DNA of 64,000 nucleotides from a virus (taxonomy: Duplodnaviria > Caudoviricetes), in IMG/VR virus record IMGVR_UViG_3300021254_000033, positions 14,586 to 78,585 of that record; one strand, 5' to 3'. Positions within the stretch are counted from its first letter, which is position 1. Each line of letters begins with the position of its first letter. Positions 1-64,000 of this stretch are shown piece after piece. Below the pieces are notes generated by a model. That model had not been told where the DNA came from and did not search any database. It saw only the letters and a program-made list of their open reading frames with translations. The position numbers and the translations under genes were made by a program.

Positions 1-2
1 TT

Positions 3-1010
3 TATACAAGTTTGTATAAAGAGGCTTCTGAAATACTTGGAAAAAGCCAATCTATGGAATTATTCCCTCCGTCTATAAAGGGTGAATGGGAATTTATCGA
101 AGGGCGCAGAGTCTTTAAATATACCGCTGGAAGTTTTTTAGGATTACAAATTTTAGGGGATAAGGTTGAACCTTGTTTTGAAGGGGCTGCGTTTTTTAGT
201 CTTTATCAATCTTTATATCAAAAGTATCAAGATTTCTTAAAGACACAAGAAGTAAAAGGAGGACAGCGAGAAATGAACTTTAAACTTTCTGATTCTCAAA
301 AACATAATTTACTATGGACTTTACTTAATCCTAATTATACAGAAGAAGGAGATTGGTTATGTGAATACTCCATTTTAGATGTATATGATGATTATGCACT
401 TTGTTATAACTATGAAAATGGTGAATATGAAAGAGTATATTATTCTAAAGATGACAAAAGTGATAATGTAGCCATTGGGGAAAAAGTAAAAGTTTTTGTA
501 ATTGATGTTACTGAATCTGAGAAACAATCTTTAGATGTTATTCGCACTTTAAATGGCGAAACTTACGAAAAAATTGAAAATGTTTTCTCTGAAAAAGATG
601 AATTAAATAATAAAAATTCAGAATTTGAACATAAAATTGAAGAGCAGGCAGAAATTATTTCTACTTTAACTTCAGAAAAGGAACAGTTTTCTGCAGATTT
701 AGAAGCAGCACAGGAAAGTATTAAGACACTTACCACTGAAAATGCTGATCTAATTTCTTTCAAAAAAAGTGTAGAGTTAGCTGAAAAAGAACAGGTTATT
801 GATTCTTATTTTAACTTACTAGGAGAAGAATTGTTAAATTCTTATAAAGAAAAGATTGATGAGTTTACTGCTACAGAGTTAGATAAAGAATTAGCTTATG
901 AACTTAAAAAGACTAACTTTTCTGCTTTTTCTGAACAAAATGAAGGCTTAATTCCTAAAGATGTTCCTGCAAAAGGAATTGAAGGTATTTTATCTAAATA
1001 TAAAAAATAA
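3..1010 (+). CDS. Head morphogenesis protein (prohead protease/scaffold-like), 5'-truncated
   Basis: Frame is open from the window edge; long acidic coiled-coil C-terminal half; lies directly upstream of the decoration and capsid genes. Confidence 0.55.
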   Translation, partial: YTSLYKEASEILGKSQSMELFPPSIKGEWEFIEGRRVFKYTAGSFLGLQILGDKVEPCFEGAAFFSLYQSLYQKYQDFLKTQEVKGGQREMNFKLSDSQKHNLLWTLLNPNYTEEGDWLCEYSILDVYDDYALCYNYENGEYERVYYSKDDKSDNVAIGEKVKVFVIDVTESEKQSLDVIRTLNGETYEKIENVFSEKDELNNKNSEFEHKIEEQAEIISTLTSEKEQFSADLEAAQESIKTLTTENADLISFKKSVELAEKEQVIDSYFNLLGEELLNSYKEKIDEFTATELDKELAYELKKTNFSAFSEQNEGLIPKDVPAKGIEGILSKYKK

Positions 1011-1030
1011 AAATATGGAGGCATACTAAA

Positions 1031-1624
1031 ATGGCTGGTAATATTACAAGAATGGTCATCGACGGTTATGGCCAGCTCGAACTAAATCAGGTTGCCTTTC
1101 GTAGAGATGGTAGAATCGAAGCTCAGTGTAAACTAGATGAAACTGACTTCGCCTCCATTCCTTGCGAAAATGGCATGATTCTTGCCGTGGATAATGTTAA
1201 CAAAGTTGTTAAATTACCTGCGTCTGGTACCGAGGACTATCCACTAGCTCTCGTGTACACAACCGAACATATGTATGATGAAAGAACCAATGCTCTAAAG
1301 GATTTCAAGCTAACCATTAATGATGGTTTCTATCCAAGACTAGGGTATTTATCTATTGGCGATAAGTTTATGACAAACACAATCGCTTATGATGATTCCG
1401 AATTTACTGCTACACAGACTAAAACTGTAGAAGAAGTTATTGCTGAAGCTTATGAAGACATCACTACAACTCCTCTCTATGGTTCTGTAGACGCATCCGG
1501 CGTTATCGTAATTTCTGCTACTAAACCACAATCTGGTGTTACCCTACTTGCTATCAATGGCCCTGGCGTTCCAACCATGCCTGATGGACAGTTTGGTATG
1601 AAGTTCCAGGTAATCGGACTATAA
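1031..1624 (+). CDS. Putative head decoration/cement protein
   Basis: 197 aa, between scaffold and major capsid gene; strong RBS; highly expressed codon style. Confidence 0.5.
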   Translation: MAGNITRMVIDGYGQLELNQVAFRRDGRIEAQCKLDETDFASIPCENGMILAVDNVNKVVKLPASGTEDYPLALVYTTEHMYDERTNALKDFKLTINDGFYPRLGYLSIGDKFMTNTIAYDDSEFTATQTKTVEEVIAEAYEDITTTPLYGSVDASGVIVISATKPQSGVTLLAINGPGVPTMPDGQFGMKFQVIGL

Positions 1625-1643
1625 TAAGAGGAGGTAAACAGCT

Positions 1644-2687
1644 ATGACTATTGAACAGTTAAAAGAACTAGCGCTTCATGCTGCTAAAGGTACTGCGCCA
1701 GCTACCTTCTCCGTTGAAAATGTTAATGATGCTTTTATTGATGGATTAAAAGAATTAGCTGGTAACTATTATGATTTTATGCAGAATCGGTATTCTGTAT
1801 ATCAGATTATGACTGAAACTATTGATGAAGTTGTTCCTGCAAAGGTAGTTGATTCTCTGGGTATGTTCGCAGAAGTTCGGACCGTTGCTGATGGTGAACA
1901 AGTTGTATTCAAGAGAAGAATTGGTAGAGAACGGGCTAAGAAGTTCTTAACTCGTGTTGGTCTGTCTGGTGTTTATGAAACCTTCAGATTAGACAATGAA
2001 TCCTTTACTGTTCCTGCATTTGCTATCGGTGGCGCCTGCATGGTTGACTTCGATAGAATGCTAGACGGTGCGGAAAATATGGCTGAACTAATGGACATCA
2101 TGACCGAAGGTCTAACTGATGCTATTTATCTTGAAGTTCAGAAGGCTCTAAAGGGTGCTTTAACTGCAAGCGGCCGTCCTGCTGCTAATAAGGTTAGTGG
2201 TAGCTGGGATGCAGACCAGATGCAGAGACTATGCAACGTAGTAAGAGCTTATGGTGGCGGTGCTACTATTTTTGCTCCACCAGAATTCGTTGCTGCTATG
2301 GGTCCTGATGCAATTGTTCCAGTTGGTACTAACTATCAGGGTATTTATCATCCGCAGGATATTGATGCTATTCACTATCAGGGATATATTAATATCTTCC
2401 GTGGTACTCCTATCATTCAGTTCCGTCAATCTTTTGTTGACGAAAACAATGATAAAGTTTGGATTGATCCTCAACTCGCTTACGTTCTACCTACCGGTGG
2501 AGAAAGAGTTGTTAAGGTTGTACTTGAAGGTGCAACTAGAGTAATGGATTGGCAGAACAAAGACCGGTCCATGGAAATCCACTTCGATAAGAAAGTTGGT
2601 GCGGCTATTCTGACACATCACAACTGGGGTATTTATCAAAATACTGGTATCACCACTCCAACTGTTGGAGAGCCCTACGGTATTTAA
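1644..2687 (+). CDS. Major capsid protein (HK97-fold likely)
   Basis: 347 aa; GAGGAGG RBS; biased codons; followed by a terminator; canonical position in the head module. Confidence 0.8.
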   Translation: MTIEQLKELALHAAKGTAPATFSVENVNDAFIDGLKELAGNYYDFMQNRYSVYQIMTETIDEVVPAKVVDSLGMFAEVRTVADGEQVVFKRRIGRERAKKFLTRVGLSGVYETFRLDNESFTVPAFAIGGACMVDFDRMLDGAENMAELMDIMTEGLTDAIYLEVQKALKGALTASGRPAANKVSGSWDADQMQRLCNVVRAYGGGATIFAPPEFVAAMGPDAIVPVGTNYQGIYHPQDIDAIHYQGYINIFRGTPIIQFRQSFVDENNDKVWIDPQLAYVLPTGGERVVKVVLEGATRVMDWQNKDRSMEIHFDKKVGAAILTHHNWGIYQNTGITTPTVGEPYGI

Positions 2688-2706
2688 TTGAAAAAAATTG
2701 CCAAAT

Positions 2707-2729
2707 AAGGGGAGGAAACTCCCCTTTTT
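2707..2729 (+). terminator. Intrinsic terminator after major capsid gene
   Basis: AAGGGGAG-GAAA-CTCCCCTT followed by T-run. Confidence 0.85.
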
Positions 2730-2758
2730 ATTAAAATTGAGAGAAAAGGAGTAAGATA

Positions 2759-3244
2759 ATGGAAAATAAACAAGTTTTTTTGACAAGCACTTCTAAAGGT
2801 TATGTTGTAATTAATATCCCAGATCTTCATTTGAAGAGAATATGGGAAAAGAAAGGTGCGAAAAAGCCTATTGCTTTTGATATATTACAACAAGCTATTT
2901 ATGATCCAAGTGTGGAATATTTACTTTCTCAAGGTATTTTAACTATTGATGATTTAGATATAAAAATTGCTTTAGGTTTAGAATCTGAAGAAGCAAAAGA
3001 AACTGGTAAAGTTAATATTGTTGTTCTTTCTGATAGTGATATGGAGAGATATTTAACAGTTATGCCAGTTTATGAATTTAGAGAAAAAATTAAAGATTTA
3101 AAGAAGGAACAAATTTTTTCTTTAGTAGATTATGCTATTGAACATGAATTAACAAACATGGAAAAAGCAGATATTTTAAAACAATATACTGAAATTGATA
3201 TTATTAGAGCGGTACAATTAAATAGAGAAGACAAGGGGGAATGA
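2759..3244 (+). CDS. Hypothetical virion-module protein
   Basis: 161-aa ORF with RBS, in the structural operon. Confidence 0.5.
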   Translation: MENKQVFLTSTSKGYVVINIPDLHLKRIWEKKGAKKPIAFDILQQAIYDPSVEYLLSQGILTIDDLDIKIALGLESEEAKETGKVNIVVLSDSDMERYLTVMPVYEFREKIKDLKKEQIFSLVDYAIEHELTNMEKADILKQYTEIDIIRAVQLNREDKGE

Positions 3245-3248
3245 TAAA

Positions 3249-3677
3249 ATGACTCCTTATTGGACAGTTTATGACGCTTTTTTAAGTAAAACTCTTGAAG
3301 ATGAATGGGGAGATTGGATGGAAGAAGAAGTGGAAACAGACCTTCGCCAACTTTTAGAAGGCGCGATTGCACACTTTAAATTTCCTAGAGTTTCTTTAGA
3401 AAGAGATGAAGAAGGGTTTATTAATGATTTAGGCAGTGAAGAAATTCAAATCTTAGCTACATATATGAAATGTGAATGGTTAAATCGGTCTATTATGACA
3501 TGGGAAAATGTTAAACCTTTATATGAAGAGAGAGATTTTTCTCAAGCTAATTTATTAGATAAATTGAAAAGTACTCTAGAAGCAGAACTCACCCATGCCG
3601 CGCGACTTGAAGGATTTTATTATAGATCAATAAAGGGGAGAAGTTATTCTTATAGTAATTTAGCGGGAGGTAATTAA
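3249..3677 (+). CDS. Putative head-tail connector/adaptor
   Basis: 142-aa helical protein; position after capsid genes. Confidence 0.45.
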   Translation: MTPYWTVYDAFLSKTLEDEWGDWMEEEVETDLRQLLEGAIAHFKFPRVSLERDEEGFINDLGSEEIQILATYMKCEWLNRSIMTWENVKPLYEERDFSQANLLDKLKSTLEAELTHAARLEGFYYRSIKGRSYSYSNLAGGN

Positions 3678-3678
3678 A

Positions 3679-3951
3679 ATGTATGACAATCCCGTGAAAG
3701 AAGGTTATTATAATAAATTAAAAAGTAAATTATTTGGTTTACTTTGTGAATTTGAAAAAGGTAGAGAATGGGAAAAGTTTTTAGATTCAATTATAATTGA
3801 GGTTAGTGGTTTTCCTGAAGAAGAAAAAACTATTAATTACTATATTCTTTATCATAAATTAGCTTCTCTTCGATATTTAAGATATGAATATTTTCGGACA
3901 ACTATTTTTGATTGTATGGATTTATTAGGGAAAGGTGATGTTAATGGCTAA
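3679..3951 (+). CDS. Hypothetical neck-module protein
   Basis: 90-aa ORF, tightly packed, GGGAGG RBS. Confidence 0.5.
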   Translation: MYDNPVKEGYYNKLKSKLFGLLCEFEKGREWEKFLDSIIIEVSGFPEEEKTINYYILYHKLASLRYLRYEYFRTTIFDCMDLLGKGDVNG

Positions 3952-4675
3952 CTCTTCAAATTATTATGATATTTATTTGATGAGATTGAATAGATATGGT
4001 CTTAACTATCAAGAACGGACACAGAAAAAAAGAGAAAGAGAGTTTGAAGATTATATGCTTAAAAGTGTATATAGGATAGAGTTTGAATATGATAGTGATA
4101 TTCATCCTGCAACTTTTGAAAAATATAAATATGATGAAACTAAAACACTTCATTATCTTTTAACAAGAGTGTCTTTAAATATTCCTAATGGAACTATTTT
4201 AATGTTGCCCGATAAAGATAACGAATTAAATCCTTGGATGGTTTATTATTTAGAACATATTAAAGCTAGTGGATATAATAGATATATTATGTTAAAAATG
4301 ACACATTATCTTACTTGGACAGGACGTGACAAAAATGAATATTCAACATGGGGATATATGTATGGACAAGAAGACAATATGTTGAAAGATGAGTTACAAT
4401 CCCGCTCACGGTCAGATGCACGATATACAGAAAATTTGAAACTGAGTTTCTTTGTTATTCCTACTAATGAACATATTCGAAAAGATGATTATTTAGAAGT
4501 AGGTGAAGGTGCGTTAAAAGAAGGATATAGAGTTACCGGTTATGATATTCAGTCAACTCCAGGAGTTGAGTTTGTCACTGTTGACCCAGTTTATCTTTAT
4601 GATTTAACTCCATCGCCAGAAAAAACAGCTCAAGATTCTGATGAAGAATTTTATTGGCTTGAAGGGGGTAACTAA
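3944..4675 (+). CDS. Putative head closure/neck protein
   Basis: Start moved to ATG 3944 (RBS AAAGGTGA); beta-rich; syntenic position. Confidence 0.45.
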   Translation: MANSSNYYDIYLMRLNRYGLNYQERTQKKREREFEDYMLKSVYRIEFEYDSDIHPATFEKYKYDETKTLHYLLTRVSLNIPNGTILMLPDKDNELNPWMVYYLEHIKASGYNRYIMLKMTHYLTWTGRDKNEYSTWGYMYGQEDNMLKDELQSRSRSDARYTENLKLSFFVIPTNEHIRKDDYLEVGEGALKEGYRVTGYDIQSTPGVEFVTVDPVYLYDLTPSPEKTAQDSDEEFYWLEGGN

Positions 4676-5166
4676 TGGGAGTTAGAAATTGTCAAGAGAT
4701 AGGGGAAAATTTACAAAAACTTGTAAGTCGTTTAATGGCTAATAATGATTTAATAAATCTTCTTTATTATACTGATAAAGATCCCCTTTCACATCCTCAT
4801 TTAACAGAAGAACAAAAAAGACAAGAGGTTTATGAAAAATTAATTAAAGTAGTGCCGCGCGTGGGTCCGAAAGAAACTGCAACTTCAATGGTTGTTATTA
4901 GAGTTGCGCGAGGTACTAATAATTTAGAAAATACTGAATTTAGAGATATTTTAATTGAAATAGAAGTTTTTGTTCCTCTAACACAATGGATTATTAAGAA
5001 TAGTAATTTAAGACCTTTTGCAATTATGGGAGAGGTACAAAAAAGTTTAAATGGAAAGACTATAAATGGATTAGGAAGAATGACTGGAGGAAATTTTGAA
5101 CTAAACTTTTTATCAGAGGAAATGAGCTGTTATTTGCAACAGTTTAGATTAACAACTTATGATTAA
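4675..5166 (+). CDS. Putative tail terminator/completion protein
   Basis: 163 aa; TAATG stop/start overlap; position before the tail tube gene. Confidence 0.45.
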   Translation: MGVRNCQEIGENLQKLVSRLMANNDLINLLYYTDKDPLSHPHLTEEQKRQEVYEKLIKVVPRVGPKETATSMVVIRVARGTNNLENTEFRDILIEIEVFVPLTQWIIKNSNLRPFAIMGEVQKSLNGKTINGLGRMTGGNFELNFLSEEMSCYLQQFRLTTYD

Positions 5167-5902
5167 TCAAGAAAGAGTTTTCTTGGGTTATCCTGAAGAG
5201 TTTCATCAAAAGTTTCTAATTTATCCACCTTTGATAAAAGATGTTGTTGGAAATATTGAATTTTCACAATATCGTCAAATGTTAACTATTTCTCAAGAAG
5301 ATATAGAGGATGAATTAGTTAAAGATAATCAAGAACAGTCTGAAATTCCAACGCCATTTGAATTTTTATTAGCTAATAGTTATCATGATAAAGAATTTGA
5401 AAGAATTGCAAAAAACGCTTTTTACTTTTTTATTCATCAAGAGGTAACTTTTATATATGAGCAAAAAAAGATATTAATTGGAGATTTAGAAGAAGAATTA
5501 TCAAGGGTAAAAGATTTATCTGAATTGGTTTTTTTAGAAGAGGAAGAATTTTTTGATTTTCAGAACAGTATAAGAGAATCAATTGGAGAAAAATCTATTG
5601 AACCCCCTAATCCCGATGAACATCCTAAAATAAAAAGAATGAAGGCACTCGCGCGCTATCGTGATAGAATAAAAATGAAATCTGGAAAAGGATTAAATTT
5701 AGAAACGCTTCTTTCTTCAATTTGTTGTATGGGAATTGGAATAACCCCACTTAATATCGGAGAGATGAGTTATGTCGCAGCGAATATACTTATTATGCGT
5801 TATCAAGAAAAAGAAAAATATGAAATAGATATACGCACTATTCAAGCTGGGGCAGAAGCAAAGAAAATAAAACCGAAATATTGGATTAGAAATCTAGATT
5901 AA
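5159..5902 (+). CDS. Tail-module protein (possible assembly chaperone)
   Basis: 247-aa acidic ORF overlapping the upstream gene; function inferred from position only. Confidence 0.35.
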   Translation: MINQERVFLGYPEEFHQKFLIYPPLIKDVVGNIEFSQYRQMLTISQEDIEDELVKDNQEQSEIPTPFEFLLANSYHDKEFERIAKNAFYFFIHQEVTFIYEQKKILIGDLEEELSRVKDLSELVFLEEEEFFDFQNSIRESIGEKSIEPPNPDEHPKIKRMKALARYRDRIKMKSGKGLNLETLLSSICCMGIGITPLNIGEMSYVAANILIMRYQEKEKYEIDIRTIQAGAEAKKIKPKYWIRNLD

Positions 5903-5919
5903 TAGGAGGAAAACCATAA

Positions 5920-6819
5920 ATGAATATTTTAGACCGCTATGGTATTAAAGAGGTTGCAGACGTAACATTCTATGACCTGAATAATGACGGTACTCCTAAG
6001 GTACCTGTTTTATATCTAGATACTTTAAAGGTTTCTACTATTGAACAGACTGCGGAAGAGACTGATGCTCGTGGTGGTAAAGGTAATGCAGCACTAATTT
6101 CTTGGGATTATGGCAAGGAAATTACTGTTACTCTAGAAGATGCATTATTCTCTGCTAAATCTATGGCTATTATGTTTGGTAACGGTACCGTAAGTACTTA
6201 TACTGGAAATAATGCTTATATTATGAAAACTGAACAGTTTACACCTACTGCTTTAGCAGATGGTGCGTCTGCTATTCCAGATGAGGCTTCTGCCATTGGC
6301 AGTGCCGCAGTTGTTAGTGGTTGGAATCAGGCATATATTGCTCCAAATGGTGCTAAGTATCTAAAGATTAATCCTAAGTTCTATGATGCTATGGGCGCAG
6401 AAATTACTTCTACTTCTCAGTGGGGTGCTATAGTTACTGCTGGTGGATCTATGTTCTGTTCTTTCGACCTAGAGGTTTCCGGTGCTGTAATTGATATTTC
6501 TGCTGCAAGTTTCCCAGGTACTTACTATGTAACTGGTGATACTTTTGCTAGAGCTGAAGCTTCTGGTAAGGATGAATTCTTCCAGTTTATTATTCCAAAG
6601 GCTAAAGTACAGTCTGAAAACACAATTACACTAGAAGCTGAAGGCGATCCTTCTGTATTCAATATGAATCTGAAGGTACTACGGCCCGCTGATGGTGTTA
6701 TGATGAAGTTAGTTAAGTACGATCTGGCTGGTACTGCTGGCGCCGCAACTGCTGCAGATACTAAGATTTATCATAATCACTACTTAGACACAAAAAATAC
6801 ATCTGACTTGGGTCAGTAA
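5920..6819 (+). CDS. Major tail (tube) protein
   Basis: 299 aa; biased codons; AGGAGG RBS; followed by a terminator; upstream of tape measure. Confidence 0.75.
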   Translation: MNILDRYGIKEVADVTFYDLNNDGTPKVPVLYLDTLKVSTIEQTAEETDARGGKGNAALISWDYGKEITVTLEDALFSAKSMAIMFGNGTVSTYTGNNAYIMKTEQFTPTALADGASAIPDEASAIGSAAVVSGWNQAYIAPNGAKYLKINPKFYDAMGAEITSTSQWGAIVTAGGSMFCSFDLEVSGAVIDISAASFPGTYYVTGDTFARAEASGKDEFFQFIIPKAKVQSENTITLEAEGDPSVFNMNLKVLRPADGVMMKLVKYDLAGTAGAATAADTKIYHNHYLDTKNTSDLGQ

Positions 6820-6838
6820 TTAACAATTAAACATTAAG

Positions 6839-6869
6839 AGGTGGGTGGCAGGTGCTACCCACCTTTTTT
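6839..6869 (+). terminator. Intrinsic terminator after major tail gene
   Basis: AGGTGGGTGGC/GCTACCCACCT stem plus T-run. Confidence 0.8.
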
Positions 6870-6884
6870 ATTGGAGGGCATAAA

Positions 6885-7670
6885 ATGGATAATGAATTTT
6901 CACTAAAAGAACTGTACGAAGTGCGGCTTAAGGCTACTTATCCTATAGAGATAGCGGGACATTCTTTTGAAGAAGATGAAACTATTTGCCTTTTTGATAA
7001 AATTCAAATTTTTGGTTTAACTGAACATAAAGATTTTATTACTGCAAGAGGCGGATATGAAAATCGGGACAGAGTTTTTTGGGAAACAAAAAATGGTGTA
7101 GAGTTGCGATTCTCACAAGGAATTTTTAATATAATTCAATTTGGATTGCTTTGCAATTCACAAACTATTTTATTAGCAGATGATGAAGATTTTATTAGAA
7201 TTTCTCGAAGAGAAGTTGTAGAAAGTGATGAGGAAGGAAAGGTAAAATTTTCAAAAGTTCCCTGTGGACAATTTTTTGTTTATGATGTTTCTACTGGAAA
7301 GAAGATTTCTTATGAAGTAGAAGATGACCAGACTTTAATTATAGGAACCCCTTATCTCGAAGTTTTATTAGACTATTATTATGATTATTCAGAGAAAACA
7401 CATATGGTTACTTTGGGTAATGGATTAATAAATGGGTTCCTTCGATTAGAAGGAAAAACGCGTGTAAAGGATGATATAACTGGTAAGACTAGGACTGGAA
7501 TTATTGAGATTCCAAGATTAAAGTTAATGTCTGGCTTGTCTATGCGATTGGGGAAAAACGCTAATCCGGTAGTTGCAGATTTTAGAGGTTTGGCGCTACC
7601 TACAGGAGAAAAAGGATCAACGTCTATTTTGAATATATTCTTCCTTGATGACGACATAGATGAGGAATAA
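6885..7670 (+). CDS. Diverged paralogue of the tail tube protein
   Basis: Start moved to ATG 6885 (GGAGG RBS); collinear motifs with 5920-6819: FSLKELYEV/YGIKEVADV, ARGGYEN/ARGGKGN, TGKTRTGIIEIPR/SGKDEFFQFIIPK. Confidence 0.65.
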   Translation: MDNEFSLKELYEVRLKATYPIEIAGHSFEEDETICLFDKIQIFGLTEHKDFITARGGYENRDRVFWETKNGVELRFSQGIFNIIQFGLLCNSQTILLADDEDFIRISRREVVESDEEGKVKFSKVPCGQFFVYDVSTGKKISYEVEDDQTLIIGTPYLEVLLDYYYDYSEKTHMVTLGNGLINGFLRLEGKTRVKDDITGKTRTGIIEIPRLKLMSGLSMRLGKNANPVVADFRGLALPTGEKGSTSILNIFFLDDDIDEE

Positions 7671-7675
7671 GTGAA

Positions 7676-7707
7676 GTCAGCATTACTTTGTTAATGCTGA
7701 TTTTTTT
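7676..7707 (+). terminator. Intrinsic terminator before tape measure gene
   Basis: GTCAGCATTA/TAATGCTGAT stem plus T7. Confidence 0.75.
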
Positions 7708-7725
7708 ATTTTTAAGGAGGAGAGA

Positions 7726-10700
7726 ATGGCAGGAAATCATTTTTCAGTAACCTTTGATGCTCAAATGAATGTGAGTCAGATTAAGGGTGCTATTAATGAC
7801 ATGAAAAAGGGGCTTGAAGGATTAAAGCTACCTGATAATATGGAGAAAAAAATTGGTAATATTTTCTCTAATATGAGTGATGAGTTAAAAAGATTTGAGT
7901 CTCTCGCAGCGAGAGATTTAAAATCTCCTGCAGATTTTAATAAATTAAATCAAAGCGGAGAAAAAATTCTTCATTTATATCAGCGACTGAGAACAGAAAT
8001 ATCAAGTCTTAGTGATATGCCGCAAAAAAGTCTTGAAAAACTTTTTCCATCTTCAATAACAAATAATATTGATAAGGCAACTGCGGCACTAAAAAAATAT
8101 AAAGAAGCACAAGCACAAATAACTAATGAGTTATCTAATAGACAATCAACTTTAGAAAAAAAACAAAAAGAATTATCTACAGCTGAATCAAAGCATAAAG
8201 AATACATGGATAAAACTACCTATAAGCAAGAAACAGGTAGACTAGAAGATTTACTAAAACAACGACAACTTTTAGATTCAGAATTAAATAGAAGAGCCGA
8301 AGGTGGAAGACAAAGAAAAAGTGCATCTGATTATACTGGTTATGATATGAAAAAATTAAAATCAGAATATAGCGCTGTTACACAAGAGGTTGATAAATTA
8401 CAACAAAAGTTATCTAAAGTTACAACTAATGCTATCACTGCAACAAATAGTGAATCTAATATTACTAGACTTAAAACCGAAATAAAAGAATTACAAGATG
8501 CAATAAATAGCCTTGAAGGGGAAGGGCGACTTAATCTAGATAATTTATTTTCTGCTTTAGAAGGTATAGATGGAATAGATTTAAGTAATGTTGAAAGAAA
8601 TGCGAATGGTGCACAAGAGGCAATTAATAAATTAAATGCAAAGGGCGCGCAAGAACTTCTCAATAATTTAAATAAAATTGGATCTACTGTAGATAATCAA
8701 AAAGGAGCTTTTGACGGATTAGAAAATAGTATGCATCAAGTGGGAGCAGAAGTTGAGGCTGCGGATGCAAAATTTAGAGATGTCAGTGCTATAAAATCTC
8801 GTATTGCAGCATTTTTATCTGTAGAAAGCGCTGTAAGATTATTTAGACGTGCAATTACAAGTTCTTTTGAAACAATTAAAGAATTGGATGCCACAATGAC
8901 AGAAACAGCAGTAGTTACTGATTTTAGTGTTTCTGATATGTGGAAACAGTTACCCAGATATACTAAAATGGCTAATGAACTGGGTGTTACAACTAATGAA
9001 GCGTATAAGGCTGCCACTTTGTATTATCAACAAGGTTTGTCTACCAATCAAGCCATGGCTGTTTCTAATGAAACATTAAAAATGGCTCGTATTGCTGGCA
9101 TTGATGCCGCCGATGCTACTGACTATATGACCGCTGCGCTTCGTGGTTTTAATATGGAAATTAACGAAGTTTCTGCTCAAAGAGTAAATGATGTTTATTC
9201 AAAATTAGCTGCAGAAACTGCATCTGATACAGAAGAACTTTCCATTGCTATGAGTAAAACAGCCTCCATTGCTGCCAATGCTAATATGGAATTTGAGAAT
9301 ACTGCGGCATTTCTAGCTCAGATTATTGAAACAACTAGAGAGGCTCCAGAAACCGCTGGTACAGCAATGAAAACTATTATTGCTCGTTTTTCTGAGGTTA
9401 AAAGTTTATTTTCTCAGGGGCAATTATTAGGAACTGATGAAGAAGGCGAAGAAATCAATATTAATAAAATTGATACAGCATTACAGAATGTAGGAATTTC
9501 TTTAAAAGATTTTTTGAATGGTAGTATTGGTTTAGATGATGTTTTATTACAATTAGCTAGTAAATGGGACACTCTTGATTTGGCTACTCAAAGATATATT
9601 GCTACAACTGCTGCGGGATCTAGACAACAATCTCGTTTCTTGGCTATGATGAGTAATTATAGTCGTACAGTAGAATTAGTCGATAAAGCTTATTCCGCTG
9701 AAGGCGCAGGTCAAGAACAGTTTGAAAAAACTCTAGATAGTATGGAAACAGCATTAGCTCGACTAAAAAATGCTTGGGATCAGTTCGCTATGGGTATCAT
9801 GAATAGTAGTATAGCTAAAGGTGGTATTCATGCTTTAACAGGTTTTTTAGAAATTATTAATAAATTAACCAGCGGGTTAGGTGATTTAGGTAACACAGTA
9901 ACTAAGCTAGGTCTTGGTATAGGAGCGTTTCAGTTAGGAAGAGGATTATTTGATATATTAACTTCTCAACGAAAAGGTGAAAAAATAAAATCAATATCTG
10001 GAAAACAACTAGTTAATTTTAAAAATATAGGGGTAAATTTTAAAAATGATCTTTTTGAAACAGTACAGGAGGGATTAAATAGTCCTTCCTCTAAAAAATT
10101 ATCTCTTTCAAAAGCTCTTTCAGGATTTTTTAAAGGATCTACCATTAATGCCGAACAAATAAAAGCTGCTATAAATAGAGATCGTCCAGATGTTGCACAA
10201 TTTTCAAATAGATATGCAGAAGTTGCGCTAGAAACTTTTCGTGAACGAGGAAGAGAAGGATTAGCTGAGTTAGAACAAGAATGGGGAGTAAGTTTTAATT
10301 CTCTGGAAGAAACTGCAGCAAAGGCTCAACTACTTGGCGTCGCCGCGACTTTTGCTGGCGGGGCAATGTTAAAATTAGGCAATGCCCTGGAGTCAGCGGG
10401 ACACACTAAGGCTGCGGAAGTGTTTGATACCTTGGGAACCGCGGTTATGACGGCAGGAGTAGCACTTAGTTCATTAAGTGTAATTATTCCTGCTATAGGT
10501 AATCTTTTTCCCGCATTAGGCGCAAAAATCGCTGCAGCAGGTTTACTTGGTTTATCTGGGTGGCTTTGGATTGCTGGAATTGCAGCAGCAGTAGGAGCTA
10601 TTGGTTTTCTTACTTATAAATTAGTAAAAGGAATTAAAGCTAATTCCTTGGAAGGTCAAATAGAATCTACAGAAAAAGCTGTTCAACGCTCAAGAGAGGA

Positions 10701-13700
10701 AGCGGATAAGGCACAGTCTGCTTATGATGAACTTTTAAATACTAAGGCGTCTTATAATGATTTACAAGAAGGGTTAGCAAATTTAACTACTGGTACACAA
10801 GAATGGAGTAAAGCTTTAGTTGAAGCAAATCAACAAGTATTAGATTTAGTAAATAAATATCCCAAACTTTCTCGATATTTAGAGATGGGGGATAAAGGTC
10901 AACTTTCTATTAGTGACAAAGGTTGGAATTATGTAGAAGATTTAGCCGAAAGAGGAGTAAAAAATAGTCAAGCAGCATTAATTAATAATCAATTAAGGTT
11001 AGAAAAATTAAAAGGACGGCGTGCGAATAATGATTTATTTAATGCTGTAGAAAATGAAACAAATCAACGTCTTGCTTCATATATTTCTAAACGAAGGAAT
11101 GACTCAATCGAAGAGCTGGTTTCTGGAGAGAATTTTGCAAAAACCTTCAAGAGCAAAGATAATGCCAATCTTCGAAGACTGGCACAAAGGATGGATATAT
11201 CTGTTGAGCAAGCATATAATTTAAGAGATTCTTTTGCGGAATATAATGCCGCAATGGTTGAGCGAGATGCTACCACAAAAAATTTGGCTAAATCATTATT
11301 AACTGCTTCTTCTTCTAAAGAGGTCTTAGATTACAAGTTTAGTGACCAATTGTTTTCTGGTATTTCAGAAAATATGATTTCTGATAGTTATGATAAAGTT
11401 TTAACTTCTGCTGCATCGGAAATTTCTGATGTTAGTAGTGAACGTTTTAAAACTCTGGCTGAAGATTATGGCGTTTCAACTGAAATGGTTGGTAATGCAC
11501 AAAAAGATTTAGAAACTCTTTATGCTGCTATGAAAAATATTGATGTTAAATCAGTTTCTGAAGCACAATTAAGTACAAAAGAGTTATCTAATGAAATTGC
11601 CGCGATGTCTCAAAGTGATGTAATTTCAGAAAATCTCGATGTTTTAACTAAAAAATTAAGAGGACTAGATGAAAATACTGAGAGACAACTTGCTGGATTA
11701 TTTTCAGGTGATTTTTTAGATTTAACTGGTGAAGAAGTCGCAAACTTAGATGTTACTGGATTAACTTCTACTTTAAAAAATGCTTTAGGTGACCAAGCTG
11801 ACAGTATTATGCAGTCTTTAGGGTATGAAAGTTTTGACTCTTTTGCTCAAGGAGTTGCTGATAATAAAACTGCATTACAAGAGGCTTATGCAAAAAATAT
11901 TTCTGATACATTAAAGAAAATTAATAAATACTCAGATAATTTGGTTTCTAAACTTGGAGAAGATGGTACAAAAACTTTATTAGAAGATTTTACCATAACT
12001 CAAGAAAAATTTAGAGATATGGGACTTGAATTTCAGTCTATGGCAAATGGTATTTTTAATTCTCTTGAAGGAACAGAAAATATTGATATGATTTCTGCAG
12101 GATGGCAGAGTTTTATTAAAGCTATAGATGAAGGCGCGACTGCAAGTCAAATTTCTGAAATGTCTAATTGGATCCAAAGTATTGATTGGTCCAATCCCAT
12201 TGAAGGAGCTTATGCTTTAGGAGAAGCAGCAAATTCTAGTAGTCAACAAATTAAAAATATTGCAAACTCTATGAAAGAGGTTCAAGGAGATACCTATGAT
12301 GCCGCCAGTCAAATGGATTATTTTCTAAAATCTGGAGATTTTGAATCTATGAAAGAAGATTTGAAAGATATTTTAAATGCTGGCGAAGAAATTACTGGAG
12401 CAGATATTAGAGGTCTTACTAAGAATTATAAGAATTTAGATAAGATGCTTAAAAATACTGGTATGTCTGCTTCTGCATTAGGAAAAACATTAACCATGAT
12501 AAATGATGGTTCTTTAAAAGAGAACCAATTAACAAATGCTGTTCTTGCTGCAATTGGAGCATACAATGAATCGGAAGATGTCACTGCTTCAATTATGGAA
12601 AGCATTTCTAATTTTGATCCTGGATATAATGAAGGTGAAATAGCTGGTTTTATTAAATCTTCTAATGAAGCAATTTCAGAGTTAATGAATACTGGATTAT
12701 CTGGTAGTCAACAAATAGGTAATTATCTTGATTATTGGTTTGGTGCAGACTGGGATGCTGGTATTAAAAATGCTGATGAATATACCTCAAAAATTCAACA
12801 ATTAAATGGAGTTTTAAGTCAAAATACTGAGAATATGGCCGCCATGTGGCAACAATTTGCACAAGGCAAAGATGCTTTTGGAAATATGATAGATCCTAAT
12901 ATTCTTAATAATTTAGGATTTTCAGTTGCTAATGGAAGGCTTAATTTAGATGCAGGTACCTCTCTTGATGATGTTATTAAGGGATTACAGCGAGCAGGAT
13001 ATACAAAAAATATGGCAGAAGCCATGCTTAGTGATGCAACAGCTAGATCTCCTGAACTTATGCTTGATTTACGCGCAAGAGAACTTCCAAATGCAATCGA
13101 AAGAGCGAGGGAAAATCTTCCTAGTTTTGGTAAAGATCTTTTTATTATGGATGAAAGTGAAATTGATGCTATTGCAAAGTTTTATGGAGAATCATCAGAT
13201 AAAATTAAGGCGATGCTCCAAGAAAATGGAAAAACAATTTCATTTGTTGATTTATATGATGAATCAGGTAATTTAAAAGATGTAGAAAGCGTTTGGGATC
13301 AATTAGGGTCAGCTTTTGGGTATAAAGATGAGTCAGTAAGAGTTTTTGATAATGATACCAAAACTTGGAAAAAAGAAGGCAAAACCGCAGGTGAGAATTT
13401 TAGAGATGGTTTTAATGATAAAGGGGTTTTGGATTTAGCTGGTTTTGAAAAAATGGCTAAAAAATTAAGAATCCCAGAAGAAGGTCAGAAAGCTTTAAAA
13501 CAAGATTTAGTTCAATCTTTCGCGGACGGCGCGCAAGAAGGAGTAACTCAATCTCTTACTTATCTTTCCGAAGTCACTGGTAGAGAAGAAACTATTCCAA
13601 TACAATTTGATTTAGAAGGTGATCCTGTTGAACAGGCTGAGGCTGCAATTAAAGCCAGAGAGTTAGAACTTGAAGCAAAAGTTAATGCAGATGCAATAAT

Positions 13701-16695
13701 GTCAGCTTTAGAAGGAATAGAAATTCATATTGGAATTGATGAAAACGGTTTAGTAGGAACAATAACTCGAACGATTGAAAGTGCTAGTGGACAACCAACT
13801 CTTGAGCAACCTAATAGTGGACCTATTACATCAGCAATAGCATCAGGAATTAGAAATGCACCAAAAACCGTAGCATTAAATGCCGTTATAAATGGACTGG
13901 GAAGTGTAGCGAGTCAAATTAGTGCAATAGTTAATAGAAGTTACACTGTTTATATTGGTACGGCATATACTGGGGCTTCTGGAGGACCAATAGCACCTTA
14001 TAGACAAGCAGGTTATAATGGTCGTGGAGCAAAAGGCGTAAAAAATGCTTCTCATAGTTCCATCTTTTTAACTGGAGAAGAAGGACCGGAAATTCACCAG
14101 TTAGCAAAAGGGGGTTATTATATCACTGGTACTACAGGACCCTCTATAGATTATGTAAATAAAGGAGATACAATTTATACAGCAGAAGAAACTGAGAAAA
14201 TTTTGTCTGGTAATAGACGATCCATAACTCGTAAAAGATTTTCATCAGGTGCAAATGGATCTTCTAGTTCTGCTATTTATCCGACAAATTCTACCTCTTC
14301 TAATAGTTCTTCATCAGGTTCTGCTTCTAATAAAAACAAAAATGCAACTGAATCAAAAACTACAGCAAAAAACACTCAAAAAGCCGCAGAAGATGCCGAA
14401 AAATGGGAAAACTCTTTTGACCACCTTTATAATCTAACCCAAGACATCAATGCAGAACTTCGAACTCGTGAAAAACTTGAAAAACAATATAATCGTTATC
14501 AGAAAGAAAGAATTCCTATTGGAAAAACATTAGCTCAAATCTCTAAATCTGAACTTTATTCTCTTGAGCAACAAAGGAAACTTCAAGAACAAATGCTTGA
14601 GGAAAGAAAGAAAGACATCAAAGATACTGAAGAGAAATATAAAGATTATAATCAATACGCTCATTATAATTGGAAAGACCAGACTATTGAAATAGATTGG
14701 GATAAAATTAATGCTGTTACTGATAAAGATCAGGGTGAAAAAATTGAAGAGTATATCGATAAATTAGAAGAAATTCAAGACCAAATTCAAGATACCGAAG
14801 ATGCGATTGATAAAATTTATGATGATATGCAGGAAATTAGAGAGCGTGGAGAGAAAGCAAATAGAGAATTACAAGATGATGTATTAAAAGCACTAATTGA
14901 CCAAGAACAAAAACAAATTGATTTACAAGAAAAAACAAATCAAGCTATCTCAGATGCTGCAAATGATTTACATGAAGCAATTAGCAAGAATATAGACAAA
15001 ATGCGCCAAGACCGTGATAATGAGCGTAAAAAGGAAGACTTAGCAGAAAAAGAAAGACGTCTTTCTTATTTGAAGATGGATACAACTGGTGGTAATGCTC
15101 TTGCTATTAAACGACTAGAGAAAGAAATAAGAGACGAAAGAGAAGATTTTAATGACGCTTTAGTTGACCAAGCATTGAGTAATATGCAAGAACAAAATGA
15201 AGAGGCTGCAGACCAAAGAGAAAGACAAGTTGAATTGCTACAAGGTATATTAGATTTTCAAACAAAAATTGGATATTTTGCTAAAAAAGCTGAAGAAATT
15301 GTTGATGCAGGAACTAAAGATGGTATTTTAATGAAAGATAGTAAATTGTATGATTTACTTGTTACTGAGAATGAAGATTTTTGGACTAAGTCTATACCAT
15401 CTAGAAATGAATTTATTAGTGAATTGGCAACAAGAGTTGCTGAAAAATTCCAAAAGGATGAGTTAATAAATTCTGAAAGAAATCTAAATAACGGTGGTTA
15501 CATGACACAAATGATGAACGCCACTAGCGCAGAACAATTTAGACAAGCTGAAGAAGCAAGAAATGCTTATGTTAATGATCATCCTGAAGAAGGTTGGGCA
15601 ACTACTGGCTTCTCTGAAGCATATCAAGAAGGACAGATTAATAAAAAAGGATTAAACAAAGATTTAATATTAGGAGGAAAAGACTCAACTGGATATGTAT
15701 ATGATTTCCAAGCATTAATGAATAAAGCAATAAAAGAAGGAAAGTGGGAAGAAGCCGCGATGTGGGAAGGATATCGTGACTTAAAACTTCACTTACTCAA
15801 TAGAGATTCTGAAAGAACTTATGGCTCTCAATCTGCTTCAGCTTATGCAAATGCTACCGGGAGTAGAACTTCTAGTGGTGAATACGGTACCGCAAAAGAC
15901 CAAGGTGCATCTCATGGTACAAGTATACTTGAAGAAAAAGCTAAAAAATTATATGAAGCAAATATTGCTAATTTACCTGAACCGACAACTGCTGGTGGAT
16001 ATATGGAATTAATGCAACAAGCAATGGATAGAGGGCGTTTTGATGAGGCTTTTGCTTATGCTAAAAAGAGAGACGCTAAAATTGGTGCAACTGGTAAAGC
16101 TTATAATGAACAAGATTCATTTGCATATGTTTACAGAAAATTTGCAGGCTATGGAGATAATTGGCAAACTGCTTGGGATGAATATCAGAAAGGTTATAAT
16201 AAAGGTTATGAAGATAATAAAGATTATAAAGCATTAGCAATAGAAGCTATGAATAATAGCAAATGGAAACAAGCCTTCTATTATGCAGGTCAAAGAGATA
16301 ATAAACTTGCTACTGATCCAAGTGTTGCCCAGTACAGATCGGATAGAACAGATGATACTTGGGAATACGTATTCAGAAAATGGAACGGAAAATTTAAAAC
16401 TGGTGGCTTAGTTGAAGGAACAGGTCTTGCTTGGCTTGATGGTACGCCTTCCCGTCCAGAATATGTACTGAATGCTGGACAAACTCAAGCCTTCCTGCGG
16501 CTGAGTGATATGATTAGCAACTTAGGCTCTACATCTACTCAACAAACAGTTGGTGATACTTATATTAATGTAGATATTAATGTTGATCAAATTGCTAATG
16601 ATTATGATGTAGAAGCTGCCGCTGAAAAAGTTAAACAAATTATTTATCAAGACAGTATGTACAGAAATGTAAATAGAGTTAATCTTTTAAGATAA
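7726..16695 (+). CDS. Tape measure protein (TP901-family core, long coiled coils)
   Basis: 2989 aa; TMP core around ETAVVTDFSVSDMW..LYYQQG; hydrophobic Gly/Ala segments; typical C-terminus FKTGGL..AWLDGTPSRPEYVLNA. Confidence 0.92.
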   Translation: MAGNHFSVTFDAQMNVSQIKGAINDMKKGLEGLKLPDNMEKKIGNIFSNMSDELKRFESLAARDLKSPADFNKLNQSGEKILHLYQRLRTEISSLSDMPQKSLEKLFPSSITNNIDKATAALKKYKEAQAQITNELSNRQSTLEKKQKELSTAESKHKEYMDKTTYKQETGRLEDLLKQRQLLDSELNRRAEGGRQRKSASDYTGYDMKKLKSEYSAVTQEVDKLQQKLSKVTTNAITATNSESNITRLKTEIKELQDAINSLEGEGRLNLDNLFSALEGIDGIDLSNVERNANGAQEAINKLNAKGAQELLNNLNKIGSTVDNQKGAFDGLENSMHQVGAEVEAADAKFRDVSAIKSRIAAFLSVESAVRLFRRAITSSFETIKELDATMTETAVVTDFSVSDMWKQLPRYTKMANELGVTTNEAYKAATLYYQQGLSTNQAMAVSNETLKMARIAGIDAADATDYMTAALRGFNMEINEVSAQRVNDVYSKLAAETASDTEELSIAMSKTASIAANANMEFENTAAFLAQIIETTREAPETAGTAMKTIIARFSEVKSLFSQGQLLGTDEEGEEININKIDTALQNVGISLKDFLNGSIGLDDVLLQLASKWDTLDLATQRYIATTAAGSRQQSRFLAMMSNYSRTVELVDKAYSAEGAGQEQFEKTLDSMETALARLKNAWDQFAMGIMNSSIAKGGIHALTGFLEIINKLTSGLGDLGNTVTKLGLGIGAFQLGRGLFDILTSQRKGEKIKSISGKQLVNFKNIGVNFKNDLFETVQEGLNSPSSKKLSLSKALSGFFKGSTINAEQIKAAINRDRPDVAQFSNRYAEVALETFRERGREGLAELEQEWGVSFNSLEETAAKAQLLGVAATFAGGAMLKLGNALESAGHTKAAEVFDTLGTAVMTAGVALSSLSVIIPAIGNLFPALGAKIAAAGLLGLSGWLWIAGIAAAVGAIGFLTYKLVKGIKANSLEGQIESTEKAVQRSREEADKAQSAYDELLNTKASYNDLQEGLANLTTGTQEWSKALVEANQQVLDLVNKYPKLSRYLEMGDKGQLSISDKGWNYVEDLAERGVKNSQAALINNQLRLEKLKGRRANNDLFNAVENETNQRLASYISKRRNDSIEELVSGENFAKTFKSKDNANLRRLAQRMDISVEQAYNLRDSFAEYNAAMVERDATTKNLAKSLLTASSSKEVLDYKFSDQLFSGISENMISDSYDKVLTSAASEISDVSSERFKTLAEDYGVSTEMVGNAQKDLETLYAAMKNIDVKSVSEAQLSTKELSNEIAAMSQSDVISENLDVLTKKLRGLDENTERQLAGLFSGDFLDLTGEEVANLDVTGLTSTLKNALGDQADSIMQSLGYESFDSFAQGVADNKTALQEAYAKNISDTLKKINKYSDNLVSKLGEDGTKTLLEDFTITQEKFRDMGLEFQSMANGIFNSLEGTENIDMISAGWQSFIKAIDEGATASQISEMSNWIQSIDWSNPIEGAYALGEAANSSSQQIKNIANSMKEVQGDTYDAASQMDYFLKSGDFESMKEDLKDILNAGEEITGADIRGLTKNYKNLDKMLKNTGMSASALGKTLTMINDGSLKENQLTNAVLAAIGAYNESEDVTASIMESISNFDPGYNEGEIAGFIKSSNEAISELMNTGLSGSQQIGNYLDYWFGADWDAGIKNADEYTSKIQQLNGVLSQNTENMAAMWQQFAQGKDAFGNMIDPNILNNLGFSVANGRLNLDAGTSLDDVIKGLQRAGYTKNMAEAMLSDATARSPELMLDLRARELPNAIERARENLPSFGKDLFIMDESEIDAIAKFYGESSDKIKAMLQENGKTISFVDLYDESGNLKDVESVWDQLGSAFGYKDESVRVFDNDTKTWKKEGKTAGENFRDGFNDKGVLDLAGFEKMAKKLRIPEEGQKALKQDLVQSFADGAQEGVTQSLTYLSEVTGREETIPIQFDLEGDPVEQAEAAIKARELELEAKVNADAIMSALEGIEIHIGIDENGLVGTITRTIESASGQPTLEQPNSGPITSAIASGIRNAPKTVALNAVINGLGSVASQISAIVNRSYTVYIGTAYTGASGGPIAPYRQAGYNGRGAKGVKNASHSSIFLTGEEGPEIHQLAKGGYYITGTTGPSIDYVNKGDTIYTAEETEKILSGNRRSITRKRFSSGANGSSSSAIYPTNSTSSNSSSSGSASNKNKNATESKTTAKNTQKAAEDAEKWENSFDHLYNLTQDINAELRTREKLEKQYNRYQKERIPIGKTLAQISKSELYSLEQQRKLQEQMLEERKKDIKDTEEKYKDYNQYAHYNWKDQTIEIDWDKINAVTDKDQGEKIEEYIDKLEEIQDQIQDTEDAIDKIYDDMQEIRERGEKANRELQDDVLKALIDQEQKQIDLQEKTNQAISDAANDLHEAISKNIDKMRQDRDNERKKEDLAEKERRLSYLKMDTTGGNALAIKRLEKEIRDEREDFNDALVDQALSNMQEQNEEAADQRERQVELLQGILDFQTKIGYFAKKAEEIVDAGTKDGILMKDSKLYDLLVTENEDFWTKSIPSRNEFISELATRVAEKFQKDELINSERNLNNGGYMTQMMNATSAEQFRQAEEARNAYVNDHPEEGWATTGFSEAYQEGQINKKGLNKDLILGGKDSTGYVYDFQALMNKAIKEGKWEEAAMWEGYRDLKLHLLNRDSERTYGSQSASAYANATGSRTSSGEYGTAKDQGASHGTSILEEKAKKLYEANIANLPEPTTAGGYMELMQQAMDRGRFDEAFAYAKKRDAKIGATGKAYNEQDSFAYVYRKFAGYGDNWQTAWDEYQKGYNKGYEDNKDYKALAIEAMNNSKWKQAFYYAGQRDNKLATDPSVAQYRSDRTDDTWEYVFRKWNGKFKTGGLVEGTGLAWLDGTPSRPEYVLNAGQTQAFLRLSDMISNLGSTSTQQTVGDTYINVDINVDQIANDYDVEAAAEKVKQIIYQDSMYRNVNRVNLLR

Positions 16696-16716
16696 AAAGA
16701 TTATATGGTAAAAAAG

Positions 16717-16764
16717 ATAAGGGTACTTATAGATAGATAAATAAGTCTATCTATAAGCCCTTAT
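16717..16764. promoter_or_regulatory. Long intergenic hairpin between TMP and distal tail gene
   Basis: ATAAGGG(TA)CTTATAGATAGA / TCTATCTATAAGCCCTTAT: 19 bp with a 2-nt bulge, no U-tract, just before the RBS. Confidence 0.6.
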
Positions 16765-16781
16765 TAAGGAGGTAAGATGAA

Positions 16782-17885
16782 ATGAGTGCGCAAAAAGGAG
16801 ATTTTATAGGGTTTACATTTGATGGTATTCATTCTTCAGAGTTAGGAATTATTATAACGAGTGAAGGAAGCAGATTTTCAGAAAATTTATTCCCTACAAT
16901 TCAAGATAAAACTACTCAGATTCCTGGCGCAGATGGTACTTTTTTCTTTGGAAGTTATTATACTCAAAAGCAATTTGCTATTCCTATTGCTTATGATGAT
17001 ATGAGTGAACAACAAATTAGAAGATTAAGAAGTTTATTTGGAGATAAAAAAATTCATGATTTAATTTTTGATGAATCTCCATATAAAGTGTATAAAGTAA
17101 AGACTATTGGTTCGCCAAATTTAAAATATATTTGTTTTAGTGAGCCGCCGGAAGCAACATCTCGTGCATTAACGAATAAAATTGAATTATATGGTGTTTC
17201 TAATCCTGATACATCAGGTCGTATATATAAAGGAGAAGGAAGTCTTTCTTTTATTTCTTATGTTCCTTTCTCAAATAGCAGATATAAATTTTTAGATGAG
17301 TATACAACTAGTACAGTCCCTATTTGGGATGCTTCTTATAATAATAAAGATGAATGGAAAGATACCAGTAGAATGGTAAATAGTACTACTTCCGTATCCA
17401 GCGGCGGGTCTACTTATATTATAGATAATTATGATTTTAAGTATACTCAGGGTGGTACTACACAATATCTTTCACCAGGTAATATTTTAGTATACAATGC
17501 AGGAGATATTGATACTCATTTCAAAATTTTTCTTTATTTTGAGTCAGGTCAATTTCCTGGATGTGTTTTGGGAACAAATAATAGTGATTATTTTGGTAAG
17601 ATGACTGTGAAAGATTTTACTTTAGCTTCTGGAGATAATGGAATTTGTATTAATACAAAACTAAATTTAATTGAAGGAGTTAAATATACTTTTGGAAGTA
17701 ATGATAGCGTTACTTCTATTGAACAAACTGGAACAATTTATAATAAATATATTACAGATGGTGATTTCTTTAAAATAAAACCAATGGAAGAGCCAGCTTT
17801 AATGCCTATGGTTATTACTGATTTCTCCACAGCAAAAACAGAAAAATGGATTGGTAGTATTGATTACAAGTATTATTATATTTAA
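16782..17885 (+). CDS. Distal tail protein (Dit-like)
   Basis: Follows TMP; N-terminal FIGFTFDGIHSSELGI..IPGADG motif typical of Firmicutes siphophage Dit. Confidence 0.75.
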   Translation: MSAQKGDFIGFTFDGIHSSELGIIITSEGSRFSENLFPTIQDKTTQIPGADGTFFFGSYYTQKQFAIPIAYDDMSEQQIRRLRSLFGDKKIHDLIFDESPYKVYKVKTIGSPNLKYICFSEPPEATSRALTNKIELYGVSNPDTSGRIYKGEGSLSFISYVPFSNSRYKFLDEYTTSTVPIWDASYNNKDEWKDTSRMVNSTTSVSSGGSTYIIDNYDFKYTQGGTTQYLSPGNILVYNAGDIDTHFKIFLYFESGQFPGCVLGTNNSDYFGKMTVKDFTLASGDNGICINTKLNLIEGVKYTFGSNDSVTSIEQTGTIYNKYITDGDFFKIKPMEEPALMPMVITDFSTAKTEKWIGSIDYKYYYI

Positions 17886-17894
17886 GGAGGAGTA

Positions 17895-20800
17895 ATGGAG
17901 TTTAACAAACCTTACAAGATAACCTTATGGGAAGATGAAACTTCTTATTTGGTTCAGCGCGGAAATGAGAAAATTGTTGTAACAGAACTACAATCTTCTG
18001 ATACAATTATTAATACTTGGAATAGTGAAAATTGTATTGCAATTATTGGTTCTGATACTATGGATACACCAATTCGCGCCTTCGATCCTGAGTTAAAAAT
18101 GGAAATTAATGGGAAAAAGACATTGAGTTTTTCTATTGTTTTTAGATATTGGGATTATGAAGAAGAAAAGTTTAAGTTGAATCCTTTTGTTAATTTGTTA
18201 GTAAACGAAAGAAGAGTTAAACTTTTTTATAAAAACGAATGGCATGAATTTGTTATTAAGCAAAAAGAAGAAAATAGTGAAAAATATATTTTTAGTTATA
18301 CTTGTGAAGATATTTATTTAACTGAATTAGGAAGAAACGGTTATGAAGTTGAACTGAATAATGAATTAGAAAATAATGTGGGAACCGCGGTTCAGCTTGG
18401 AGAGAAAATTTTAACAGAGAGTGATTGGGAAGTTGCTCCTATTGGTGAAGGTGAAAATGACAGTGATGCTATTATTCAAACCACCAAAGAAGGACTATAT
18501 TTATTTAAAATTGCTAATTCAATAACCGCTACGTGTTTACAAGATTTTGAATATGATGGAGTTGTTGTTGAGGAAGGCACCACAAAAACTATCCCAGCTA
18601 ATTCTACTATTTATATTTTCTATTCAACTTTTGTTAATAAAGAAAATCCTATTCAGTTTCTTTTTGTAGAAGATAACCACTACGCTTTGGACGATCATGG
18701 TTTTATAATGAATAGTCCAAATTGGTCTTACGAAGCAAGTAGCTTACCTAATTTCTATGGGGTCAGCGCAGAGCAACTAGAAAATCCAGATGTTTTGCAG
18801 TTGAATATGTCCTCATATTTTGGTAAGAAAGTTTTTAATATGCAAGAAACTATTTACCTGACAGAAATAGATAAATATTGTACTTCGTATATGAAAAATA
18901 ATACGAAGTATTACTGCTATAAAGAAACTCAATATGCTTCTATAGCTGAAATTCAAAATATACTGGTAAATACGGAAGCATTTTTAGATACAAATGGTTG
19001 GGGAAGTTATAGTAGCACAATTAATGCTTATTTACCTACTGCTGGTGGGTTAAATGGTCAAATGGTTCTTCAAATGAATTTAACCCCTGGATGGGTCGCT
19101 TATGAATCTTTTTCTGATGCTGAAGCCGCGCACGCTGAAGGTAAAAGAGTTTATTATAAAGATGGAGAAAAATATATATTAGTTAGACCGACCGAAACTC
19201 TTATTTCTAGTAATACTTATTATAAAAATGAAACTTGTTATAATACAGGGTTTTTTCATAATAGGCAATTGTTAAGAGAAATGGTGGCTAGTGACGAAGA
19301 TACCTTTGTTTTGATGTTACAAATGGATAGTGCAGATGATCCTACTCTTTCTGCTGTTCGTGCGGAAGTATATGCAGAAGAAGTTACCGAGGATGGTATG
19401 GGAAATGATTTATTAATTCAATTTGATGGACCTGGCACAGTAAATCAAGACGGTTATTTAACATTATTTGGCAAGGTGAAAAGAAGTATTTCTTATACTA
19501 CTTTATTGGATACTTATACTAATGTTACTTTTTATTTGTATGGTAATGGAACATATAGTGTAGCCAAGGCTTTATGTTTTAAGAAGCTACTAGATGCAGA
19601 TGGGAATCTTATTATTCCAGATTTACAGACAACTGCAGATACTATTATTAGAGAAAAATATTATTTCTTTACAGCAGACCAAATAGATAATACAATTAAT
19701 TCTACTGATGATTTAGTATATGCGGCAATTCAATATAATGACAATGGTTTTGAACCTTATTATCCTTCCTCAATGGAAAAAATTACTATGATTGAGGGAG
19801 AAAAAAGTAATTACTTTAATTTAATTCAAACCATTTGTGAGAAATTCGAATGTTGGGCAAAATTTATCATTGGTCATGATGAACAAGGTGCAATTTTAAA
19901 TTATTATGAATTAACCCAAGATACAGAAAGAAAACAGGGAAAAACTTATTATATCCCATCTAGTGATAATCAATTACAAGATGAGGATTATTATAATCAT
20001 GAAAAATGGGTAATTAGTTCTGCTGATTCTGTGAGTGGTTTATATGAAAGAAAGGCTTCAAAAAAAGTGGCTTTTAAGGAATATATTGGAAAAGATAATC
20101 TTGTTGGTTTTAGATATGGAATTAATTTAAAATCTATTGTGAGAAACGTTGTTTCTGATGATATTACAACAAAATTAATTGTTGAGCAAAACTCTAATGA
20201 ATTTGCCAAGGATGGTTCTTGCACTATTCAGAAAGCAGCGCTGAATCCATCTGGCGAAAACATGATATTTAATTTTCAGTATTTTATTAATCATGGTTTG
20301 ATTGATGAAGTAGAATTAAACAAAGATTTGTATGGATCAGTTGATAAAACTGGAATTGCTTTATTACCTAACTTACATGATATTAATAAAAAATTAGCAA
20401 AGATTGTATCAGAAGAAGCAGAAATAAAGTTTTCAATAGACGATGTTAATAATAGTTTGTTAATTTTAAAAAACCAAGATTCTGAAGCACAAGAAGCATT
20501 ATCAAAATTAGTTCAAGATATAGAAGCAACTGGATATTCAGATTATACTCCTGCTATATTGGAAAAATTTGAATATTTAAGAGATTTGGTAACTAAACAG
20601 CAATATAATAATGCTGTTATAGATACTTATGATGATATTTTAGCTAACTTAGAGGATTTATATGTAGCATATCAATCAAGATTAGAATATTTAATTGAAC
20701 AAGAAAAAAATTATAATGAACAAAAGCGTATTTTAACAAAGGAATTTTATAAAAAATATGCAAAATATATTAGAGAAGGTACTTGGATTTCCGAAGATTA

Positions 20801-22898
20801 TTATGATGAAGACATCTACTATCTTGATGCTCAAATGGTTTTATATGCTTCTGCTTTTCCTCAAATTAAATATACAATTAATGTAATTGAAGTTAGTGAA
20901 ATTGAAGAATATGAACCTTATGTATTTAGTATTGGGGATAAGACTTATATGGAAGATACAGAGTTCTTCGGCTGGGATTCTAAAGCACGTCCATATAAGG
21001 AAGAAATTATTATTTCAGAAGTCACATATAACTTAGATGACCCCTCTAAAAATACTATTAGGGTGCAAAATTACAAAACACAATTTGAAGATTTATTCCA
21101 GCGGATTGCTGCGGAAACACAATCTTTACAATATTCTACCGGTGAGTACAAGCGCGCCGCCAATGCAATTACTCAAGATTATATTCTTGATGGAGTGTTG
21201 ATGCAGAATAGTTTAAAGAATAATAATTTAGTTATTCAAAATGCTTTAAACCAGGCTGTAGTTTGGGATGATACTGGAATTAGTATTAGTAATTCAAGAA
21301 ATCCAAATGAGATTGTGCGGTTGACCAGTAATGGTATTGTATTGACAAGAGACGGCGGTCAGACTTGGGAAACTGGTATTACAGCAAGTGGAATTAATGC
21401 TGATGTAATTACTGCAGGGCGGTTGGATACAAATTCAATCAGGATTTTTAACGGAGAAAGACAAACTTTCCAATGGAATAGTACAGGAATTAATGCGTAT
21501 GCACAGAACCCCTCAACACAACAAGTTGATTATAATACTTTTGTACGGTTTGACCAGTATGGGTTATATGGATTAACAGCTGATGCTGATTGGGATCCTG
21601 ATACCCCTAGTGGAAGTCCTTCTTTATCCGGTTTAGCTAAAGTTAAGAGAGATGCTTATTTTTCTTTAACTTGGGATGGATTAAAGATTAATGTAAAAGA
21701 CAGTGATCGCAATTCTGATATTATTAATATTGGTAATGGCAGATTTTTAGTAAGGGGAGATGGCTCTATCTTTATCAGTCCTCCTGCTCCGACTTCTAGT
21801 ATATCAAAAACAGAAAGTATCAATGTTAATAATCAATTTATTGTTTATGATGATGGCTCTATTGTCGCCAAAGACGGTACATTTTCTGGTACTCTTTCCG
21901 CCGCGAAAGTCAGCGGTGCATTAACATCGAATGGTGACGGGTGGCTTGAAGGTATTGGTATTCGCACAGGATCCGATGGAAATGACCCACCATATTATAA
22001 TTTTTATGTTGGTTCTGATGGTGAGGTTAAAGCAGGTGGAGATGCTGTAAATGGACCCAATTTCCATGTTGATACGAATGGGAATGTGACTATTAAAGGG
22101 AATGTTACATTGGATAGTAATAGTGTTATTCAGTGGAGTAATTTAAGCGCGCAGGCACAAGGTTATGTTACAAGTGCTCAAGCTGATGCTACCCAGGCGC
22201 TAAGTGATGCTGGAGATGCTTTAACTGCAGCGGAATCTGCTCAAACCATAGCAGAAGGAAGTATTCAATCAACCATACGATTATGGTATTCTAAAGCTAA
22301 CACCACCTCTCCTACAAAACCTTCTGGAACCTCTCCTATAACTAGCACAGCCACAACACCTAATGGGTGGCGTACAGTTATACCAGCTTATAATGAAGAT
22401 TATCCATATTATTTTTATTGCTATCAACAATTAAAAGGGGATGGAACATATGAATGGACAGATCCTGTATATGAAAAAACAATTAGTGCTACTTCCAGTA
22501 ATGCTGTATATGCTTTAGCTCAAGGTCAATATACTTCTGCTGGTTCAACTTTTATTAGTGGTGATACTATTTATTCACCCACTGTTTCTGGTGGTTTGGT
22601 TGAAGGTGCAGTTGTAGCAGGAGGAGAATTTACCAACGCAGGTAGAGGCTCTTATTTAACAATAGGGGGAATAGATGCTAGTAGTGGATATGGTGATTTA
22701 GTTTTAAAAGGAAGAGATCCTTCAAGTGGTAGTTCATGGGAAGTTTTTAGAATACAGGATATGATAGGTTATGCTAATTTATATGTTTATACAGTTGGTA
22801 TTTTAAGAGTAAATGGTGCAAATTCAACTGCGGGTGCTTTAGGAAAATGGGATTTTTCAAACGCTACGGTTACCGGTATCCCCGCGATGTTTGGTTAA
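17895..22898 (+). CDS. Tail-associated hub/central fibre protein (Tal-like)
   Basis: 1667 aa after Dit; coiled coil; GIVLTRDGGQTW..GINADVITAGRLDT beta segment; C-terminal GKWDFSNATVTG motif. Confidence 0.75.
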   Translation: MEFNKPYKITLWEDETSYLVQRGNEKIVVTELQSSDTIINTWNSENCIAIIGSDTMDTPIRAFDPELKMEINGKKTLSFSIVFRYWDYEEEKFKLNPFVNLLVNERRVKLFYKNEWHEFVIKQKEENSEKYIFSYTCEDIYLTELGRNGYEVELNNELENNVGTAVQLGEKILTESDWEVAPIGEGENDSDAIIQTTKEGLYLFKIANSITATCLQDFEYDGVVVEEGTTKTIPANSTIYIFYSTFVNKENPIQFLFVEDNHYALDDHGFIMNSPNWSYEASSLPNFYGVSAEQLENPDVLQLNMSSYFGKKVFNMQETIYLTEIDKYCTSYMKNNTKYYCYKETQYASIAEIQNILVNTEAFLDTNGWGSYSSTINAYLPTAGGLNGQMVLQMNLTPGWVAYESFSDAEAAHAEGKRVYYKDGEKYILVRPTETLISSNTYYKNETCYNTGFFHNRQLLREMVASDEDTFVLMLQMDSADDPTLSAVRAEVYAEEVTEDGMGNDLLIQFDGPGTVNQDGYLTLFGKVKRSISYTTLLDTYTNVTFYLYGNGTYSVAKALCFKKLLDADGNLIIPDLQTTADTIIREKYYFFTADQIDNTINSTDDLVYAAIQYNDNGFEPYYPSSMEKITMIEGEKSNYFNLIQTICEKFECWAKFIIGHDEQGAILNYYELTQDTERKQGKTYYIPSSDNQLQDEDYYNHEKWVISSADSVSGLYERKASKKVAFKEYIGKDNLVGFRYGINLKSIVRNVVSDDITTKLIVEQNSNEFAKDGSCTIQKAALNPSGENMIFNFQYFINHGLIDEVELNKDLYGSVDKTGIALLPNLHDINKKLAKIVSEEAEIKFSIDDVNNSLLILKNQDSEAQEALSKLVQDIEATGYSDYTPAILEKFEYLRDLVTKQQYNNAVIDTYDDILANLEDLYVAYQSRLEYLIEQEKNYNEQKRILTKEFYKKYAKYIREGTWISEDYYDEDIYYLDAQMVLYASAFPQIKYTINVIEVSEIEEYEPYVFSIGDKTYMEDTEFFGWDSKARPYKEEIIISEVTYNLDDPSKNTIRVQNYKTQFEDLFQRIAAETQSLQYSTGEYKRAANAITQDYILDGVLMQNSLKNNNLVIQNALNQAVVWDDTGISISNSRNPNEIVRLTSNGIVLTRDGGQTWETGITASGINADVITAGRLDTNSIRIFNGERQTFQWNSTGINAYAQNPSTQQVDYNTFVRFDQYGLYGLTADADWDPDTPSGSPSLSGLAKVKRDAYFSLTWDGLKINVKDSDRNSDIINIGNGRFLVRGDGSIFISPPAPTSSISKTESINVNNQFIVYDDGSIVAKDGTFSGTLSAAKVSGALTSNGDGWLEGIGIRTGSDGNDPPYYNFYVGSDGEVKAGGDAVNGPNFHVDTNGNVTIKGNVTLDSNSVIQWSNLSAQAQGYVTSAQADATQALSDAGDALTAAESAQTIAEGSIQSTIRLWYSKANTTSPTKPSGTSPITSTATTPNGWRTVIPAYNEDYPYYFYCYQQLKGDGTYEWTDPVYEKTISATSSNAVYALAQGQYTSAGSTFISGDTIYSPTVSGGLVEGAVVAGGEFTNAGRGSYLTIGGIDASSGYGDLVLKGRDPSSGSSWEVFRIQDMIGYANLYVYTVGILRVNGANSTAGALGKWDFSNATVTGIPAMFG

Positions 22899-22911
22899 GG
22901 AGGGTGGATAG

Positions 22912-25900
22912 ATGGCTACATTTAATATTACCGAAAACTATGGACAAACTCTTGTATGGTCTGCCACTTTAGGGAGCAGATTTAATACATATAACTATAC
23001 TCGAGTTGGTATTACTACAACCTCTTTTACAGATGGTGCAACTTCTATTTCCGGTATTATATCAAGCACTAGTCATAATGCTACCGTATCTGCTACTGCT
23101 TCAACAAAGGACAGTAAGGGCAGTTTAACTACACCAACATATACTGACACTGTTTCTATTACGGGATCAAAAACTCTTTATGCTTTTGCACAAGTTGGGA
23201 CCGCAGGAGAGAAAAAATATTATAATATAGCAAGCACTACTCGAGCTTTTACTAATGTTACTGTTAGTATGTCTTCTATTAGTTATAACTCCGCGAAATT
23301 TAGTATAAGTTATAAAAGTGCTACAAAATATAAGCGTTTTGTTTATAAAAAAGGCACAAGTGGTACAGCTACTTATCTTCCCAGTAGTTCTACTTGGAAT
23401 AGTTCAAGTTCAGCATATTCAGCAACCATTAGTGGATTAGAACCTAATACAACATATTATTATAATGCTATTGTATCAACTTCTAGCACTCAAAGTAATA
23501 GCTATTCAGTAAATGTTTATGAAAGTAATACAAAATCTTTTACCACATCTAAACCAACAAGAGGCTTCTCACTTTCAATACGAAGTGGTACTTATAATAC
23601 CATAGCAGTAGCTGTAAATTCTGTTAGCCATTCATATACTACATATAAAATTTATTATGGAACAAGTAGCAACCCCTCTACGCTTTTAGGAACATATACC
23701 TCAAGCTCATCTTCAACAAAATATATTAGTAATTTAAGTGCAAATACTACATATTATGTACGTATTGATGTTACAAATGGAAGTACAACATATACAGGTA
23801 CCGTGAGTAGTATAAAAACCACAGCAGTTCCTTCAAGAACTATTTCAGCTTCTGCTGTTGCAGAAAAATCTACTCAATTAAGTGTAACTGTAGGTGCAAA
23901 TAGCACATATACTACATATCGAATTGGATATTCAACAGGTAGTTCATATCTTTATACAGCTTCTAGTAGTAGCTCATCTTCTGCTACACAAACTATAACT
24001 AATTTAGCACCTAACACAACTTATAATCTTATACTTGAAGTAGAAGTCAATGGAGGTTGGTATCAAACTGCTTCAACCACAGCAAAAACTGCTATGGTAA
24101 TTGAAAATGTAAGCGTAACTGGTACTTCTATTACTAGCGTAATAAATGGATTTTCAGCTTATTCGTATACTAGAACCATATATATACACGCTTATTTGGC
24201 AGGAACTAATACTCTAGTTGCACAAAATCAGGTAACAATGGCTGCTAATGCTACTACTAGTGGTAATATAACTGTTTCAGGACTTACTCCGGGTACATCA
24301 TATGATATTAAAGGTTTTATTTATTTAAATGGTGGTAGTGGCTCTTATGCTACAAATCCAGAAGGATATAATATATCGACAACAGCAAGTGCAACAACTC
24401 GCTTTAGTGTTACTGCTCCTTCTTCAGGATACCAAAATGATACTTACGGGACAACACTTACTGTTAGTATTACTACTGTAGATAGTACTTATCGTTATAA
24501 TCAAGTTTGGTATAGAATTGATGGTTCAGGTTCAAGTTATTCTAAGACAACTCTTACTACTAGTACATCAATAACTCTTTCCAGCTTAACCCCAGGAGAA
24601 ATTTATGAAATTAATGTATATAGCTCAGAGGCCTCTGCGGCTTATGGTCTTCCTGTTTATCCATCTCCTGATAATGCAAAAACACAGGTTACTAATGGTC
24701 GAGCTACTTTAGCGAGTAGCGGAGAGAGAGAAACTTCTATTACTGCTAATGTAAAATTACAATCTTCTTCTCTTTCGAGAAAAGTAACAATAGATGCTTA
24801 CAAAAATGGAACTAAATATCAATCTTGTTCTCATCCTGTTACTATTAATAGTGGAGATACAGCAAGTAATGTAAAAGTTGATGGTTTAGAGCCTAATACT
24901 ACTTATGATATTTATTGCTATGTGGAATATCCAGTCGGTAGTGGCACATATAAAAGACTTGGTGGGTTTTCTGCGACAACTCAATCATTACAAGGAACTC
25001 TTTCTGTAGCTAGTAATACAGAAACTGGTGTAAACTGGAGTGTTACAGGTTTATCTACTAATTCTGGTTATCAAAGAATTATATATTTTGATTTAGCAAC
25101 ATCTTCAGGTGGAAGTAATGTATACGGTAATTCCGCCACCATCACAGCAAGTACTAGTTCTACTAGTAATACCTGCTGGAAAATTCCTCCTTCTACTGGT
25201 TCATCTGCGACTACTTTATATTATAATTGTTATGTTCGTTTTGATAATCAAGTTAATACTGATGGAAAAAGTGTACAATTTTTACTTAAAAGTGGTACTT
25301 ATACAGTACCCTATGTTCAGGGTTCAATTTCGGGTACTGCTGTGGCAGAAACTAGTATAACTTGCCAATTAACTGGTCTTTCTAGTTATCCAGTTGCAAG
25401 AACTATTAGTATAGATGCCATACCTACCTCTGGTTCAACTGTAAATTACTCGGGGACTGTCTCCGCAAGCACCACTAGTAAAACTGGAATTCAAATTACT
25501 GGATTAAAAAAAGGAACAGATTATACGGTATATGCCTATATAAAATTTGGAACAACCTACGGTCCAACCGGTGATAGTTATTACTCTTTAGGTTCATACA
25601 CAGTTAGAACAAGTGGGGCTAATATTGATCCTTGGACTTGGACTGCACCAAATACATACAATGCAATAACTCGAACGGATACTATTGCTACTCAAGCGCA
25701 AATGACCAGTGCAGATACCGCATTAACCAATAAACAGGCAACAACGAATTTTAGTTTCAGGGTTTGGAACGATTTAGTATATAAAGTTTATGAGGCTTGC
25801 ACCGTCGCGGGTCGAGGATGGGATACTACCTATTTAACTTTAAGTCAGACACTAATGAGCACAAGCGATTCAACAGATAGAATACTTACAGCAGACCGAT

Positions 25901-26025
25901 ATAATGCTGTAAGAAATCAATGGTCTAGTGGTATTGCAAAAGTTAATACAAATGATATAATTTATGCTCAAGCTCATTTTTATGACTTAACTACCTCGTT
26001 AAATACTTGGATAAATAGTTTATAA
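22912..26025 (+). CDS. Ser/Thr-rich fibronectin type III repeat tail fibre/adhesin
   Basis: 1037 aa; about 7-8 (G/N)LxPxTxY FN3 signatures; last gene of the tail module. Confidence 0.75.
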   Translation: MATFNITENYGQTLVWSATLGSRFNTYNYTRVGITTTSFTDGATSISGIISSTSHNATVSATASTKDSKGSLTTPTYTDTVSITGSKTLYAFAQVGTAGEKKYYNIASTTRAFTNVTVSMSSISYNSAKFSISYKSATKYKRFVYKKGTSGTATYLPSSSTWNSSSSAYSATISGLEPNTTYYYNAIVSTSSTQSNSYSVNVYESNTKSFTTSKPTRGFSLSIRSGTYNTIAVAVNSVSHSYTTYKIYYGTSSNPSTLLGTYTSSSSSTKYISNLSANTTYYVRIDVTNGSTTYTGTVSSIKTTAVPSRTISASAVAEKSTQLSVTVGANSTYTTYRIGYSTGSSYLYTASSSSSSSATQTITNLAPNTTYNLILEVEVNGGWYQTASTTAKTAMVIENVSVTGTSITSVINGFSAYSYTRTIYIHAYLAGTNTLVAQNQVTMAANATTSGNITVSGLTPGTSYDIKGFIYLNGGSGSYATNPEGYNISTTASATTRFSVTAPSSGYQNDTYGTTLTVSITTVDSTYRYNQVWYRIDGSGSSYSKTTLTTSTSITLSSLTPGEIYEINVYSSEASAAYGLPVYPSPDNAKTQVTNGRATLASSGERETSITANVKLQSSSLSRKVTIDAYKNGTKYQSCSHPVTINSGDTASNVKVDGLEPNTTYDIYCYVEYPVGSGTYKRLGGFSATTQSLQGTLSVASNTETGVNWSVTGLSTNSGYQRIIYFDLATSSGGSNVYGNSATITASTSSTSNTCWKIPPSTGSSATTLYYNCYVRFDNQVNTDGKSVQFLLKSGTYTVPYVQGSISGTAVAETSITCQLTGLSSYPVARTISIDAIPTSGSTVNYSGTVSASTTSKTGIQITGLKKGTDYTVYAYIKFGTTYGPTGDSYYSLGSYTVRTSGANIDPWTWTAPNTYNAITRTDTIATQAQMTSADTALTNKQATTNFSFRVWNDLVYKVYEACTVAGRGWDTTYLTLSQTLMSTSDSTDRILTADRYNAVRNQWSSGIAKVNTNDIIYAQAHFYDLTTSLNTWINSL

Positions 26026-26028
26026 TAT

Positions 26029-26062
26029 AAAAAAAAAGAACGACTAATAAGTCGTTCTTTTA
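26029..26062. terminator. Bidirectional terminator between convergent modules
   Basis: AAAGAACGACT-AATA-AGTCGTTCTTT flanked by A and T runs. Confidence 0.85.
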
Positions 26063-26064
26063 CT

Positions 26065-26445
26065 TTATTCAGAAAAGAAAGGAAACAATGCTGACCACTG
26101 TATCGGTGTTAATTCAAAATTATTAAGCATCTCATTTTCCTCTTCTGTAAAAACAAAATTTTCTGATTCCCATTCTACAGATTGAAGTTCTTTTATTTTT
26201 TCTTGGCATTCTTTTGAAGTTTCTGGTTTAAGAGAAATACCATTTTCAGTTGTTTTTATATTTCCTTCATCATCTTTCTCTGCGTATTCTGAAACTAATG
26301 CCTCTAATTTTCCTCTATAAAATTCTGCTGCAGATTGTGCTTCTACATTTATCTTATGAAGTTTAAAGGCTAATTTAAAAGGCATCTTTAAAGAAAATAA
26401 TTCAGAATACATATTTGTAAAATTTAATGCTTCTTGAATTGTCAT
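26065..26445 (-). CDS. Hypothetical protein (possibly DUF1617-like)
   Basis: 126-aa helical ORF; family call from memory of similar phage ORFs. Confidence 0.4.
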   Translation of the reverse strand: MTIQEALNFTNMYSELFSLKMPFKLAFKLHKINVEAQSAAEFYRGKLEALVSEYAEKDDEGNIKTTENGISLKPETSKECQEKIKELQSVEWESENFVFTEEENEMLNNFELTPIQWSALFPFFSE

Positions 26446-26457
26446 TTATACCTCTAT

Positions 26458-27177
26458 CTATTCCCAGCTTACTATTTCAGGTTTTTTATTAAAATTGTCT
26501 ACTGCATATTTTCCAATACCAATCGCATCGGCGCAATCATTAGATACGCTAACATCATACCATTTCTTAATTAGTATTTGCATTGACTTCTTTTTGTCTG
26601 CTCTTGTTCTACCGATTACTCCACAATGTTTTCTCCATGCCGCAGTATGACATATTTCATATTGAATACCTTCTTCGTAAAGGCAATTTAATAAAATACC
26701 TTGAAGGCGCGCGAGCGTTTCAAAAGTTGTTACTCCAACTTGCTTTTGATATTGTATACCTTCTAGCGCCACTAAATCTGGTTGCCAATTATTTATCATA
26801 CTAATAAGCCAGTTTTTTATTGTATTATCTCTTGCTATTTCATTATCTAATTGAGTTTCAAAAGTTCCATAACGCAATAATTCTCCATTAGAAAAAAGAC
26901 TCCAGCCACTAATTCTAGTGGCTTGGTCTAAAGCTAAAACTCTATATTCATCTTTTTTCTTTGGAACTAAAATTTCTTTTTGATCTTTAAATTCATTTCT
27001 TTGACAAACTGGACACTCTCGTCTAGTTCTTAATTTTTTCCAAGAAGAATAAACACGATGTCCTTCACTACATTCAAAAACCATTTCTGTATCAAGGTTT
27101 TTGTATTCCGTAGAAATAAGCGTCCATCCATCTTTACTTAATTCTTCTTGTATATCTTCTATTTTAATTTTACTCAT
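26458..27177 (-). CDS. RuvC-like Holliday junction resolvase with N-terminal Zn ribbon
   Basis: VLALDQAT, VALEG, DCADAIGI catalytic pattern; CxxGH..CPVC N-terminal domain. Confidence 0.8.
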   Translation of the reverse strand: MSKIKIEDIQEELSKDGWTLISTEYKNLDTEMVFECSEGHRVYSSWKKLRTRRECPVCQRNEFKDQKEILVPKKKDEYRVLALDQATRISGWSLFSNGELLRYGTFETQLDNEIARDNTIKNWLISMINNWQPDLVALEGIQYQKQVGVTTFETLARLQGILLNCLYEEGIQYEICHTAAWRKHCGVIGRTRADKKKSMQILIKKWYDVSVSNDCADAIGIGKYAVDNFNKKPEIVSWE

Positions 27178-28080
27178 TTATAAAATACCAGTGCTTCCAA
27201 AACCACCACCGCGGTCTTCTCCAATTTCACCTACTTTTTCTACTCTAAAGAAATCAATTTTAGGAACTTCAGAAAGAACTAATTGACAGAACTTTTCGCC
27301 TTTATTAATTGAATAAGATTGACCATATTCAAGGCTTTTGATGCGTAGTTCCTCTGTTCTTCCACCGTTTGGATTATTAATTGGTTCATATTGAATATCC
27401 TTAATTGGAGGTTCTACATTTTCTACAATTACTCCAATTTCATCCCGGTAGCCTGCATCAATTGTTCCTGGTGTATTAGCAACACGTAATTTTGTTTTTA
27501 GACAGCGGCCGCTCTTTGGGCGAACCTGAATTTCATATCCTGGTGGGATAGCTACTTTAATACCTGTTGGAATTAGTTTTGTTTCTCCAGGTTTAATGAT
27601 ATAATCATCTAAAGCATAAACATCTAATCCACTATCTGACACATGAGCATACTGTGGAATTCTTGCATTTTCGTGACATAATTCTATTGGAATTCGAATA
27701 ATTCTTTTTGAAATACCTTCTGTTTCATTAATGGCATTAGACATAGAATTAATAATTTGAATAAAGAAGTCTTTTTTAATATTTGATAATTCTTCTAAGT
27801 TGTTAATGGCTTCTATGGCTTCATTGAAAGCTTCATTTATATCTTCGGAAGTATATCCATCTTTATTTATACTCTGAACTAATGCCACTCTTGCATTAGC
27901 ATTATTAATTGACATTGCAAAACTTTCTAATAACCCTGGCGCAATTAATTCAAATTGATCATCTGGTAACTCAAAAATAGCATTTAACATTTCTGCAGTG
28001 TCTTCATTAGTAGCAAGAGCTTCTAATGTGGATGCAATTTCTTCTACTGTTTCTTTCGTAATTTTTTCATCATTCTTCAT
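27178..28080 (-). CDS. dut: Trimeric dUTPase with N-terminal extension
   Basis: SGLDVY, RPKSG, GTIDAGYRDEI, CQLV, RGGGFGSTG motifs; start moved to ATG 28080 (GGAGG RBS). Confidence 0.92.
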   Translation of the reverse strand: MKNDEKITKETVEEIASTLEALATNEDTAEMLNAIFELPDDQFELIAPGLLESFAMSINNANARVALVQSINKDGYTSEDINEAFNEAIEAINNLEELSNIKKDFFIQIINSMSNAINETEGISKRIIRIPIELCHENARIPQYAHVSDSGLDVYALDDYIIKPGETKLIPTGIKVAIPPGYEIQVRPKSGRCLKTKLRVANTPGTIDAGYRDEIGVIVENVEPPIKDIQYEPINNPNGGRTEELRIKSLEYGQSYSINKGEKFCQLVLSEVPKIDFFRVEKVGEIGEDRGGGFGSTGIL

Positions 28081-28291
28081 CCCAAATCCCTCCAAATTGC
28101 TGCACGAGTTTTACAATATATGCTTCATCGATAATTTCACCTTTTGCTTTTTTAGTTTTATAAGTGTATCCCGCCGCAGTTAAAATAAAACCATCATTTT
28201 CTGCTTTATTTTTGTAGTCTTCAATAAGTTTTTTTGCTTCAGGTTCACTGTCTGCCCTAAATTCTAAGGTTTGTTTTAAGATTCGTGTCAT
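28070..28291 (-). CDS. Hypothetical protein
   Basis: 73-aa ORF, coupled overlaps, GGAGGAG RBS. Confidence 0.55.
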   Translation of the reverse strand: MTRILKQTLEFRADSEPEAKKLIEDYKNKAENDGFILTAAGYTYKTKKAKGEIIDEAYIVKLVQQFGGIWDEE

Positions 28292-28923
28292 TTTTCTCCT
28301 CCATTAAAATATGCTGTAACTATTTCTTTAAATAATGGTAACTCTAATAATTCAACACAAAATTCTCTCCATTCAGGAAGTCTGTGATTATATCTTTGTA
28401 TATATATATTTAACAAACATCTATAATTAGTTGTTAATCTCGCTGTTAATTGAAACCCCGCAGGAGTATTGTATAATATTTCTAAATACAATTTATCCAA
28501 CATTTTTTTTCTTTCTTCCATAACTTTTTGAGAGTCTTTTTTAAGAGAAGAAAGCCGATTATACTCATTTACTTTTTCTTGTACTATATCAATAATTCTT
28601 GAATCAACATATTCATTACACTGTTCTTTTAAATTAAACCTAGTAATTCTATGCATTGTACTTTGACTTGTAACAAATTCTAAAAAACGGTACCTCTCTG
28701 CCTCAACCCAAGCTTTATTTGAAAAGGTAACATCAAAATTAACTCTTACTCCTGTAAGCCATTGAGCATGAGACCCATTTCCATAAGAAGCTTTTACTAA
28801 GTTTAATCCTCTTTTTATATCCTTATCATTACTTAATCTTCGTTCAGTTTCGGTTCTCATAGCATATCCACTTGCTATCAAACTTTCTTCTAAATCATAA
28901 ACTTTTACATTACTCAAAATCAT
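28288..28923 (-). CDS. ThyX-like (flavin-dependent thymidylate synthase-like) protein, divergent
   Basis: ERYRFLEFVTSQSTMHR resembles but departs from RHRx7SxR; TNYRCLLNIY..RYNHRLPEW; lies between dut and dCMP deaminase. Confidence 0.55.
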   Translation of the reverse strand: MILSNVKVYDLEESLIASGYAMRTETERRLSNDKDIKRGLNLVKASYGNGSHAQWLTGVRVNFDVTFSNKAWVEAERYRFLEFVTSQSTMHRITRFNLKEQCNEYVDSRIIDIVQEKVNEYNRLSSLKKDSQKVMEERKKMLDKLYLEILYNTPAGFQLTARLTTNYRCLLNIYIQRYNHRLPEWREFCVELLELPLFKEIVTAYFNGGEK

Positions 28924-29338
28924 TTAGAATTTTCTCCTTCACATAATCTCCATATTGGTTAATATAAAAAATTTCTTTTATTCCTAAATCTCTAATTAAT
29001 TTACTACAGGCCGCGCAAGGACGACTACATCCTTTTTGTCCATTTTTTAATTCTCTATAAACATAAATAGAAACTCTGCTCCAGTCTATTTCTTTGCCAA
29101 TTAATGGAGATAATGCATCTACTTCTGCGTGTTGTCTTGCTATAGAATGTTCATAATCTGTCATATCTCTATAGAAGTTATATTTGTGCTGCAGTGGGCG
29201 AGTTTTATTTGAGTTAAAACCAGTTGATAAAATATGATTTTTTTCTACTACAACTGCGCCCACTTTAGTTCTATGATAGTCACCTAAATAGCTTATTTCT
29301 TTTGCTATATTAAAAAACCTTTTCTCTTTTTTAGTCAT
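28910..29338 (-). CDS. dCMP/cytidine deaminase family protein
   Basis: HAE..RPCAAC zinc motif; VGAVVV; start moved to ATG 29338. Confidence 0.85.
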   Translation of the reverse strand: MTKKEKRFFNIAKEISYLGDYHRTKVGAVVVEKNHILSTGFNSNKTRPLQHKYNFYRDMTDYEHSIARQHAEVDALSPLIGKEIDWSRVSIYVYRELKNGQKGCSRPCAACSKLIRDLGIKEIFYINQYGDYVKEKILNDFE

Positions 29339-29372
29339 TTTCTTCCTTTCTACCATATCATTTTCTATATAT

Positions 29373-29401
29373 AGTATACTACAAAAGAAAAAAATATTCA
29401 A
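29373..29401 (-). promoter_or_regulatory. sigmaA-type promoter
   Basis: TTGAAT-N17-TATACT followed by ATATATAG. Confidence 0.75.
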
Positions 29402-29404
29402 GTT

Positions 29405-29590
29405 TTAATCGGGAATTTTATGATATAAACCACAATGACACCATTCATCTGAGCCTTCTAAAAAATTTAAACAGATACATTTTGTTCTTTCATTTTTTTG
29501 CAGTTGACAACAACAATATCCATCGTTTTCTTTTATTGCTTCTAAAATTTCTTTTTGTTTTTCTTTATCTGGTGTAATTGAGATTTTCAT
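29405..29590 (-). CDS. Ferredoxin-thioredoxin reductase catalytic-chain-like small protein
   Basis: GYCCC..CIC..CHCGLY matches the CPC/CPC/CHC layout of FTR beta chains. Confidence 0.7.
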   Translation of the reverse strand: MKISITPDKEKQKEILEAIKENDGYCCCQLQKNERTKCICLNFLEGSDEWCHCGLYHKIPD

Positions 29591-30092
29591 TAGTTAGTCT
29601 CCTTGCGTATTGATTACTACTAGACAATTCAACTCCTAAAATTTCATCATAATGAGGAGAATCATTGGGAATATATCTACCATATTTAACAATGATATTA
29701 GGAAAGTTAAATAAATTTTTATATAACGTAGATAAACCATCCTCAGTAGTATTTTCTAATTCTTCTTTAGTATATCCTGTGTAAATAACTATATCATCAT
29801 TACATTTATACACTCTACGTAACGTATCTATAAAAGTAATTAACTCAAATTTTGAGTCAAAAGGTTCTAATCCGCCGCAAACTACTGCATTAGTTAACGG
29901 ATTATTAATATATCGTTTACATATTTTTTCTACATCCATATCTAAAATAGGAGTACTCACTAACGAAGAGTTTTGACAAATCTTTTCTCCAGCTTCATTG
30001 TCACATTTAAATGAGCAATATGGAAAAATTAAAAACATTGAGATTTTTTTGTAATTACAAATATCTTCATCAATTATTCCACGTATTTTCAT
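29565..30092 (-). CDS. nrdG: Anaerobic RNR activase (radical SAM)
   Basis: CSFKC..CQN, GGLEP, IYTGY, SSNQY motifs; downstream of nrdD. Confidence 0.85.
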   Translation of the reverse strand: MKIRGIIDEDICNYKKISMFLIFPYCSFKCDNEAGEKICQNSSLVSTPILDMDVEKICKRYINNPLTNAVVCGGLEPFDSKFELITFIDTLRRVYKCNDDIVIYTGYTKEELENTTEDGLSTLYKNLFNFPNIIVKYGRYIPNDSPHYDEILGVELSSSNQYARRLTNENLNYTR

Positions 30093-30306
30093 TTTTATTC
30101 CTTCTTTCTTTTCCCTTTTTTAATCCTTTTTCAAACCCCTCAATATATCTTTTAGTCATTTCAGCTTTTATATTATCATAAATACTAGGAAAACAGTTAG
30201 CCATAAGGAATTCAAAAGAAATTTCTTCAGAAAGGTTAATACCATCTTTTTCAAGTCGGTCTACTATATTTTTTAATCTACCTAATTGTACAGTGTCTAA
30301 TTTCAT
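30070..30306 (-). CDS. Hypothetical protein
   Basis: 78-aa ORF between nrdD and nrdG. Confidence 0.5.
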   Translation of the reverse strand: MKLDTVQLGRLKNIVDRLEKDGINLSEEISFEFLMANCFPSIYDNIKAEMTKRYIEGFEKGLKKGKERRNKNENTWNN

Positions 30307-32225
30307 AGCTTATTAACATCCTCCCATTCTCTCATTTTATATTCTGCATTACGAGGTTTACTCCAGGTTTTAATTGGTGTATAAAAGCCAACAATTCTAC
30401 TGTACTCTGTACTTACTGGTTTTCCACAAATAGGACAAACTTTGCCATAAAAAGCATGATTATTTTCACAGGCTTGAATTTTTGTATTAAAAGCAAAATA
30501 AGTAAGTCCCTGGTCTGCAATATATTCTGTTAATTTCCAAGCTTGCTCAAAATTCTTAAAAGGAGTTTCAATATTAAAATGCGCAATTGATCCACCATTA
30601 CAATAGGAATCAAATAAACTTGCAATACGAACTCTTTCTTTAAAAGTTGTCTTAATACCAAGAGGGATAAATTGATTTCCATAAAGTGGAAGATCATCCA
30701 CAGCGGTATCAGGATATAGAAGTTTATCAGCTTGCATCATTTTGCTTGCTGCCTGCTCTCCAGGAATTTGTTCAAGATTAATTTTATAATCTTTATCAAG
30801 AGCAAACTGGTCTTTCGTACGATGAATTACTTCAAAAATCTTTTTTCCAAAACGGTCAGCGTCTTCGGTATAATAAACATTACCAAAATCATCTTCTTTG
30901 GTGTATCCAAAGGTTTTCATTGTTTCATAAATTCCAATGATACCAACTGTATTATATAAATGCTCAAAATCAACTAATCCTTTTGAAAAATTTGGAAGTA
31001 GCCCTTTTTCAACATTTCTTTCAATGATATGTCTAATTACATCAAGAGCTTTACAATCTAATTCAACTATATCTCTTAATGCTACTAAATATTCTTGTTC
31101 AGTTTTATGTTCAAGTGCAATTCTGGCAAGATTTACAGTAGAAACTTTTACAGATCCCACTTTCAGCGCGGTGCCACCAATACTATTAAAATAGCCTAAA
31201 TCATCAATATTACTTTTTAATCTACAACAATTACTTAAACTGGTTACACTATCATCAATAAAAAGGTTTGAATCATTCCATTTCATATTATGTTTAATAC
31301 ACCACTTTGCAAAATCTTCATCTTCAAATTTATGGTCTTTTCGTAGAAGACTCATTGATAATACAGGAAAAGTAAACATATTATGAGAACGAATTTCACT
31401 TACAACTTCCATAAAAAGTTTTTGAAATTCTTTTATTTCACTAATAGAATCAATCATAAAGCTACCATCTGGGAACTCCGCGCCTCCAAAGAGTGCCTCC
31501 AAATATGGTTCATCAAATACTGAAACATTCGTAAAGGCACTTTGCATTCCATCACGCACATATGGTTGGTTAACTGCATAAATAAACCTCTGAATCTGCT
31601 GCCGAGCATAGTATTCATTATCCTTGGTAGCATAGCCATTCTTACAATCTTCTCTCCAAAAATAATACATATATGGAATTAGATTGGGTAAACCCACTGC
31701 CCCAGAGGATCGGTTTGAAGTAAAACTAATATACTCTTTTACAAAATCTATAAAAGTAGACAAATGTTTTGGAGGTTCAGCATTAAAGTTTTGTAAAAAG
31801 AATAATCCTTTTTCTGCTAAATCTTTTAAATCATAAGCAAAACAATAATGTAAAAATGTGGATGTATCTGCATCATGCATATATAATGCTTTTGACCACT
31901 CGGCGCGCAGCCATTCATTTGCTGTTTTAAATCCATATTTTTTATTAATTTCATAATAAATTTTATTGTAAGCAAGAAGTTTACGATGAGATTTAGGCAT
32001 TTCATTCATTAGTGTTCTCATGTCTTTTGTGCCTACATTTGCGTTCCCATCTACACTTGCATCTGCTACTGTTTCCGCATCAATAAAATTTGCAATAAAA
32101 TCTGTATATGAAAGTTGTTCATCTGCGAAACCATTTAAATGAGAAAATTCTTCTCCATATGTTTCAAGCATTTTATTATATTGAGTAGTAAAATTTTTAT
32201 TTAATTTAATATTTATTGTTGCCAT
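30303..32225 (-). CDS. nrdD: Class III anaerobic ribonucleoside-triphosphate reductase (no ATP-cone seen)
   Basis: SNCCRL, TVNL, C-terminal CENNH..CPIC and SRIVGFY glycyl-radical motif. Confidence 0.93.
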   Translation of the reverse strand: MATINIKLNKNFTTQYNKMLETYGEEFSHLNGFADEQLSYTDFIANFIDAETVADASVDGNANVGTKDMRTLMNEMPKSHRKLLAYNKIYYEINKKYGFKTANEWLRAEWSKALYMHDADTSTFLHYCFAYDLKDLAEKGLFFLQNFNAEPPKHLSTFIDFVKEYISFTSNRSSGAVGLPNLIPYMYYFWREDCKNGYATKDNEYYARQQIQRFIYAVNQPYVRDGMQSAFTNVSVFDEPYLEALFGGAEFPDGSFMIDSISEIKEFQKLFMEVVSEIRSHNMFTFPVLSMSLLRKDHKFEDEDFAKWCIKHNMKWNDSNLFIDDSVTSLSNCCRLKSNIDDLGYFNSIGGTALKVGSVKVSTVNLARIALEHKTEQEYLVALRDIVELDCKALDVIRHIIERNVEKGLLPNFSKGLVDFEHLYNTVGIIGIYETMKTFGYTKEDDFGNVYYTEDADRFGKKIFEVIHRTKDQFALDKDYKINLEQIPGEQAASKMMQADKLLYPDTAVDDLPLYGNQFIPLGIKTTFKERVRIASLFDSYCNGGSIAHFNIETPFKNFEQAWKLTEYIADQGLTYFAFNTKIQACENNHAFYGKVCPICGKPVSTEYSRIVGFYTPIKTWSKPRNAEYKMREWEDVNKL

Positions 32226-32226
32226 T

Positions 32227-32445
32227 TTATTCCCCCTGTTTGTTAATCCATTCTATAGCCTTACTAAAATTTAACAATGGCTCTTCATCAATCTTCATCA
32301 TTGGCACAGCAGTTATTCCAAGACGTTCCATTTCTTCAATGTCATTAATTAAATTATACTCTGTAATTCCCATACCTTCTAATTTTTTTAAAAGAATACG
32401 ACATCTTGGACAACCTGTTGAATAAATTGTAATCAAATCTATCAC
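32227..32445 (-). CDS. Glutaredoxin/NrdH-like protein
   Basis: IYSTGCPRC and AVPMM (cis-Pro) motifs. Confidence 0.8.
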   Translation of the reverse strand: MIDLITIYSTGCPRCRILLKKLEGMGITEYNLINDIEEMERLGITAVPMMKIDEEPLLNFSKAIEWINKQGE

Positions 32446-32633
32446 TCCTCCTGTTTATAGCAAAATTCGCAAAAACCATTTACAAAATGATGCTCACATT
32501 GTTTCTGTAATTCACTATTTTCTTTTAAAAGATCTGCTATAGTGTTGTTTAAAACAAATTGTCCTGGAGACATCATATCTTCAATTAATTTATTATTAAA
32601 ATTAATTTTCTCATGAATTTCTAGGTTTGTCAT
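32442..32633 (-). CDS. Small Cys/His (Zn-binding?) protein
   Basis: CEHHF..CEFC C-terminus. Confidence 0.5.
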   Translation of the reverse strand: MTNLEIHEKINFNNKLIEDMMSPGQFVLNNTIADLLKENSELQKQCEHHFVNGFCEFCYKQEE

Positions 32634-33742
32634 TATATCAATTTTCCTCCTACTAATTCCACTTTATTTCTTTCGTAGAATTCTTTAAATAAATTAGGAT
32701 AATTTTCTGCTACATAAAAGAAAAGAGTTTTTGCTTTTTCTTTTTTTATTACATTTTGAAATCCCGTAGTGGTTTCGGTTTTTAATAATCTACAATATCT
32801 ATATAAGGCATCTGTTATATCATAATTTTGATAAAAATTATTATATGCAGAAAACAACCGAATCAAATCTACGGTTTCTTGCGTAAGTAGAAAATTATCA
32901 CTAACGTCAAGTAAAATTTTTATATGATTGTTACAACAAAAGATGACCTGCCTAAAAATTTGTAATAATTCCTCTTCTAAAAAATGGTTAGCCGTGGACG
33001 AGGACGGGTAAGGGGAATAAATTATATGTAGTCCACGAATTTCTTTTGAGTAATTTGCCAAAGCGAAAAAATCTTCATCATTTAAAATCGTTGTTATTCT
33101 AAAATTTCCATATGATGATAATTGAATTTTTCGCCAATCTTCAAATTGTTTTAAATTTTTACAGCGAATAGGATATTTTGTTGCTAATCTAGTATTTTTA
33201 TTTTCATATTTAAGATTATAAAGTCCTTCTTCTATTACCACCCGCGCGCCTTCAACATTACTTAAATCATAATCATGTAAAAATAAAACATTTCTACTCC
33301 CCAATCTTTTTGTTTGGTCAATAAAGTATGGAGAAATATGTTTTTCATCAAGAGAAAGTCGTAGGTGTGCAGCATTTTTTAAAGTTATAAAAGCTAAAGT
33401 ATTATTTTTTAATTCATCTTCAAATAAATGTTTATACGGCAAATAAATACTAAAGTCCGCATCACAAGCCTCTATATCTTGTGCAAGAGGATGATATTTA
33501 TTATAAGAAAAAGCTAAACCACCATATTGAATATTATGATATTCACTTATTTCTTTTGGAAAAGTTCCATCATAATAATCTTTTCGTAGAAAAAATTGAG
33601 AATAACGGTCAGGTGAAATAGAGGGAGATAATACCACTATCTCCCTTTTTCTTTTATAATAAGTTGCTAATTTCATTAGTTCCAAGTTTGGAATTGTTTG
33701 ATGATATTTAAAAAAATCTTCGTCATAAAGTCCGATTGACAT
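32633..33742 (-). CDS. Hypothetical protein, possibly a degenerate radical-SAM family member
   Basis: N-terminus IGLYDED..PNLELMKLATYYK resembles phage IGLIDVD..PNLALMK proteins; no CxxxCxxC; TAATG-coupled to dnaE. Confidence 0.4.
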   Translation of the reverse strand: MSIGLYDEDFFKYHQTIPNLELMKLATYYKRKREIVVLSPSISPDRYSQFFLRKDYYDGTFPKEISEYHNIQYGGLAFSYNKYHPLAQDIEACDADFSIYLPYKHLFEDELKNNTLAFITLKNAAHLRLSLDEKHISPYFIDQTKRLGSRNVLFLHDYDLSNVEGARVVIEEGLYNLKYENKNTRLATKYPIRCKNLKQFEDWRKIQLSSYGNFRITTILNDEDFFALANYSKEIRGLHIIYSPYPSSSTANHFLEEELLQIFRQVIFCCNNHIKILLDVSDNFLLTQETVDLIRLFSAYNNFYQNYDITDALYRYCRLLKTETTTGFQNVIKKEKAKTLFFYVAENYPNLFKEFYERNKVELVGGKLI

Positions 33743-36700
33743 TATTCTTCACCTGTTCTTGCATATGTTTTAATATCCCCTTCTTCTGTTACCTCAGTTA
33801 TTTTTTCCACCAAATGCCAAGGTGTCCGAGAATATTTTTTTGCCTGAAAATCATTTTCTCTTCTAATACCAGTAATAATAAGTTTATTTCCTCTTTGAAA
33901 CATACTCTTTTCAATTACGTGTTTTTTACCATCGGCTCCGCGCTCACTAATTTGTCTATCATAATAAGTGAATACAGCTCCATAAATTTTAACCGTTACA
34001 ACACCTGTTTTTGTTAATAATGTGATACTTTTTCTTGATTTATCTTTATCTAATACTGTACCGATAATACGATGAATCTTAAATAAAGGAATTCTTTTTC
34101 CTTTTATATTAATAAAACGATCAACATCAGGCTCTTCACTAAGACTAAAAAAGTCTGAAAAACCATATTTCTCTTCATTCACTACCGCTAATTCATGTTC
34201 ATGAGAATAATATGAAACTGAATCCATTTCCCATTTACTTAAATTACCTAAACAATATTTATCCCAGGTATCTTTCATTAAACGGCTATTAACAGCTTCC
34301 AATAATTCAGCATTATGTTCTTTTACATAAGGACGTATAATATCCATCTGCTTTTTATAAATATTATCCCAGAACGTTTGTTTAATTTTGAATCCACTTT
34401 CTGTTTCCGCTGAAGATTCTAAATCATCTAAATCAAAAAATTTCTCATAAAAAGATAATCCAACATTATCTATTCCATAATAAGTATTATCTAATTTTTG
34501 TTTTTTAACATATTTGTTAAAATTATAAACACGTTTTTGTAAGTCATACTCATAAGGAATTAATCCAAAATCAATTAACATCTTCATATTTTGAAGAGTT
34601 ATTCTTTTCTTTTGGTCACTAATTGATGCAACGTATTTTTTCATTATCTCTTCTCTATCACCGAGAAAATCAAACGCCCCACTTTTAATTAAGTTTATAA
34701 CTTGAGGCTTTGTAATTTTTACCTTATTGGTTAAATCTTCTACTGAATTATACGGCCGCGCGCTCAGAATGTTTTTTACAACTTCATCTCCAACTTTACT
34801 AATACCACTTAATCCATAACGAATTGTATTGTGTTCAAGGTCTGGAGAAAAAGTATAAGTTGATTTATTAATGTCCGGCGGAGCAATTTGAATTCCCGCC
34901 ATTCTCATTTTTCCAATCGCAGTGGCAATCTTTCCATAATTCGTAGTTTTTTGTTTTTTCTTTTTTACAGTTTTACTTTCTTCTTCCTCATCATCTTCGC
35001 TTTCTTCATATTCAGCTCCAAAATCAACCATTTCGTCATAACACGTCGAATCTTCAATGTACTCTTCTTCCACTACTGAATCTTCTTCTATCCCACCGCT
35101 ATCACTAATTAAACAAGCACAATTCCAGAAAATTAATGGGTAACGATAAGCCAAATTCATTTCCTGAAGAGCGATTAATGAGTAAGCAAGAGTATGAGAT
35201 TTATTAAATCCATATCCTCTACTATATGCTACCAAAACTTGCCAAACATATCTACATAAATTTTTACTTAATCCTTTCTCTCTCATATTCGCATAATATT
35301 CTTCAGTTAATTTATCATATTCTGCAGGATTCTTTTTTGCGATAGATTTACGCAATCTATCTGCCCATGTTAAATCAAATCCTCCACATTCTGGTATCTG
35401 AACAAGTGTCATAAAACCTTCTTGACTTTCGCAAATACCATATGATAAATCTAATTCTTTATGCAGAATACTTTTTTCTTCCTCAGTTAATCCCCATTTT
35501 TCCATTTCCTCATTCCATAACTCAGGATTATTTTTAAATCTGGCAAATTTACTCAGCGGCTGCTCTGCCCCTCTTTCTTGCGCCATTAATCGAATTACAG
35601 AATTTAAAGTTGCCAAATCATCTACAGAAGATGGTTTTGCTAACGCTATCCCCTGAACTCCACTTTGCTGCTCCATTTGAAATAATGAAAAAATTTCATG
35701 ATTCCAAACCATTTTCCACATATTCGGGTCATCACGCTCAAGATTATAAATACCTACTACTGATTCATATGTTTCTCTCAAAGTGGATTTGCGTTCTACT
35801 AATCCGTTATCACATAACAAATCAAGACAAGTATGAATTTTATCCATAGCTTCAACTGATAATGCGTCATACTTAATTAAACTTACCGCTTCATCATCAT
35901 GAAGATCAAAGGCTGTAATAATAGTTCCATCTGGCGACCGCATTAATCCAGTGGAATTTGTAAAAGGTTCATCAACGAAAATAACTCCACCTGCGTGCGC
36001 GCCCAGTCTATTAACTAATCCTTCAATTTTTCGAGCTACTGTCCAAAGTTCAGGATAATTTTCTGTCATTTCAATTACAAATTGCTTAATTGGAGTGAAC
36101 CCACTTTCTTTATCACCGTACATACATTGATCCAATGTACGCACTAATCCTCTATCTGATGGAATTAAGGAAGAAATGTATGAAGCAATATCAACATCAA
36201 TTCCTAATCCTCTCGCAGCAGTTAATATTGCTGACTTTGATTTTTCAGTTCCAAAGGTTGCAACATTTGATACTCTATCATTACCATATACTTCTCTAAA
36301 TTTATTTAAAACAGTTGCTCTCCGCCCGCCTTCAATATCAAAATCTACATCCAATACAGATACACGATTTGGATTGAGAAAACGCCATGAAAAAGTTTTT
36401 GTTTTTTCTTTTAAAGGATTAATTTGAGTAATATCTAAAACATATAATAAAATAAAACCTACTCCAGAGCCTCTACCTGGTCCTACAATACTACCAGCAT
36501 CCCAACACACGTCAATAATATGTTGAAGATTTAAAATATAAGAAGACCAGCTTGCATTATTTACTTTTGAAGAAATTTTAATCATTTCAAGATTAGAATT
36601 AATTTCATTATATGCTTCTTCATTCTGTAAATCCGAATGTTTTTTAATTCCATCAATAATTTTATAAACCAAATAATAGTCACCTTTATCTTCTGATTTT

Positions 36701-37736
36701 ATAAAATCATTAAACATTGGAATTTTTTGACACCATTCATTTAGCTCTTTTTCTGTAATTTCATTATCTATTTTATTCCAAGTTAAAGTCGGGATTTTTA
36801 ATGATTTATTTAAATCGTAATCTTCACAACTATCAAAAATCCCTTGGATTGTTTTATATGCTTTTTCTAATTCTTCTTTTGACAAATAAGAAAAATATTT
36901 TTCTAATTCTTCTGTATTCATCATATAAGTTGAAGCATAAAAATCATCTACTTCTCTTTCTCCGTTTTGAGAATTGAGAAAAGCTTTATGAACAAATCTA
37001 TCATCTTTTTCTAAATAATGACTATCAGTCGTGATAATATATGGAATATCATACTCTTTTGAATGTTCAATTAACCATTTATTTACAAAGATTTGTTCTT
37101 CATTAAAACTTGGTTGCATCTCAAAAAAGAAGTTCCCGTGACCAAAAACTTCATCCATTTGAGTAATCCAAATTTTTATTTTTTCATATAACTCATTATC
37201 TTTTGTATCTCTCCAACGTAATAATTGTGTTGGGAGCGCGCCGCCTAAACAAGCAGTTGATCCAATTACATGACCTGGGTTTGCTCCAATTATATCAATC
37301 AAATCTTGATAATAAGTTGGAACTCTTCTCATACCACGAGCCATATAACTTCTCATCCAGGCGCGAGTAGATATTTCTCTAATTTGCTGATGACCAATCG
37401 CATCTTTAGCCAACAAAATAAAATGAAAGTATCTATCTACTCCTGATACAAAATTATTATTATTAAGACCATTTCGAGTTAAATAAATCTCATTACCTAA
37501 AACAACCTTAAAATTTGGGTGTTCTTTTTTAATTTTTTTATAATAATTTAATACTTTAATTGAATTACTAATACATTCATGATCAGTAATTGCTATACCA
37601 GAATGTCCAAGTTTAATAGCATAATCAATTAATTCATTTTCTTTTATAATACAGTCACGTAAACGAATATTACTAAATTGTGTATGGCTCCCTAATTATG
37701 AAGACTTCCGGGATATTCTTTAATCATAGTCTTCAT
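33742..37736 (-). CDS. dnaE: DNA polymerase III alpha subunit, frame broken by 8 nt (37687-37694) in the PHP motif
   Basis: MKTMIKEYPGSLHN then TAG; in another frame HTQFS..AITDH..GNEIY..HFILLAK continues without stops into 33742-37416; GPGRGS, DVDFD, HAGGV, YGFNKSH motifs. Confidence 0.9.
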
Positions 37737-37786
37737 TATTATCATCACCACCTTTCTTAAACTCTTTATCATTATCTTATATAATA

Positions 37787-37815
37787 ATTATACTATAAAT
37801 ACAGAAAAAAATCAA
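37787..37815 (-). promoter_or_regulatory. sigmaA-type promoter for dnaE
   Basis: TTGATT-N17-TATAAT. Confidence 0.8.
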
Positions 37816-37817
37816 GT

Positions 37818-39542
37818 TTAAAATCCAAATTTATTATCTTCTATTTGATATGCATCAATAAAAATTTGCGGAGTTTCTACTCCCATCCAACTATTTATAT
37901 TGGTTCTCCCTACTAAGTTCATCTTTATTTCATCATACTGCCCCAGTTCTTCAATTAAATCTTTCGCATGAAATTTCATATATGCAATACCAAATTTAGT
38001 AATCTTTAATGTGTCAGAATTTTTACCCATAATTTGGTAATCATCCCTTGTGATATTTAAATCGTGAATAAAAATTATTGGTTCTGGAGTATCTTGTCCC
38101 CAGCATTCTTCATATTTTCCTAAATCAAAAACTATATCCTGAATATCCTTATCTGCCGCAGAACGAACAAAATTTACTTCGTAAACCCCTTCTCCAAAAT
38201 CAATATCAGCTAGCTTATTATTAGCCCACTCATGAAAATTAAATAAATCTTTATCTGGGATAGAGCATCCAAAGGCATTATCATGCCCAGCAGTATATTC
38301 AAACATTTTACTTTCGTCTAAGAAATTTTTAAAAGAATCTAAAGCACTCTGATTCAAACCTCTCGCACTTCCTCTAACATACCCTTCATCATTTAACCTG
38401 GCTACAATAGTAGGCTTTTTAAATTTTGCTGCCAGCCGCATGGCACATAATCCATTCAACTCCGCAGGAAAATCATCTTCATCTTCTAACCGAATAAAAA
38501 GAATTTTATTTTCTAATAAATCATATTTAAATACTTTGGATTCTAATTTTACCATTGCATTATCCAATAATCTATTTTGTTTTGCTCTTGCATTGGTACA
38601 CTCTCTTACACTTTCAATCGCAGCATATTCCAATGTTCCTTTTGCACCACGTTTATTGGATGGAATTTTTTTCGTACCATCAACAAAAGCCATATATAAT
38701 CTTTCTTTTTCTTCCATAGTTCCAACTCTAATCATCGCATTAATCAAGGGAACAACATAGAAAGCCACTGTAATTGGATTAACCTTTCCTCCTGTCGAAT
38801 AACTTTGTTTATCTAAAACTGATTTAAAGAAGAAGTTTTTAATATTAGCTAATCCAGTTTTTGAAATATATCTATTTTCAATTTGAACCATTGAACCCAT
38901 ATCGCCAATGATACCTAATGCAGCTAAATCAATAAAATTATCTGCGAAATCTACTTCATATAAAGAATCTAAAACTCTGCAAAATTGATAAACCACTCCC
39001 GCGCCCGTTAAATCTTTATTTGGGTATCGTGAAGATAGTTGGTTATTTATAATTATTGCATTATCACTTAATGGAGTGTCTGTAATATGATGATCAAGAA
39101 CTAAACAAGGTAGATTAATTTCTTTTAACTGATCATGATATACCCCATCATTACTACTTGAGTCTGGGAGAATAATAAGACTATAGTTTTCTTGGTTATC
39201 TAAAATTTTATCAATATGGTCTTGAAGTCCATGCTGTTTATTCTCATGTAAAATATAATCAATTTCAATGGAGTTATCTATACAATGAATATACTGGTGC
39301 ATAATCGCTGCAGAAGTGAAGCCATCACAATCACTATCTACCACAATTAAAATTTTTCCCTTATTTTTTATTGTGTTCATTAGTAATTCCGCGCCCCGTG
39401 TTATATTATCAAATAATAGAGGGTCATTAAGACATTTTTTTGAAGGGGTTAGAAATTCATCTAAATCCATTACTCCTCTCGCTTTTAACAGCTCGCTTCC
39501 ATAATTCTTTTGAAAGTTTTCATTTACTAATTTAATCTGCAT
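37818..39542 (-). CDS. recJ: RecJ-like DHH ssDNA exonuclease
   Basis: DSDCDG, LPD, DHH, D..ALGIIGD, RGSAR, AGHDNAFG motifs. Confidence 0.9.
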   Translation of the reverse strand: MQIKLVNENFQKNYGSELLKARGVMDLDEFLTPSKKCLNDPLLFDNITRGAELLMNTIKNKGKILIVVDSDCDGFTSAAIMHQYIHCIDNSIEIDYILHENKQHGLQDHIDKILDNQENYSLIILPDSSSNDGVYHDQLKEINLPCLVLDHHITDTPLSDNAIIINNQLSSRYPNKDLTGAGVVYQFCRVLDSLYEVDFADNFIDLAALGIIGDMGSMVQIENRYISKTGLANIKNFFFKSVLDKQSYSTGGKVNPITVAFYVVPLINAMIRVGTMEEKERLYMAFVDGTKKIPSNKRGAKGTLEYAAIESVRECTNARAKQNRLLDNAMVKLESKVFKYDLLENKILFIRLEDEDDFPAELNGLCAMRLAAKFKKPTIVARLNDEGYVRGSARGLNQSALDSFKNFLDESKMFEYTAGHDNAFGCSIPDKDLFNFHEWANNKLADIDFGEGVYEVNFVRSAADKDIQDIVFDLGKYEECWGQDTPEPIIFIHDLNITRDDYQIMGKNSDTLKITKFGIAYMKFHAKDLIEELGQYDEIKMNLVGRTNINSWMGVETPQIFIDAYQIEDNKFGF

Positions 39543-40587
39543 TAATTATTACTCTCCTTTTCAACAATTTTTCAAAAGTTTCTTCCCCTTTATCAACTGG
39601 GCTATCTTTCATATCTAATAAATTATCTACGTCATATATAAAAGAAAAATTACCATATAAAGAATACTTTTTACATATTTTATATAACTTTGTAAAATAC
39701 TTATCTTCTCCAGGTTTTTCTTCCTTATCAAAACAAATTATAAAATTTCTAGGATTACATTCTTTAATTAATAAATTAATTTGAAACTTATTCAGCGCGC
39801 TGCCGCACACAGCTACTGAACAATTTAACTGATTAAAATCTTCAAATTTTAATACGCTTTTTTCACTTTCAAAAATAAAAACATTTCCAGTTTTTTTAAT
39901 ATTTTCTTTTGTTTTATTTAAACCATAAAGATTTAAACCTAATTTATGAGTATACCATTTTTTTTCTACTTGTACTGGCATATACTTGCCTAAATTTTCT
40001 ATTTCCCATTCATTTAAAGCTCTTCCTCTAATTCCAACTAAATTATTATCTGCATCGTAATGAGGAATTATTATTTTATTTTGAGAAAGAGAAAAACGTA
40101 TATTATATTTATCCATTGTTTCTTTCGAGATACCTTCTTCAATCCATTGCTCTGGATAAATCTTAAAAAAGACGTTAAGTACACCTTCATTGAATTTTGG
40201 CAAATTAATTTCTCGATTTTTCTTTTTGTAGTTATCTCTTAATTGATGATAAGATGTACTACTTTCTAATTTTCTAAAATTAGAACAATCTAAAATTGGT
40301 AGATATACATCCTTATACCAATCATATTCCTGCCCTCGCGCGTCATATATATGCTCCAACAATTTAAAAATAGACTGTCCGCCGCATTCGGTGTAACAAA
40401 AAAATAAATGAGTATCTTTATAATAATATAATTTTAAAGAAGATTCTGATGGATTGCTATTATGACAAATAGTAGGAAAAATAATTGCATTTTCAGTATC
40501 TTTATAATCTACTACTCCAAAATGCCTCATGAGTTGAATTACATCTTCATCTCTTAAATTGTCTATAATACCTTTATAATCAATCAT
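39532..40587 (-). CDS. DNA primase (DnaG-type Toprim)
   Basis: N-terminal CH..CxxxC Zn site; IPHYD..GIRGR; IFESEKS; ICFD. Confidence 0.85.
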   Translation of the reverse strand: MIDYKGIIDNLRDEDVIQLMRHFGVVDYKDTENAIIFPTICHNSNPSESSLKLYYYKDTHLFFCYTECGGQSIFKLLEHIYDARGQEYDWYKDVYLPILDCSNFRKLESSTSYHQLRDNYKKKNREINLPKFNEGVLNVFFKIYPEQWIEEGISKETMDKYNIRFSLSQNKIIIPHYDADNNLVGIRGRALNEWEIENLGKYMPVQVEKKWYTHKLGLNLYGLNKTKENIKKTGNVFIFESEKSVLKFEDFNQLNCSVAVCGSALNKFQINLLIKECNPRNFIICFDKEEKPGEDKYFTKLYKICKKYSLYGNFSFIYDVDNLLDMKDSPVDKGEETFEKLLKRRVIINAD

Positions 40588-40591
40588 TTAT

Positions 40592-42148
40592 TCACTCAAT
40601 TCTTTCTAATTCTATTTGAAGATTATGATATTCTTCTAACAATTCTCCATCCCATTCCATCTGATATTTAAAAGAAGTACCAATTTCAATAGGATCAAGT
40701 CGAGAATCTGTTACAAATAAATCTACTTTTCTTAAATTTCCAAGATTTACATTACTCCAAATTCGCAATTGATTCCATTCGCCACTTCTTACTTTATAAA
40801 CATCTGTAACCATATTAGGAATATCTGTAATTTGGTTTACATCTTGGAAAAAATTAATTTCTTCTTTTGTTGGTCTAGATATAATAACTCCAATATCTGC
40901 TTTATTTATAATCGCTCTACTTCCTGCTAATGCGGATTCATTTTTAATATTTGAGTTATCATCACCTTTTGCATTAAGCTGTGTAGACGACATAACAAAA
41001 ACATTTAATTCAACCGCCAAATCTTTTAATGCAGTTGAAAATAAAAGTAAAACTTCATCATTTCTTAAATTGAATCCTTTAAATTCATTTAATAATGATG
41101 GTGAAATATGAATATAATCATAAAATACATATTCAATTTCATATAATAAAACATTTTCTCTAACAATATTTTTCATTAAAGCAATAGTTGGATTCGGCAT
41201 TCTAACAATAAGAAAGTTATTTTGATATTTTTCTAAAACATATAATGCCTGTTTGATAATTTGTGTTTCTCTATTTGTAAAACCACCATAACGAAATTTT
41301 GTTTCATTAAAACCTGTTAAATAAGCTAAAATCATTTTTTGAATTTCATTAATATTTTGTTCAGTTGCAATAAACAAAACTTTTTTATTGCTTCCTTCTT
41401 GAACCCATTTATCTTTTTTCTCATCATATCGAAAAGGAAACGCTAAATAACACGCATCCCCCACCGCTTGACGAGTTTTAGAAACACCACTACCACCAGA
41501 CCTAAGTACAAAAGCTCCTTTTCTTGCTCCCGCGCAGACCTCATTAAAATAATCGCCTTGAAGAGGAAAACCTATATCAGTTTTTTCTTCCGCTTTTTCA
41601 ATTATTTCTTGAATATTATAAAAAGCATTTTTTATCTCTGTTGTATCATTCTTAATAAAATCTTTTTCAATTTCTAATAATTGTCTTTTTATTTTATCTA
41701 ATATTTCAGAAATTTCTAATTCTTCAAAACCACTATTAACTTCGAGGGCGCGAGGGTCAGTTAAGTTTTCAATATAAAATTCACTTATATCAAAACCCTG
41801 CTTTTTCAAATTATTTAAGAGGTTAATTTTCTTTAACTTCTTGTAGTAATATGGAAAATTATTTTCATCAGACAGTTCTTCTGCGTCTTGTAAAAATTCT
41901 ACTCCATTATTCTTTTCAAAAGTTTCTTTTGCTACATTATTTGTACTTAAATAATTTTCTATATCTATTGGTTGAATTTTTTTCGCACCATTAATATATA
42001 AATTACTAATCGCAGCGAAAATAAACTTATCACTTCTAATTGAAAAGTCTTCCAAAGAAAGAGAATATTTATCTGTCTCATTTAAAAATTGAGGATGCTT
42101 AATTAAACATCCCAAAACCTGCATAACCACAGTTCTATCTACAATCAT
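40592..42148 (-). CDS. dnaB: DnaB-like replicative helicase
   Basis: Variant Walker A GGSGVSKT, FIATE, FYDYIH, STQLN, KADIG, KVRSG; start moved to ATG 42148 (GGAGG RBS). Confidence 0.85.
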   Translation of the reverse strand: MIVDRTVVMQVLGCLIKHPQFLNETDKYSLSLEDFSIRSDKFIFAAISNLYINGAKKIQPIDIENYLSTNNVAKETFEKNNGVEFLQDAEELSDENNFPYYYKKLKKINLLNNLKKQGFDISEFYIENLTDPRALEVNSGFEELEISEILDKIKRQLLEIEKDFIKNDTTEIKNAFYNIQEIIEKAEEKTDIGFPLQGDYFNEVCAGARKGAFVLRSGGSGVSKTRQAVGDACYLAFPFRYDEKKDKWVQEGSNKKVLFIATEQNINEIQKMILAYLTGFNETKFRYGGFTNRETQIIKQALYVLEKYQNNFLIVRMPNPTIALMKNIVRENVLLYEIEYVFYDYIHISPSLLNEFKGFNLRNDEVLLLFSTALKDLAVELNVFVMSSTQLNAKGDDNSNIKNESALAGSRAIINKADIGVIISRPTKEEINFFQDVNQITDIPNMVTDVYKVRSGEWNQLRIWSNVNLGNLRKVDLFVTDSRLDPIEIGTSFKYQMEWDGELLEEYHNLQIELERIE

Positions 42149-42693
42149 TAAATATCCTCCAAATTCCATCGTGTCTTAATTTCTTTCTTTTCTTTTTTAG
42201 AAGAAATTTTTACCACCGGCCGCGCCTCTCTGGTATGAATCTGAGCAATAATCTTTTCTAAAGTGCCTTCTTTTTTATTCTCTAAATCTACCCAATATGA
42301 TGCTGCCTCTTTATATATATTACTAACAATACCTATTCCGCCTAATGCTTTTTCTGGATTCCCATGCAAAACATCATAATAATATCTCATAGAGAAATAA
42401 ATTCCTTTTGGTGTCATTCCTTTATTGGGTGATGTAAAAAGTTTCCACTGCTTATTTAACTTTGAAAAATTAATTGTCATTTTTACATCTTTGTACAAAT
42501 AATCTACTAAACTTTCATACCAAAAGTCTTCTTCTTTATTATTTGCTTTTACATTATTTTTATTACTTTTCCAATCTTCGTAACATTTTCGATGATAATA
42601 ATATCTTGGCACCGGCATAATCCATTCTTGCTCATCTATTTTATCTGTATCAAACCGAACACCACAAACTCTACATTTTACCACATGACTCAT
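42148..42693 (-). CDS. Zn-finger replication-associated protein (possible helicase loader)
   Basis: CRVC..HRKC motif; stop overlaps the dnaB start. Confidence 0.4.
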   Translation of the reverse strand: MSHVVKCRVCGVRFDTDKIDEQEWIMPVPRYYYHRKCYEDWKSNKNNVKANNKEEDFWYESLVDYLYKDVKMTINFSKLNKQWKLFTSPNKGMTPKGIYFSMRYYYDVLHGNPEKALGGIGIVSNIYKEAASYWVDLENKKEGTLEKIIAQIHTREARPVVKISSKKEKKEIKTRWNLEDI

Positions 42694-42718
42694 TAACTCA
42701 CCTACTTTCTCTATTTAT

Positions 42719-42747
42719 ATTATAACATTTTTTTCTAAAAAAAGCAA
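42719..42747 (-). promoter_or_regulatory. sigmaA-type promoter
   Basis: TTGCTT-N17-TATAAT. Confidence 0.75.
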
Positions 42748-42748
42748 A

Positions 42749-42776
42749 TTGGGAGAGTAGATAACTACTCTCCCAA
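42749..42776 (-). terminator. Intrinsic terminator
   Basis: TTGGGAGAGTAG/CTACTCTCCCAA 12-bp stem; T-rich tail on the minus strand. Confidence 0.8.
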
Positions 42777-42799
42777 GTAAAGATAAGGTAAAGTTATTT

Positions 42800-43762
42800 T
42801 TATAACATATCTTGCATTTCTAAGATAACCAGATTTAAAAGATCAGATTGATCTTCTGTGACTTCTGAAAGCTTAGTAGGTCTTCCAAAAATCATTTCAA
42901 TTTTTTTCATAACCCTTGGCATATTACCATTAGGATCGTCTGTTCCAATTAATTTGGACCACAGTTCTCTCGCTTCTTCCATCAATTCATCATATGACTT
43001 TTTTTCTTCAATTTGTTTATCGACTGTATCTACTACAATCGCGCCGTGTTTTTCTTCTTCGTCCACAGCGTTTTTAACCGCCTCCGCAACCGCGTCATAA
43101 GTAAAATCAATTTTAGGAGCAAGATATTTGAACCGTGACCCAGCCTGGATTGTTGGTGTAGAACGAGTGATTAAATATCTATGACTCTGCTTTTTATCAT
43201 CCCATTCTTCATAGCCAATTCCAATAATATCCACAAGAGCATTAACAATAGGTAAACATCTTTTATCTAATTCTGGAGAAAGAAAAATCTGTTCTTTTCC
43301 CTCTTCTCCTGTAATTCTTTCTTTCATGTGGCAAGTCAGAATTAATCCATATCCCATCATGGTAATCTGACGAAGAGAATTTTTAAACTCTGTATCTCTT
43401 TCTGCATAACCACGACCCCATTCAATATCTCCAATGGTTTGTACTCCCGCACGAGCACAAATGAACTGGGTGCATAAATCCCAAGCCCATCCTACAGTAT
43501 CTACTGCAATATTATCAAATTTTTCCTTAACTTCTGAATCCGCTAACTGTCTTAAAGCTAATTTAAAATCAGACCATGTAGAAATATCCTGAATATACGC
43601 TCCTGGCTGAGCAGAATACCCTTTTTCTGTAGCAAGAATAAGAGTTTTTGGACTTGCCGCACAGAAAGTTGTCTTTCCGAATTTTGGGCGCGCAGCCAGA
43701 AGCAATGTGCGCCCACTTAGTGTCCGATTTAAAGTTTGAGGCTGGATATTTTTTAAGTCCAT
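42800..43762 (-). CDS. Sak4/AAA_24-like P-loop recombinase
   Basis: ARPKFGKTT Walker A, ILATEKG, IAVDT, LTCH; upstream gene is SSB-like. Confidence 0.75.
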   Translation of the reverse strand: MDLKNIQPQTLNRTLSGRTLLLAARPKFGKTTFCAASPKTLILATEKGYSAQPGAYIQDISTWSDFKLALRQLADSEVKEKFDNIAVDTVGWAWDLCTQFICARAGVQTIGDIEWGRGYAERDTEFKNSLRQITMMGYGLILTCHMKERITGEEGKEQIFLSPELDKRCLPIVNALVDIIGIGYEEWDDKKQSHRYLITRSTPTIQAGSRFKYLAPKIDFTYDAVAEAVKNAVDEEEKHGAIVVDTVDKQIEEKKSYDELMEEARELWSKLIGTDDPNGNMPRVMKKIEMIFGRPTKLSEVTEDQSDLLNLVILEMQDML

Positions 43763-43777
43763 TTATTTACCCCCTTT

Positions 43778-44683
43778 CTAAAAACCGAGATCCAATTTAC
43801 CTTTCTGCTCTGTTGGAGCAGTTCTAGTTTTACCTTCTGCTGCTTTTTCTTTTAAAGCTTCTAATCTAGCTTTTCTTTCGACTAACGCTGCCTGAATTTC
43901 ATTAATATCAAAAGCCGCGCCATCTTCAAGAGTAGACTGAGAACCACCTGTAATTAACAGTTCGCTTACAGAGATTGTACGAGTAGTTTCCTGAGCTTCA
44001 CCAAAATCTACTTCTTTTTTTACAGTTTCAGTTTTGGAAGAGAAATTTAATCTACCATTAGCAATAACAGTTTCATTATCATTCCAATACTGGTTGATTG
44101 CATTAATCGCATTAGGATTTGCAACAATAAAATCAACTAAATCAACCTTCCCTCCAAACTGAGGAAGTACACCTGTTACTTTTAATCTGCCTGTCTCAAC
44201 CCCATCCGCAGCGGTTTCATTGACTTTGTTGGCTACAACAAAAGATGTAGAAAAAGTAGCTCCTGGTTTCATTTCATCTGACCGAATTTTATTAACGAAA
44301 GATGCGGTAATTCTTGGGAAAGAAACGAATCTACCATCTCTTCCATAATATTCGTTCATTGTAATTCGACCATTTGTAATTCTTACTGCATCCGCGCCAG
44401 CTTCTCCACCAGCGGCAGCAATAGAAGTATACTCATTCATTACTCTTTCAATGTTCTGATATGCAGGATTCTTTCCCCCAGCATTTGTGTATTCAGAAGC
44501 AAACATATGAACTGGCACTTCTAAATTAGTCATTACACCGTTAATTTCCTGATTAACGTGAATTTTAATAACTCCACCAATAGAATTCATTGGCGCACCA
44601 TTCTTTGTAAAAGACCCATATCTGAGGTCGATTTCAGAGAGTAATCCTTCGATACGAACTGTGTTTTCTGCCTGTTTTAGCAT
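43778..44683 (-). CDS. Single-stranded DNA-binding-like protein (two OB-like halves)
   Basis: NTVRIEGLLSE start; beta-rich; C-terminal KLDLGF tail; highly expressed codon bias; adjacent to Sak4-like gene. Confidence 0.55.
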   Translation of the reverse strand: MLKQAENTVRIEGLLSEIDLRYGSFTKNGAPMNSIGGVIKIHVNQEINGVMTNLEVPVHMFASEYTNAGGKNPAYQNIERVMNEYTSIAAAGGEAGADAVRITNGRITMNEYYGRDGRFVSFPRITASFVNKIRSDEMKPGATFSTSFVVANKVNETAADGVETGRLKVTGVLPQFGGKVDLVDFIVANPNAINAINQYWNDNETVIANGRLNFSSKTETVKKEVDFGEAQETTRTISVSELLITGGSQSTLEDGAAFDINEIQAALVERKARLEALKEKAAEGKTRTAPTEQKGKLDLGF

Positions 44684-44772
44684 TATTTTTTCTCCTTTTT
44701 ATTCATATTTTTTGTACTTTTTTAGTTGTTTTTAACAGTTTGTTTTTTTCATTTTGCTAAAACAACAAAGAT

Positions 44773-44794
44773 GGAGCCTATCAAAGTAGGCTCC
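44773..44794 (-). terminator. Hairpin, probable terminator/attenuator
   Basis: GGAGCCTA/TAGGCTCC stem; weak U-tail. Confidence 0.55.
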
Positions 44795-44812
44795 TTTGAA
44801 AGAAGTAACTGA

Positions 44813-45070
44813 TTATTCAGCTTCAAAAGCCTTTCCTGCTTCTGTTAGACATACATAAGTTACAGGTTTTTCCTGACCTTCTACGTCAACCTTTTCTCTC
44901 ATGCAAAGACCCTTCTTTTCGTTACAAAGGTCAGTTACATTTGCATTTACGGACCGAGCTGTTCTGCCGGTGTGCTGTACCAGTTCATCAATAGAAACGC
45001 GGCCACCGTTAGCCTTTACATACTCAAATACTTCCTTGCTCTTTTCTGTTAGTTTGATTGTGTCTGCCAT
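44813..45070 (-). CDS. Winged helix-turn-helix DNA-binding protein
   Basis: VFEYVK..SIDELVQHTGRTARSVNANVTDL..LTEAG pattern. Confidence 0.65.
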   Translation of the reverse strand: MADTIKLTEKSKEVFEYVKANGGRVSIDELVQHTGRTARSVNANVTDLCNEKKGLCMREKVDVEGQEKPVTYVCLTEAGKAFEAE

Positions 45071-45148
45071 AATTTTTTCTCCTTTTTTATCTCGCCATAT
45101 GATGGCTCTTATTTTTTTTGAAAGCGTTTCTTTTCACTTTCTATATAT

Positions 45149-45177
45149 ATTATATTATATCTTTTTGTTTTTTTCAA
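45149..45177 (-). promoter_or_regulatory. sigmaA-type promoter
   Basis: TTGAAA-N17-TATAAT followed by ATATATAG. Confidence 0.75.
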
Positions 45178-45194
45178 ATTTTAATACGCTATTT

Positions 45195-47549
45195 TTATAA
45201 TAAAATTTTGAGAACTGAATCTTTTGAGTTAATCTTTATAGATTTTGTTCCTAGCGTATTCTTGGATAATAAACGAATCTCTGAAACCTTGAGTTTAATT
45301 TGAGATGAAGTCGCAGCGATAATGACTTCGCTTTCGTTTATAATTGGAAGAAAATCAATAAGGTTATCATTTGATTCTACCTTCTGAAGCTTTCCACCTT
45401 TTGTTGCTCTTCCTTGAATGCTAAATTCTGATATTGAGGTACGTTTGGTTAATCCTTGTTTAGTGACACTAATTAACTCTTTTGTATCTTTTGGAATAGG
45501 ATGACAAGCAATTACTGCATCATTGTCATTAAGTTTTATACCTTTTACCCCTCTTGCAATTCGACCAATTGCGCGCACATCTGTGGTAGAGCAGAACAAA
45601 AATTGTCCTTTTTCAGTTAGAATACCAATATCTTCATCATTAATAAAGTTTACTGATACAATTTCATCATTAGCATCTAATGAGATTGCTTTTAAACCAG
45701 TCTTAGATTTCTTAATATTATATTCAGATAATGCCGTCTTTTTAATTATTCCATTTTTTGTTGTAAAAAGAATGTAATTTTTAGTTTTCTTTTTTGTTAA
45801 AGCCGTTATTGCACAAGTTTTATCAGAGCTTTCTATAGAAGTTACTGCCTCGATAGGTGTTTTTTCATCTATCGTCAGCGCGCCTGCTACACAAGAGTAT
45901 ACGTGTCCCTTTTGTGTAAAGAAAAGTAATGTGTCAGTGTTTTGACAACTTATAGAATCAACTACAAACTCACCTTTCCTTAATTTTAGTTTTGATCCCA
46001 CTCCACCTCTTCTTTGTGTATAAAGAGAGGAAGATTCTGTAGCGAGTAGATTATTATTGTTAGTAAAACTAATTAAAAGTGATTTTGTTTCGATTGGTTC
46101 CTCATTATCATCAGAAGTAAGGTTTAAAATTTTAGTGCGTCGTTCATCACCATATTTTTCCGCTACTTCTCTATATCCTTTTTTAAGCTCTTCTTTAAAA
46201 AGATTTTCATCAGATAAAATATTTACAATAACCTGTCTATCATTATTAAGTTTTTCTTTTTCATCTTCAAGTTTTTTTACTTCGAGATGAGCAAGTCGGC
46301 TTAATTTCATATCTAAAACCGCTTTTGCTTGAATTTCATCAAGTAAAAAATTAGTTTGTAGTGCTAATGATGCTGCAGAAGTAGAGTTGGATGATTTAAT
46401 TGTTTGAATTACTTCTTCAATTTGTGCTAGACAAATTAATAATCCTTCAACTATATGAAGTCTATCTTCAATTTTCTTTAAATCATATTCAAATCCACGT
46501 CTATAAACCTCTTTTTGATGAGTAAGATGTGCCTCCAGCATCTCTTTCCAAGTAAAAAGTTTAGGATATTTACCATGATCCAACATAGTAAAATTAATTC
46601 CATAATAATATTGAAGAGAAGTTTCTTTATATAAATATTTAAGAACCTTATCGGGATTAGCTCTTTTACTTAAATAGATTTTAATTAGAGGAGTTTTCCC
46701 TGTTAAATCATTAAATCGCTCAATCCCAGGATTATCTTCTCTATCAATAATATCTTCTAATTGTCCACAAATTGTGTTAGTATAAACACCATACGGTATT
46801 TCCTTTACAATAAAACATCTATCTTTCTCATCAAATTCAACTACACTTCTTAATTTACAAGAAAAACCAGTTCCCTTTTTAATAGATTCTTTAACTTCAG
46901 ATTCATTATATAAAATCGCTCCTGTCGCAAAATCTGGAACACAGTAAATTTCTTCAAAATTACAGTTAGGATTGTCTATTAAATGAATTAAGGCATTATT
47001 TAATTCTTTCAAGTTGAACTGTGGAATAGATGAAGCCATACCAATCCCAATACCACTGCTACCGTTACATATATTATAAAAACCTTTAGTGGGAAGAACA
47101 GCTGGAAATTGTTTAGTATTGTCATAGTTATCTCTCCATTCCGAAATAGTATTTTTATCTATATCTTTAAACAAAATAGAGGAAAACTTTGATAGACGAC
47201 TTTCTGTATATCTCATTGCCGCCCAATTCCCCGACTCAATAAGCGAGCCTGCGTTGCCCTTTACTTCAACTAATGGGTATCGCATTGCAAAGTTCTGACC
47301 CGCCCGCATAATTATGCCTTCACAAGAACTGTCTCCATGGATGTAGAAATCTGCCATAGCCATACCTACAGCATTTGCAGTCTTTTTATATGGTTTATCA
47401 TAGGTTAATTTCCGTGTGAGCATTGAATAAAAAATTTGTCTTGCGGAAGGTTTTAATCCATCTCGTACATCTACCAGCGCGCGGGACTGAAGAACAGCCC
47501 CTGAATACTGAATAAAGCTTTCGTTAATTGTTGTTTTTAAATTAGCCAT
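45195..47549 (-). CDS. gyrA: DNA gyrase subunit A (type IIA topoisomerase)
   Basis: DVRDGLKP, IHGD, AAMRYTE catalytic Tyr, GIGIGMA, GyrA-box QRRGGVG, pinwheel repeats. Confidence 0.92.
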   Translation of the reverse strand: MANLKTTINESFIQYSGAVLQSRALVDVRDGLKPSARQIFYSMLTRKLTYDKPYKKTANAVGMAMADFYIHGDSSCEGIIMRAGQNFAMRYPLVEVKGNAGSLIESGNWAAMRYTESRLSKFSSILFKDIDKNTISEWRDNYDNTKQFPAVLPTKGFYNICNGSSGIGIGMASSIPQFNLKELNNALIHLIDNPNCNFEEIYCVPDFATGAILYNESEVKESIKKGTGFSCKLRSVVEFDEKDRCFIVKEIPYGVYTNTICGQLEDIIDREDNPGIERFNDLTGKTPLIKIYLSKRANPDKVLKYLYKETSLQYYYGINFTMLDHGKYPKLFTWKEMLEAHLTHQKEVYRRGFEYDLKKIEDRLHIVEGLLICLAQIEEVIQTIKSSNSTSAASLALQTNFLLDEIQAKAVLDMKLSRLAHLEVKKLEDEKEKLNNDRQVIVNILSDENLFKEELKKGYREVAEKYGDERRTKILNLTSDDNEEPIETKSLLISFTNNNNLLATESSSLYTQRRGGVGSKLKLRKGEFVVDSISCQNTDTLLFFTQKGHVYSCVAGALTIDEKTPIEAVTSIESSDKTCAITALTKKKTKNYILFTTKNGIIKKTALSEYNIKKSKTGLKAISLDANDEIVSVNFINDEDIGILTEKGQFLFCSTTDVRAIGRIARGVKGIKLNDNDAVIACHPIPKDTKELISVTKQGLTKRTSISEFSIQGRATKGGKLQKVESNDNLIDFLPIINESEVIIAATSSQIKLKVSEIRLLSKNTLGTKSIKINSKDSVLKILL

Positions 47550-47972
47550 TTATTCACCTATTTCAGTTATATTTTTAAAAACGTCGTTATAACATCCTCT
47601 GTTATTAAAATATTTTTTCATAAAACATAAAGCAATACCTTTTTCAGAATCAAAATTATCTCCATCTTGACATTTTACCTTAGTATGCGTTCCATCTTTC
47701 CAAACAACAGTAACCACTCTTTTTTTCTTATTAATATAAATATTTTTATATGGATGCGGTTTTGAGGGAGCTTTGATTAATGTTGCTTGAGTCAGTGTTC
47801 GAAGAGATTTATTATTTCCTTGTTTATAATTTAAAATTTGGACTGGGTTATCATATGAAGTACGATTATCTGCTACAATATTATACCATCCATCTATAAT
47901 TAAATTATCAATATTAGTATTATAATCATATACTTTAGTAGAAGTTCCTTTAAAACGTACACTAATAATCAT
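47550..47972 (-). CDS. Hypothetical two-domain phage protein
   Basis: VRFKG..YDY N-terminal domain plus VTVVWKDGTHTKVKC..DSEKGIALC domain. Confidence 0.55.
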   Translation of the reverse strand: MIISVRFKGTSTKVYDYNTNIDNLIIDGWYNIVADNRTSYDNPVQILNYKQGNNKSLRTLTQATLIKAPSKPHPYKNIYINKKKRVVTVVWKDGTHTKVKCQDGDNFDSEKGIALCFMKKYFNNRGCYNDVFKNITEIGE

Positions 47973-47985
47973 TGTTTTTTCCTTT

Positions 47986-49842
47986 CTATTCCCTTATTGT
48001 ACTAAAATCAACTTTTTCCATAATAAATTCACGTCTTGGCTCTACGTTTACTCCCATAAGACTATATAATAAATCAATCGCTTCTTCGTCATGTTCCAAT
48101 ACATCCATTCTCTGATATTCTTCGGTGAACATAGAAGCTCTTGCAGTTTCTGCAGGGAGTTCACCTAGTCCCTTAGCTCTTGTCACTTCTCCTTTGATTT
48201 TATTTCTAACTTTGCTAAATTCTTCATCAGTGAAATAATAACTTTCTTTTCCTTTGTTATCAATAATATAAAGAGGAGAACGTAGCCAACATAAGCGTCC
48301 TTCTTGAATAAACTCTGGAGCAAGATATTCTAATGCTGCCATTATCAAAAGACCGATATGACTTCCATCACTATCAGCATCCGTGCAGATTGCTATCCTT
48401 CCATAGCGCAGTTTTGAAGCGTTATATTTTCCTGGAACAATGTTCATTGCACTTAAAAGAAGTTTAATTTCTTCGTTTTTAAAAATCTTTTCTTCTGGAT
48501 TAGAAAGACAATTAATAATTTTACCTCTAATTGCTAAGATTCCATATTTTGTGTAATCTCTAGCCTGCGCAATGCCACCCATAGCAGAATTACCTTCGAC
48601 GATTAATAAAGTAGAATTTTCTCCCAAAAATTCAGCGTCTTTTAATTTATCAGAAGCAAAAACTTTTTTCTTTTGATTCTTTTCAATTTCCTTTGATGCT
48701 TCAAGAACTTGCTTTCTTGCTTTTTCTGCAGCAACTTCAGCTTTCATTTCTTTTGTTAGTAAGTCAAGAATTTTTTCAAACTCATCTTTATGTCGTTTTT
48801 CAAAATCCTCTAACATTTGAGTGGTTGCCCGCTGACAAAGCCCTCGAAGCTCTGGATTATTTACTTTTGTTTTTGTTTGATTAGCAAAAGAAGGATTTGG
48901 AACTTTACAACTAATTGCATAATAAAGTCCATTTCTTGCTATATCTGGAGTGAATATTCCTTTGAATTTCTTTTTGAAGAAGTTCGTTAAAGAAGTTTTT
49001 ACTCCCGTTAATGAAGTACCACCTTCACTATTTGCCAATCCATTTGTGAAAACGAACCATTTTTCGTTTCGGGCGGCCGCCCACTGCATAGCAATTTCAC
49101 ATTCCACTCCATTTTCTTCTAAGGTAATATGAAGAGGAGTTTTATGGATCGGCTTTGTAATATTATCTTTTAAAAAATCTATAAGTCCATTTGAAGATTT
49201 GTAGATTACTTTTTCATTAGTTAAATTATTAATTAGTATAAATTCAACACCTTTAGTTAAATAAGACCAATTTTTACACATTTCTAATAAGTCTTCAAAG
49301 TGAATTTCTATTGGTTCTAAATTATATACTTCAGGTGAGGGGATAAAAGTAACAACTGTTCCATGTTGATTTTTATCTTTAGAATCTTCTATGGAAAAAC
49401 TTTCTTTTACACCTTCTTTTAAAATCAAAGTTGCGTGTTTACCATCTCTAAAAGAATCTGCCTGAAAATAAGAAGATGAGAGCGCCACACCTTTGGAGCC
49501 AATGCCATTCATTCCCGCAACATTTTGGTAAACTTTTTCATTAAATTTACCACCAGTGTGCGGTAAAGTGTAGATTGCTTCCATTGCTTCACTACCATCT
49601 TCACGAATTCCAAAAGGCACTCCTCTTGCATTATCTGTTACGGTAATCATATTATTTTTATCTAACTCAACAATAATTTGATCCCCGTATCCCATAGTTG
49701 CCTCATCTATGGAGTTGGTGATTAGTTCTCGTACGCATTGAAGAACGCCTTGGTTGTCTGCACTTCCCATATACATAGCAACCCTCGTTCTGACTGCGTC
49801 TAGAAAGGATAGCGTTTCTATGTTATTTGCGTTGTATTCCAT
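47986..49842 (-). CDS. gyrB: DNA gyrase subunit B
   Basis: ELITNSIDE, DNARGVP, HTGGKF, GMNGIG, VEGNSA, IRGKIIN, DADSDG; start moved to ATG 49842 (AAGGAGG RBS). Confidence 0.93.
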   Translation of the reverse strand: MEYNANNIETLSFLDAVRTRVAMYMGSADNQGVLQCVRELITNSIDEATMGYGDQIIVELDKNNMITVTDNARGVPFGIREDGSEAMEAIYTLPHTGGKFNEKVYQNVAGMNGIGSKGVALSSSYFQADSFRDGKHATLILKEGVKESFSIEDSKDKNQHGTVVTFIPSPEVYNLEPIEIHFEDLLEMCKNWSYLTKGVEFILINNLTNEKVIYKSSNGLIDFLKDNITKPIHKTPLHITLEENGVECEIAMQWAAARNEKWFVFTNGLANSEGGTSLTGVKTSLTNFFKKKFKGIFTPDIARNGLYYAISCKVPNPSFANQTKTKVNNPELRGLCQRATTQMLEDFEKRHKDEFEKILDLLTKEMKAEVAAEKARKQVLEASKEIEKNQKKKVFASDKLKDAEFLGENSTLLIVEGNSAMGGIAQARDYTKYGILAIRGKIINCLSNPEEKIFKNEEIKLLLSAMNIVPGKYNASKLRYGRIAICTDADSDGSHIGLLIMAALEYLAPEFIQEGRLCWLRSPLYIIDNKGKESYYFTDEEFSKVRNKIKGEVTRAKGLGELPAETARASMFTEEYQRMDVLEHDEEAIDLLYSLMGVNVEPRREFIMEKVDFSTIRE

Positions 49843-49867
49843 CTTTACCTCCTTACTATATATAATT

Positions 49868-49896
49868 ATTATACTATAAAAAGTGAAAAAATGCAA
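49868..49896 (-). promoter_or_regulatory. sigmaA-type promoter for gyrB
   Basis: TTGCAT-N17-TATAAT. Confidence 0.8.
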
Positions 49897-49979
49897 ATTT
49901 AATTAAAGTATTGTAGAAAATATAGAAAAAAATACTTAATTATAGGAGTTTTAATTTTATAAAATAAAAGGAGGAAGTA

Positions 49980-50465
49980 ATGAACAAAGAAACAATTTTA
50001 GATTATGCTACTAAAACACCAGAGAATACGAATAGAAATGTTTTGAGTAGTATGTTAGATTCTTTTTCAAAAAGTAGTGGAGGTGCTGTCCGTCTCTATT
50101 TTGTGGATCAACCAGCAAGCGATCCGTGGTTGTTAAAAGAATTTCCGAATTTTACGTTTGTGCCCTTTGATGAAGGACGTGGCTTTGCGTTAGAGCCGGA
50201 TGGTGTGGCACTGACCATTGAGGAGCTGATAACACTTATAAAAAGCGGGCCGGTGTTAACGGCTGTAGAAGTTGACGAGGAGGAGGGGCGTATTTGGAGA
50301 GCCAAATCGGATGTCCTTTCTTTATCATATAATGTGAATATTACTGGTGAGTCGAATATAGAAGTAGGCGTTTTCGTCATGGGGTTTAATGTGGAACAAT
50401 CATATGGGTTTGCTGGACAGACAATCCCACCAGGCGGTGACGATAGCAGTGGCGGTGTTAAATGA
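49980..50465 (+). CDS. Hypothetical protein with shared N-terminal TPENTN tag
   Basis: First ~35 aa nearly identical to those of 50593-52137; AAGGAGG RBS. Confidence 0.7.
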   Translation: MNKETILDYATKTPENTNRNVLSSMLDSFSKSSGGAVRLYFVDQPASDPWLLKEFPNFTFVPFDEGRGFALEPDGVALTIEELITLIKSGPVLTAVEVDEEEGRIWRAKSDVLSLSYNVNITGESNIEVGVFVMGFNVEQSYGFAGQTIPPGGDDSSGGVK

Positions 50466-50592
50466 TAGTTTATCCTTGGATCAACGACGATGTCATAGAT
50501 TACGTTGAAATCAATAATTTGGTAAACCCACCAAACCTGGATAGCACCGTTCAATGTGGTGATAAATTACTTTAATAAATTGGGAGGTATAA

Positions 50593-52137
50593 ATGAATAA
50601 AGAAAAAATTTTAGAATACGTAACAAAAACTCCAGAAAATACGAATAGAAACGTATTAGGGAGTATGTTAGATCAATTTGCAAAAGATAGTGGTGGCGGA
50701 GATAAAACTGCTGAAAAAACCGTCAATTTCTATGACTATGACGGGGAAGTTTTACACTCCTACACTGCCGATGAATTTCTCGCATTAAAGCAGATGCCAG
50801 AGAATCCGACTCATGATGGGCTTACATCTCAAGGTTGGAACTGGTCATTAGAGGATGCACAGGCTTATGTTCAAGAGTATAGAATGTTGAACATTGGTCA
50901 AACTTATATTACATCTGATGGAAAAACTAGAATCCATATTAAGTTGTATGCTGGAAGATTATCTCCTTATTTAGGTATTAATTTAAATGGAACAGCAGAA
51001 GTCGATTGGGGAGACGGAAGTGCAATTGATACTATGGTTGGTACTTCTTTAGATGATCTTACTACTCTTAAACATATTTACGCATCAGAAGGTGAATATG
51101 TTATAACTCTGAATATAATAGATGGGATGTTTGAAATTCGTGGATTAAGTTCTAAAACTCGTTTGTTGAATAACGAAGATTCTGCAACAACAAGTATCTA
51201 TGATTTTAAATGTATTGATAAAGTATTTGTTGGTGATTTTATTAATTGTATTAGTCCTAATGCGTTTAATTATTGTAGTGGTTTAACAAACATCACTATT
51301 CCAAAGGGTATTACAAGTATAGGACAAAATGCGTTTAGTAATTGTTACAAATTAACAAGCATCACTATTCCAGAGGGTGTTACAAACATAGGACAAGCTG
51401 CGTTTAATTATTGTAGTGGTTTAACAAGTGTAATTATTCCAGATGGTATTACAAGCATAGGACAATCTGCGTTTGATTCTTGTAGTGGTTTAACAAGCAT
51501 CACTATTCCAGGAAGTGTTACAAACATAGGACAAAATGCGTTTAGTAATTGTTACAATTTAACAAGCATCACTATTCCAGAGGGTGTTACAAGCATAGGA
51601 CAATCTGCGTTTAATTTTTGTAGTGGTTTAACAAGCATCACTATTCCAGGAAGTGTTACAAACATAGGACAAAATGCGTTTGATTCTTGTAGGAGTTTAA
51701 CAAGCATCACTATTCCAGGAAGTGTTACAAGCATAAACGCACAGGCGTTTGGTAATTGTAGGGGTTTAACAAGTGTAATTATTTCAGATGGTGTTACAAA
51801 CATAGGACAAGCTGCGTTTAATTATTGTAGTGGTTTAACAAGCATCACTATTCCACAAAGTGTTACAAGCATAGGGGTGTCTGCGTTTAGTGGTTGTAGG
51901 AGTTTAACAAGCATCACTATTCCAGAAAGTGTTACAAGCATAAACGCACAGGCGTTTAGTAATTGTTACAGTATGGGCGAATATCATATTCTTTCAACTA
52001 CCCCTCCAAATATTTACACAAATACATTTTCCGTGATTCCAGGAGATTGTAAAATCTTTGTTCCAGCACAATCGGTTGATACCTATAAAAGTGCGACTAA
52101 TTGGAGTACATATGCTTCTAAAATAGTTGGAGAATAA
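50593..52137 (+). CDS. BspA-type leucine-rich repeat (LRR_5) protein
   Basis: Eleven 23-aa AFxxCxxLTSITIPxxVTxIG repeats; N-terminal tag and VNFYDYDG module. Confidence 0.9.
   Translation: MNKEKILEYVTKTPENTNRNVLGSMLDQFAKDSGGGDKTAEKTVNFYDYDGEVLHSYTADEFLALKQMPENPTHDGLTSQGWNWSLEDAQAYVQEYRMLNIGQTYITSDGKTRIHIKLYAGRLSPYLGINLNGTAEVDWGDGSAIDTMVGTSLDDLTTLKHIYASEGEYVITLNIIDGMFEIRGLSSKTRLLNNEDSATTSIYDFKCIDKVFVGDFINCISPNAFNYCSGLTNITIPKGITSIGQNAFSNCYKLTSITIPEGVTNIGQAAFNYCSGLTSVIIPDGITSIGQSAFDSCSGLTSITIPGSVTNIGQNAFSNCYNLTSITIPEGVTSIGQSAFNFCSGLTSITIPGSVTNIGQNAFDSCRSLTSITIPGSVTSINAQAFGNCRGLTSVIISDGVTNIGQAAFNYCSGLTSITIPQSVTSIGVSAFSGCRSLTSITIPESVTSINAQAFSNCYSMGEYHILSTTPPNIYTNTFSVIPGDCKIFVPAQSVDTYKSATNWSTYASKIVGE
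51262..51975 (+). repeat. 69-bp coding tandem repeat array (10 full units plus 1 partial)
   Basis: GCGTTT unit starts at 51262, 51331 ... 51952, exact 69-nt period. Confidence 0.95.
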
Positions 52138-52155
52138 AATAAATAGATATTATAA

Positions 52156-52181
52156 AGACCCTCAACTGAGGGTCTCTTTTT
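52156..52181. terminator. Terminator between convergent genes
   Basis: AGACCCTCA/TGAGGGTCT stem plus T-run. Confidence 0.8.
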
Positions 52182-53241
52182 ATTCCCAACTATAAACTTT
52201 TCTCTTTCTCTTCTTCGTTCCTCTTGTCCAAATCAATAACTCTTTCGCTCTTGTCGCTGCAACATAACTAATACATTTTTCTTCTAAATTAAAAAACTTC
52301 GCGCCAACAACAACAACACATCTATTCTCCAACCCTTTCGCCTGATGGATGGTCAAAACTTTCACACTATCTTGCCGCATCCTTTCAATAAATTCTGCTC
52401 TATCTAAATCCGCTCGTCTAAAATTATCAGTTGGTATTTTCTCCGCCTGTAAATATGATAAAGCATCTTTTACTTGATTATTAGTGCGACATAAAATAAA
52501 CCAATCCCCGTATTTGTATCCTTTTTCATGCAGTATTTTAATCCATTGTACAACTGAAGAATACTCCAACTCTTCTTCCCATACGTCTCCCATTGATAAC
52601 GCTCGGGTAATACTGTTATCAGTGTACTGATACCCCGCTTGCTGGATAATTCTTTTTGCAAAATTCAGAATATTTCCACCACATCTAAAATTCTCATTGA
52701 GCTGATATACAGTAACATCTGATTGATTCATTAATTCAAAAATATACTCTGGATCTGCATTATTAAACCTATAAATACATTGTCTACCATCAAAGAAAAT
52801 CATCCACTGCTCAGGTTTAATCATATCAAGCATAAATTCAAACTGATTAGGTGGTGAATCCTGTGTTTCATCAATGAGCATATATCTTACTGTATGAATA
52901 CATTTAGGATGTTTTTTTACTAACTCAAAGAGGTCATCAAAATTTTCCTGTTCAATAGCCTCACTCGTATCCACACCATATGCTCGTAGAAAATGCGCTG
53001 CCAAAGAGTGGATTGTTCCCACAAAAAGTCCCTGCGGCCGCCCAATACGTTCCATAATTTCTTCAGCCGCAGCGTTAGTAAAAGTAATTGCAACAATATC
53101 TTCAGCTTTATATCCATTCTGTAAAAGATATTTAATTCTTTCAACTAAACATCTTGTTTTTCCGCTTCCCGCGGCAGACTGTACAACGATGTATGGTTCT
53201 TTTGCTTCAACTATTTCCTTCTGCTTTTTTGTTAATTCCAT
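52180..53241 (-). CDS. Compact UvrD/Rep-like SF1A helicase
   Basis: AAGSGKT, AITFTNAAA, TIHS, DETQD, QCIY.F, ENFRC, TIHQAKGLE, YVAATRA. Confidence 0.9.
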   Translation of the reverse strand: MELTKKQKEIVEAKEPYIVVQSAAGSGKTRCLVERIKYLLQNGYKAEDIVAITFTNAAAEEIMERIGRPQGLFVGTIHSLAAHFLRAYGVDTSEAIEQENFDDLFELVKKHPKCIHTVRYMLIDETQDSPPNQFEFMLDMIKPEQWMIFFDGRQCIYRFNNADPEYIFELMNQSDVTVYQLNENFRCGGNILNFAKRIIQQAGYQYTDNSITRALSMGDVWEEELEYSSVVQWIKILHEKGYKYGDWFILCRTNNQVKDALSYLQAEKIPTDNFRRADLDRAEFIERMRQDSVKVLTIHQAKGLENRCVVVVGAKFFNLEEKCISYVAATRAKELLIWTRGTKKRKRKVYSWE

Positions 53242-53440
53242 TATTATTTATCTCTCTTTTCAGTTCTTCTTCAATCATGCGGTCAATCATCTTTTCTTTA
53301 TACATATAATAAGCATAATCGTACGCTTGATCGCATTCACAACATTCTTTAAGTTCACAGGATGGTTCATAGGCTGGACAATTATTAAGTACAAAATCCA
53401 GTATTTCAATGAACTCCTTGTTTTTTTCTAACTTGGTCAT
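53207..53440 (-). CDS. Small Cys-rich hypothetical protein
   Basis: 77 aa; overlapping operon arrangement. Confidence 0.45.
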   Translation of the reverse strand: MTKLEKNKEFIEILDFVLNNCPAYEPSCELKECCECDQAYDYAYYMYKEKMIDRMIEEELKREINNNGINKKAEGNS

Positions 53441-53648
53441 TTAACTCTCCTCTTTTCTCAAGAAGTTTCTGCAATAACTCACATTTCTCTTCAAGTGAAG
53501 CGATTGTTTCACTTTGAAGTTTAATAATCTGCGCCTGAGTGTCTTTAATTTGCGTAAGCACCTTGATTTTCTGAGTGCATTCCTCTAATAAAGAAATACT
53601 TTTCCGTGTTAATTCTTGAGAACGGTTCAAAACCTGGTTCATATCCAT
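53406..53648 (-). CDS. Small coiled-coil protein
   Basis: 80 aa, heptad-like pattern. Confidence 0.5.
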   Translation of the reverse strand: MDMNQVLNRSQELTRKSISLLEECTQKIKVLTQIKDTQAQIIKLQSETIASLEEKCELLQKLLEKRGELNDQVRKKQGVH

Positions 53649-53669
53649 AGCATCCTACCTTTCTTTCCT

Positions 53670-54071
53670 CTACGGAACTTCTGGAGTTAAATAATCATTA
53701 TGCCATTTAGATTTTACTCTAAATTCATCTTTAATTATATTATCAAAATTTTGAATAAATTTCAATTTCCAATAGGGTATTCTATAAAGAGGAATTTCCG
53801 AAGCCAAACAAAAAGAATTTTTTAATCTATCATTTTCTTGCTGTTTAAGAAGAGCTTCACGCCCTCTAATAGGTTTCCAGTGGTATTCGCCATCCATCTC
53901 AACGATAATATTCAATTCTGGTAAATAGAAGTCAAAACGAAAAATACCTTTATTTCTTCTTAAATCTTTAAAGGTTTTTTCTCGCTCTACTTCTATTTTT
54001 TCTTTTCTGAAAATTTCTAATAAACGTTCCTCATAGCTACTCGTTACCAAAACATTTCTCCCAGGTTGCAT
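53670..54071 (-). CDS. DUF559/Vsr-like PD-(D/E)xK endonuclease
   Basis: FRFDFYLP..IVEMDGEYH..D..KN..C..LYRI pattern; exact start uncertain. Confidence 0.75.
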   Translation of the reverse strand: MQPGRNVLVTSSYEERLLEIFRKEKIEVEREKTFKDLRRNKGIFRFDFYLPELNIIVEMDGEYHWKPIRGREALLKQQENDRLKNSFCLASEIPLYRIPYWKLKFIQNFDNIIKDEFRVKSKWHNDYLTPEVP

Positions 54072-55146
54072 CTTGAATGGTTAAATCATCTCTAAATTGA
54101 ACAAATTTTCCATGACGAAGTGCATGAGTATCTTCCATGATTTCCATTGCTGTTACTTCAATAACCCTTCCTTTATACTGTTCAGGATTAGCCTTAATTT
54201 CTTCTGTTAAACCACTTAAGAAACCAATAGGAACCACCTTATCGCCTTTTACTAAGCCAATTTCTAAACTTCCTGCCCAGTTATGGAAATATGGTTTTGT
54301 TACTGGTTCAATCGCGGCGCCTTTTGCATAATCAGCATAATAATCTCCTTCCTTTTTCTCTCCAGTTTTTACATCTTCCCAATATCGCCAAGTTTCAATA
54401 CTTTTACCTTCATATAATCTTGAAGGTGGAGTGTAATGACCAGTAAAAATACAGTCGATTGTTTTGTTAATTTCTTTTTTAATTTTAATGCTCATTCTTG
54501 CAGGAGTTCTTTTAAAATAGATGGGGCAATCTTTATGTGTAATAACAACTCCCTCACGGCCGCTCTCTAAATATTCACCAATTTTATCCCACAATTCACT
54601 ACCATTAAAATATTCAGCATACTCAACATAAGGATTAATAAATTCTTCAGAAATTGTCTTTAATTTATTAAAACGATCAAGCGCGGGAGTATCTACCATA
54701 TTTTCTCCATCCCATGCGCAAATATCAAAGATATAGAAATGGAGTTTTTGGTTCTTTTCTTGTCTTGCAATACATTTATCTTTTAAACACCCCAAAAGAG
54801 AGGTAATTTTTTTGCTTCCTTCGTTTCCAGGCAAATAAGTTTCACAAAGAAGAACTGATCCGTTAGGAAGTGACTCCATATATGAATGAAGTTGTGGAAC
54901 CCACTCATATTTATTCACTGCCTCACCTTTTACGTTCTTATTTCGAGCAATCATAAAACAGTTTCCATCTTCATCCTTTACAAGTCTTTGATAGTATCCA
55001 TCTACTTTTAATGCACCGTAATAATCTCCACTAAAAATATAATTTCTAATTTCTTCTTTACTATTTTTCTTATAAGAAGATGGATAGCTCCAATAAAGCA
55101 TACTATTTGCATTTACCCAATCAATATCTTTAATATATCCGTTCAT
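54037..55146 (-). CDS. ATP-dependent DNA ligase
   Basis: KVDG adenylation motif, FYIFDI, EGVVI, IKIK, LRHGKF. Confidence 0.9.
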   Translation of the reverse strand: MNGYIKDIDWVNANSMLYWSYPSSYKKNSKEEIRNYIFSGDYYGALKVDGYYQRLVKDEDGNCFMIARNKNVKGEAVNKYEWVPQLHSYMESLPNGSVLLCETYLPGNEGSKKITSLLGCLKDKCIARQEKNQKLHFYIFDICAWDGENMVDTPALDRFNKLKTISEEFINPYVEYAEYFNGSELWDKIGEYLESGREGVVITHKDCPIYFKRTPARMSIKIKKEINKTIDCIFTGHYTPPSRLYEGKSIETWRYWEDVKTGEKKEGDYYADYAKGAAIEPVTKPYFHNWAGSLEIGLVKGDKVVPIGFLSGLTEEIKANPEQYKGRVIEVTAMEIMEDTHALRHGKFVQFRDDLTIQDATWEKCFGNE

Positions 55147-55156
55147 TTTATCTCCT

Positions 55157-55693
55157 TTATTTCTCTTTTACCTCTAAACCAATAACTTCCAAAAAGAGTC
55201 TTGCTTGTCTTCGAAGTTTTTCTTTTGAACCATTATTCCACAATTCAAAATCATAGTTATAATTCAGAATATCTTTATCTGCATGATTACTTGTTGGAAG
55301 ACATTCAGCTTCTTCTCTTCTCAATAATAGTGTAATAGCATTTTCTCTTTTTGCAAATTTTTCTATCTCTTTTGGCTCTCTAACGTGAACAAAAGCCACT
55401 GCATTATCTGTTCCTAAATTAAATTGTCTGAAAGTATATCTCCATTCGTCAATTTTTTTCATGACATCATTATAAGGTATATCTTTCCAATTTGTCAGTG
55501 CATCTTTTAAATCACTTAAAAATTTTCTATCTTCAGGAGTTTTTTGACCATTCCAACCCAATTCTTTTGCAATTTCTTTTACACAATCTACTGTAGAAAA
55601 AACTGACACATAACCTTTTATTTCTTGTTTACAATATTCACAAAATAAATCCTTTCCTGCCATCGGCGCGCCATTAATACATACTATTTTCAT
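55157..55693 (-). CDS. P-loop nucleotide kinase-like protein
   Basis: INGAPMAGKD Walker A; HVREP..E motif of phage dNMP-kinase-like proteins. Confidence 0.65.
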   Translation of the reverse strand: MKIVCINGAPMAGKDLFCEYCKQEIKGYVSVFSTVDCVKEIAKELGWNGQKTPEDRKFLSDLKDALTNWKDIPYNDVMKKIDEWRYTFRQFNLGTDNAVAFVHVREPKEIEKFAKRENAITLLLRREEAECLPTSNHADKDILNYNYDFELWNNGSKEKLRRQARLFLEVIGLEVKEK

Positions 55694-56172
55694 TCTTCAT
55701 CCTCTCTATTATTTACCCAATTTTGAATTAATTTTGCTTCTACTGCCATTTTATCAACCATATTATTATACTCATCATTTGAATGACCCTTTACTTTTAT
55801 AAAGGTAAAACGATCATCTTCAAAGAAGGGGATAAGTAGCTCCCATAGTTCTTTATTTTTTACTGGTTGATTTTTAGAATTAATCCATCCATTTACCATC
55901 CACTTTTTGTACCATTGTTGTTTATAACAATTAATACAATAAGCACTATCACTATAGACTTCTATTTTTGACTCTGAAGGATACTCTTCTTCTATACGCT
56001 GACATCCTCTTATAATAGCTGTCATTTCACACTCATTATTAGTTGATTGAGGAAGCGCCCAGCCGTGAGAAAAGGTAATTTCTTCGTCTTTTAAAATTAG
56101 ATATGCACACCCACCCATTGCATTTTCATAACCATTATTTGAAACTGCTCCATCAGTGTACATTTTTACCAT
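55690..56172 (-). CDS. rnhA: Ribonuclease HI
   Basis: YTDGA, TNNECEM, YSDSAY, KN.ELW, KVKGHS..N..VD; start moved to ATG 56172. Confidence 0.92.
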   Translation of the reverse strand: MVKMYTDGAVSNNGYENAMGGCAYLILKDEEITFSHGWALPQSTNNECEMTAIIRGCQRIEEEYPSESKIEVYSDSAYCINCYKQQWYKKWMVNGWINSKNQPVKNKELWELLIPFFEDDRFTFIKVKGHSNDEYNNMVDKMAVEAKLIQNWVNNREDEE

Positions 56173-56551
56173 AATAGATTCCCTCCTTTGAATAATAGGC
56201 TTGGTAAATTTCTTTAAAAATACTTGGCTCAACATGGAATTCTTTGCTTTCAAAATTTCCAATGTCTTGAACTGGAATTGGAGTTCCTGCTTCTTTTTTG
56301 TACCAGCAAATTTGCTTTCTACTTTTTCCTAATTTTAATAATAAATAATTAAATAAGTTTGTTTTTATCATTATTTTTTTATTGGTAAAAGCAGATACGC
56401 TTTTTGCTACCTCAAAAAAGACTTTACTTATATAATTTTTATTATAATCATCTAAAATTATGAACTTTTTATTATCACTTTCAATAAAAATATTTGTATA
56501 CGTTGCCGCAACGATTCTATCATATAATTCATATTGATTTTGCATTATCAT
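56153..56551 (-). CDS. Hypothetical protein
   Basis: 132 aa; first gene of the leftward operon, GGAGG RBS. Confidence 0.55.
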   Translation of the reverse strand: MIMQNQYELYDRIVAATYTNIFIESDNKKFIILDDYNKNYISKVFFEVAKSVSAFTNKKIMIKTNLFNYLLLKLGKSRKQICWYKKEAGTPIPVQDIGNFESKEFHVEPSIFKEIYQAYYSKEGIYYGKNVH

Positions 56552-56579
56552 TAACCTATTCCTCCTATTATATATATTT

Positions 56580-56608
56580 ATTATACTACTTTTTTAGAAA
56601 AAGTACAA
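56580..56608 (-). promoter_or_regulatory. sigmaA-type leftward promoter
   Basis: TTGTAC-N17-TATAAT. Confidence 0.75.
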
Positions 56609-56706
56609 ATTTTTTTATATTATTTAGAATTTGATTTTTTTTATTAATTAATTAAAATCGTACACGCGTGCGCGCATTAATTATAATAGGAAGAAACAGG
56701 GGAAAT

Positions 56707-56735
56707 TTGATTTTTTTTAAAAAAATTGATATAAT
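56707..56735 (+). promoter_or_regulatory. sigmaA-type rightward promoter
   Basis: TTGATT-N17-TATAAT. Confidence 0.8.
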
Positions 56736-56768
56736 TTTAATATAAAATGAAGTTGAGAGGGGATTCTA

Positions 56769-57089
56769 ATGGCACGAGTAACAATGACACCCGAAAAGAT
56801 TATAGAGGTAAATGAGCTGTACTTGAAATTGGGTACATATTCTGCTGTTAGTAGAGAATTAGGTGGTAGCCCAAGTCCTTCAACAGTAAAGAAATATATT
56901 ATCCCTAATTATGTAAGTAAAAAGGATATTTCCGCAGCGAGAAGAACTTATCATATAGAGGATTTACCTGATTTCGATATTAAGGAATACGTTGACCTAA
57001 TTAAAAGTAATAATTGGGGAGAGGTGTGCGTTTTATCCGAAGAGGAAAATGCTGAAGTTGAAGAATTATGGAAGGAGTTAGAATATTGA
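56769..57089 (+). CDS. Helix-turn-helix protein
   Basis: ELYLKLGTYSAVSRELG..PSTVKKY HTH-like segment. Confidence 0.6.
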   Translation: MARVTMTPEKIIEVNELYLKLGTYSAVSRELGGSPSPSTVKKYIIPNYVSKKDISAARRTYHIEDLPDFDIKEYVDLIKSNNWGEVCVLSEEENAEVEELWKELEY

Positions 57090-57466
57090 TTAAGGTTTTT
57101 TATTATGATGAATCTCCAGTTAACCCTCCTTATGGTATTCTTCGAGTGGATGTAGAAAAAATTCCGCATGGTAAGATGAGTGGTAGCTGGAATATTCTGC
57201 CGGCGCGCCTTCTGGGTATTAATTATGCAGATTATCTACGTTTTTGTAGAGATGTTCTTAATGCTCAAATTGTAGGGAAAAATACAAAATACCCAATTCC
57301 TTATTTTAGACAATCAAATGAAACACAACAATTTATTCGCTTATTAAATAAGAGAGTAGAATTACTTTTTTGGGAACGGGATCATCCTACTTTTTGGGAT
57401 AGAGTTTCTGAAAAAGAATTTGAAGAAGAATATGTAAAAGTTTGGGAGCAAACCAATCGAAAGTAA
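57068..57466 (+). CDS. Hypothetical protein
   Basis: ~130-aa ORF; start may be TTG 57086. Confidence 0.55.
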   Translation: MEGVRILIKVFYYDESPVNPPYGILRVDVEKIPHGKMSGSWNILPARLLGINYADYLRFCRDVLNAQIVGKNTKYPIPYFRQSNETQQFIRLLNKRVELLFWERDHPTFWDRVSEKEFEEEYVKVWEQTNRK

Positions 57467-57497
57467 TTTATTTTGTAAGCTATCTAAATATTATATA

Positions 57498-57550
57498 GAG
57501 GGGAGAAGTGCTTTATCCTTTCCTTTCCTTTCCACTTCTCCCCTCATTTT
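57498..57550 (+). other. 13-bp hairpin with 22-nt pyrimidine loop
   Basis: GAGGGGAGAAGTG/CACTTCTCCCCTC perfect stem; loop CTTTATCCTTTCCTTTCCTTTC. Confidence 0.75.
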
Positions 57551-57551
57551 G

Positions 57552-57621
57552 ATTATGTAATCGCACCATTGACAGTCACAAGTCTGTAAAATCTTTATTA
57601 AGTGAAGCGAGAGTGCATAGT
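57552..57621 (+). ncRNA. Twister self-cleaving ribozyme, type P1
   Basis: P1 ATTATG/CATAGT; UAA; P2 TCGC/GCGA; P4 ACAG/CTGT with loop TCACAAGT; pseudoknots AC:GT and CAC:GTG; conserved GAG. Confidence 0.88.
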
Positions 57622-57624
57622 GAG

Positions 57625-57654
57625 AACTTTCATTGGTTAATGAAAGTTTTTTTT
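57625..57654 (+). terminator. Intrinsic terminator immediately after the ribozyme
   Basis: AACTTTCATT-GGTT-AATGAAAGTT plus T6. Confidence 0.7.
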
Positions 57655-57680
57655 ATTATTCTTTAGGGAGGAGATACAAA

Positions 57681-57881
57681 ATGACAAGAGATCACTTAAG
57701 AAAAGTTGGTGAATTTTATATTCATTTAAGTAAAAAAATGCCAGATGATTGGTTTGCTGAAAATGATATGATGACTACTATTGCTGCTTTTTCGATTATC
57801 TATGGTGGATTAATAAGTCAAGAGCTGTCGCCAGAGGCACTGTTCGGAGAAATGGGGAAAAATGTTTGTATTGAAGGATAG
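57681..57881 (+). CDS. Hypothetical protein
   Basis: Start moved to ATG 57681 (GGGAGGAG RBS). Confidence 0.55.
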   Translation: MTRDHLRKVGEFYIHLSKKMPDDWFAENDMMTTIAAFSIIYGGLISQELSPEALFGEMGKNVCIEG

Positions 57882-57901
57882 GTTTAAAAAGGAGATATAA
57901 A

Positions 57902-58072
57902 ATGACAATAGGATTAATAAGAATGATTATTCAAGTAATATTAATTGTTGCATTAATTATTAATATTATATATACATATAAACTTGTTAAAGCCTATAAG
58001 ACAAACACAGAGGTTTGTACTTTTTTATTAAAAAGTTGGAAAGAAAAAGGAGTTTATAAGGAAGAAAAATAA
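57902..58072 (+). CDS. Small single-pass membrane protein (56 aa, not in ORF track)
   Basis: MTIGLIRMIIQVILIVALIINIIYTYKLV hydrophobic stretch; AAGGAG RBS; TAATG overlap with next gene. Confidence 0.65.
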   Translation: MTIGLIRMIIQVILIVALIINIIYTYKLVKAYKTNTEVCTFLLKSWKEKGVYKEEK

Positions 58073-58374
58073 TGATGGGAGCAGAAAAAACGCTTGTTAG
58101 TGTCAACAAAGGAGAAGACGCATATAGCGTTATTGGTGATTATATTTTGAATCACATAACAGCCATCGAAGATATGATTGCGGTCATTCAGATCAATGGC
58201 GTAATAATAAAAGAATTGTATATGGTCGATGTGGACGTTGATGGGTATTTCTATTGGAAAAGTGATTGGTGGGAAGGAGAAGAGGATGTAAATTTACTTG
58301 ATTTCTTTCCAGTAAGTGACGCGGAAAGATTCAAATGGATCTCAGTTTACGTTTTTGTCAATAGTGTGAAATGA
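58072..58374 (+). CDS. Hypothetical protein
   Basis: 100-aa acidic ORF, DWWEGE motif. Confidence 0.55.
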   Translation: MMGAEKTLVSVNKGEDAYSVIGDYILNHITAIEDMIAVIQINGVIIKELYMVDVDVDGYFYWKSDWWEGEEDVNLLDFFPVSDAERFKWISVYVFVNSVK

Positions 58375-58390
58375 AGGTGGAGATAATAAA

Positions 58391-58795
58391 ATGAAAGGTT
58401 TGTTTATACCAGGAATGACAGTGGAAAAGTTCCGCAATAAATGTTTTGAATCAATCGAGACTCTTATAGCAGAAGATGAAATTTTCGATATTGACTATGA
58501 TCCAAGACATATTCCAGCTATCAGAGATAAGCTATGGGAAATTCAACAATGTTCAAACTGCGTTTTAAATTCAAAAAAGAAAATAGTGGAAATAGAGCCG
58601 CCATGGATTCCTATCTCTAAGGATCTACCAAAGATAGGAAGGCGGGTATTAGTTACAAGGGAATGGGAAGGAGACCGCTACATTGAAAAAGACATGAGGC
58701 TCAAATACTCATGGATGGAAGACGAAATTTGCGGTGGCAAGGTGGTAGCCTGGAGGGCGTTACCAAAGCCTTATCAAGGCGGTGATGATGAATGA
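58391..58795 (+). CDS. Hypothetical protein with C-terminal DUF551-like domain
   Basis: WIPISKDLP..VLVT..VVAWRALP. Confidence 0.6.
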   Translation: MKGLFIPGMTVEKFRNKCFESIETLIAEDEIFDIDYDPRHIPAIRDKLWEIQQCSNCVLNSKKKIVEIEPPWIPISKDLPKIGRRVLVTREWEGDRYIEKDMRLKYSWMEDEICGGKVVAWRALPKPYQGGDDE

Positions 58796-58971
58796 GCGTC
58801 AGTAGAAAAGATATTGCAGAAGTAAACGGAGTCGAAGAATCAGTGGTTAAGTGCGAGAATTGTGCAAAACTTCCACAGTTTCCGTTTAATAAGGAGTGCA
58901 AATTATGGTACGTACTGGTCTTTCCAACAGACTTTTGCCCTTTTTGGAGGAAGAGAGGCGACGCTGAATGA
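58792..58971 (+). CDS. Small Cys-rich protein (59 aa, not in ORF track)
   Basis: VKCENC..C..DFCPFW; ATGA overlaps at both ends. Confidence 0.65.
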   Translation: MSVSRKDIAEVNGVEESVVKCENCAKLPQFPFNKECKLWYVLVFPTDFCPFWRKRGDAE

Positions 58972-59201
58972 ACGAAAACGAAGAATTGAAAAGTGCTTAT
59001 TATAGTGGATGGGTTAACGCTATTAACTACGTCATTAAGCACGAACTATTCATGGAACCAAAGAAGGGCAGATGGGTGGATATAGTTGAGATGGATAGCG
59101 GAGGGTATCCGTTTAAGGTTGGTGTGTGTTGCTCGGCTTGTGGACTTGAAACATTGAGCGAAGATAACTACTGCCCGAACTGCGGTGCGAAGATGAGGTG
59201 A
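58968..59201 (+). CDS. Zn-ribbon protein
   Basis: GRW..CSACG..YCPNCGAKM. Confidence 0.7.
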   Translation: MNENEELKSAYYSGWVNAINYVIKHELFMEPKKGRWVDIVEMDSGGYPFKVGVCCSACGLETLSEDNYCPNCGAKMR

Positions 59202-59450
59202 CGGAATGAATGATTTGATTTACAAACAGGATGCTATTGACACAATAAATGCTTTGCATGAAAAGCCGAATGCGTGGTTGGATTCTGCGGTGGACGCTGT
59301 GATGATATTGCCATCCGCGGAGCGAAAAGGGCGGTGGATTAGGAATGACAACGGCACGTATTCTTGTAGCGTATGTCAGTCATGGATTCCAGAAGAACAG
59401 CATTATTATGCGAGGTACTGTATCTACTGCGGTGCGAAGATGAGGTGACG
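59179..59450 (+). repeat. 25-bp exact direct repeat at ends of adjacent Zn-ribbon genes
   Basis: ACTGCGGTGCGAAGATGAGGTGACG at 59179-59203 and 59426-59450. Confidence 0.9.
59206..59448 (+). CDS. Zn-ribbon protein
   Basis: DLIYKQDAID..LPSAE..GRW..CSVC..YCIYCGAKM. Confidence 0.7.
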   Translation: MNDLIYKQDAIDTINALHEKPNAWLDSAVDAVMILPSAERKGRWIRNDNGTYSCSVCQSWIPEEQHYYARYCIYCGAKMR

Positions 59451-59452
59451 AA

Positions 59453-59893
59453 ATGACAAGAGAAAAGGTACTAAAGATTATCCACGAAACAATATATCAA
59501 TATTTTGATGTGTGTGGTGACGAGGAAGAAACTCCAATATCAGATAAAGATAAATTGCTGTTAGAAATAAATAAATCAATTTGCAACAACATAAAAGAAA
59601 ATTGGGAGACGGAGGGTGATTTAATCACCAGGCAAGGTGCGATAGATGTCATCGATAGAGTCACTGAATCGCACAACTCGGTGGATGCCATGAAGATATG
59701 CGCCGAAGTAAGGATGGAATTATTAACTTTGTCATCCGCAGAGCGGAAAGAGCGTTGGCTTTTCAATAGACAATATCACGAAGCCGACGAATGTGTATGT
59801 TCTGGATGCGGTCAACTAATGACAACAATACACGGAGAACGAATGAACTATTGTCCCAATTGCGGAGCGAAGATGGAGTTGAAAGAAGAATGA
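59453..59893 (+). CDS. Modular Zn-ribbon protein
   Basis: DLITRQGAID..LSSAE..CVCSGCG..YCPNCGAKM. Confidence 0.7.
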   Translation: MTREKVLKIIHETIYQYFDVCGDEEETPISDKDKLLLEINKSICNNIKENWETEGDLITRQGAIDVIDRVTESHNSVDAMKICAEVRMELLTLSSAERKERWLFNRQYHEADECVCSGCGQLMTTIHGERMNYCPNCGAKMELKEE

Positions 59894-60111
59894 AGATGTG
59901 CAAGGACTGCTACTATCGCAAACAGATACATTTTGAAACGAAACTTTTGCATTTGCTGGACTGGTACTGTAATAATCCAGACAGCGTGTTTTATAGGTAT
60001 TATGTATCACCCAAACACGGCTGCAATGATGTGTTGCATCACCGGGAAAATGTAAAAAAATTTTGGCTTTTGTGTGAGGTGGTTGACGATGAGGGAGGTG
60101 ATGCTGAATGA
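59890..60111 (+). CDS. Small Cys-rich protein
   Basis: Start moved to ATG 59890 (ATGA overlap); MCKDCYY..CNNPDS. Confidence 0.6.
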   Translation: MKMCKDCYYRKQIHFETKLLHLLDWYCNNPDSVFYRYYVSPKHGCNDVLHHRENVKKFWLLCEVVDDEGGDAE

Positions 60112-60201
60112 ATAGTAAGGATTACGAATGCACAGCTTTCGCACCTAAATATATGATAGACTGCCCCGAAGAGGGGCAAGCTAATTACAAAACAAAGGGA
60201 G

Positions 60202-60426
60202 ATGAGTAAATTGAAAAAACCATTTTACTCAGTTTCTTATAACGGGGCAGGAATGAATTATAAATGCTATAAATTAAAAACACCCTTTAGGAAACTGTGT
60301 GATAAAAAGATTCCAGATGATTGCTGGAATTGTGATTTCTTTAAAGTTGAAATGAAAGTAAGAGACGCATTGAGATTAATGTCTGGACTTGATGCGATAA
60401 AGGAAGAAATAAATGGGACTCGATAA
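60202..60426 (+). CDS. Small Cys-containing protein
   Basis: C..C..CWNC pattern; start uncertain. Confidence 0.5.
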   Translation: MSKLKKPFYSVSYNGAGMNYKCYKLKTPFRKLCDKKIPDDCWNCDFFKVEMKVRDALRLMSGLDAIKEEINGTR

Positions 60427-60799
60427 GTCAATTAAATACGGAGATGTAAACAGAATGAATGATGATATTATCAGCAGACAGGGCGCAATCAATGCAATCG
60501 AGAATACAGATTGTGAATTGTTGCCTTGTGAGTGGGATGAATTGACGAATGCAATTATGCAGTGGCCATCCGCGCGGCAGTGGATTCCAGTGACGGAGAA
60601 GCTGCCTGATAACAGTAAAGGCGTCTTGGTTACTCGAAAGACAATTATAGGTAATCATCGTGTTATTGACGTAGCATATTACTATGAAATAATGAACACA
60701 TGGGTTACGGGTGATTTATATACCATTACAGTAGATGCATGGATGCCATTGCCAGAACCCTGGGAAGAAACAAAGGAGAGAAAAGAGCATTGTGAATAA
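60413..60799 (+). CDS. DUF551-like protein
   Basis: DIISRQGAIN..WIPVTEKLP..VLVT..AWMPLPEP. Confidence 0.7.
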   Translation: MGLDKSIKYGDVNRMNDDIISRQGAINAIENTDCELLPCEWDELTNAIMQWPSARQWIPVTEKLPDNSKGVLVTRKTIIGNHRVIDVAYYYEIMNTWVTGDLYTITVDAWMPLPEPWEETKERKEHCE

Positions 60800-60951
60800 T
60801 TTAATTAGCGGGAAAATTTTTCTTGAAGAATTTAAGTATTGGTTAAAAATTTGTTATTTAGAAAATGAAGTATATAGACTAAAAGGTATCGCTGCGAAAA
60901 TTAAAGAGACTTCAGAGCAAGAACAAAGTGAAATGGAATAGGAGAAATTTT

Positions 60952-61596
60952 ATGAAAAAACGATTATCATTAATTTTAGCATTGTTTATTATGTTATCGT
61001 CTGTCACTTGTTATGGTATTGACGGATGGACTGATAACCAAAACAAAGCACATGAAATTGCTACAACAGCTAGAGAAATGGGTTTATCAGAAAATAACCC
61101 AATTATTGTTGAAGCATCTCGTATTTGGTTTGAAGAACAAGCACGAGTAGTATCTGAACAGTCAGAACAGAAAAAACAAGAAGTAGAACTTCAAAATTTT
61201 CTTAATGCTCATTATTCTGATGCAGTAGCCTTGGCGGGAACAATGTATGCTGAGGCGAGAGGATTGGATAAACGAGAAATGTCAATGATTTGCTGGTGTG
61301 TTTTAAATAGATATGATAGTGGAAGATTTGGAAAAACTATTTCTTCAGTTTTATGGGCGAAGAGTCAATTCGCTCACTCTAATAAAAGATATAGTGATAA
61401 TGGAACCGATCTTGTTTGGCTGGCGCAGGATGTGTTGACTCGTTGGTGGAAAGAAAAACATGGCGAAACCAACGTAGGAAGAACCCTCCCATCAGGGTAT
61501 TATTTTTATTATGGGAATGGTCAACATAATTTATTCCGCACAACAAATTCTGGAAAAGGTAGCTACAATTTTGGTTTAAGTAATCCATATAATTAA
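60952..61596 (+). CDS. Secreted cell wall hydrolase, SleB/Hydrolase_2-like
   Basis: Signal-peptide-like MKKRLSLILALFIMLSSVTCYG; LAGTMYAEARG..VLNR..QF and GQHNLF motifs. Confidence 0.8.
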   Translation: MKKRLSLILALFIMLSSVTCYGIDGWTDNQNKAHEIATTAREMGLSENNPIIVEASRIWFEEQARVVSEQSEQKKQEVELQNFLNAHYSDAVALAGTMYAEARGLDKREMSMICWCVLNRYDSGRFGKTISSVLWAKSQFAHSNKRYSDNGTDLVWLAQDVLTRWWKEKHGETNVGRTLPSGYYFYYGNGQHNLFRTTNSGKGSYNFGLSNPYN

Positions 61597-61607
61597 GGAG
61601 AAGAATA

Positions 61608-61964
61608 ATGAGTTATAGTTTACAACTTGCTGTAAAAATTGCGACTGATGATGGAGTAGATTATTTTGCTCGAATTGATGAGCCAAAATACAATTCACCG
61701 ACTTATAATTTAAGTTTAATGTTTAGAATGTGTATGAACTGGGATTATGAACAGGAAAAATATTATAAATGTTCTGAAGTCATTGACAGAATTGAAAGAG
61801 GAATACGAGAACTCCATCTTAATTTTAAAGAATATGAAAAATATAATCCTGAAAATGGATGGGGAAATGTAAACAATGCGACAGAAGCATTGGAATCTTT
61901 AAGAGATTGCATCTATAAAAATGCAAAGTATATTCCTGTAGAATATTTATATATGAAATGGTGA
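61608..61964 (+). CDS. Conserved phage hypothetical protein
   Basis: SPTYNL..MF..YNPENGWG motif; AAGGAG RBS. Confidence 0.6.
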   Translation: MSYSLQLAVKIATDDGVDYFARIDEPKYNSPTYNLSLMFRMCMNWDYEQEKYYKCSEVIDRIERGIRELHLNFKEYEKYNPENGWGNVNNATEALESLRDCIYKNAKYIPVEYLYMKW

Positions 61965-61974
61965 CTATTAAAAT

Positions 61975-62003
61975 TTGATTTTTTCTAAAAAATTTTATAT
62001 AAT
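61975..62003 (+). promoter_or_regulatory. sigmaA-type promoter of the ncRNA/tRNA operon
   Basis: TTGATT-N17-TATAAT followed by ATATATAG. Confidence 0.85.
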
Positions 62004-62038
62004 ATATATAGAAAGTTGAGTTAATACTGACTTTCTTC

Positions 62039-62222
62039 TGTGCGAGACATATTTAGCACGTTAAATAAGAAATATGGGGTCGAAGACATGGATTTTAACT
62101 GTTAAACTACCACCGGCATCAGCTGTAGACAATAGGAATCTCATTCCAAAAGACATGAGGGAGTTGATGATATGTGGCTTTGTGGCTAGCGACTGAAAAT
62201 AAAGGCAAAGTAAACAGTTTAA
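62039..62222 (+). ncRNA. Structured RNA leader (H-type pseudoknot plus multistem domain), family unknown
   Basis: TGTGC:GCACG crossed by CATATTT:AAATATG; AACTGTT:AACAGTT, CATCAGCT:AGTTGATG, CTCAT:ATGAG. Confidence 0.45.
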
Positions 62223-62225
62223 TAT

Positions 62226-62299
62226 CGCGGGTTCGTATAAAGGAAGTACACAAGGCTCATTACCTTGATATGCCAGTTCGAGTCTGGTGCCCGCATCCA
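62226..62299 (+). tRNA. tRNA with CAT anticodon (Met/fMet/Ile2 identity ambiguous)
   Basis: Cloverleaf; CAAGG-CTCATTA-CCTTG; TTCGAGT T-loop; encoded CCA; C1:A72 mismatch. Confidence 0.85.
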
Positions 62300-62393
62300 A
62301 AACATGGCATCTCCTTTTAAATAAAAGTCCTCAAAATCCTCCAGTTTTCCAGAGTACGTCGCGGAGGTAAAACCTAAACTGGAATTAGAAGGA

Positions 62394-63013
62394 GAATAAT
62401 GCTCTTTAAAAATATTATATGATAACTCAGTGCTAAACCATATCTCGCAGATATGGCTGAGAAACGTCGAAAAGTGCTCGGCAGGAAACATAAGGATACT
62501 TGTGCGTACTGGGCCGCCTTCTAAGTCGCGAGGCTTAGTTGGAAGGATGAACTCCGAAAGTAAAGACGTTGTGCTAATTTTATCGCAAGTAATTGTAGTA
62601 TGCGTATGGGCGGCGCAATAGAAGCCTTCTTTAAGAGAGTTGGCTGAATCCAAGTTAGGTATTAGCTGGTGACTGTTACAAACCTTGGAAATACCAATAA
62701 GCCGTTTTGCCGTGAGATCGTAGAAATACGAAGTATAACATATGTATGCAACTCTGAGTAGCTCAAGGCAATGCAGTTAGGTTAGAAAGATTTAACAAGG
62801 ATTATGAGGATAATATATGTTAAGTTCTTGGTGAATTGTGGGTGAAAAGTGGAGGTAAACAATCCTCTTAGAGTATAAGGGAAACCTGGGGTGAAAAAGT
62901 CATAGGCTGACGGGTCTAGGCTCACAGTCATCTCCTCTATGACAGAATATGCTTGAAGGTAAAAGATAGTAAGACGAAGGTCTATTGTATGATATTTTTA
63001 AAGGGCATTATTT
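62394..63013 (+). ncRNA. Large (620 nt) ornate ncRNA, ROOL/GOLLD-class candidate
   Basis: 30-bp terminal helix 62394-62423:62984-63013; many internal stems, GNRA loops and crossing pairings; no credible ORF; flanked by tRNAs. Confidence 0.75.
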
Positions 63014-63039
63014 AGGTGTTATGATTGTTGTGTTGGTAG

Positions 63040-63073
63040 ATAACACCGTAGATAATGCGGTGTTATTTTTTTT
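63040..63073 (+). terminator. Intrinsic terminator after the large ncRNA
   Basis: ATAACACCGTA/TGCGGTGTTAT stem plus T-run. Confidence 0.8.
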
Positions 63074-63100
63074 ATTAAAAATTTTTAGGAAGATTATCAT

Positions 63101-63176
63101 AGGCGTTTGGTGAAGCGGTGAACACACAGGACTTTGACTCCTGCATACGTTGGTTCGAATCCAACAGCGCCTGCCA
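63101..63176 (+). tRNA. tRNA-Gln(TTG)
   Basis: Cloverleaf; CAGGA-CTTTGAC-TCCTG; GGTTCGAATCC; CCA. Confidence 0.95.
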
Positions 63177-63345
63177 AGTTCATGTGCCAAGAGTACAAGG
63201 AACTCCTGTTGACGAGAGTAAATAAATCTATAGTAATATTGCTCTCGTTAATTGCAACTGCGCAGTTATGTCACTGCGCCGCATCCTTCAAGGAGAAATT
63301 AAAGGAGCCGCCTGCTGGAGGCAAGTTCGCAATATCCAGCAATAT

Positions 63346-63431
63346 GGAGAGGTACTCAAGTGGTTAAGAGGACGGTTTGCTAAACCGTTAGGTCGCAAGG
63401 TACGTGGGTTCGAATCCCACTCTCTCCGCCA
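63346..63431 (+). tRNA. tRNA-Ser(GCT)
   Basis: ACGGT-TTGCTAA-ACCGT; long variable arm; G73; CCA. Confidence 0.95.
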
Positions 63432-63629
63432 CATAGGGATGATGTATAGCGGATAAAGCACCCTGGTGAGTAGCTAACACCATAAAAAGTTCGAAACTAA
63501 CCGCTGGCTATGTTTTTAGGAGTTTTTACCAGTCTAAAGAAGGACAGAAAACTTTAGTAACGTTACCAGTTTTTGGTTACCTGCTACACGCTCGCACGTA
63601 GGAAAACCAATACTTCTATATGCCGTATT

Positions 63630-63692
63630 TCAAGGGGCGGTGGTAGTGGATACCTTTAGGTGGAATGATTCGACTTCATTACTGTCCTTTGA
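63630..63692 (+). ncRNA. tRNA-like element lacking an anticodon arm
   Basis: 12-bp closing stem; D-like arm GGTA-GTGGA-TACC; T-arm AATGA-TTCGACT-TCATT; only 9 nt between the arms; no CCA. Confidence 0.55.
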
Positions 63693-63727
63693 TACTTGAC
63701 ATATAGAGGATAACCTATTTTATTTTT

Positions 63728-63801
63728 GGGGGCGTAGTTAAATGGGATAACAGCGGTCTCCAAAACCGTAGTTGTAGGTTCGATTCCTACCGTCTCTGCC
63801 A
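63728..63801 (+). tRNA. tRNA-Trp(CCA)
   Basis: GCGGT-CTCCAAA-ACCGT; GGTTCGATTCC; CCA. Confidence 0.93.
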
Positions 63802-63804
63802 CAT

Positions 63805-63880
63805 GGGAAAGTAACTCAACGGTTAGAGTGGGGTTCTTATAAAACTCTGGTAGGTGGTTCGACTCCACCCTTTCCTACCA
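63805..63880 (+). tRNA. tRNA-Ile(TAT)
   Basis: GGGTT-CTTATAA-AACTC; GGTTCGACTCC; A73; CCA. Confidence 0.9.
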
Positions 63881-63908
63881 TTTTTATTTTAAAAAAAGGA
63901 GGGCATAA

Positions 63909-64000
63909 ATGAAATATTATAGTGAATTAACAAAGAATTTTTATGACACTGAAAAAGAATGTATCGCTGCGGAATCTGAAAAAAAGAAGAGAGATGAGGA
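63909..64000 (+). CDS. Hypothetical protein, 3'-truncated
   Basis: AAGGAGG RBS; MKYYSELTKNFYDTEKEC.. open to the window end. Confidence 0.6.
   Translation, partial: MKYYSELTKNFYDTEKECIAAESEKKKRDE

Follow-up and report, generated by a model that had tools for sequence, protein, structure and literature searches.

Comparison of a phage dnaE gene with its relatives indicates that an 8-nt, stop-containing interruption near its 5′ end is most probably a programmed short-range translational bypass, set within a homing-endonuclease cassette and constituting an independent analogue of the T4 gene 60/MobA system. The gene lies on the minus strand of a 64,000-nt stretch of DNA, referred to here as the window (all coordinates are counted from its first letter), which belongs to a 78.6-kb IMG/VR phage contig (IMGVR_UViG_3300021254_000033), a metagenome assembly with an estimated completeness of 67%. 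From sequence comparison we infer the hop itself, the role of an mRNA hairpin that spans the start codon and the interruption, and an immunity function of the gap. A preliminary description of the locus, drawn from this single sequence, had listed programmed bypassing among several options, and the comparative evidence from 17 natural configurations of the interruption favors it.

The split falls within the HxH motif of the PHP domain. An ATG at 37736, preceded by the SD-like AAAGGTGGTG, opens a mini-ORF of 14 codons, MKTMIKEYPGSLHN, which is closed by TAG at 37694–37692; this stop forms the first 3 nt of the 8-nt gap TAGGGAGC (37694–37687). From 37686, the codons CAT ACA CAA TTT AGT (HTQFS) lead into the main dnaE frame, which comprises 1317 codons, is −1 relative to the mini-ORF and stays open until the stop at 33742. 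In the dnaE frame, a TAA overlapping CAT-AAT blocks reading immediately 5′ of the gap, and the earliest ATG, GTG or TTG comes only after 90 codons, with the TTG at 37416. The preliminary description had reported the stop-containing gap in HxH, the TAA just before it and the lack of a start for about 90 codons, and these coordinates and frames were confirmed on the minus strand. It had also stated that removing the 8 nt restores SLHNHTQFS. Alignment bears this out: skipping the 8 nt yields the canonical PHP start SLHNHTQFSN, since uninterrupted phage homologues read (F/S)(I/L)HNH(T/S)..SN.RLRD at the same site. The encoded DnaE carries PHP, DNA_pol3_alpha, finger and HHH_6 domains. Against the Pfam PHP model, the alignment of the main ORF begins only at profile position 5, so that the model's first positions have no counterpart in it; in uninterrupted relatives, the stretch matching those first positions carries the first His of HxH. 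The features of the locus are as follows:

37818..39542, minus strand: RecJ-like DHH exonuclease, the upstream neighbor, not an endonuclease (gene context).
37787..37815, minus strand: promoter-like TTGATT-17-TATAAT, within the 81 nt that separate the RecJ-like gene from the mini-ORF (10/12 consensus matches; a consensus match only).
37746..37755, minus strand: SD-like AAAGGTGGTG, with a stretch, AAAGGTGGTGATGATAAT, that resembles endonuclease-gene 3′ ends in related cassettes (sequence).
37695..37736, minus strand: mini-ORF MKTMIKEYPGSLHN, 14 codons, which would encode the genuine DnaE N-terminus together with the first of the two His in the PHP HxH (YPGSLHN codons).
37728..37736, minus strand: predicted hairpin 5′ arm AUGAAGACU, with the start codon within it (folding, covariation).
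37698..37706, minus strand: predicted hairpin 3′ arm AGUCUUCAU, formed by the Ser-Leu-His codons and abutting the take-off codon (folding, covariation).
37695..37697, minus strand: proposed take-off codon AAT (Asn14), immediately 5′ of the stop, as in 17/17 configurations.
37692..37694, minus strand: TAG stop, in the A site at the proposed take-off (sequence).
37690..37694, minus strand: TAGGG separating the take-off and landing codons, proposed to be untranslated (configuration comparison).
37687..37689, minus strand: proposed landing codon AGC, near-cognate for tRNA-Asn (AAT in L131; AGC also in L040-type relatives).
33742..37686, minus strand: main dnaE frame, running from CAT (His), where decoding would resume, to the stop (domains; 15:1 synonymous:nonsynonymous changes against L007).

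The neighbors of dnaE in this contig are genes for the RecJ-like exonuclease, DnaB and NrdD. The phage uses the standard genetic code. An alternative code was considered and rejected: translation with table 11 leaves the window's large structural genes whole, no meaningful fusions appear when TAG or TGA is treated as a sense codon, and no suppressor tRNA was found. Recoding would in any event be unable to repair a change of frame.

The gap recurs in a separate IMG/VR contig, L007, which is 99.25% identical to the window over 3987 nt and differs from it by 30 substitutions and no indel. The presence of the identical 8 nt in this independent contig argues against an assembly error. Because both contigs share the gap, the differences between them postdate its acquisition; in the main dnaE frame they amount to 15 synonymous changes and one conservative replacement (I>V), a ratio which indicates that the interrupted frame is still under protein-level selection (10:1 synonymous:nonsynonymous in the RecJ-like gene). 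Upstream of the gap, the YPGSLHN(H..YS) codons of the mini-ORF vary almost only synonymously among 15 distinct cassettes, with Pro encoded by CCC/CCT/CCA, Gly by GGA/GGT, Ser by AGT/TCT/TCG and Leu by CTT/TTG/TTA/CTC, and the replacements are limited to Y/F, L/V and S/T, the same ones that are found in uninterrupted genes. This pattern argues that the mini-ORF is translated as part of DnaE and that its codons are under selection. Taken at the level of sequence, these observations indicate that the gap is neither an artefact nor the mark of a dead gene.

Scans of viral and metagenome contigs recovered 160 loci, four of which stop short of the 5′ end and were excluded; the remaining 156 and the window make up a set of 157 loci. 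The preliminary description had proposed aligning related dnaE 5′ ends, and in this alignment the gap and hairpin recur: 46 of the 157 loci, including the window, are interrupted near the same place, and 111 are uninterrupted. The 46 interrupted loci represent 17 configurations with shifts of 7, 8, 10, 11 or 12 nt, in which the sequence encoding YPGSLHNH..YS is broken after the first His, the Asn, the second His or the Ser (take-off codon, gap in lower case, landing codon):

After Asn, shift 7: AAT-tagg-AAC (L128).
After Asn, shift 8: AAT-taggg-AAT (L131).
After Asn, shift 8: AAT-taggg-AGC (window, L007).
After Asn, shift 10: AAC-tagggtg-AAC or -AGC.
After Asn, shift 10: AAC-tagggtt-AAT.
After Asn, shift 11: AAC-tagggttg-AAC (L016), AAC-tagggtta-AAC.
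After first His, shift 8: CAT-tgacc-CAA, CAT-tagtt-CAA.
After first His, shift 12, in frame: CAT-tagtttatt-CAT and two variants.
After second His, shift 11: CAT-tagtggag-TAT.
After Ser, shift 8: TCT-tagcg-TCA.
After Ser, shift 10: TCT-taggtga-TCC, TCT-taaacga-ACT.

Landing positions were set solely by collinearity of the joined protein with uninterrupted DnaE, which worked in 46/46 loci. With the codons so defined, a stop stands immediately 3′ of the take-off codon in all 17 configurations (TAG, except for one TGA and one TAA), and, as a result separate from the collinearity criterion, the landing codon matches the take-off codon at two or more of its three nucleotides in 16 of the 17 and is identical to it in 7; at neighboring control offsets, such a match occurs in 0–5 of the 17 and identity in none. 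The exception in raw counts is the AAT/AGC of the window, where AGC could pair with tRNA-Asn through a G·U at the middle position; as AGC is non-cognate to AAU, the efficiency may be low. The absence of a matched take-off/landing pair, raised in the preliminary description, therefore holds for the window insofar as AGC is only near-cognate to AAT, but not for the relatives, whose cassettes contain cognate pairs: take-off and landing codons are identical or synonymous in 11/17 configurations and carry one mismatch in the others. An AGC landing codon arose in two separate cassette lineages, those of the window and of the L040 type.

Among close relatives, indels are confined to the gap (tagg, taggg, tagggtg, tagggttg) and the flanking Asn codons are kept. 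Across these cassettes the shift takes all three values modulo 3, so that no single frameshift mechanism fits, whereas a frame-independent hop does. The matched codons may have arisen because the cassette duplicates 5′ codons of its target, a possibility that makes codon matching alone weaker evidence than it appears; its retention across the gap indels argues for its maintenance. In the window, the AGGGAGC of the gap is similar to CCAGGGAGC, the native codons for Pro-Gly-Ser in certain uninterrupted relatives. The SD-like GGGAG to which the preliminary description drew attention is present in the window's gap but occurs in only some variants, and about half of the configurations have SD-like sequence in the gap.

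A perfect 9-nt complementarity links the start-codon region, ATGAAGACT (37736–37728), to the segment just before the gap, AGTCTTCAT (37706–37698), so the pairing described earlier is real. The surrounding 91-nt region folds at −18.5 kcal/mol (z = −2.7), with 1/200 shuffles as stable. Every interrupted mini-ORF has a single predicted hairpin, in which the AUG region pairs with a sequence that ends 0–3 nt before the stop. The median minimum free energy is −11.6 kcal/mol in the His/Asn types against −4.7 in uninterrupted equivalents (Mann–Whitney p = 2e-6), and −15.4 against −6.1 kcal/mol in the Ser type (p = 1e-4). In the aligned arms (11 and 6 distinct rows, from few independent lineages), 83% of stem cells are paired in the His/Asn types, compared with 31–50% when the partner columns are slid, and one AU↔GC compensatory pair is split 6:5; in the Ser types, 92% are paired and three pairs are altered on both sides. 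The 3′ arm of the Ser types is made up of the Asp-Tyr-Ser codons beside the gap instead of the Ser-Leu-His codons, and the 5′ arm is altered to match (GAAUAAUC/GAUUAUUC, GAAAAAUC/GAUUUUUC, GAAUAGUC/GACUAUUC). The predicted hairpin tracks the position of the proposed take-off site, and the non-conserved mini-ORF residues 2–4 (MKT.., MNN..) appear to be dictated by the complementarity of the arms. It would place a stimulatory structure at the take-off site, with a geometry unlike that of the gene 60 stem-loops. Judged by eye, hop length bears no clear relation to stem length. As the hairpin sequesters the start codon, it might instead serve the control or regulation of initiation. Both this covariation and the homing-endonuclease context lay beyond the view of the preliminary description, which dealt with one sequence.

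On a DnaE-body tree built without the gap region, the interrupted loci are scattered and require at least 12 changes, a distribution that excludes a single origin of the gap. Some near-identical polymerases differ in whether they have a gap (L073 versus L022) or in its type (L016 versus L031; L040 versus L042). Within these pairs, sequences are ~100% identical downstream of the landing codon but show no identity upstream, with the boundary exactly at the gap. One GIY-YIG+HTH family lies directly upstream of 19 His/Asn-type gaps; its members are 63–69% identical to each other and only 24–28% identical to GIY-YIG genes near uninterrupted dnaE. One HNH family, with members 66–67% identical, lies directly upstream of 11 Ser-type gaps, and this pairing of endonuclease family with gap position has no exception. 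A cassette endonuclease is found directly upstream in 30/46 interrupted as opposed to 1/111 uninterrupted loci (L159), counts which include near-duplicate contigs and hence do not represent independent events. The stop of the endonuclease gene overlaps the mini-ORF start. The endonuclease genes of L037, L131 and L042 were considered as decayed copies, a view we rejected, as they are intact if TAG is read as Gln. For the family overall, adjacency, a mosaic boundary and a patchy distribution are all observed, in keeping with a free-standing cassette with target-site disruption.

The window itself has no endonuclease directly upstream, the RecJ-like gene being found there instead, and a search of the 78.6-kb contig (an estimated 67% complete) gave no homologue of the GIY-YIG that the cassettes carry; on both grounds, the window would be a solo bypass module. 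The stretch AAAGGTGGTGATGATAAT around its SD is about 67–95% identical, over 18–27 nt, to endonuclease 3′ ends (..KEGDAK and ..KGGDANE, each followed by the stop), and is plausibly a relic of such a 3′ end. The GIY-YIG gene is still present in L131, which has the identical 5-nt gap together with a cognate landing codon, AAT. The nearest DnaE proteins of isolated phages are about 42% identical and uninterrupted, and the cassette endonucleases have isolated-phage matches at 35% identity or lower; with cultured relatives this distant, no laboratory model was found.

In the mechanism that we propose, translation would start at ATG 37736 and proceed through 14 codons, pausing with peptidyl-tRNA-Asn on AAU (37697–37695) in the P site and UAG in the A site. 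The tRNA would then unpair, the mRNA would slide by 8 nt, and the tRNA would re-pair with AGC (37689–37687); decoding would resume at CAU 37686 to produce full-length DnaE, ...YPGSLHN-HTQFSNIRLRD... (junction EYPGSLHNHTQFSNIR). At the stall, the 3′ arm of the hairpin would be inside the ribosome and the 5′ arm already out, and the hairpin re-forming behind the ribosome would favor take-off and pull the mRNA forward. Since in most variants the take-off codon lies wholly or partly within the stem, re-pairing of the arms would favor codon–anticodon dissociation. In the variants, the tRNA would re-pair at the first acceptable codon 7–12 nt on, and the next codon would be decoded. A nascent-peptide signal of about 30 residues is absent: only 14 residues have been made at take-off, so that no gene 60-like nascent-peptide anchor is possible, which is a mechanistic difference and not evidence against hopping. 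Short peptidyl-tRNAs are prone to drop-off, which counts against the hop. The cassette would originally have brought in an endonuclease gene, its own RBS and a replacement dnaE 5′ end, followed by the gap. The gap would break the presumed target of the endonuclease in conserved HxH-coding DNA while the polymerase stays expressible, and in the window's lineage the endonuclease gene would later have been lost and the bypass module retained.

Among the alternatives to a bypass, a −1 frameshift at AAU-UAG would have UUA GGG AGC read to give ...SLHN-LGS-HTQFS..., with three extra residues inside HxH. The main frame is indeed −1 to the mini-ORF and open for exactly these three codons, and the A-site stop and the nearby SD-like GGGAG are known frameshift stimulators. 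We nevertheless regard this reading as improbable, as there is no slippery heptamer and AAU is unable to re-pair on UAA. The gap-indel cassettes would moreover require +1 frameshifting (7, 10), −1 frameshifting (8, 11) or readthrough (12) at one site, and the products would carry 2–4 variable extra residues in a metal-binding motif whose spacing is invariant in 111/111 uninterrupted relatives; in L064, the main frame even has a stop directly before the landing codon. About equally doubtful is that the gap is not read through at all, with an N-terminally truncated DnaE made by re-initiation, or a tolerated pseudogene while other polymerases replicate the genome. A GTG or TTG happens to lie in frame just before the landing codon in L016, L032, L040 and L023, but most variants, like the window with its 90 start-free codons, have none, and truncation would cost the first PHP strand and the first His. 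The 15 synonymous changes to 1 conservative change accumulated by the main frame since gap acquisition, and a mini-ORF peptide kept through synonymous changes across diverged cassettes, speak against a dead or truncated gene and against the inactivating lesion entertained in the preliminary description.

Removal of the 8 nt at the RNA level, by a micro-intron or editing, or a mixed DNA population, seems less probable still. The hairpin would bring the two sides of the mini-ORF together; however, a segment excised in this way would share neither sequence nor structure among the 17 configurations, which likewise tells against the mini-intron or excision scar suggested earlier, and we know of no bacterial or phage splicing system that excises 5–12 nt. 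Two independent assemblies also agree on the sequence. An assembly or sequencing artefact might be suspected in a metagenome assembly of this estimated completeness, but its probability is negligible given the identical gap in a second contig that carries 30 substitutions and homologous gaps in 46 loci from many samples. Programmed bypassing within an endonuclease cassette is the reading that we carry forward.

T4 gene 60 reportedly contains a 50-nt translational bypass associated with a MobA homing-endonuclease cassette (Huang 1988; Bonocora 2011), and to our knowledge this gene and its homologues are essentially the one studied case of programmed bypassing on bacterial ribosomes. The dnaE loci resemble it in having a stop immediately 3′ of the take-off codon, an mRNA structure that involves this codon and, in relatives of the window, landing codons matched to it (in the window the landing codon is near-cognate). 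For gene 60, pairing of the exiting mRNA has been proposed to drive forward bypassing (bioRxiv 10.1101/2024.12.09.627546), and the mechanism put forward here for dnaE applies that model. In the MobA/gene 60 element, the endonuclease ORF overlaps the new start and is followed by the target's replacement coding copy and then by the bypass cassette up to the landing codon (bioRxiv 10.1101/2022.08.31.505936). The dnaE cassette has the identical layout, with the insert ending at the landing codon, and the same presumed role of shielding the carrier genome from its own nuclease. The two systems differ in host gene (dnaE as opposed to a topoisomerase subunit gene) and in their endonucleases, those of dnaE belonging to the unrelated GIY-YIG+HTH and HNH families, with no sequence homology between the cassettes. 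They differ further in the length of the gap (4–9 nt, shift 7–12, against 50 nt), in the position of the hop after only 11–18 codons, which leaves no room for a long nascent-peptide signal, in a structure that, as far as noted here, is a 5′ hairpin over the whole mini-ORF and includes no stem-loop 3′ of the take-off codon, and in the near-cognate landing that the proposed hop would tolerate in the dnaE family.

A second point of reference is provided by stop-hops on synthetic constructs (1987), described as low-efficiency events (PMC5009743), in which a P-site peptidyl-tRNA likewise hops a short distance, irrespective of frame, past a slow stop in the A site and onto a matching codon. The 12-nt in-frame dnaE variants (CAT-tagtttatt-CAT) are formally stop-hops. 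Unlike the synthetic sites, those in dnaE are natural and conserved, and are located in an essential-type gene with a dedicated hairpin. According to a 2016 recoding review, no natural in-frame stop-hop was known, and shorter matched-codon counterparts had long been presumed but not found (PMC5009743). The candidates in Streptomyces phage terminase genes share with dnaE a short coding gap in a phage gene and a proposed SD contribution (PMC10732093; PMC5009743), but depend on a rare UUA codon, have a proposed regulatory role and show no link to a homing endonuclease or to a start-to-take-off hairpin. The mitochondrial byp elements of Magnusiomyces capitatus are inserts of 27–55 nt, genome-wide and apparently context-independent (PMC5009743), whereas the dnaE gaps occupy one class of site within one gene, would be read by bacterial ribosomes and come with specific signals. 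A full-text literature search returned no published description of a dnaE bypass, though absence there is not proof of none, and the work on bypassing that it did find concerns only gene 60 with its homologues, yeast mitochondria and the candidates in Streptomyces phages.

Across the family, we consider it likely that the cassettes are mobile, endonuclease-borne modules for stop-hopping, found in phages of the gut and rumen, whose hairpin-driven skip of 7–12 nt would be efficient and occur after 11–18 codons, without a long nascent-peptide signal and with tolerance of near-cognate landing (AAU to AGC). If so, they would represent the first natural system for short-range bypassing by bacterial ribosomes apart from T4 gene 60, natural in-frame stop-hops included, and a second, independent case of homing endonucleases protecting their carrier through a target break that translation can repair. 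Seventeen natural variants of a minimal candidate bypass signal of ~50 nt are available in the dnaE family, each composed of a start codon, a hairpin, a take-off codon, a stop, a gap of 4–9 nt and a landing codon, and they make testable the minimal requirements of take-off and landing, the contribution of mRNA re-folding and the tolerance of landing mismatches. In genome annotation, gene callers will label such polymerases as truncated or as pseudogenes.

The endonuclease genes of the cassettes upstream of dnaE carry in-frame TAG codons in several relatives with the gap, including the following.

L037, 720-1448: cassette endonuclease gene with in-frame TAGs
L131, 731-1441: cassette endonuclease gene with in-frame TAGs
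L042, 817-1446: cassette endonuclease gene with in-frame TAGs

Each of these genes contains four such codons, as do those of L119 and L126, and because the majority align to Gln of homologues, TAG appears, judging from these alignments, to be read as Gln in all of these phages. The stop within their dnaE gaps is likewise TAG; under such a code, suppression would be a competitor of ribosome hopping, and the competition between the two could provide an early/late switch. Among relatives with uninterrupted dnaE, L049, L051 and L134 (dnaE from position 1501) also appear to be TAG-recoded, with at least eight in-frame TAG codons in the gene, the first of which, for example, corresponds to Gln in the relative L035. 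The Asn-type gap carriers L032 and L111 have one in-frame TAG only, at codon 41 past the landing site, where relatives encode Trp (HESISG*VKAE versus HESISGWVKAE); this codon could either indicate recoding or represent a lesion.

At the proposed landing site, the window and several relatives have AGC, a near-cognate codon, rather than AAY, and the window encodes a tRNA that decodes it.

37687-37689 (window; also in L040, L041, L105, L123 and L124): near-cognate landing codon AGC
63346-63431 (window), plus strand: tRNA-Ser(GCU)

The presence of AGC in two distinct cassette lineages, with shifts of 8 (window) and 10 (L040 type), suggests that a near-cognate landing codon is tolerated or favoured. 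The phage-encoded tRNA-Ser(GCU) also decodes AGU, found in the hairpin arm, and is clustered with tRNA-Met, tRNA-Gln, tRNA-Trp and tRNA-Ile(UAU).

The gap-associated GIY-YIG family is found immediately upstream of an uninterrupted dnaE in one locus only.

L159:704-1402: GIY-YIG family gene directly upstream of dnaE

Here, 99 nt separate the end of the GIY-YIG gene from the second His codon of dnaE, whose motif reads SIHNH; L159 may represent a target variant that is not cleaved even though it lacks a gap. In many relatives (L035, after codon 413; L011-L013, L046/L047, L057, L066, L078 and others), dnaE has additional breaks further along, with several stops of mixed kinds; these breaks probably reflect introns or insertions of other endonucleases. 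In this phage group, the gene appears to act as a mobile-element hot spot.

Two further sequence elements were observed in the window.

About 49842-49902 (G000:C1:64427-64487): repeat of the promoter-like region
37870-37883, minus strand: terminator-like hairpin with a T run after it

The former, a second copy in the contig of the promoter-like region 5' of the 14-codon mini-ORF preceding the gap (60 nt, 79% identical), is probably a repeated early promoter. The hairpin and T run fall inside the RecJ-like gene, at its 3' end, approximately 50 nt ahead of the stop codon.

Follow-up and report, generated by a model that had tools for sequence, protein, structure and literature searches.

A sub-threshold type-P1 twister ribozyme between a conserved hairpin and a terminator: a candidate RNA-processing module of uncultured phages

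What would a self-cleaving ribozyme do between a stable hairpin and a terminator in a phage genome? The question is raised by positions 57498–57654 (+ strand) of a 64,000-nt stretch of DNA (hereafter the window), which is part of the 78.6-kb IMG/VR virus record IMGVR_UViG_3300021254_000033, from an uncultured phage of the gut/rumen type. The preliminary description had read this segment as a twister ribozyme placed between a hairpin with an anti-Shine–Dalgarno (SD) loop and a terminator, possibly giving rise to a regulatory sRNA.

The module lies within a + strand block of small early-type genes, and a divergent – strand block encodes RNase H, dNMP kinase and a 369-aa ORF whose counterparts in relatives are ligase-like. 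Directly 5' of the hairpin region is an early pair of ORFs of 106 and 132 aa (56769–57466, +), preceded by a promoter-like site, TTGATT-17-TATAAT with TG (56707–56735, +; 10/12 matches). No terminator-like site was detected on the + strand between 56735 and 57498, and this promoter-like site is the probable source of transcripts running into the module. The 132-aa ORF (57068–57466, +) has homologues of 98–45% identity and stands immediately 5' of the hairpin in all relatives. Its product matches no PHROG family; the only Pfam match, to ArlS_N, is sub-threshold (14.9 bits; cut-off 27), and a Foldseek search of the PDB with an AlphaFold model of the protein (pLDDT 83) returned nothing significant (best E 0.26, TM ~0.3). 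On the other side of the module, the RBS AGGGAGGAG and a 66-aa ORF with a likely ATG at 57681 occupy 57665–57881 (+). We found no promoter between the terminator and this ORF, which therefore depends on read-through. Hairpin and ribozyme are free of overlapping ORFs of at least 30 aa on both strands, the sole listed frame overlapping the module being a TTG-started version (from 57633) of the downstream gene. A blastn search of 56700–58400 against GenBank phages gave no match. The same phage carries a full-length ROOL RNA (window 62402–63002; Rfam RF03087, 291 bits) with five tRNA genes around it (62226–63877), a cluster 4.4 kb downstream of the module; ROOL is also present in the relatives L134, L137 and L138 (296–307 bits).

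A type-P1 twister with exchanged pseudoknot bases

Positions 57552–57621 (+) can be laid out, element by element, as a type-P1 twister that lacks P3, on the combined basis of the Rfam alignment, an independent model and covariation. P1 (57552–57557/57616–57621) comprises six pairs including one G-U, P2 (57561–57564/57607–57610) is paired at 4/4 positions and P4 (57572–57574/57585–57587) at 3/3. The twister mapping further places loop L4, GUCACAAGUC, at 57575–57584, pseudoknot T2 (AC:GU) at 57565–66/57582–83, pseudoknot T1 (CAC:GUG) at 57577–79/57613–15, and a 19-nt insert with a weak CUU/AAG stem at the P5 position (57588–57606). The GAGUG strand (57611–57615) begins with G57611, the predicted general base, and cleavage is predicted between U57558 and A57559. 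The conserved positions are all present, namely A57559, G57611, A57612, an L4 of the form G-U-NNN-A-A-NN-C, ACC after P2 and AA before the P2 3' strand; the conserved UAAA reads UGAA in the window, as it does in several other natural twisters. The pseudoknot bases are AC, CAC, GU and GUG in the window versus GC, CCC, GC and GGG in the consensus.

The preliminary description had proposed a search with the Rfam twister-P1 model, and its outcome is divided. The full model (RF03160, positions 1–68) aligns to 57554–57619 with 32.8 bits (E-value 1.8e-5 in a 351-nt search and 9.4e-7 over the whole 78.6-kb record), and this score is under half of the gathering score of 67.2, for which reason a default Rfam scan reports no twister. 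The loss of score results from the absence of P3, the 19-nt insert at P5 and the compensated pseudoknots, which a covariance model cannot credit. The ribozyme segment folded alone has an MFE z-score of just –1.05; hairpin, twister and terminator coexist when folded as one 176-nt RNA (z = –4.9).

Twisters of this subtype are found in many other viral contigs. A pattern in which only the pseudoknot-variant bases were fixed (AC / GUCACAAGU / GAGUG) matched more than 100 stretches from viral contigs, 42 of them distinct and with perfect P2 and P4, whereas a near-exact pattern for the window ribozyme found no match there. The spacing without P3 that characterizes the window recurs in 14 of the 42, and a model built from those 14 unrelated viral twisters only gives the window 37.6 bits (E~5e-9 over 199 kb). 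One viral contig carries three separate twisters of the same subtype within 2.7 kb (L039:4625–7306).

The most telling line for twister identity is the covariation among homologous loci, as read from their sequences. These relatives were found via the neighbouring 132-aa protein and not via the RNA: a scan of viral contigs with the single protein sequence gave no match, and alignment-based scans succeeded. With RNase H as the anchor, the best relative was 47% identical, too remote for a comparison of intergenic DNA, and the twister descriptor gave no hit at those loci. The homologous site holds seven distinct twisters with three T1, two T2, at least four P2 and four P4 types, all complementary. 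The window shares with L142, L143 and L134 the set P2 UCGC/GCGA, T2 AC:GU, P4 ACA/UGU and T1 CAC:GUG. L135 has P2 UCAC/GUGA, T2 AC:GU, P4 GCA/UGC and T1 CAC:GUG, and L137 has P2 CCAC/GUGG, T2 GC:GC, P4 ACA/UGU and T1 UGC:GCA. P2 ACUU/AAGU, T2 GC:GC, P4 ACG/CGU and T1 UCC:GGA are common to L147 and L177, and L166 combines P2 ACCU/AGGU, T2 AC:GU, P4 GUG/CAC and T1 UCC:GGA. We counted covariation in an Infernal alignment of 18 sequences that was fitted to the nested helices only and hence was blind to the pseudoknots. In this alignment 95.3% of paired cells are complementary, compared with 63% in shuffles and 27–44% with slid partners, and both sides have changed in 16/18 pairs. P2, P4, T1 and T2 are 100% paired and P1 85.8%; P1, P2 and P4 covary, and covariation of the pseudoknots rests on the six protein-anchored rows, since 12/18 rows were ascertained with fixed pseudoknot bases. 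P1 is imperfect in L134; in twisters P1 is dispensable and its imperfections are tolerated, the pseudoknots being essential (PMC5408937).

The Rfam alignment and the covariation agree with the elements, the cleavage site and the catalytic G57611 that had been assigned from the letters alone, and the compensated bases noted in both pseudoknots turn out to be a variant shared by many viral contigs, with covariation between the homologous loci. At the level of sequence, 57552–57621 is thereby confirmed as a genuine, previously unannotated, sub-threshold type-P1 twister, and we consider it very probable that its RNA would cleave in vitro.

The hairpin at the P0/L0 position

Upstream of the ribozyme, 57498–57545 (+) forms a hairpin of 13 perfect pairs (–23.5 kcal/mol, z = –5.2) whose folding energy was matched by 0/200 shuffles. 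It consists of a purine 5' arm (57498–57510), a 22-nt loop (57511–57532) and a pyrimidine 3' arm (57533–57545), the loop being 95% pyrimidine with CCUUU / UCCUUUC / CCUUUC repeats. A 6-nt linker, AUUUUG (57546–57551, +), leads to P1. The stem, the loop with its CCTTT repeats and the distance to P1 are all where the preliminary description had put them. As a companion of the twister, the hairpin has precedents. An auxiliary stem-loop immediately 5' of P1, with or without a linker, has been described for twisters as P0/L0 (PMC11662667), and P0 was also listed in a 2016 twister review (PMC5408937); a hairpin that ends at 57545 ahead of a P1 starting at 57552 occupies this position, and the pairing of hairpin and ribozyme is therefore not new. 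In the CHiTA survey, P0/L0 was present in ~10% of tested candidates, and twisters with it cleaved less completely in vitro (0.40 versus 0.85; PMC11662667). What is new, judging from the related loci, is the lineage-specific form of the hairpin, a large stem-loop with a conserved loop motif.

Hairpins at this position are frequent in the subtype as a whole. Among 43 distinct AC/CAC/GU/GUG-subtype twisters from unrelated IMG/VR contigs (L002–L110), 29 (67%) have a P0-type hairpin ending 0–8 nt before P1, compared with 16.6% of random positions. This frequency is also far above the ~10% of P0/L0 in the CHiTA set (PMC11662667). In these unrelated contigs the hairpin usually ends 4–5 nt before the cut and its loop is ordinary; the distance from hairpin to cut is 13 nt in the window.

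Within the lineage, the loop is the part that has been kept. UCCUUUC is found in the loop of 14/14 related hairpins, which have 13 distinct, purine-rich 5' arms and loops of 15–41 nt, pyrimidine-rich in most (59–100%), and even the shorter CCUUUC turns up in just 11% of composition-matched shuffled loops. Loss of the pyrimidine loop had been named beforehand as an outcome that would speak against the preliminary description, and the loop has been retained. All wobble pairs in the related hairpins (11/11) join a G of the 5' arm to a U of the 3' arm and can form only in + strand RNA, which argues for an RNA rather than a DNA structure. The order of hairpin, linker and twister is kept in seven distinct loci, and the hairpin–ribozyme–terminator order, whose conservation in homologous phages had been put forward as a check, is found in close relatives. 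Four loci have the hairpin without a ribozyme (L138, L184, L161 and L167), and protection of a 3' end after cleavage can therefore not be its only role; in L138 and L184 it follows the stop codon directly, with neither promoter nor ribozyme.

Four other structures were considered for the hairpin and rejected. A triple helix of purine arm and pyrimidine loop would place the CCUUU repeat out of Hoogsteen register with the arm and oblige the loop to double back. Between the RBS of the downstream gene and either the loop or the 3' arm, at most five contiguous pairs can form, and relatives do not conserve them. As a classical terminator, 57498–57545 would have only a moderately U-rich tail, AUUUUGAUUAU, and relatives have no U-run after the hairpin. 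The antiterminator of HK022 put RNA reportedly must stay tethered to the polymerase; the cut would sever such a tether, and a put-like hairpin was rejected by this reasoning only.

Promoters, terminator and exchangeable RNA cargo

A weak promoter-like box, TTTATT-N16-TATTAT (57467–57494, +), can be read from the sequence between the 132-aa ORF and the hairpin. It matches at 3/6 and 5/6 positions and is not reported by the promoter scan; it is positionally homologous to strong promoters in relatives. In L161, L166, L167, L177, L144, L147, L135 and L137 these stop ~7 nt short of the hairpin region. Near-consensus examples are TTGAAA-17-TATAAT in L177 (11/12) and TTGATT-17-TATGAT in L135. In more distant relatives the promoter end is followed after ~7 nt by a conserved TAGAAAGU box and then by the hairpin, which in these promoter-bearing loci is the first predicted structure of the transcript.

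At the other end of the module, a predicted intrinsic terminator (57622–57654, +; z = –3.6) has the stem AACUUUCAUU/AAUGAAAGUU, a GGUU loop and eight U. Its core stem (57625–57634/57639–57648) belongs to a stem of 10–13 bp, and the U-run (57647–57654) follows directly, the arrangement of stable hairpin and direct U-run that defines an intrinsic terminator. The terminator-like hairpin reported 4 nt after P1 is thus at its claimed place; with two G-C pairs in its stem, it escapes a consensus terminator scan. L134, L135 and L137 share a homologous terminator, with the stem ACUUCCAU/AUGGAAGU; relative to this stem, the window shows a single compensatory change, C-G to U-A. In the unrelated contigs, most twisters of the subtype are followed within 10–40 nt by an RBS and start codon, not by a terminator.

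The slot between twister and terminator is empty in the window and in L142 and L143, and in L134, L135, L137, L147, L166 and L177 it holds 100–200 nt of RNA, or tRNAs. In L134 it contains a G+C-rich, ORF-free segment of ~190 nt (3560–3750) that gave no Rfam match at E <= 0.1 and may be an uncatalogued structured RNA. The slot spans ~100 nt in L135. In L137 a 79-nt tmRNA-like element (3579–3657) starts 18 nt after the twister and is followed by ~60 nt. This element scores 52.1 bits with the Rfam tmRNA model (cut-off 47), a match that covers the tRNA-like domain only, with no mRNA-like part; its acceptor stem of 7 bp includes G3.U70, and it contains a T arm as well as a GGUUUCGACG box. ARAGORN makes no call here, and the element may be a phage-encoded mimic of the tmRNA domain. 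L177 is laid out as promoter (276–304), hairpin (318–360), twister (365–421), tRNA-Leu(UAA) (424–510, two bases on from the twister) and four more tRNAs; in L166 a terminator-like hairpin stands between the twister and a tRNA array.

The tRNA genes of these relatives have peculiarities of their own. The L166 array includes an ARAGORN tRNA with a four-base anticodon (aaaa; 4612–4703). L161 has an intact tRNA-Leu(UAA) (2977–3061). The homologous sequence of L167 (2975–3020) matches it only as far as the anticodon loop, and ARAGORN calls no tRNA there; the L167 gene may be interrupted by an intron or disrupted. A large-loop hairpin with ACAUAAAUA in its loop lies just before tRNA-Leu in L161 (2926–2975), L167 (2924–2975), L166 (3040–3098) and L144 (~985–1035), with a GGAGGA/GGUGGAG box on its 5' side and a U-run on its 3' side.

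A possible role in RNA processing

The loci compared here belong to one lineage of uncultured phages, recovered from metagenomes of the gut and elsewhere, and their conserved order runs from the gene pair through an optional promoter, the P0 hairpin and the twister to RNA cargo that can be exchanged and, last, the terminator. From this layout we consider it probable (about 0.6) that the twister, the hairpin at the P0/L0 position and the terminator form a functional module of RNA-processing 'punctuation' after a conserved early gene pair. Transcripts would enter from the early promoter (56707–56735) and possibly also from the weak internal promoter (57467–57494), and the ribozyme would fold co-transcriptionally and cleave the U57558/A57559 bond. 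Upstream of the cut this would leave the early mRNA or, with an internal start, an RNA of ~60 nt; its last structure would be the stable hairpin, followed by 13 nt that end in a 2',3'-cyclic phosphate, and the hairpin would protect this 3' end regardless of whether the polymerase stops. The downstream product would begin with a 5'-OH at A57559; it would be a ~100-nt RNA of ribozyme body and terminator where transcription is terminated, and the mRNA of the genes beginning at 57681 where the polymerase reads through. With a cut near the 5' edge of the ribozyme, the early message or leader RNA would meet a different fate from the cargo or the read-through message; the conserved UCCUUUC loop probably has an additional role of its own. 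The fold, its covariation, the retained layout and the changing cargo are read from the sequences, and what we infer for the infected cell is cleavage, 3'-end protection and the uncoupling of upstream from downstream RNA. That relatives place tRNAs or other RNA cargo between ribozyme and terminator argues for punctuation, either in place of an sRNA or alongside one.

Several observations weigh against punctuation. The Rfam score is under half of the gathering score, twisters with P0/L0 cleave less in vitro (0.40 versus 0.85; PMC11662667), the distance from hairpin to cut is 13 nt instead of the typical 4–5 nt, and the hairpin occurs without a ribozyme in L138, L184, L161 and L167. In the window, moreover, ribozyme and terminator adjoin with nothing in the slot, and cutting therefore adds little for terminated transcripts; its practical effect may be small, and the copy may be left over from a cargo-bearing ancestor.

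The alternative that survives best, although we think it unlikely, is a trans-acting sRNA with the hairpin as its body. It would be made from the internal promoter or by trimming of the early mRNA, the twister cut would set its 3' end, and its C/U-rich loop would block purine-rich RBSs of host or phage mRNAs. Retention of UCCUUUC in 14/14 related hairpins despite changing stems would fit this proposal, as would the strong promoters of eight relatives, in which transcription would be expected to give a discrete RNA of ~60–75 nt between its start and the cut site. There is also a precedent in the unpaired UCCC of hairpin loops in RsaE, RNAIII and other RNAs, which binds the SD sequence (PMC2790875). 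The window hairpin shares with these Firmicute sRNAs a stable stem and an unpaired, conserved, RBS-complementary C/U-rich motif, which is sometimes present in several copies; it differs in that the motif is UCCUUUC and not UCCC and the 3' end would be made by a ribozyme instead of a terminator (PMC2790875). Complementarity of the loop to the RBSs of this genome, as claimed at the outset, holds for the AAAGGA-type flanks and fails for the GGAGG core, which is used by most genes here and with which the loop cannot pair. Six-mers complementary to the loop occur in 19/58 RBS regions versus 7% of background windows, an enrichment that any pyrimidine tract would give and that was counted at gene starts picked by SD presence, which favours SD-bearing starts. 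The promoter box of the window is weak (3/6, 5/6) and missed by the scan, the hairpins of L138 and L184 stand directly after a stop codon without promoter or ribozyme, and no specific target was found. A more far-reaching version, to which we give slightly less credence, would make the unit of promoter, hairpin and twister a ribozyme-terminated phage sRNA: its product, with a cyclic-phosphate end, would be the P0 hairpin, acting as a translational regulator or as a decoy for a host RNA-binding factor, and the 5'-OH would be handed to the exchangeable cargo. If true, this would give the P0 stem, and phage twisters generally, a concrete job.

Somewhat less plausible again is that the window ribozyme is a still-foldable remnant whose ancestral cargo has been lost and whose cutting is without consequence. 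The empty slot is confined to the window and the near-identical L142 and L143, six relatives (L134, L135, L137, L147, L166 and L177) carry RNA or tRNAs there, the tRNA/ROOL cluster of the window phage lies 4.4 kb further on, and L138, L184, L161 and L167 no longer have a twister at all. Against a remnant, the catalytic and pseudoknot positions are all intact and show no decay. The 98%-identical L142 differs from the window in the hairpin (in its stem and by a shorter loop) with an identical twister core, and L134, at 83% protein identity, keeps the same core. We regard as quite improbable the proposal that the hairpin mainly serves binding or control, its partner being for example the 132-aa protein or a component of the machinery for transcription or translation, with the twister as an unrelated neighbour. 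Such a role would suit a hairpin that adjoins the 132-aa gene at its 3' end in relatives whose protein is as little as 46% identical, whether a ribozyme follows or not, and whose single-stranded loop motif is conserved. No RNA- or DNA-binding fold can be recognised in the 132-aa protein, however, hairpins at the P0 position are general in twisters, and the polymerase tether that a put-like antiterminator is said to need would be severed by the cut. Finally, a chance resemblance of 57552–57621 to a ribozyme, to which the sub-gathering Rfam score and the segment's MFE z of only –1.05 might point, is very improbable given the E-values of the Rfam and independent models, the covariation of five helices with both pseudoknots included, and a subtype common to dozens of contigs.

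Punctuation by this module would match the role suggested for bacterial twisters. In PMC6765202 (citing Felletti et al. 2017), processing of polycistronic transcripts is suggested for bacterial and phage twisters, with the biological role left unresolved. The window agrees with the mRNA processing proposed for bacterial twister and hammerhead ribozymes in having an intergenic, co-directional ribozyme near phage genes and a structure at the new 3' end, and differs in that the module heads tRNA or ncRNA cargo in relatives and is closed by a conserved terminator (PMC6765202). With the type-P1 twisters (Roth et al. 2014 via PMC5408937; RF03160; CHiTA, PMC11662667), it shares the order P1, UAA, P2, L2, P4, L4, GAG-type strand and P1, two pseudoknots, the conserved A and G, a cut 5' of the conserved A, an upstream hairpin with a linker and an insert at the P5 position. 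It departs from them in its score (32.8 versus 67.2 bits), the A-U pairs in both pseudoknots, the absence of P3, the 19-nt insert and an unusually large P0 whose pyrimidine loop is conserved in the lineage and which also occurs without the ribozyme. Theta (minimal HDV-like) ribozymes are likewise small self-cleaving ribozymes adjoining viral tRNAs in phages of similar metagenomes, with a cut at the ribozyme 5' edge that defines the 3' end of the upstream RNA, and belong to another ribozyme class (PMC10879173). In L177, because the twister lies upstream of the tRNA array, it would trim the leader hairpin and not a tRNA 3' end.

Thousands of twisters are known, and twister chemistry is well understood. 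For P0/L0 the only effect described so far is reduced cleavage in vitro (PMC11662667). Pseudoknot-compensated twisters such as this one score well below the Rfam threshold and are therefore likely to be under-annotated in phage genomes. The lineage described here amounts to a natural comparison series, with the ribozyme without cargo, the ribozyme with tRNA or other cargo, the hairpin without the ribozyme, and a strong promoter present or absent in front, and it makes the role of the cut and of the P0 hairpin directly testable. We believe that the value of the finding lies in this variant series, through which the role of phage twisters and of P0 becomes experimentally approachable.

Follow-up and report, generated by a model that had tools for sequence, protein, structure and literature searches.

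ROOL was described in 2017 (Weinberg et al.) as an ornate RNA of ~581 nt (the family mean is 581 nt) that occurs in phages and prophages, near tRNA genes (PMC5737381). Cryo-EM has since revealed that ROOLs self-assemble, protein-free, into dihedral cages (Kretsch et al. 2025, PMC12286853; reviewed in PMC12990946). The assemblies are octameric for Env-120 and an Enterococcus ROOL, and hexameric for a Ligilactobacillus ROOL. The cage is ~280 Å across, contains the disordered variable linker in its interior, and has a symmetric 4-bp kissing loop, L18, between its half-shells (bridge B6) (PMC12286853, PMC12990946). The pairing between loop L8 and junction J6/8, a pseudoknot in the 2017 ROOL model, is the inter-subunit bridge B4 of the cryo-EM nanocage (PMC12286853). 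Encapsulation of a macromolecule has been suggested as the role of ROOL. GOLLD (RF02032), another large ornate RNA of phages and prophages, is likewise located near tRNA genes and builds a cage of RNA only (PMC12286853).

Here, we analyze a 64,000-nt stretch of DNA (hereafter, the window), which is the 3' 64 kb of a 78,585-bp IMG/VR virus record with an estimated completeness of 67%. We conclude that the region at 62394-63013 is almost certainly a ROOL RNA gene (RF03087), ~620 nt long with its extended closing helix P1, situated in a tRNA array of a large tailed phage with a Gram-positive (Bacillota-like) host. ROOL is already known as an RNA-only cage former; the region is real but does not represent a new class.

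Results and Discussion

Identification of the ROOL gene

Scanning the whole window against Rfam 15, we obtained one large match, to ROOL (RF03087) at 62402-63002 on the + strand, with a score of 291.1 bits (E = 8.8e-66; the curated gathering score of the family is 99.1 bits). The match covers model positions 1 to 574 of 574 without truncation and was reproduced when the whole contig was scanned. It spans 601 nt, which becomes 620 nt (62394-63013) when the full P1, extending beyond the model, is included. GOLLD had no match in the whole window at its gathering score, nor in 61900-64000 even at E ≤ 1, a permissive scan that returned nothing relevant beyond ROOL. Two further matches in the array, YrlA (24 bits) and a plastid 3'UTR (42 bits), were below their cut-offs and overlap tRNA genes; we rejected them as artefacts of tRNA-likeness.

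The initial annotation, made from the sequence without database searches, had proposed either a ROOL-like member or a new class of RNA, and had suggested this same comparison with the Rfam ROOL and GOLLD models. The first option is correct, given a full-length match whose score of 291 bits exceeds the cut-off of 99. As that annotation had itself anticipated, a strong ROOL match, while confirming the RNA, does away with the idea of a new class. Its remark that the size fits ROOL better than full-length GOLLD is also borne out, as ROOL is matched end to end and GOLLD is not matched.

The RNA is thus an ordinary member of a known family, which a standard Rfam scan labels as such. It resembles other ROOLs in its full-length covariance-model match, its length of ~600 nt, its multi-junction fold, its L8-J6/8 pairing, its variable linker, and its location in a phage beside tRNA genes. 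It departs from them in three respects: its P1 of 30 bp is 14 bp longer than the Rfam consensus helix (20 to 36 bp being typical of this clade), its hairpin at 62873-62886 is minimal, and an intrinsic terminator directly follows this copy. GOLLD, by contrast, differs from the window's RNA in sequence, fold, and size. The defining features of ROOL that we assessed at the level of sequence are all present; membership in the family, a conserved fold, and the preservation of one known inter-subunit contact are what these comparisons establish directly.

Internal fold and covariation

To assess covariation among homologues, a check that the initial annotation had proposed, we aligned 31 ROOLs with MAFFT from sequence only, blind to structure (alignment A1), and counted pairs according to the Rfam-derived structure, to which the 30-bp P1 was added. 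Paired cells made up 68.9% of the total, compared with 56.9% in shuffles, and changes on both sides were found in 128 of 167 pairs. The covariation score was 0.394 against 0.188 in shuffled data, the observed value being reached in none of 500 shuffles, and it fell to 0.185 or less when partners were slid by one to three columns. As judged from this alignment, the structure of the ROOL family covaries strongly across the 31 sequences.

Several + strand helices are nearly always paired among the 31 ROOLs while varying in sequence. These are 62426-62430:62456-62460 (A1 columns 66-70 with 98-102), 62601-62608:62739-62746 (columns 288-295 with 447-454), 62609-62614:62701-62706 (columns 296-301 with 402-407; 97.8% paired), 62718-62722:62727-62731 (columns 420-424 with 435-439), 62870-62872:62936-62938 (columns 605-607 with 741-743; 100% paired, with three pair types), and 62972-62975:62980-62983 (columns 779-782 with 787-790; 100% paired).

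Every motif named in the initial annotation was located where it had been placed. Five of the proposed stems agree with the family consensus structure, namely CTCAG:CTGAG enclosing CCATATCT:AGATATGG, AACGTC:GACGTT, CTAAGTC-GCGA-GGCTTAG, CGTA-GAAA-TACG, and CCAAG:CTTGG. Three other pairings are unsupported, because one arm of each sits in a covarying family helix. Instead of forming TAACATAT:ATATGTTA, 62739-62746 pairs with 62601-62608; in place of GTCATAG:CTATGAC, 62936-62938 pairs with 62870-62872; and in place of the long-range GCCGCC:GGCGGC, 62609-62614 pairs with 62701-62706. These three errors leave the identification unchanged. More plausibly, ATATGTTA closes a local hairpin inside the variable linker. 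This linker, between the 5' and 3' parts of the RNA (62767-62837, + strand), corresponds in the Rfam alignment to the variable, unstructured loop, relative to which it has a 17-nt insertion, and shows no conservation among the 31 relatives. The hairpin at 62873-62886 is minimal in the window; the insertions that relatives carry there reach ~80 nt.

Loop L8 (TGGTG, 62667-62671) and junction J6/8 (TACCA, 62692-62696), both on the + strand, are complementary over 5 bp. A crossing pairing GGTATT:AATACC had been proposed here and was a near miss: it adjoins the real contact, but the conserved pairing is TGGTG:TACCA. Relatives keep the contact through compensatory changes, with 3 to 8 bp and differing sequences (for example, TGGTG/TACCA, TTGACA/TGTCAA, AGCTT/AAGCT, TTGGTC/GACCAA, and TTGGCGT/ATGCCAA). 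Because this pairing is preserved and covaries, we have indirect evidence that the window's ROOL also oligomerises.

The closing helix P1

P1 joins its 5' arm (62394-62423) to its 3' arm (62984-63013) on the + strand through 30 contiguous pairs, 25 of them Watson-Crick and 5 G-U, exactly as first described. Such a helix is far beyond chance: when 62300-63100 was mononucleotide-shuffled 100 times, the longest run of pairs that its two halves could form averaged 12.5 and never exceeded 17. The P1 of the Rfam model corresponds to 62408-62423, to which the window adds 14 further pairs outward. Although 62424 and 62983 could form a 31st pair, we favour the competing family hairpin at 62972-62983, which is 100% paired and covaries.

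Because MAFFT aligns the ends poorly, P1 was instead measured sequence by sequence: 21 of the 31 have a closing helix of 20 to 36 bp without interruption, with 11 distinct sequences. Thus, a long P1 is conserved in the clade rather than peculiar to the window. The asymmetry of the fold bears out the argument that the G-U wobbles favour an RNA of the + strand: the + strand folds at -187.7 kcal/mol (z = -5.4), compared with -129.9 kcal/mol (z = -2.6) for its reverse complement.

The 5' arm of P1 also holds an AGGAG motif and a 7-codon mini-ORF (ATG at 62399, stop at 62420-62422; together at 62389-62422 of the window). Some relatives have an ATG in the same arm too. The mini-ORF probably results incidentally from conservation of the sequence of the helix.

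ROOL in related phages

We retrieved 79 related IMG/VR loci with the DNA polymerase of the contig and searched 48 of their contigs with the ROOL model. ROOL was present in 30 of the 48, with one full-length copy each (256 to 359 bits), and in 23 of the 27 related contigs that are at least 90% complete. The closest ROOL found is 68% identical to that of the window. Same-strand tRNA genes lie within 1.5 kb of ROOL in 25 of the 30 relatives, and in four of them (L145, L146, L154, and L171) a tRNA starts ~5 to 20 nt past the end of P1. Many other relatives have a small gene, with a product starting MKYYSE or MARFYSD, directly after ROOL. Its homologue in the window starts at 63909, after the extra tRNAs, and runs off the end at 64000; it begins MKYYSELTKNFYDTEKE, the versions of relatives being MKYYSETLNKIYDTQEEL, MARFYSDITNKLYDS, and MKFYSEKTGELFDT. 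The order of ROOL followed by the small gene is conserved, with four extra tRNAs between the two in the window.

Other searches for relatives were less productive. No match to the ROOL region or to the last 20 kb of the window was found by blastn among 50,697 deposited phage genomes, and the upstream 222-aa gene, used as a query for related loci, found no relatives. Scanning IMG/VR for the motif GGAAATNCCAATAAGNC, which is too short for a collection of that size, returned 64 loci. None are ROOLs: they lack the flanking motifs, and an nhmmer search of them with the ROOL of the window gave no match. GOLLD was not found as a substitute in the five relatives that lack ROOL, a weak negative given that control genomes were also without a hit. 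A tRNA with a CUA anticodon ('Pyl' by ARAGORN) lies at L148:2384-2458, ~270 nt downstream of the ROOL of that relative; it is a candidate amber suppressor, and TAG may be recoded in L148.

In this well-populated clade of large uncultivated phages, ROOL approaches the status of a core gene and is nearly always on the tRNA strand. On its own, the window's copy matters little. Its added value is comparative and modest: a near-core ROOL in this clade, a clade-wide extended P1, and independent covariation support for B4 are the increments over what was known. Together with the location on the tRNA strand, these features support the view that cage assembly is under selection in phages. The ROOLs of the clade also provide a natural set of variants for tests of ROOL function.

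Alternative explanations

Could the RNA still represent a new class, a large ornate RNA that is neither ROOL nor GOLLD? Its primary sequence has diverged, as the 68% identity to its closest ROOL and the absence of blastn matches among deposited phages attest. The ROOL covariance model nevertheless matches it end to end at three times the gathering score, and its helices and L8-J6/8 pairing agree with those of the family and covary; we consider a separate class scarcely credible. A ROOL relic in decay, no longer functional or able to fold or assemble, is also improbable, if slightly less so. When the consensus structure is carried onto the window through the cmscan alignment, 153 pairs map, of which 129 are canonical and 24 are not; the hairpin at 62873-62886 is shorter than in any other member of the set, and the score falls in the lower half of the clade range. 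Several of the non-canonical pairs, however, reflect local misregister by the aligner, which for example breaks the register of P1 where the pairing is contiguous in the sequence itself. Against decay stand the full-length, untruncated match, a P1 that is perfect over 30 bp, the intact partners of B4, and the minimum free energy z-score of -5.4, while the retention of ROOL in 23 of 27 near-complete relatives argues for selection.

We give practically no credence to a protein-coding or DNA-level element (an ORF, a cruciform, or an origin) in place of an RNA gene. Overlapping ORFs of 144 aa (- strand, 62219-62653) and 63 aa (+ strand, 62430-62621) do exist, but neither has a Pfam match, the longer runs antisense through the tRNA-Met gene, many indels between relatives are not multiples of three, and substitutions in helices are compensatory. 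The 30-bp inverted repeat of P1 could in principle extrude as a cruciform. However, its five G-U pairs would be A-C mismatches on the opposite strand, and the - strand folds worse by 58 kcal/mol; this strand asymmetry, together with covariation of the RNA type, excludes a cruciform. 

The tRNA array and its transcription signals

The placement of the RNA inside a tRNA operon, proposed at the outset, is supported by five flanking tRNA genes on the same (+) strand. The gene for tRNA-Met (CAU; 62226-62299; ARAGORN, with a Rfam tRNA score of 40.3 bits) lies 94 nt upstream of ROOL. Downstream are those for tRNA-Gln (UUG; 63101-63176), tRNA-Ser (GCU; 63346-63431), tRNA-Trp (CCA; 63728-63801), and tRNA-Ile (UAU; 63805-63880), all found by both ARAGORN and Rfam.

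A consensus scan identified a promoter-like site, TTGATT-17-TATAAT, at 61975-62003 on the + strand (10 of 12 matches). It is held within a 51-nt block (61970-62020) that is 85 to 88% identical in three related phages (L154:3214-3264, L171:439-489, and L159:2345-2395 on the minus strand), and each of these copies adjoins tRNA genes. In L159, the block is followed by tRNA-Met and ROOL, the same order as in the window. The site is likely the start of a transcript carrying the leader, tRNA-Met, and ROOL, and the 51-nt block may be a clade-wide promoter for arrays of RNA genes. The same type of scan found no promoter-like site in the 94-nt spacer between tRNA-Met and P1, which makes co-transcription with tRNA-Met the simplest reading. 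Another promoter-like site, a weak one at 62997-63025, overlaps with the 3' arm of P1.

The terminator that had been noted at 63040 is present as an intrinsic-terminator-like hairpin at 63038-63076 (+ strand; ΔG -16.4 kcal/mol), 25 nt after P1, with a 13-bp stem (63038-63068) that includes four G-C pairs and is followed by a run of eight T residues. An equally strong terminator occurs at the same place in only 1 of the 30 relatives (L164). The terminator is thus not conserved in the clade, and the ends of the transcript are uncertain. Since it stands mid-array, right after ROOL, the downstream Gln, Ser, Trp, and Ile tRNAs need either read-through or a promoter of their own.

Two gaps in the array were also scanned. 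The ~185 nt between the promoter-like site and tRNA-Met (62039-62225) contain no ORF and no Rfam match; 62168-62299 is 72% identical to L151:2793-2934, a segment comprising a tRNA-Met and the ~68 nt before it. Neither Rfam nor a blastn comparison with the 30 related loci gave a match for the 296-nt gap between tRNA-Ser and tRNA-Trp (63432-63727), which includes the tRNA-like element placed at 63630-63692 in the initial annotation.

Proposed mechanism

The most likely course is that ROOL is co-transcribed with tRNA-Met, released from the transcript, and self-assembled into a homo-oligomeric RNA cage. Transcription of the + strand would begin at the promoter-like site at 61975-62003 and would end at the terminator at 63038-63076. 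Nucleases that process tRNAs would then free ROOL from the precursor, and a double-strand-specific nuclease might conceivably also cut the 30-bp P1. The released RNA would fold into a flat monomer, and monomers would assemble, without protein, into a dihedral homo-oligomeric cage with the variable linker pointing inwards. With low confidence, we suggest that its role in infection is tied to the co-encoded tRNAs or to translation, for example by enclosing or sequestering a macromolecule.

In precursor rRNA, the 5' and 3' flanks of the 16S and 23S rRNAs pair with each other in long helices, which RNase III cuts. The P1 of this clade is similar to such processing stems, by analogy only, in being a long, near-perfect, end-to-end duplex that closes a large structured RNA on a tRNA-bearing transcript. 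We offer as a tentative and rather doubtful idea that the long P1 could be a dedicated processing signal in this clade of ~110-130-kb phages, with an RNase III-like nuclease of the host excising ROOL from the tRNA precursor as it does for rRNA. If true, ROOL would be made in a fixed proportion to the phage tRNAs and would acquire the defined ends needed for cage assembly.

The phage contig and its host

Genes on the contig encode a 2989-aa tape measure protein, a PolIII-alpha-type DNA polymerase, both subunits of topoisomerase II, a RecJ-like nuclease, and NrdD. The closest cultured relative of the polymerase is YorL of Bacillus phage SPbeta, with 39% identity, a resemblance that suggests a host among the Bacillota. 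The alignment of the polymerase ORF (33742-37416, minus strand) with the 1190-position profile of PHROG 405 starts only at position 130, so the N-terminal part of the protein is seemingly missing from the ORF or encoded separately upstream. The tape measure protein, encoded at 7726-16695, is exceptionally long at 2989 aa and implies a very long tail.
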